Shown piece after piece: positions 1 to 12,232 of a DNA stretch of 12,232 nt. The stretch comes from Candidatus Hydrogenedentota bacterium (lineage in GTDB: Bacteria; Hydrogenedentota; Hydrogenedentia; Hydrogenedentales; SLHB01), in assembly GCA_045863335.1 (NCBI GenBank), contig BTVY01000049.1, positions 1 to 12,232 of the forward strand. The letters are read 5' to 3'. Position 1 is the first letter of the stretch; every line of letters begins with the position of its first letter. The translations under genes were made by a program, and so were the position numbers. The notes below the pieces were generated by a model that did not search any database, had not been told where the DNA came from, and saw only the letters and a list, made by a program, of their open reading frames with translations.

Positions 1-278
1 GCACCAAGCCTGTAACCAGTTGGAATTATTCAACTTTTAACCGGACACCAGTGATGCCCAATGTATATAATAGATTCCTTGTGTCGGTAATAAAATTCTC
101 TCCATTCTATAGACGCTCACAGCAAAAATTTCCCCCGAGGCAGATTTGATTCCATTTTGTCCCAACGACCCAATGTAATTGATATAACACACGGCCCTAC
201 GTGTAAAACTTGCCGCTTCCTGTGTCGAGACCTTTCCCGCGTAAGTGCGGCCCTCGCTCTAGGCTCCTGTTCAGTAGA

Positions 279-292
279 TCCAACATATTGGA
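279..292. promoter_or_regulatory. Palindrome TCCAA-CATA-TTGGA, candidate transcription factor site
   Basis: Perfect 5-bp inverted repeat with a 4-nt spacer, ending 14 nt upstream of the predicted -35 box. Confidence 0.4.
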
Positions 293-306
293 CATAATCT
301 GTCTCC

Positions 307-335
307 TTGCATAGATATAGGGCTTCTGCTATAAT
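307..335 (+). promoter_or_regulatory. Sigma70-type promoter for the five-gene operon
   Basis: TTGCAT (307-312), 17-nt spacer, perfect TATAAT (330-335), with extended -10 TG at 327-328. Predicted TSS about 342, about 110 nt before ATG 452. Confidence 0.7.
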
Positions 336-368
336 GGCCGCGATATATTGGGGATAAAATGCGGCCAT
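334..368. repeat. Inverted repeat ATGGCCGC-N19-GCGGCCAT overlapping the -10/TSS
   Basis: Perfect 8-bp arms at 334-341 and 361-368. Confidence 0.5.
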
Positions 369-369
369 G

Positions 370-387
370 GAGGGCACATGTCCCCTC
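370..387. promoter_or_regulatory. Near-perfect 18-bp palindrome GAGGGCACATGTCCCCTC in the 5' UTR (operator or hairpin)
   Basis: 16 of 18 positions match its own reverse complement. Confidence 0.4.
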
Positions 388-440
388 TATTGTGGTTTGT
401 GGGGAGAATGACCAAGCTCACCGACCAGGTCTCAAGCGGC

Positions 441-446
441 AAGGAG
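441..446 (+). promoter_or_regulatory. Ribosome binding site
   Basis: AAGGAG 5 nt upstream of ATG 452. Confidence 0.75.
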
Positions 447-451
447 TGGCC

Positions 452-2146
452 ATGAAGACTCGAAGTGCACTCGTTCACTTCCCCGGATATCCTTTTGATA
501 TAAATGCACTTATGCCAAGTCGCCACCTCGCCGTAGCGGCTGGCAGTCTTCTTGACGCAGGGCACACGACACGGATTTTTGACTATGGGACCGTCACGTC
601 AGTTGAAGAACTCCTCGAAGGGAAGCTGAGTGACCTTGCGCGATCTGTAAGCGAGTCCATTTTAGCCGACCCGGGCCTGAATCCGCTTCAAACACTCCAC
701 ACCTTGTGGCACATCCGGGCCTCGGACCGGCTGCTGGCGCGCAAGCTTGGAGCGCAATGCGAGACCGTCGCGCAACGGCTCGCCCATCAGCCCGGTCTAC
801 ACTTCGCGGGTTTGATGATTCGGGCGGTTGAAGATCTTCGATATGCGGCTCAGATTGCCCGTCGGCTCAAGGATAGCCGGCCGAAGCTGCGGGTCATCGC
901 GTTTGGACCCTTGGTCGACTTGTACGGGGACTACATTGCGCGAGAGTATCTTGAGTTTGACTGTCTTTGCTTGACCGATGTGGAACAGAGCCTCGTTGGT
1001 TTCGCCGAAAAAATTGACGCGCCGGAGATGTGGGCGTCCGTACCGAACATCGCGCTCGCCAACGGCCACTACCCGAAAGGCGATTCGCAACGGGACAGTC
1101 TTGGGTTGGGGAATTACCCTCCACCGGTGTACGAACCGGACACCTATCCGGCACTACGCTCCGGACAGAAACTGCGACTATTTGAACTCGAAGACAACCG
1201 GGGTTCGGTCGCGACATTTGCAGATCCTCGGACCCACCACGAAATGGCAGTGCGAATGAAGCCCGTCTCGGCCGTCTGCAACGAGATCTGGCGTATTGCG
1301 ACGCTCTACGGCGCGCGAGCGTTCAGCCTTTGCGGGCCAGCCGCTACGGCATCGCACATGACCGCCGTCGGCCACGAACTGCTCCGCCGGGGAACCGACA
1401 TCGTATACGCACGGTCGAGTGCGTGCCTGGGCGTCGTGCCCGCCATGTTCAGCGTACTCCGTGCTTCCGGGTGCGAAGTCATGTCGTTCTCTGTTGACAC
1501 GGGCAGTCAACGTCTCCTCGACGATTTCTTCGGACGGGGCGTGACCGTTACGGAATTGGAAACGATGTTGCGCGCAAGCCGCAGCGCCGGCCTATATACG
1601 ATCGCACGATTTGTTTACCCCTGCCCGGCTGATGACTACCACACCAAGGCAGAGACAATCCGGCTTGTGGAGCGTACGCGACCCGACGCGGCAGCCGTGG
1701 ACGTCCCTCAGGTGCATCCCCAATCGGAATGGTTCGAGCGGAGTGCGCACTACGGTTTTCGTGTCCAGCGCGAGCGGGCGCTGGCGCGCGCGATGGCGAG
1801 CGCCCGGCGTTTTCCCTTAATGGACAACCAATGGCCTACCCTACCATTCAGCGTTGCAGGATTGAGTTCCAGCCAGGTAATAGGAGAGAATCGGAGCCTT
1901 GTGGAAGAGTTGGAGCAGCGAGGCGTGCTCGCGTCCGCACCGCACGATCTCGTGCGGCTTGCGCGGCTGGCCGGGTACGAGAACCGGGAACGGCAGTTTG
2001 TGGCTCGCGCGCAGCACGAACTTCTCAGCGGGGACACTTCCGGGGTCGCCACCTTGGTAGACCAGTTCAACGAGGCCGTCTGCGTTTCGGCAAAAGGTGT
2101 CGCCTTGAAGCCGTACGAGCCGTCGCGCATGGCAGTAGGGAATTGA
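452..2146 (+). CDS. B12-binding domain / radical SAM-fold protein with degenerate Fe-S motif (probable pseudoenzyme), 564 aa
   Basis: The N-terminal blocks LVHFPG..MPSRHLAVAAGSLLDAGHTTRIFD and IARRLKDSRPKLRVIAFGP resemble the cobalamin-binding domain of class B radical SAM proteins. The blocks ELEDNRG, RMKPVSAVCNEI, LRASGC..FSVDTGSQRLL and RFVYPCPADD follow radical SAM core order. No CxxxCxxC is present. Start moved from 359 to 452 because of the RBS and promoter position. Confidence 0.75.
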   Translation: MKTRSALVHFPGYPFDINALMPSRHLAVAAGSLLDAGHTTRIFDYGTVTSVEELLEGKLSDLARSVSESILADPGLNPLQTLHTLWHIRASDRLLARKLGAQCETVAQRLAHQPGLHFAGLMIRAVEDLRYAAQIARRLKDSRPKLRVIAFGPLVDLYGDYIAREYLEFDCLCLTDVEQSLVGFAEKIDAPEMWASVPNIALANGHYPKGDSQRDSLGLGNYPPPVYEPDTYPALRSGQKLRLFELEDNRGSVATFADPRTHHEMAVRMKPVSAVCNEIWRIATLYGARAFSLCGPAATASHMTAVGHELLRRGTDIVYARSSACLGVVPAMFSVLRASGCEVMSFSVDTGSQRLLDDFFGRGVTVTELETMLRASRSAGLYTIARFVYPCPADDYHTKAETIRLVERTRPDAAAVDVPQVHPQSEWFERSAHYGFRVQRERALARAMASARRFPLMDNQWPTLPFSVAGLSSSQVIGENRSLVEELEQRGVLASAPHDLVRLARLAGYENRERQFVARAQHELLSGDTSGVATLVDQFNEAVCVSAKGVALKPYEPSRMAVGN

Positions 2147-2149
2147 TGG

Positions 2150-3394
2150 ATGCATCCACGGACCGTTGTCATCACCGGATTTGGCATTCTCGCGTGCAAT
2201 GGCCTCGGACGGAAGGCGTTTTGGAACTCACTAAGAGACGGCAAATCCGGAATCCGCCGGATCGAGCGGTTCGATCCGGCGCCGTTTCCCTGCCAGATTG
2301 CGGGCGAGCTTTGGGGGTTTGACGCGCACGACTACCTGAAGAAGGCGGATGTGAAGCGGTGGCACCGCTACGTTCATCAGGCGGTTGCCAGCGCCAAGCT
2401 TGCGGCCGAGGACGCGCTCCTCGCCGAAGCCGGCTACGAGCCCGAGCGCGTTGCCGTGGGCTTCGGCACCAGCGCCGGCGCGCCGGATGAGTACTACATG
2501 AAGTACCGCGACTCCTTCGAGAATGGCGGCTGGAGCAAAATCGACAAACTGGCCTCGTCCACTTCATCCGGCCATGCAGCCACGGCCAATGTTTCGGCAG
2601 TACTGCAAGCCCGGGGCCCGGCCACGACATTGGCGAGCGGCTGCGCGACGGGACTCGACATCATCTCTTGGGGCGCTATGCAGATTCAGCGGGGACTGGC
2701 CGATGCGGCCATATGCGGCGCATCCGAGGCGCCGCTCACTGAATTGACCCTGGCGGCAACCTGTTCCCTCGGCATCCTTTCAAAACGAAACGACGAGCCC
2801 GCCAAGGCGATGCGCCCTTTTGACCGCGACAGCGACGGAATCGTATTGAGCGAAGGGGCCGGCGCGGTCATCCTGGAATCAGCCGAGCACGCCGAAGCGC
2901 GCGGCGCTCCAATCCTGGCGGAAGTCGCGGGGTATGGCGCGGCCGCGGAAGGAAACAACCCGCTCATCCTGGATAAGGACGGCCGCGCGTTGGCCCGAGC
3001 GATCCGCGCGGCGATTCAGGCGGCGGGCACCAGTGCCGAGGAAATTGAAGGCGCGGCCTGTCACGGGGTCTCGCTACCCGCGTACGACCGAAGCGAAACC
3101 AACGCGTTCAAAGATGCGCTGGGGAAGCACGCGTACCGGATCCCGATTACGGCATGCAAATCCATGACCGGACAACCCTATTCCGCGGGCGGGATCTTCA
3201 ACGTTGGAACCGCACTATTTACACTCACCACGGGCATCGTCCCCCCAACGATCAATCTCGACGAGCCGGATCCCGTATGTGATCTGGATTTCGTTCCAAA
3301 ACATGCGCGGTATAATGACGTACGGGCCATGCTCGTAACGGCCATGAGTTTTGGAGGCACCCACGGGGCGCTCATCATGCGAAAGAGGAACTGA
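2150..3394 (+). CDS. fabF: Beta-ketoacyl-ACP synthase II (FabF)-like ketosynthase, divergent
   Basis: VVITGFG, SGCATG (Cys165), RPFDRDSDGIVLSEGAG, CHG (His305), KSMTGQ (Lys337, Gln342), PPTINLDEPDP, SFGG. The length of 414 aa is typical of FabF. Probably a paralog rather than the housekeeping copy. Confidence 0.85.
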   Translation: MHPRTVVITGFGILACNGLGRKAFWNSLRDGKSGIRRIERFDPAPFPCQIAGELWGFDAHDYLKKADVKRWHRYVHQAVASAKLAAEDALLAEAGYEPERVAVGFGTSAGAPDEYYMKYRDSFENGGWSKIDKLASSTSSGHAATANVSAVLQARGPATTLASGCATGLDIISWGAMQIQRGLADAAICGASEAPLTELTLAATCSLGILSKRNDEPAKAMRPFDRDSDGIVLSEGAGAVILESAEHAEARGAPILAEVAGYGAAAEGNNPLILDKDGRALARAIRAAIQAAGTSAEEIEGAACHGVSLPAYDRSETNAFKDALGKHAYRIPITACKSMTGQPYSAGGIFNVGTALFTLTTGIVPPTINLDEPDPVCDLDFVPKHARYNDVRAMLVTAMSFGGTHGALIMRKRN

Positions 3395-5904
3395 TGCATG
3401 ACGGCGTAACGTCCTTCTTTCTGATTCTCTCTGCGGCTTCGTCGATTGTACTGGCCGCAATCGTCTTGGTGCGCAATCCCCGCCGTACAACCAACATCGC
3501 GTTCGGTCTGCTAAACCTCAACCTGGTGCTTTGGACGCTTGGGGTCTTTTCCATTACGCACACCACCGACCCCAATACGACCGTGTTCTGCATTCGCCTG
3601 ACCTTCGCCGTGTCTTGTTTCCTCCCCGCCACGTTCTACTTGTTTATCGGTTTTTTCCCCCGGGGCGTTTTCGACGGGATCAAGAGTCTATTCGCATTTT
3701 ACTGCGTAAGCGGCGTCGTCATGAGCGTCCTTGCGATCGTACCGGGGCCCTGGTATCTGGACGATGTCGCCGTCTCGGAAACCGGCCTTCCACTTCCGGA
3801 CTATGGCCCCGTGTTTCAGGCGTTTTTCATCATCTGCGCGTTTACGTTTATCGTCCTGCACGTCAATCTGTTCCGAAAACTCCGCGGCGCCTCCGGAATC
3901 GCGCGCCGCCAGATTCAACACGTGCTGCTGGGGATATTCGCTACGACGTTATTTGCATTCTCGACCAACATCATGGGGCCTTTGCTCGGCGTCCGGTCGC
4001 TGGAGGAATACGGGCCTGTCTTCGTCATGCTCATGACAGCCGCCTTCGCCTACGCAATGGTGCGTTACCACCTCATGGACATCTGGGTGATCTTCTCGAC
4101 GACGACGGTCTACGCAGTGTCAACGGTCGTCGTCATTCTGGTGTTTTTAAGCACCATTTCGTTGGTGCACTGGTCCCTGAGGTCGCGCAGTGGCGCCAGT
4201 GAAGTCATCTCGACAATTCTGGCAGCAATCGTGATCGTGTTAATCCTGGAACCGCTTAAGGAGCGGGTCCAGCTCTTGCTGAACCGAACCGTGTTAAAAC
4301 GGCACTACGACGTCAACAAGTTGCTCGCGCGCACGAGCCGGCATGCCGCCGAGTGCGTCGTGCTGGACGAACTTCTCCGGACGATCTGCGAAGATATCCG
4401 GAATACCGTTGGCGCCAGCGTCGTGCGCGCACTCCTGATTGACGAACGAGACAACAACACCCTCGTCACGGAGTACTCCAGCCGGGGGAAAGAAGCGGGC
4501 AAAAGGGATTCCGACTACACGCCCTTATTGGAGTACCTGCGGCAGCACAACGAACCGCTGTTGCTCGAGGCTATCGTTCATTCGCGAGTCACCCCCGAAC
4601 GAGCCCAACTCGCGGAGATGCTCGCGGAGTTGGACGCGTACCTTTGCCTGCCCCTCAAGCGAACCACCGGGCTCGTTGGTGTGCTTGCCTTAGGGCAAAA
4701 GCTCTCGCGCGACATCTATTCCTCCGACGACGTGGTGGCGTTTACCGCGTTGGCGACACCGCTCACCACGGCAATCGAAAACGCCCGGCTCTACAAGAAA
4801 CTCGACGAGGCGAACCAGCACCGCGCGAGAATCCTCAGCAATATGCGGGGCGGTGTCGTCGCAGTGGATACGGAAGGGCTCGTAACAACGGTCAATGCCG
4901 GCGCTATCGAGATTCTTGGCCCCATCGAAATCGGGCAGCACATGAGCGCGATTACGCCGCAAGTCGCACGGATCCTCCAGCGGACGCTGGAGGACGGTCG
5001 CGCCATCAGTGACTACGAGACGATTCTCGTGGGGCCGGGCGCGGAACGGATCCCCGTGGTCATGTCGTCGTCGTGCCTTCAGGTTGGCGACGGAGACATC
5101 ACCGGGTCCATGGTCGTCTTGTACAACCTCACGCAGGTCAAACGGCTGGAGCAGAACGTCCAGCGCGCCCATCGGCTCTCATCCGTCGGCACCCTGGCCG
5201 CCGGAATGGCGCATGAAATCAAGAACCCCCTCGTGTCCATCAAGACCTTCAGCCAACTGCTTCTGGAACGATACGATGACCCGGACTTTCGCAATACGTT
5301 CACGGATATTGTCCCCCACGAGGTCGAGCGGATCGACTCCATCGTAACCCGCCTGCTCCACTTCGCCCGGCCCCGCCCGGCGAGTTTTGCGCATCACAAC
5401 CTACGTGCTATTATCGAGGAGGTTCTCGTACTGGTAGAGAACCAGATGCGGAAGGGGAACATCACCGTTGAGACCGACTTTCCCGGCCCCGAAGTGGGGG
5501 TGTATGGCGACGAGCAACTTCTGCACCAGGTTTTCCTCAACCTGGTGCTCAACGCCATCGACGCCATGAAAGACATGGGAACGGGGGCCAAGTTGGTCAT
5601 TCGCGCCGAATACGGTCGCATGGTGCTCCGGCGGAACGGTCACGAACCGCAGCCGGACGCGGACTGCGTAAAGGTCTCCCTTTCCGACTCGGGTGTTGGA
5701 ATCAGCTCGGAAAGCCTGGAGCGGATTTTCACCCCGTTCTACACGACGAAAGACGACGGCACTGGATTGGGGTTGGCTGTTGTCCACGGCATCGTGACTG
5801 AACACGGCGGCTCCATCTATGTCGAGAGCGATCCTGGGGAGGGGAGTACCTTCGTGATTACGCTGCCGTCGGCGAGGGTTATGTCAGGGGTCAAGGGCGA
5901 TTAG
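3394..5904 (+). CDS. Membrane sensor histidine kinase (multi-TM N-terminus, GAF, PAS, HisKA, HATPase_c)
   Basis: About 290 aa hydrophobic N-terminus resembling HisKA_7TM-type sensors. GAF ends in AIENARLY; PAS has GGVVAVD..VN. H-box AHEIKNPL (His607), N-box QVFLNLVLNAIDAM, G1 DSGVGI, F-box IFTPFYTTK, G2 GTGLGL. TGATG overlap with the upstream gene. Confidence 0.93.
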   Translation: MHDGVTSFFLILSAASSIVLAAIVLVRNPRRTTNIAFGLLNLNLVLWTLGVFSITHTTDPNTTVFCIRLTFAVSCFLPATFYLFIGFFPRGVFDGIKSLFAFYCVSGVVMSVLAIVPGPWYLDDVAVSETGLPLPDYGPVFQAFFIICAFTFIVLHVNLFRKLRGASGIARRQIQHVLLGIFATTLFAFSTNIMGPLLGVRSLEEYGPVFVMLMTAAFAYAMVRYHLMDIWVIFSTTTVYAVSTVVVILVFLSTISLVHWSLRSRSGASEVISTILAAIVIVLILEPLKERVQLLLNRTVLKRHYDVNKLLARTSRHAAECVVLDELLRTICEDIRNTVGASVVRALLIDERDNNTLVTEYSSRGKEAGKRDSDYTPLLEYLRQHNEPLLLEAIVHSRVTPERAQLAEMLAELDAYLCLPLKRTTGLVGVLALGQKLSRDIYSSDDVVAFTALATPLTTAIENARLYKKLDEANQHRARILSNMRGGVVAVDTEGLVTTVNAGAIEILGPIEIGQHMSAITPQVARILQRTLEDGRAISDYETILVGPGAERIPVVMSSSCLQVGDGDITGSMVVLYNLTQVKRLEQNVQRAHRLSSVGTLAAGMAHEIKNPLVSIKTFSQLLLERYDDPDFRNTFTDIVPHEVERIDSIVTRLLHFARPRPASFAHHNLRAIIEEVLVLVENQMRKGNITVETDFPGPEVGVYGDEQLLHQVFLNLVLNAIDAMKDMGTGAKLVIRAEYGRMVLRRNGHEPQPDADCVKVSLSDSGVGISSESLERIFTPFYTTKDDGTGLGLAVVHGIVTEHGGSIYVESDPGEGSTFVITLPSARVMSGVKGD

Positions 5905-5906
5905 GC

Positions 5907-7868
5907 ATGCACGTGGTCTTGGTCATAGCAGAAGAGCGCGCGATTCGAGAGGCCATCAGCGCCTCCCTGCGTGACACGTGCCATACGGTCTTCGAATCCG
6001 AGGTGGACGCGGCGCTCCGCAGGCTCATCTCGATCCACGCCGATGCGATCATTCTCGATGACACGCCGCGACTGGGCGTGACCGCACTCACCCAGGTCCG
6101 TAAAGCGGCGCCTCATTTGCCCCTGATCGCGCTGTCGGCGCGCGGGGATTCGGAAACCCGCGCGGGTTTTATGCTGGCAGGCGCCGCGGCATGTCTCCCA
6201 AAACCATTCTCGTACGAGGAACTTCTCGGCGCCCTGAACCAGATCATCGATACTCAGGAAGTCTCGCTCGAGTCCGTACCCGTGCAGGTGAGCGAACCTT
6301 CCAACACGGCTATCATCAACCAGTACCAGACGGCCATGCGGTGGATGAACCGCTTCATGTCGAGCATGGAAGATACCGGACGCCTCGAGTACGTCCTGGC
6401 GGACGCTCTTGTCGATGTATTCGACCCGTCCCGGTGCGCGGTGTTGCTCGATCGGGACGGCGCGGTTCGCGTCGCGGCAAGCCACGGCGTTGCTGCCGGG
6501 GTGGCGCAAACCCTGCGCCTCGAGTATGCGTCCGGGCTGATGCGCTGGTTTGAAGTCAACCCATATCTCATCGACAAAGCGAGTGCTCGATCAGCGTCCG
6601 CGGCCAAGGAATTGCACCTCCTGGGAGCCCGCCTGGGCGTACCCGTGTTGTGCGGTGGCCGCGTTATGGGCACGCTCGTCATTGGCGACAAAGCCTCGGG
6701 GCGTGAATACAGCGCAGAAGAGCGCGAACTGCTCACCACCATGGCCCGGGCGGCCGGAACGGCCCTGGAGAATGCGGGGCTACATCATGACCTGGCAGGA
6801 CAGCAAGGGCATCTGACGACGGTTCTGGAGCATCTCGCCTCCGGCGTGGTCGTGGTGGGCGGCGACAAAACGATTCGCCTCCTGAACCAGAGCGCCGAAC
6901 GCATCCTCCAGATGCGCGCCGTCGATCTGATCGGGCGAAGCGTCCAGAAACTGGGCTCGGGGTTTGCCGACATCGTGCTGCGCGTTTTGATGAACCGCAA
7001 ACCGTTGCTTCGGCAAGAGGTCCGCGACGCGGCCATCAATGCGACCCTGGGGTTGAGCGCCGCGCCCCTCGGCGATGAAGGCGTGGTCGTCATTTTCTCG
7101 GCCTTGCCGAAACGCCAGCGCGCCAAGGACGACGTCGAATACAGCCCCTACTGGGAATATCTGTCGGCGCGGGTCGCTCAGGAAATCAAGAACCCGCTGG
7201 TGGCGATCAACACCTTTGCCCAACTGTTGCCGCGCAAGTATGAATCGGAGGACTTCCGGGAACAGTTTGGCGAAGTCATGCAGAAGGAAGTGGATCGCAT
7301 CAACCGCGTCGTGGAAACGCTCTTCGACTTCGCGCGCCATCCGCGGCTTGTACTGCAGACTTCCAGCGTGAACGAGGTCGTTGCCAGCGTGCTGGACACG
7401 TTCGAAGATGAGGCAAAGAATCGCGGCATCACGATCGAACGCAAACTCGACTCCAATCTGCCCAATGCCAATCTTGATCCGTTGTTTTTCTCGCAGGCGA
7501 TCCACAACGTCGTTCAGAACGCCTTCGACGCCATGCCGACCGGCGGCAAGCTCAAGGTGGTGAGCCGCCCGAGAGACGAAGGCAGTGAAATTGTCATCGC
7601 GGACACGGGCTCTGGAATCCCCGAGCAGGTCGCGCCGCTGGTGTTCTTGCCCTTCTTTGGAACCCGCGAATATGGGATGGGTCTGGGGCTTACCGTGGCC
7701 AACCGCATTGCAAAACAACACCATGGCGAGCTAAAACTACTGTCAAGCGATTCGGGAAGCGTGTTCGCCTTTCGAATTCCTCGCGCCGACGGACAACAAG
7801 CGCCGCCGGAAACCGCAGATGAAATCAGGCAAGACCAGAACCTCCCCCTGGCATCGGGCATCGTGTAG
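5907..7868 (+). CDS. Soluble hybrid REC-GAF-PAS-histidine kinase-like protein lacking the phosphoacceptor His
   Basis: Receiver with IILDD (Asp51), ALSA and KPF. GAF ends in ALENAGLH; PAS has SGVVVVG..LNQSAERIL. H-box reads AQEIKNPL. N-box NVVQNAFDAM, DTGSGI, VFLPFF and GMGLGL are present. No TM segment is evident. Confidence 0.88.
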   Translation: MHVVLVIAEERAIREAISASLRDTCHTVFESEVDAALRRLISIHADAIILDDTPRLGVTALTQVRKAAPHLPLIALSARGDSETRAGFMLAGAAACLPKPFSYEELLGALNQIIDTQEVSLESVPVQVSEPSNTAIINQYQTAMRWMNRFMSSMEDTGRLEYVLADALVDVFDPSRCAVLLDRDGAVRVAASHGVAAGVAQTLRLEYASGLMRWFEVNPYLIDKASARSASAAKELHLLGARLGVPVLCGGRVMGTLVIGDKASGREYSAEERELLTTMARAAGTALENAGLHHDLAGQQGHLTTVLEHLASGVVVVGGDKTIRLLNQSAERILQMRAVDLIGRSVQKLGSGFADIVLRVLMNRKPLLRQEVRDAAINATLGLSAAPLGDEGVVVIFSALPKRQRAKDDVEYSPYWEYLSARVAQEIKNPLVAINTFAQLLPRKYESEDFREQFGEVMQKEVDRINRVVETLFDFARHPRLVLQTSSVNEVVASVLDTFEDEAKNRGITIERKLDSNLPNANLDPLFFSQAIHNVVQNAFDAMPTGGKLKVVSRPRDEGSEIVIADTGSGIPEQVAPLVFLPFFGTREYGMGLGLTVANRIAKQHHGELKLLSSDSGSVFAFRIPRADGQQAPPETADEIRQDQNLPLASGIV

Positions 7869-9244
7869 TGAAAACCATCCTCTGTGTTGACGACGAACTG
7901 AGCGTACGCGAAGCGTACCGCCTGATCCTTTCCGATCAGTACCGCGTTTTGCTGGCCCAGGACGGTCCCACCGCCCTGAAGATGATGAAAGAGAATCACG
8001 TCGATCTCGTCTTGCTCGACATGATCATGCCCAACATGGGCGGCATGGAAGTGCTCGACGAGATCGTCCGTTCGGACGGGGTCGTCCCCGTAATCGTCGT
8101 TACCGCGATCAAGTCCGTATCGACCGCCGTGAACGCCATTAAGCACGGCGCCAAAGAATATATCATCAAACCCTTCGACGTGGATGAGATCCTGCTGATG
8201 GCCGAGAAAACGCTCGCGGCCAACCAGAAGGAGCATGAACTTTTCATGCGCCGCAAGGCGGATGCGTCCGGGTTCGACGCCATCATTGGCGACAGCCCCG
8301 CGCTGCGTCAGACCATCACGCTCGCCCAACGGGCCGCCCAAGTGGATTCGACGGTCCTGATCACGGGTGAAAGTGGAACGGGCAAGGACCTCATGGCGCG
8401 GGCCATTCACACCGGCGGCATCCGCGCCAAGAATCCCTTCGTGGCCGTATCGTGCTGCGCCATCCCGGAGCAGCTCGTCGAAAGCGAACTGTTCGGTCAC
8501 GAGAAGGGTTCGTTTACGGGAGCATCCGAGAAGCGCGTCGGCAAAATGCAGGTCGCCGACCGCGGCACGCTTTTCCTGGACGAAATCGGCGAGATGCCCC
8601 TTGAAGCCCAGGCCAAACTATTGCGGGTCCTGCAGGGCGGCCAGTTCTACCCCGTCGGTAGTACCAAGGTGATTGAAGTCGACATCCGCTTCATCTGTGC
8701 GACGAACCGGGATCTCCGGGAGGCGGTCAAGCAGGGAATTTTCCGCGAGGACCTCTTCTACCGCGTAAACGTCCTTCACGTTGAAATGCCGGCGCTACGA
8801 AACCGGCGCGAAGACATTCCCGCGTTGGTGAATCACTTCGTGGCCAAACACCGGGCGCGCGTGAATGCCCAGGTAAAACGCTTCGCGCCCGACGCCATGT
8901 CGCTCATGGTGTCCTACGATTGGCCCGGCAACATCCGCGAGTTGGAGAACATGGTCGAGCGCATTCTCGTGATGAACAACACCGTCGAAGAGTTACGCAC
9001 CGAGAATCTGGCGGGAATCATGACAGCGTCAACCCCGCAGGACGCATCCGGCCAGGAAGATTACGACGGACTTCCTCTCGAAGAGGCCACCAGACGGCTG
9101 GAACGCCGGATGATTCTTCGCGCGCTCGAGCAATGCGAGAATGTACAGTCCCGGGCCGCGGAAATCCTCGGCACGACCCGCCGGATACTCAAATATAAAA
9201 TGGATCAGTTAGGCATCGAATCGGCCGAGCGCGAAGTCGGCTGA
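7868..9244 (+). CDS. Sigma54-dependent response regulator (NtrC/AtoC family; REC-AAA+-Fis HTH)
   Basis: REC has VDDE, LLDMIMP, VTA and KPF. Walker A GESGTGKD, ESELFGHEKGSFTGA, Walker B LFLDEI, FREDLFYR, WPGNIRELEN, and C-terminal HTH QSRAAEILG. GTG start overlaps the upstream TAG. Confidence 0.95.
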   Translation: MKTILCVDDELSVREAYRLILSDQYRVLLAQDGPTALKMMKENHVDLVLLDMIMPNMGGMEVLDEIVRSDGVVPVIVVTAIKSVSTAVNAIKHGAKEYIIKPFDVDEILLMAEKTLAANQKEHELFMRRKADASGFDAIIGDSPALRQTITLAQRAAQVDSTVLITGESGTGKDLMARAIHTGGIRAKNPFVAVSCCAIPEQLVESELFGHEKGSFTGASEKRVGKMQVADRGTLFLDEIGEMPLEAQAKLLRVLQGGQFYPVGSTKVIEVDIRFICATNRDLREAVKQGIFREDLFYRVNVLHVEMPALRNRREDIPALVNHFVAKHRARVNAQVKRFAPDAMSLMVSYDWPGNIRELENMVERILVMNNTVEELRTENLAGIMTASTPQDASGQEDYDGLPLEEATRRLERRMILRALEQCENVQSRAAEILGTTRRILKYKMDQLGIESAEREVG

Positions 9245-9349
9245 CGTTTGGCGCCTGCCCATATTAAACTGCCGGCGAGTTACGCTGCACGCGTACACCT
9301 CCGGCCATGATTCCAACTTGCGCAACAACAAGAGAAGGAGTGTGTGTTG

Positions 9350-10246
9350 ATGGATGTCACCGTGGTGGGCTCGATCGCCCTGGATACTGTGGAAACGCCG
9401 TCCGGCTTGAATCAGGAAGGACTCGGCGGCGCTGCGACGTTCTTTTCATTGGCCGCGGCGAACTATGCCCCGGTGCATCTCGTGGGCGTCGTTGGGGAAG
9501 ACTTCCCGGAAGAGCACGTGCGGCTTCTGGAATCCAAGAAGATCGTTCTCGACGGGCTTGAGCGCGCGCAAGGCAAGACCTTCCGCTGGACGGGCAAGTA
9601 TCACGAGGACGTGAACAACCGAGACACGCTGGAAACACAACTCAACGTATTTGAGCATTTCCATCCGAAGCTGCCGGCAGCGGCCTGCGAAGCGCCCTTC
9701 CTCTTCTTGGGCAACATCCATCCGAGCCTGCAGATCGAGGTCCTGGAACAAGCCAAACCGAAGTTCGTCGGACTCGACACGATGAACCTGTGGATCAACA
9801 TCGCCCAGGACGAGTTGCGTGAGGTGCTCAAACGGGTCGACGTGATCATCATCAACGATTCGGAGGTGCGCGATTTGACCGGAGAGACCAATCTGGTCAA
9901 AGGCGCCAAAGCGGTCAAGGCGCTGGGCCCGCGCATCGTGGTCATCAAGAAGGGCGAGCACGGCTGCTTGCTCTACAGCGACCAAGACATTTTCTCCGCA
10001 CCGGCCTATCCGATCGAAGAAGTGGTCGATCCGACCGGCGCGGGCGATACGTTTGCCGGCGGGTTCCTGGGCCATTTGGCGGGCACGGGCAAGACCGACG
10101 CGGCGACTCTGCGGCAGGCGGTAATTCATGGAAGTGTGGTGGCGTCGTTCACCTGCGAGAAGTTTGGACCCGACCGCCTCGCGGAAATCGGCCTCGACGA
10201 CATCACGTCGCGTTTCGCGGAGTTCAAGAAACTAGCCGAATTCTGA
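9350..10246 (+). CDS. PfkB/ribokinase-family carbohydrate or nucleoside kinase
   Basis: VVGSIALD, LGGAATF, GVVGEDF, NDSE, IKKGEHG and the anion-hole signature DPTGAGDTFAGG. AAGGAG RBS at 9335-9340 favours ATG 9350 (or TTG 9347) over GTG 9344. Confidence 0.92.
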   Translation: MDVTVVGSIALDTVETPSGLNQEGLGGAATFFSLAAANYAPVHLVGVVGEDFPEEHVRLLESKKIVLDGLERAQGKTFRWTGKYHEDVNNRDTLETQLNVFEHFHPKLPAAACEAPFLFLGNIHPSLQIEVLEQAKPKFVGLDTMNLWINIAQDELREVLKRVDVIIINDSEVRDLTGETNLVKGAKAVKALGPRIVVIKKGEHGCLLYSDQDIFSAPAYPIEEVVDPTGAGDTFAGGFLGHLAGTGKTDAATLRQAVIHGSVVASFTCEKFGPDRLAEIGLDDITSRFAEFKKLAEF

Positions 10247-10271
10247 TACCAAGTCCATTGCAGCAAATCGT

Positions 10272-10306
10272 AGTGCCGCGCTCGCCGAGCGCGGCACTCT
10301 TTATTT
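10272..10306 (+). terminator. Rho-independent terminator between convergent genes
   Basis: 12-bp perfect stem AGTGCCGCGCTC/GAGCGCGGCACT with a GCC loop, followed by CTTTATTT. Possibly bidirectional. Confidence 0.85.
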
Positions 10307-10324
10307 CCGCCGGCTGACCACGTA

Positions 10325-12073
10325 TCAGTACCCGATGGCGCAGCCATCCTTCCGCGGGTCGGAGCCGCCGAACCAACGCAGCGGATCGTCCGCCCGCCAG
10401 ATGCCCTGGTATCCGCCGTGGTCCGACTTGCCGCCCTGAATCGTGTGACCCATGTCCGCCATCCGCTGAATGACCGAATCGGGAATGTGCCGCTCGAAGG
10501 ACACCAGGCCGCCCTGTTCCATGCGCGATCCCGTGGGCTCGGAGCTCCCGCTATGACGGACGCGCGGTTGTTCGCCCGCCTGCTGGACGGACATGCCGAA
10601 ATCGAGCAGGTTCATCAGCACCTGCGCGTGGCCCTGCGGTTGGAAATCTCCCCCCATCACGCCAAACGAAAACACGGGATTGCCGTCCTTCGTGAGGAAC
10701 GCGGGGATGATCGTATGGAAAGGCCGCTTGTGAGGTTCCAAGCGATTGCGGTGTTTCGGGTCCAACGCGAACAATTCGCCACGGTTCTGAATCGGGAATC
10801 CCACCGACGGCGGCGCCATGTGGGACCCCCATCCGTAATAAAGACTTTGGATCAAGGAAACCATGTTGCCGTCCTGGTCGGCGGCGGTGAGATAGATCGT
10901 ATCTTTCGACCCGTCCCACGCGCCGGGACCCACCGACGTGGAAGCGCGTTGCGGATCGATCAGCTTGGCCCGCTCTTTTCCATACTCCTTGGAGATGAGC
11001 CATTCAATCGGCACATCCGCCCGGTCCATGTCCGCGTAGTAGACGGCGCGATCCTCGAAGGCCAGCTTCTTGGCCTCCACAAATAGATGCAACTGCTCCG
11101 CGGAGTTGGGTTCGAGCGAAGCAATATCGAACTGCTCGAGCATGTTAAGGATCTGCAAGGCTGCCGCGCCTTGGCCGTTGGGAGGAAGTTCCCACACGTC
11201 ATACCCGCGATAGCTCGTGGTAATCGGATCGACCCAATTCGCTTCGTGATCTTCAAAATCGCGCTTGGTAAACTTTCCACCGACCGTCTGCGAGTATGCA
11301 TCGATCTCGTCGGCGATGCGCCCCTGATAGAACGAATCGGTGCCCTCCCGAGCGATAGACTCCAGCGTGTCGGCGAGAGGCGCACACTGGAAGATCTCCC
11401 CGTAACGCGGGGCTTGGCCGCCTGGCATATACAGAGACGCAAGGTCCGGAAACTCATTCGCAGCGAACGGCCAACCCGTTGAGATCAATGGGGACACCGG
11501 GAACCCGTTGCGAGCGTAGTCAATCGCTGCGGCGAGGATCTCCGGCAGACCTTTCGATCCAAACCGTTCGAGCAATGCGCCCCACCCGCTCACGCAACCG
11601 GGCACACTCCACGCAAGCGGCCCCATGGCCGGAATCTTATCGAGCCCGAGGGATTGCGCCGCTTCCAGCGACCACTCGTACGGCGAGCGCCCGCTGGCGT
11701 TGAGTCCGAAAAGCCTTCGATCCTTCTCCGACCAGACGATGGCGAAGAGGTCGCCGCCAAGGCCGCAGTTAAAGGGCTCCACCACGGTCAGGGCCGCGTT
11801 CGCGGCTATGGCCGCGTCAATGGCGTTGCCGCCCGCCTTGAGAATGTCGATGCCTGCCATACTCGCCAATGGCTGACTCGTGCACACCATCCCGTGGCGG
11901 CTCACGACGGTCGAGCGGTTCTGATTGCGCCCCTGCAAGAGTTCTTCGTTCAACGGTGAGGTGTTCATCCCTTTCCCTTCCGCGTGCTGCGCCGGTGCCA
12001 TCGTGGTACACGATCCCAATACGGCACCGATAGAGGCCGCCCCGGTCACCTGCAAAAACGTGCGCCGCTTCAT
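10325..12073 (-). CDS. ggt: Gamma-glutamyltransferase family Ntn-hydrolase with Tat signal and lipobox
   Basis: GGNAIDAAIA, VVEP..GLGGDLF, SVPG, ELPPNGQG, autocleavage nucleophile D-T392-IY..ADQDGNMVS, KRPFHTIIP, GVMGG..QPQGH, SDPRKDG. N-terminus KRRTFL then LGS-C22. GGAGG RBS at 12081-12085 on the minus strand. Confidence 0.93.
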   Translation of the reverse strand: MKRRTFLQVTGAASIGAVLGSCTTMAPAQHAEGKGMNTSPLNEELLQGRNQNRSTVVSRHGMVCTSQPLASMAGIDILKAGGNAIDAAIAANAALTVVEPFNCGLGGDLFAIVWSEKDRRLFGLNASGRSPYEWSLEAAQSLGLDKIPAMGPLAWSVPGCVSGWGALLERFGSKGLPEILAAAIDYARNGFPVSPLISTGWPFAANEFPDLASLYMPGGQAPRYGEIFQCAPLADTLESIAREGTDSFYQGRIADEIDAYSQTVGGKFTKRDFEDHEANWVDPITTSYRGYDVWELPPNGQGAAALQILNMLEQFDIASLEPNSAEQLHLFVEAKKLAFEDRAVYYADMDRADVPIEWLISKEYGKERAKLIDPQRASTSVGPGAWDGSKDTIYLTAADQDGNMVSLIQSLYYGWGSHMAPPSVGFPIQNRGELFALDPKHRNRLEPHKRPFHTIIPAFLTKDGNPVFSFGVMGGDFQPQGHAQVLMNLLDFGMSVQQAGEQPRVRHSGSSEPTGSRMEQGGLVSFERHIPDSVIQRMADMGHTIQGGKSDHGGYQGIWRADDPLRWFGGSDPRKDGCAIGY

Positions 12074-12138
12074 ACCCCGTCCTCCGTCTGGTTCGGCATC
12101 CAGTATTCCGATTCACATGGAGAAGGTGCAAGCCCCTT

Positions 12139-12163
12139 TTGGAGTGCGAAGGCTTGCCTTCGC
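12139..12163. repeat. REP-like extragenic palindrome TTGGAGT-GCGAAGG-CTTG-CCTTCGC
   Basis: 7-bp stem with a CTTG loop preceded by TTGGAGT. It resembles TTGGAGTGCG-type extragenic repeats I recall from other GC-rich bacterial genomes. Only one copy lies in the window, so repetition cannot be confirmed. Confidence 0.45.
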
Positions 12164-12232
12164 CAGTACGCCACTGTGGTGGGGGGTTCAGGCCGGCGGG
12201 GAGAGCAGGCGGGAAAGCAGCACCCCCCAACC

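Follow-up and report, generated by a model that had tools for sequence, protein, structure and literature searches.

The five consecutive genes at positions 452 to 9244 of the window, by which we mean the whole 12,232-nt stretch of a Candidatus Hydrogenedentota bacterium genome analysed here, form a real and strongly conserved unit in the Hydrogenedentota. We propose, with a probability of roughly 0.4, that they make up one signalling cassette, linked to acyl chains or lipids and built around an older, translationally coupled pair of a ketosynthase-like protein (KS) and a HisKA_7TM-GAF-PAS histidine kinase (HK1), in which a second, kinase-like protein (HK2) may serve as a brake.

Gene organization and conservation of the unit

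All five genes are on the forward strand. The first, RS (452 to 2146), encodes a protein with a cobalamin-type radical-SAM fold, without the cluster cysteines and with a conserved C-terminal AVGN tail, and is followed by KS (2150 to 3394), a FabF-derived ketosynthase-like protein. HK1 (3394 to 5904) is a HisKA_7TM-GAF-PAS-HisKA-HATPase kinase with a canonical H box, HK2 (5907 to 7868) has a REC-GAF-PAS-HisKA-HATPase arrangement with Gln in place of the phosphorylatable His, and EBP (7868 to 9244, starting with GTG) is a REC-AAA+(sigma-54 interaction)-HTH_8 activator. A preliminary description made from the sequence had regarded these ORFs as coupled, and the junctions agree with it, being AAT TGA tgg ATG (3-nt gap), TGATG, TAG gc ATG (2-nt gap) and TAGTG in order. 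The start of RS is placed at 452, and not at ATG 359 of a longer ORF, because the ribosome-binding site AAGGAG (441 to 446, forward strand) precedes ATG 452 by 6 nt and the orthologues begin with MKTRS. As for the single promoter assumed in the same description, a possible sigma-70 promoter (TTGCAT-17 nt-TATAAT, 307 to 335, forward strand) can be read by eye, but the site is absent from the list produced by the consensus scan.

When the flanks of related genomes were clustered, the gene of a PfkB-family kinase (9344 to 10246, forward strand) was the sole recurrent neighbour; it is a frequent sixth gene, whose membership of the unit is uncertain, and on its 3' side lies a strong terminator-like hairpin (10272 to 10298, forward strand; 12 pairs, 9 of them G-C). 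A heparinase-like ORF of 600 aa was seen near the cassette in five loci only. A domain scan of the eight window ORFs gave no ACP, acyltransferase or reductase, as had been noted before, no thioesterase or exporter in the cassette, and no methyltransferase or LysR gene in the window, and the flank clustering gave no other conserved lipid genes near the cassette.

Of 40 neighbourhoods from related Hydrogenedentota genomes, 25 have RS-KS-HK1-HK2-EBP in full and six others run into contig ends; the order is maintained over nine KS-bearing families of the phylum. Phylum-wide, 82 of 135 genomes contain the cassette, each in a single copy, and orthologues of both KS and HK2 are present in 79; the two are adjacent (3.3-4.8 kb) in 62 genomes and distant on one contig in none, all of these being counts from kin genomes, in which independence is overstated. 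The earlier view of one conserved unit has thus come through the gene-neighbourhood check, as KS accompanies the kinase pair in those 62 genomes and the substitutions are found in close relatives too. The unit is not rigid: in one genome, G043, RS-HK1-HK2-EBP is retained and KS is cleanly missing; KS is missing with the kinase retained in two loci, EBP is not adjacent in two, and four genomes carry RS without KS or HK2, so that RS can occur apart from the relay.

That the genes are neighbours merely by descent, with no functional link, or that the substitutions are recent decay or an assembly error, is largely refuted and in our judgement very improbable. It would suit the relatedness of the genomes counted and the faster evolution of RS (28-64% identity, against 55-85% for the other cassette genes). 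Against it stand the order kept in nine families, the recurrence of the KS-kinase pair in loci only 26-44% identical, the codon overlaps retained at junctions of distant loci, and dN/dS of 0.02-0.17 (close pairs) for all five genes. The sequence is also found in contigs of runs from 14 studies, with a DNA run covering 30 of 30 bins. An RNA-labelled run has contigs in 29 of 30 bins, with one contig spanning the RS/KS junction, but its depth profile is like that of the DNA run and DNA carry-over is possible; contigs cannot demonstrate a single transcript, and the minor shares seen for runs X19 and X20 were left out of these figures.

Two enzyme-like proteins with altered active sites

KS contains both ketoacyl-synthase domains above cut-off (PF00109, 134.5 bits; PF02801, 82.7 bits), and its score against the FabF model TIGR03150, 347.3 bits, lies below the cut-off of 493.75. 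The genome has a separate true FabF (582.5 bits) that is 35% identical to KS. As in FabF/KAS II enzymes, the fold, Cys165, the first His (His305), Lys337 and the gatekeeper Phe are present, with Cys in 34 of 34 rows and all four residues invariant in the orthologues; unlike them, KS has Gln342 for the second His in 33 of 33 orthologues, giving a Cys165-His305-Gln342 triad, and HGVSL where FabF has HGTST, so that two Thr are replaced by Val and Leu. KS is the most constrained of the five genes (dN/dS 0.03-0.06), and the word "degenerate" used in the preliminary description is too strong for a protein with these invariant residues.

In RS, alignment to cysteine-bearing orthologues reveals Ser, a gap and Asp at the positions of the three CX3CX2C cysteines. 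Of 41 orthologue rows, 11 retain the motif and 28 lack it, and the cysteines were lost at least five separate times; cysteine-less copies have dN/dS of 0.08-0.17, indicating purifying selection, and share GSQRLL and further invariant residues with the cysteine-bearing members. RS reaches 12.9 bits against Radical_SAM (PF04055; gathering cut-off 29.5) and has no Pfam match at threshold, and it matches B12-radical-SAM NCBIfam models (E 2e-12), those for BzaD and ApyD weakly and below every family cut-off. Its AlphaFold model (pLDDT 89) has the class B fold, an N-terminal Rossmann-like domain followed by a partial TIM barrel. In whole-chain Foldseek comparison with TsrM, AprD4, OxsB, CysS and TokK, E values were 5e-15 to 1e-9 and TM 0.5-0.7, and an Atlas structural neighbour gave TM 0.90. 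RS therefore shares the fold of these class B enzymes and differs from them in the lack of CX3CX2C and in its AVGN tail. By their entry titles, the CysS and TokK structures contain pantetheine-linked substrates. Binding of cobalamin and SAM has no diagnostic sequence motif in the class B enzymes, and AprD4 carries a cobalamin-type domain but uses no cobalamin. RS in the window lineage probably persists as a non-radical accessory protein.

The claim that three substitutions are conserved together, and are not recent decay or assembly error, is supported: Gln in KS and Gln in HK2 are fixed features and not decay. Some RS proteins inside the cassette keep CX3CX2C. The catalytic His positions of KS differ by lineage (H/H, H/Q, H/N and Y/N). 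Such variation is odd for decarboxylative condensation, and a role in acyl binding or acyl transfer fits it at least as well.

These observations bear on another reading, which we regard as tentative and somewhat unlikely, that KS and RS make nothing and are ligand-binding trigger proteins, enzymes or pseudoenzymes, contacting the GAF/PAS domains of HK1 or HK2. KS would then report the state of acyl-ACP or lipid synthesis through acylation of its Cys, and RS would report SAM, a nucleoside or cobalamin. The invariance of the KS Cys and Lys while the condensation His positions drift, and the loss of the Thr pair of HGTST, are in its favour, as is the fact that RS has repeatedly lost its cysteines yet stays full length, under purifying selection and with GSQRLL. 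The KS/HK1 codon overlap found in distant lineages would suit synthesis in fixed proportion, and the window domain scan gave no carrier protein or release enzyme nearby. On the other side, the relay of G043 without KS and the four genomes with RS and no relay imply that neither protein is an obligate subunit. Canonical CX3CX2C is still found in the 11 rows mentioned above, and a Gln or Asn does not have to abolish activity, since other condensing enzymes of the thiolase fold, FabH and chalcone synthase, work with a Cys-His-Asn triad. Structure prediction of KS and RS as a pair, each with its alignment, scored 0.00 and gave no answer, which is evidence neither way.

The two kinases, the activator and the proposed relay

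The H box of HK1 is AHEIKNPL, with His in 33 of 33 rows, and its N, G1 and G2 boxes are conserved. Its seven-helix membrane domain is almost without exposed loops, and a fold search with the model of this domain gave weak, generic GPCR-like seven-helix matches (E about 2e-3) and no clue to the ligand. HK2 has AQEIKNPL instead, and AQE(I/V)KNP is present in 29 of 29 true orthologues, leaving no phosphorylatable His; counterparts in the outgroup retain it. HK2 retains its N, G1 and G2 boxes, the Asp and Lys of the receiver, and Asn at H+4. HK1 and HK2 are most alike in the DHp stretch (29 of 65 residues, compared with about 28% over the whole length).

With Gln at the phosphorylation site, HK2 should be unable to autophosphorylate. 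The pseudokinase DivL is likewise a HisKA protein without phosphorylatable His, yet it can act on a response regulator. HK2 resembles DivL and the CrdS-H371A variant in being a DHp-CA module of this type, in which action on a response regulator can persist, and differs from them in that its change to Gln is natural and fixed in 29 of 29 orthologues and in that it has an N-terminal receiver, GAF and PAS. PMC3510030 shows that phosphatase activity towards CrdA~P survives in CrdS-H371A (half-life 2.6 min, compared with 53.5 min) but is lost in N375A, which defines the role of the H+4 residue. From the ATP-binding boxes together with the E-x-x-N phosphatase motif, we infer for HK2 the part of a receiver-gated brake on the activator.

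EBP has the NtrC-type architecture (REC, 97 bits; AAA+ sigma-54 interaction, 236 bits; HTH_8, 39 bits) with GSFTGA and Walker motifs present. All named equivalogs score under their cut-offs (AtoC, 459 against 714; PEP_resp_reg, 378 against 502.6; and, on the kinase side, PrsK, 113.8 against 300 bits), and the scores for the PEP-CTERM system PrsK/PrsR lie below the cut-offs of TIGR02916 and TIGR02915. AtoS/AtoC, NtrB/NtrC and PrsK/PrsR are the best-scoring named kinase and activator families, all at sub-cut-off level, and they differ in the membrane domain.

The genome contains rpoN, and with 27 strong sigma-54 activator domains in it the regulon of EBP could not be singled out. A search for the sigma-54 site TGGCAC-N5-TTGCW with up to three mismatches gave 42 matches against 46.8 expected, and scanning as much as 500 nt of sequence before RS for GG-N10-GC in 41 rows revealed no consistent site. 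An autoregulated sigma-54 operon is supported by neither scan. Positive feedback is common in quorum sensing, and as no sigma-54 promoter was found before the operon, there is no sign of it here.

The missing sigma-54 promoter also bears on the idea that HK1 senses the physical state of the membrane as DesK does, with KS and RS as co-transcribed lipid-remodelling effectors and no ligand involved, because KS and RS are then not visibly targets of the activator. Repeated cysteine loss and a variable catalytic His are likewise unexpected in an effector enzyme, and the flanks hold no further conserved lipid genes. A membrane domain almost devoid of exposed loops would fit this idea, and with a true FabF elsewhere in the genome, KS is an additional paralogue that could serve a special lipid. 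The length of acyl chains is determined by FabF-type enzymes, and methylation of unactivated carbons is a reaction of class B radical-SAM enzymes. On balance we find it doubtful and improbable.

In the cassette that we favour, KS would draw acyl-ACP from housekeeping fatty-acid synthesis and, using Cys165, His305 and Lys337 with Gln for the second His, would make or transfer a hydrophobic acyl product. An ancestral cobalamin-type radical-SAM partner may have tailored this product; in the window lineage, where the iron-sulfur cysteines are gone, it would have been kept as a non-radical accessory. The seven-helix domain of HK1 would read the product in the membrane, and HK1 would then autophosphorylate and pass phosphate to the receivers of EBP and HK2. 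HK2 may restrain the activator as a phosphatase or a sink under control of its receiver, and EBP would drive sigma-54 promoters elsewhere in the genome. In favour of this acyl-signal model we count the conserved unit, the fixed residue states, the recurrence of the core pair in other lineages, the features of HK2 that suit a brake, the pantetheine-linked kin of RS, the presence of rpoN and the synthase-kinase layout of known systems; G043, with the receptor but no synthase, resembles solo receptors of diffusible signals. Against it weigh the shifting His positions of KS, the lack of an ACP, thioesterase or exporter in the cassette, the loci with RS or a kinase but no KS, those in which EBP is not adjacent or is absent, the missing sigma-54 promoter and the weak matches of the 7TM model.

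The KS-kinase pair in other lineages and its meaning

The conserved core of the unit is KS with the 7TM kinase, and it extends beyond the Hydrogenedentota. Among 43 metagenome loci with enough sequence downstream of KS, nine have a HisKA_7TM kinase directly 3' of it, and all seven metagenome loci without the KS His-His pair (C-Y-K-N, C-H-K-N and C-H-K-Q) are among those nine. How general the pair is can be judged from these nine loci and one named lineage, a set labelled Chthoniobacterales by its source, in which the locus is without a sigma-54 activator. The KS/HK1 start-stop codon overlap is retained in several distant lineages, and one metagenome locus shows the gene order of the cassette, with a canonical B12-radical-SAM gene followed by KS, 7TM kinase, REC-kinase and EBP. 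The ORFs upstream of KS in loci L152, L120 and L142 had no similarity to the RS profile.

In several known systems, namely CqsA/CqsS, LqsA/LqsS and RpfF/RpfC, the gene of a polytopic kinase without a large periplasmic domain lies next to that of an enzyme whose substrate is acyl-CoA or acyl-ACP. Their enzyme families (PLP-dependent and crotonase) and membrane domains differ from those of the cassette, and we know of no pair of the CqsA, LqsA or RpfF type that includes a KAS II-type protein or has HisKA_7TM in its kinase. The analogy with PhcB-PhcS-PhcR drawn in the preliminary description is fair as a layout. According to PMC8578825, Ralstonia phcBSRQ has a synthesis gene beside a sensor kinase gene (PhcB/PhcS) for a fatty-acid-derived signal, and PhcR is a receiver and histidine-kinase protein without a DNA-binding domain. 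A synthase gene, a sensor kinase and a receiver-kinase protein in one operon are therefore common to both systems; compared by generic domains only, Phc differs in that PhcB is a methyltransferase, the output is the LysR-type PhcA, and there is no radical-SAM-like gene. A literature search, with subscription journals outside its scope, found no such cassette described, and KS followed by a HisKA_7TM kinase in other lineages is new here.

Hydrogenedentota are abundant in sludge and bioreactors. To our knowledge, the phylum has almost no cultured members and its signalling is uncharted. A bolder reading, which we think unlikely, is that FabF-derived ketosynthases paired with HisKA_7TM kinases represent an undescribed, cross-phylum class of lipid-signal systems, autoinducer-like, in uncultured Hydrogenedentota, Verrucomicrobiota and their relatives. 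Losses of RS chemistry might then be changes of signal "dialect", relays without KS might be eavesdroppers, and the cysteine-less RS and the Gln-kinase might be regulatory pseudoenzymes. For the evolution of pseudoenzymes the cassette provides three natural experiments that are linked to one another, in the RS fold, the Cys-His-Gln KS and the Gln kinase, and the link of KS to HisKA_7TM is the first testable lead to the input sensed by this common, uncharacterised domain. Should the cassette prove to make a lipid signal, it would represent a class of signalling, between cells or of lipid state, that is new.

Gene order and conservation of the cassette

Five co-directional open reading frames occupy positions 452-9244 of the window. 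They encode RS, a radical-SAM-fold protein (564 aa, no Pfam family at threshold); KS, a ketosynthase-like protein (414 aa, both ketoacyl-synthase domains); HK1, a membrane histidine kinase (836 aa, HisKA_7TM-GAF-PAS-HisKA-HATPase); HK2, a receiver-kinase protein (653 aa, REC-GAF-PAS-HisKA-HATPase); and EBP, a sigma-54 activator (458 aa, GTG start, REC-Sigma54_activat-HTH_8), in this order. The four junctions were reread from the sequence and are as given in the preliminary description (3-nt gap, TGATG, 2-nt gap, and TAGTG). Because AAGGAG precedes the ATG at 452 and RS orthologues start with MKTRS, this ATG, and not that at 359, is taken as the RS start. A PfkB-family kinase gene (9344-10246, + strand) begins 99 nt after EBP and is directly followed by a strong hairpin (10272-10298), beyond which lies a convergent gamma-glutamyltranspeptidase gene. 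The first 400 bases of the window have a G+C content of 0.52 against about 0.60 and contain an 86-aa ORF without a Pfam family (117-377, - strand); the contig begins at window position 1.

Using RS as the anchor, the five proteins were mapped by tblastn on 40 neighbourhoods from related genomes, with EBP rechecked at a looser threshold. The same five-gene order was found in 25 of the 40 loci, and six more are consistent up to the point where the contig or locus stops. The remaining loci comprise two with RS-KS-HK1-HK2 without an adjacent EBP, two lacking KS (RS-HK1-HK2-EBP in genome G043 and RS-HK1 in genome G018), four with RS alone and enough room to see further genes, and one too short for a call. 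The four RS-alone genomes are 93-100% complete, and the queries detected in them neither a KS orthologue (FabF at 33-37% identity, or nothing) nor an HK2 orthologue.

To drop the RS anchoring, KS and HK2 were searched against 135 genomes of Candidatus Hydrogenedentota, the phylum in which source names of near-identical proteins put the window's organism. Orthologues of KS and HK2 are present in 82 and 83 genomes, respectively (both in 79, KS only in 3, HK2 only in 4), and both are absent from the whole of two families (0/23 genomes in f11 and 0/10 in f13). The earlier concern that the genes might be unlinked in other genomes is not borne out: KS and HK2 adjoin in 62 genomes, with a spacing of 3.3-4.8 kb within a contig, are on separate contigs in 17, and are far apart on the same contig in none. 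This linkage is plain, though the genomes are kin and the counts are not independent events, and the view that no functional link exists among the genes is highly improbable. Assembly error, likewise raised earlier, is excluded, since the window sequence occurs in contigs of runs from 14 sludge/bioreactor metagenome studies and one DNA run spans 30 of 30 bins.

The PfkB-family kinase (PDB 3KD6 match, E 7e-98; 60-90% identical among relatives) is found downstream in 17 of the 40 neighbourhoods, namely after EBP in 15, after HK1 in L047, and directly after RS in L031, a locus with neither KS nor relay. From the arrangement in L031, RS and PfkB may be an older neighbour pair with the KS-relay block in between. 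The PfkB orthologue of genome G004 (L024:11933-12831) gave two partial matches whose reading frames differ, which points to a frameshift or to misassembly.

Residue states of KS, HK2, and RS

KS scored 347 bits against the FabF model (cut-off 493.75), compared with 582 bits for the genome's own true FabF, to which it is 35% identical. Cys165, His305, and Lys337 are kept, and Gln342 replaces the second catalytic His (HGVSLPAYD for HGTSTKHND and KSMTGQ for KSMTGH in comparison with the own FabF). Cys and the first His were found in 34/34 orthologue rows, and all 27 matches covering the four sites in a second locus set of named records are C-H-K-Q. The nearest 150 representatives at 50% identity include 12 with C-H-K-Q, two of them with the source names Thermodesulfobacteriota and Gemmatimonadales, and 11 with C-H-K-N; an HG-x-x-LP-x-YD stretch is common to the closest ones. 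The window's genome also encodes ketosynthase-domain open frames of 2291 and 2518 aa (G000:C18:67499-68563; G000:C1:211299-212369), which are possibly polyketide or polyunsaturated-fatty-acid synthases.

The H box reads AHEIKNPL in HK1 and AQEIKNPL in HK2, and HK2 retains the N, G1, and G2 boxes, the receiver Asp and Lys, and Asn at H+4. His was found in 33/33 HK1 rows. One or two in-frame stops, mostly TGA, interrupt the HK2 match in seven genomes (G022, G029, G086, G031, G096, G092, and G028); they may reflect recoding, a recent loss of function, or errors in sequencing.

RS scored 12.9 bits with the Radical_SAM Pfam model (cut-off 29.5) and weakly matched cobalamin-type radical-SAM NCBIfam models (BzaD 2e-12, ApyD 1e-11), both far under their cut-offs. 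In the alignment, the window has NRGSVAT-FADP where orthologues have SRGCxxxCxxCP, so all three cluster cysteines are absent. The radical-SAM fold had been called correctly, because the closest solved structures to a confident AlphaFold model (38 sequences; pLDDT 89.4, pTM 0.89) are the class B radical-SAM enzymes TsrM, AprD4, MgmA, OxsB, CysS, and TokK (Foldseek E 5e-15 to 1e-9), and the ESM Atlas model of RS superposes, at TM 0.90, with canonical B12/radical-SAM proteins that form a cluster of 553 members.

Gene order and the three substitutions had been put forward as possibly conserved together. This holds for the order and for Gln in KS (33/33 orthologue rows covering the site) and HK2 (29/29 true orthologues, after two truncated rows and two that were actually HK1 were left out of a 33-row alignment), but only partly for RS, in which CX3CX2C is lost in 28 of 41 rows, partial in 2, and kept in 11. 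The KS and HK2 substitutions are fixed and not decay. For RS, well-supported branches of a quick maximum-likelihood tree require at least five changes of cysteine state (nine by parsimony); since regaining CX3CX2C is implausible, repeated loss is our reading of the pattern. The dN/dS values of cysteine-less RS in close pairs are 0.078, 0.087, 0.128, and 0.172 (0.03-0.05 for KS in those pairs), and these copies are not pseudogenes.

RS is the fastest-evolving of the five genes (28-64% identity against 55-85%). By the pattern used, its family was detected in Hydrogenedentota records only (37/37 loci), and the distant members of the family occur with neither KS nor relay. Seven loci with Hydrogenedentota-type RS (L068, L072, L073, L079, L081, L090, and L091) are titled 'uncultured Nitrospiraceae/Nitrospirales bacterium', and five of them also have the cassette; several are contigs assigned to the window's order by genome data, and the titles are probably mislabelled. 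At its end (2132-2143), RS has a near-invariant A-V-G-N tail with a conserved Arg before it, within a disordered stretch of the model (pLDDT <50, residues 549-564). Since the tail also occurs in genomes without KS and relay, its partner, if any, would not be among those proteins.

The KS-kinase pair beyond the phylum

Metagenome contigs were scanned with an alignment of outgroup KS proteins, and 80 loci were kept, of which 43 were judged (42 with at least 2.5 kb downstream of KS, plus L142 with 1.3 kb). A HisKA_7TM kinase lies directly 3' of KS in 9 of the 43, one being a Hydrogenedentota orthologue; in the others, identity to the window's proteins is only 36-44% for KS and 26-32% for the kinase. 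The kinase is present at all seven loci without a His-His pair in KS (C-Y-K-N in three, C-H-K-N in one, and C-H-K-Q in three), and the kinase-less loci are all C-H-K-H (34/34). The KS stop overlaps the kinase start in L107, L109, L114, L120, and L167. For the C-Y-K-N type, the sources give the name Chthoniobacterales/Verrucomicrobiota; its KS and kinase have consecutive accessions, and its cluster has 147 members.

Locus L167 has, in the window's gene order, a canonical B12-radical-SAM gene ESRGCPNSCHFC with both Pfam domains, KS, the 7TM kinase, a REC-PAS-HisKA protein, and EBP. Upstream of these genes are rpoN and the gene of an outer-membrane channel of FadL/TodX type, which serves hydrophobic compounds, and downstream is a REC-GAF-HD-GYP gene; the flanks (1119-4693 and 13660-15060) also encode a REC-HisKA-HATPase hybrid. 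Since outgroup counterparts of HK2 still have His (SHELKNPL, SHEIRNPL), the Gln is a derived feature of HK2 in Hydrogenedentota. In L136 (3166-4713), an unusual 515-aa ORF between a 7TM kinase and a normal EBP fuses HisKA to an AAA+ domain of the sigma-54-interaction type with its lid. The KS-kinase core appears older and wider than the preliminary description had seen, its cross-phylum reach being drawn from the nine metagenome loci, among which one lineage has a taxon name.

The catalytic His sites of KS drift among lineages (H/H, H/Q, H/N, Y/N) with Cys and Lys constant, and radical-SAM chemistry has been given up many times with the RS protein retained. These patterns fit at least as well with the main rival to product sensing, in which KS and RS would be 'trigger' proteins that bind ligands and inform the kinases of the state of acyl-ACP, SAM, or cobalamin; we hold this reading possible but somewhat doubtful.

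The relay and its proposed input

By sequence, none of the named families fits in its defining features: RS differs from the radical-SAM family in both cysteine motif and Pfam cut-off, KS from FabF in both cut-off and catalytic triad, and HK2 from HisKA kinases in the H-box His, while HK1 and EBP are generic superfamily members under every named equivalog cut-off. The literature open without subscription yielded no description of this cassette or of a ketosynthase-HisKA_7TM pairing; in it, HisKA_7TM is met only in a listing in PMC5847659, as a sensor domain of unknown input. The analogy drawn earlier with the Phc system, whose PhcR is described in PMC8578825 as joining a receiver to a kinase domain and lacking DNA binding, stands for the layout only.

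From the gene order, couplings, folds, residue states, and conservation we infer a mechanism in which an acyl or lipid product is read by HK1, with a probability of about 40%. This is favoured because an acyl-thioester enzyme is encoded immediately before a polytopic kinase, as in the lipid-signal systems named earlier. KS would make or transfer a hydrophobic acyl product, which the radical-SAM partner may ancestrally have tailored; CysS and TokK, structural kin of RS, have been solved with pantetheine-linked substrates. HK1, polytopic and almost without exposed loops, would sense the product in the membrane and then phosphorylate EBP and the HK2 receiver. A DesK-like role of the cassette in membrane homeostasis is unlikely, and the remaining probability goes to readings outside those considered.

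In the product-sensing mechanism, HK2, unable to autophosphorylate, would be a receiver-gated brake. This proposal is based on its retained H+4 Asn, which is needed for phosphatase activity in HisKA kinases according to PMC3510030, on the precedent of CrdS-H371A, with which, in the same source, CrdA~P still has a half-life of 2.6 instead of 53.5 min, and on the likeness of HK2 to HK1, greatest in the DHp stretch (29/65 residues), which fits a common response-regulator partner or heterodimerisation. EBP is complete in its NtrC-type activator parts, and the genome has rpoN and 27 activators of this sigma-54 kind. A search upstream of the operon found no sigma-54 promoter, so EBP targets would lie elsewhere. 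The G043 locus, with the relay kept and KS cleanly absent, resembles a solo receptor and mildly favours a diffusible product. We see in the cassette a sigma-54 two-component relay to which an enzyme is linked.
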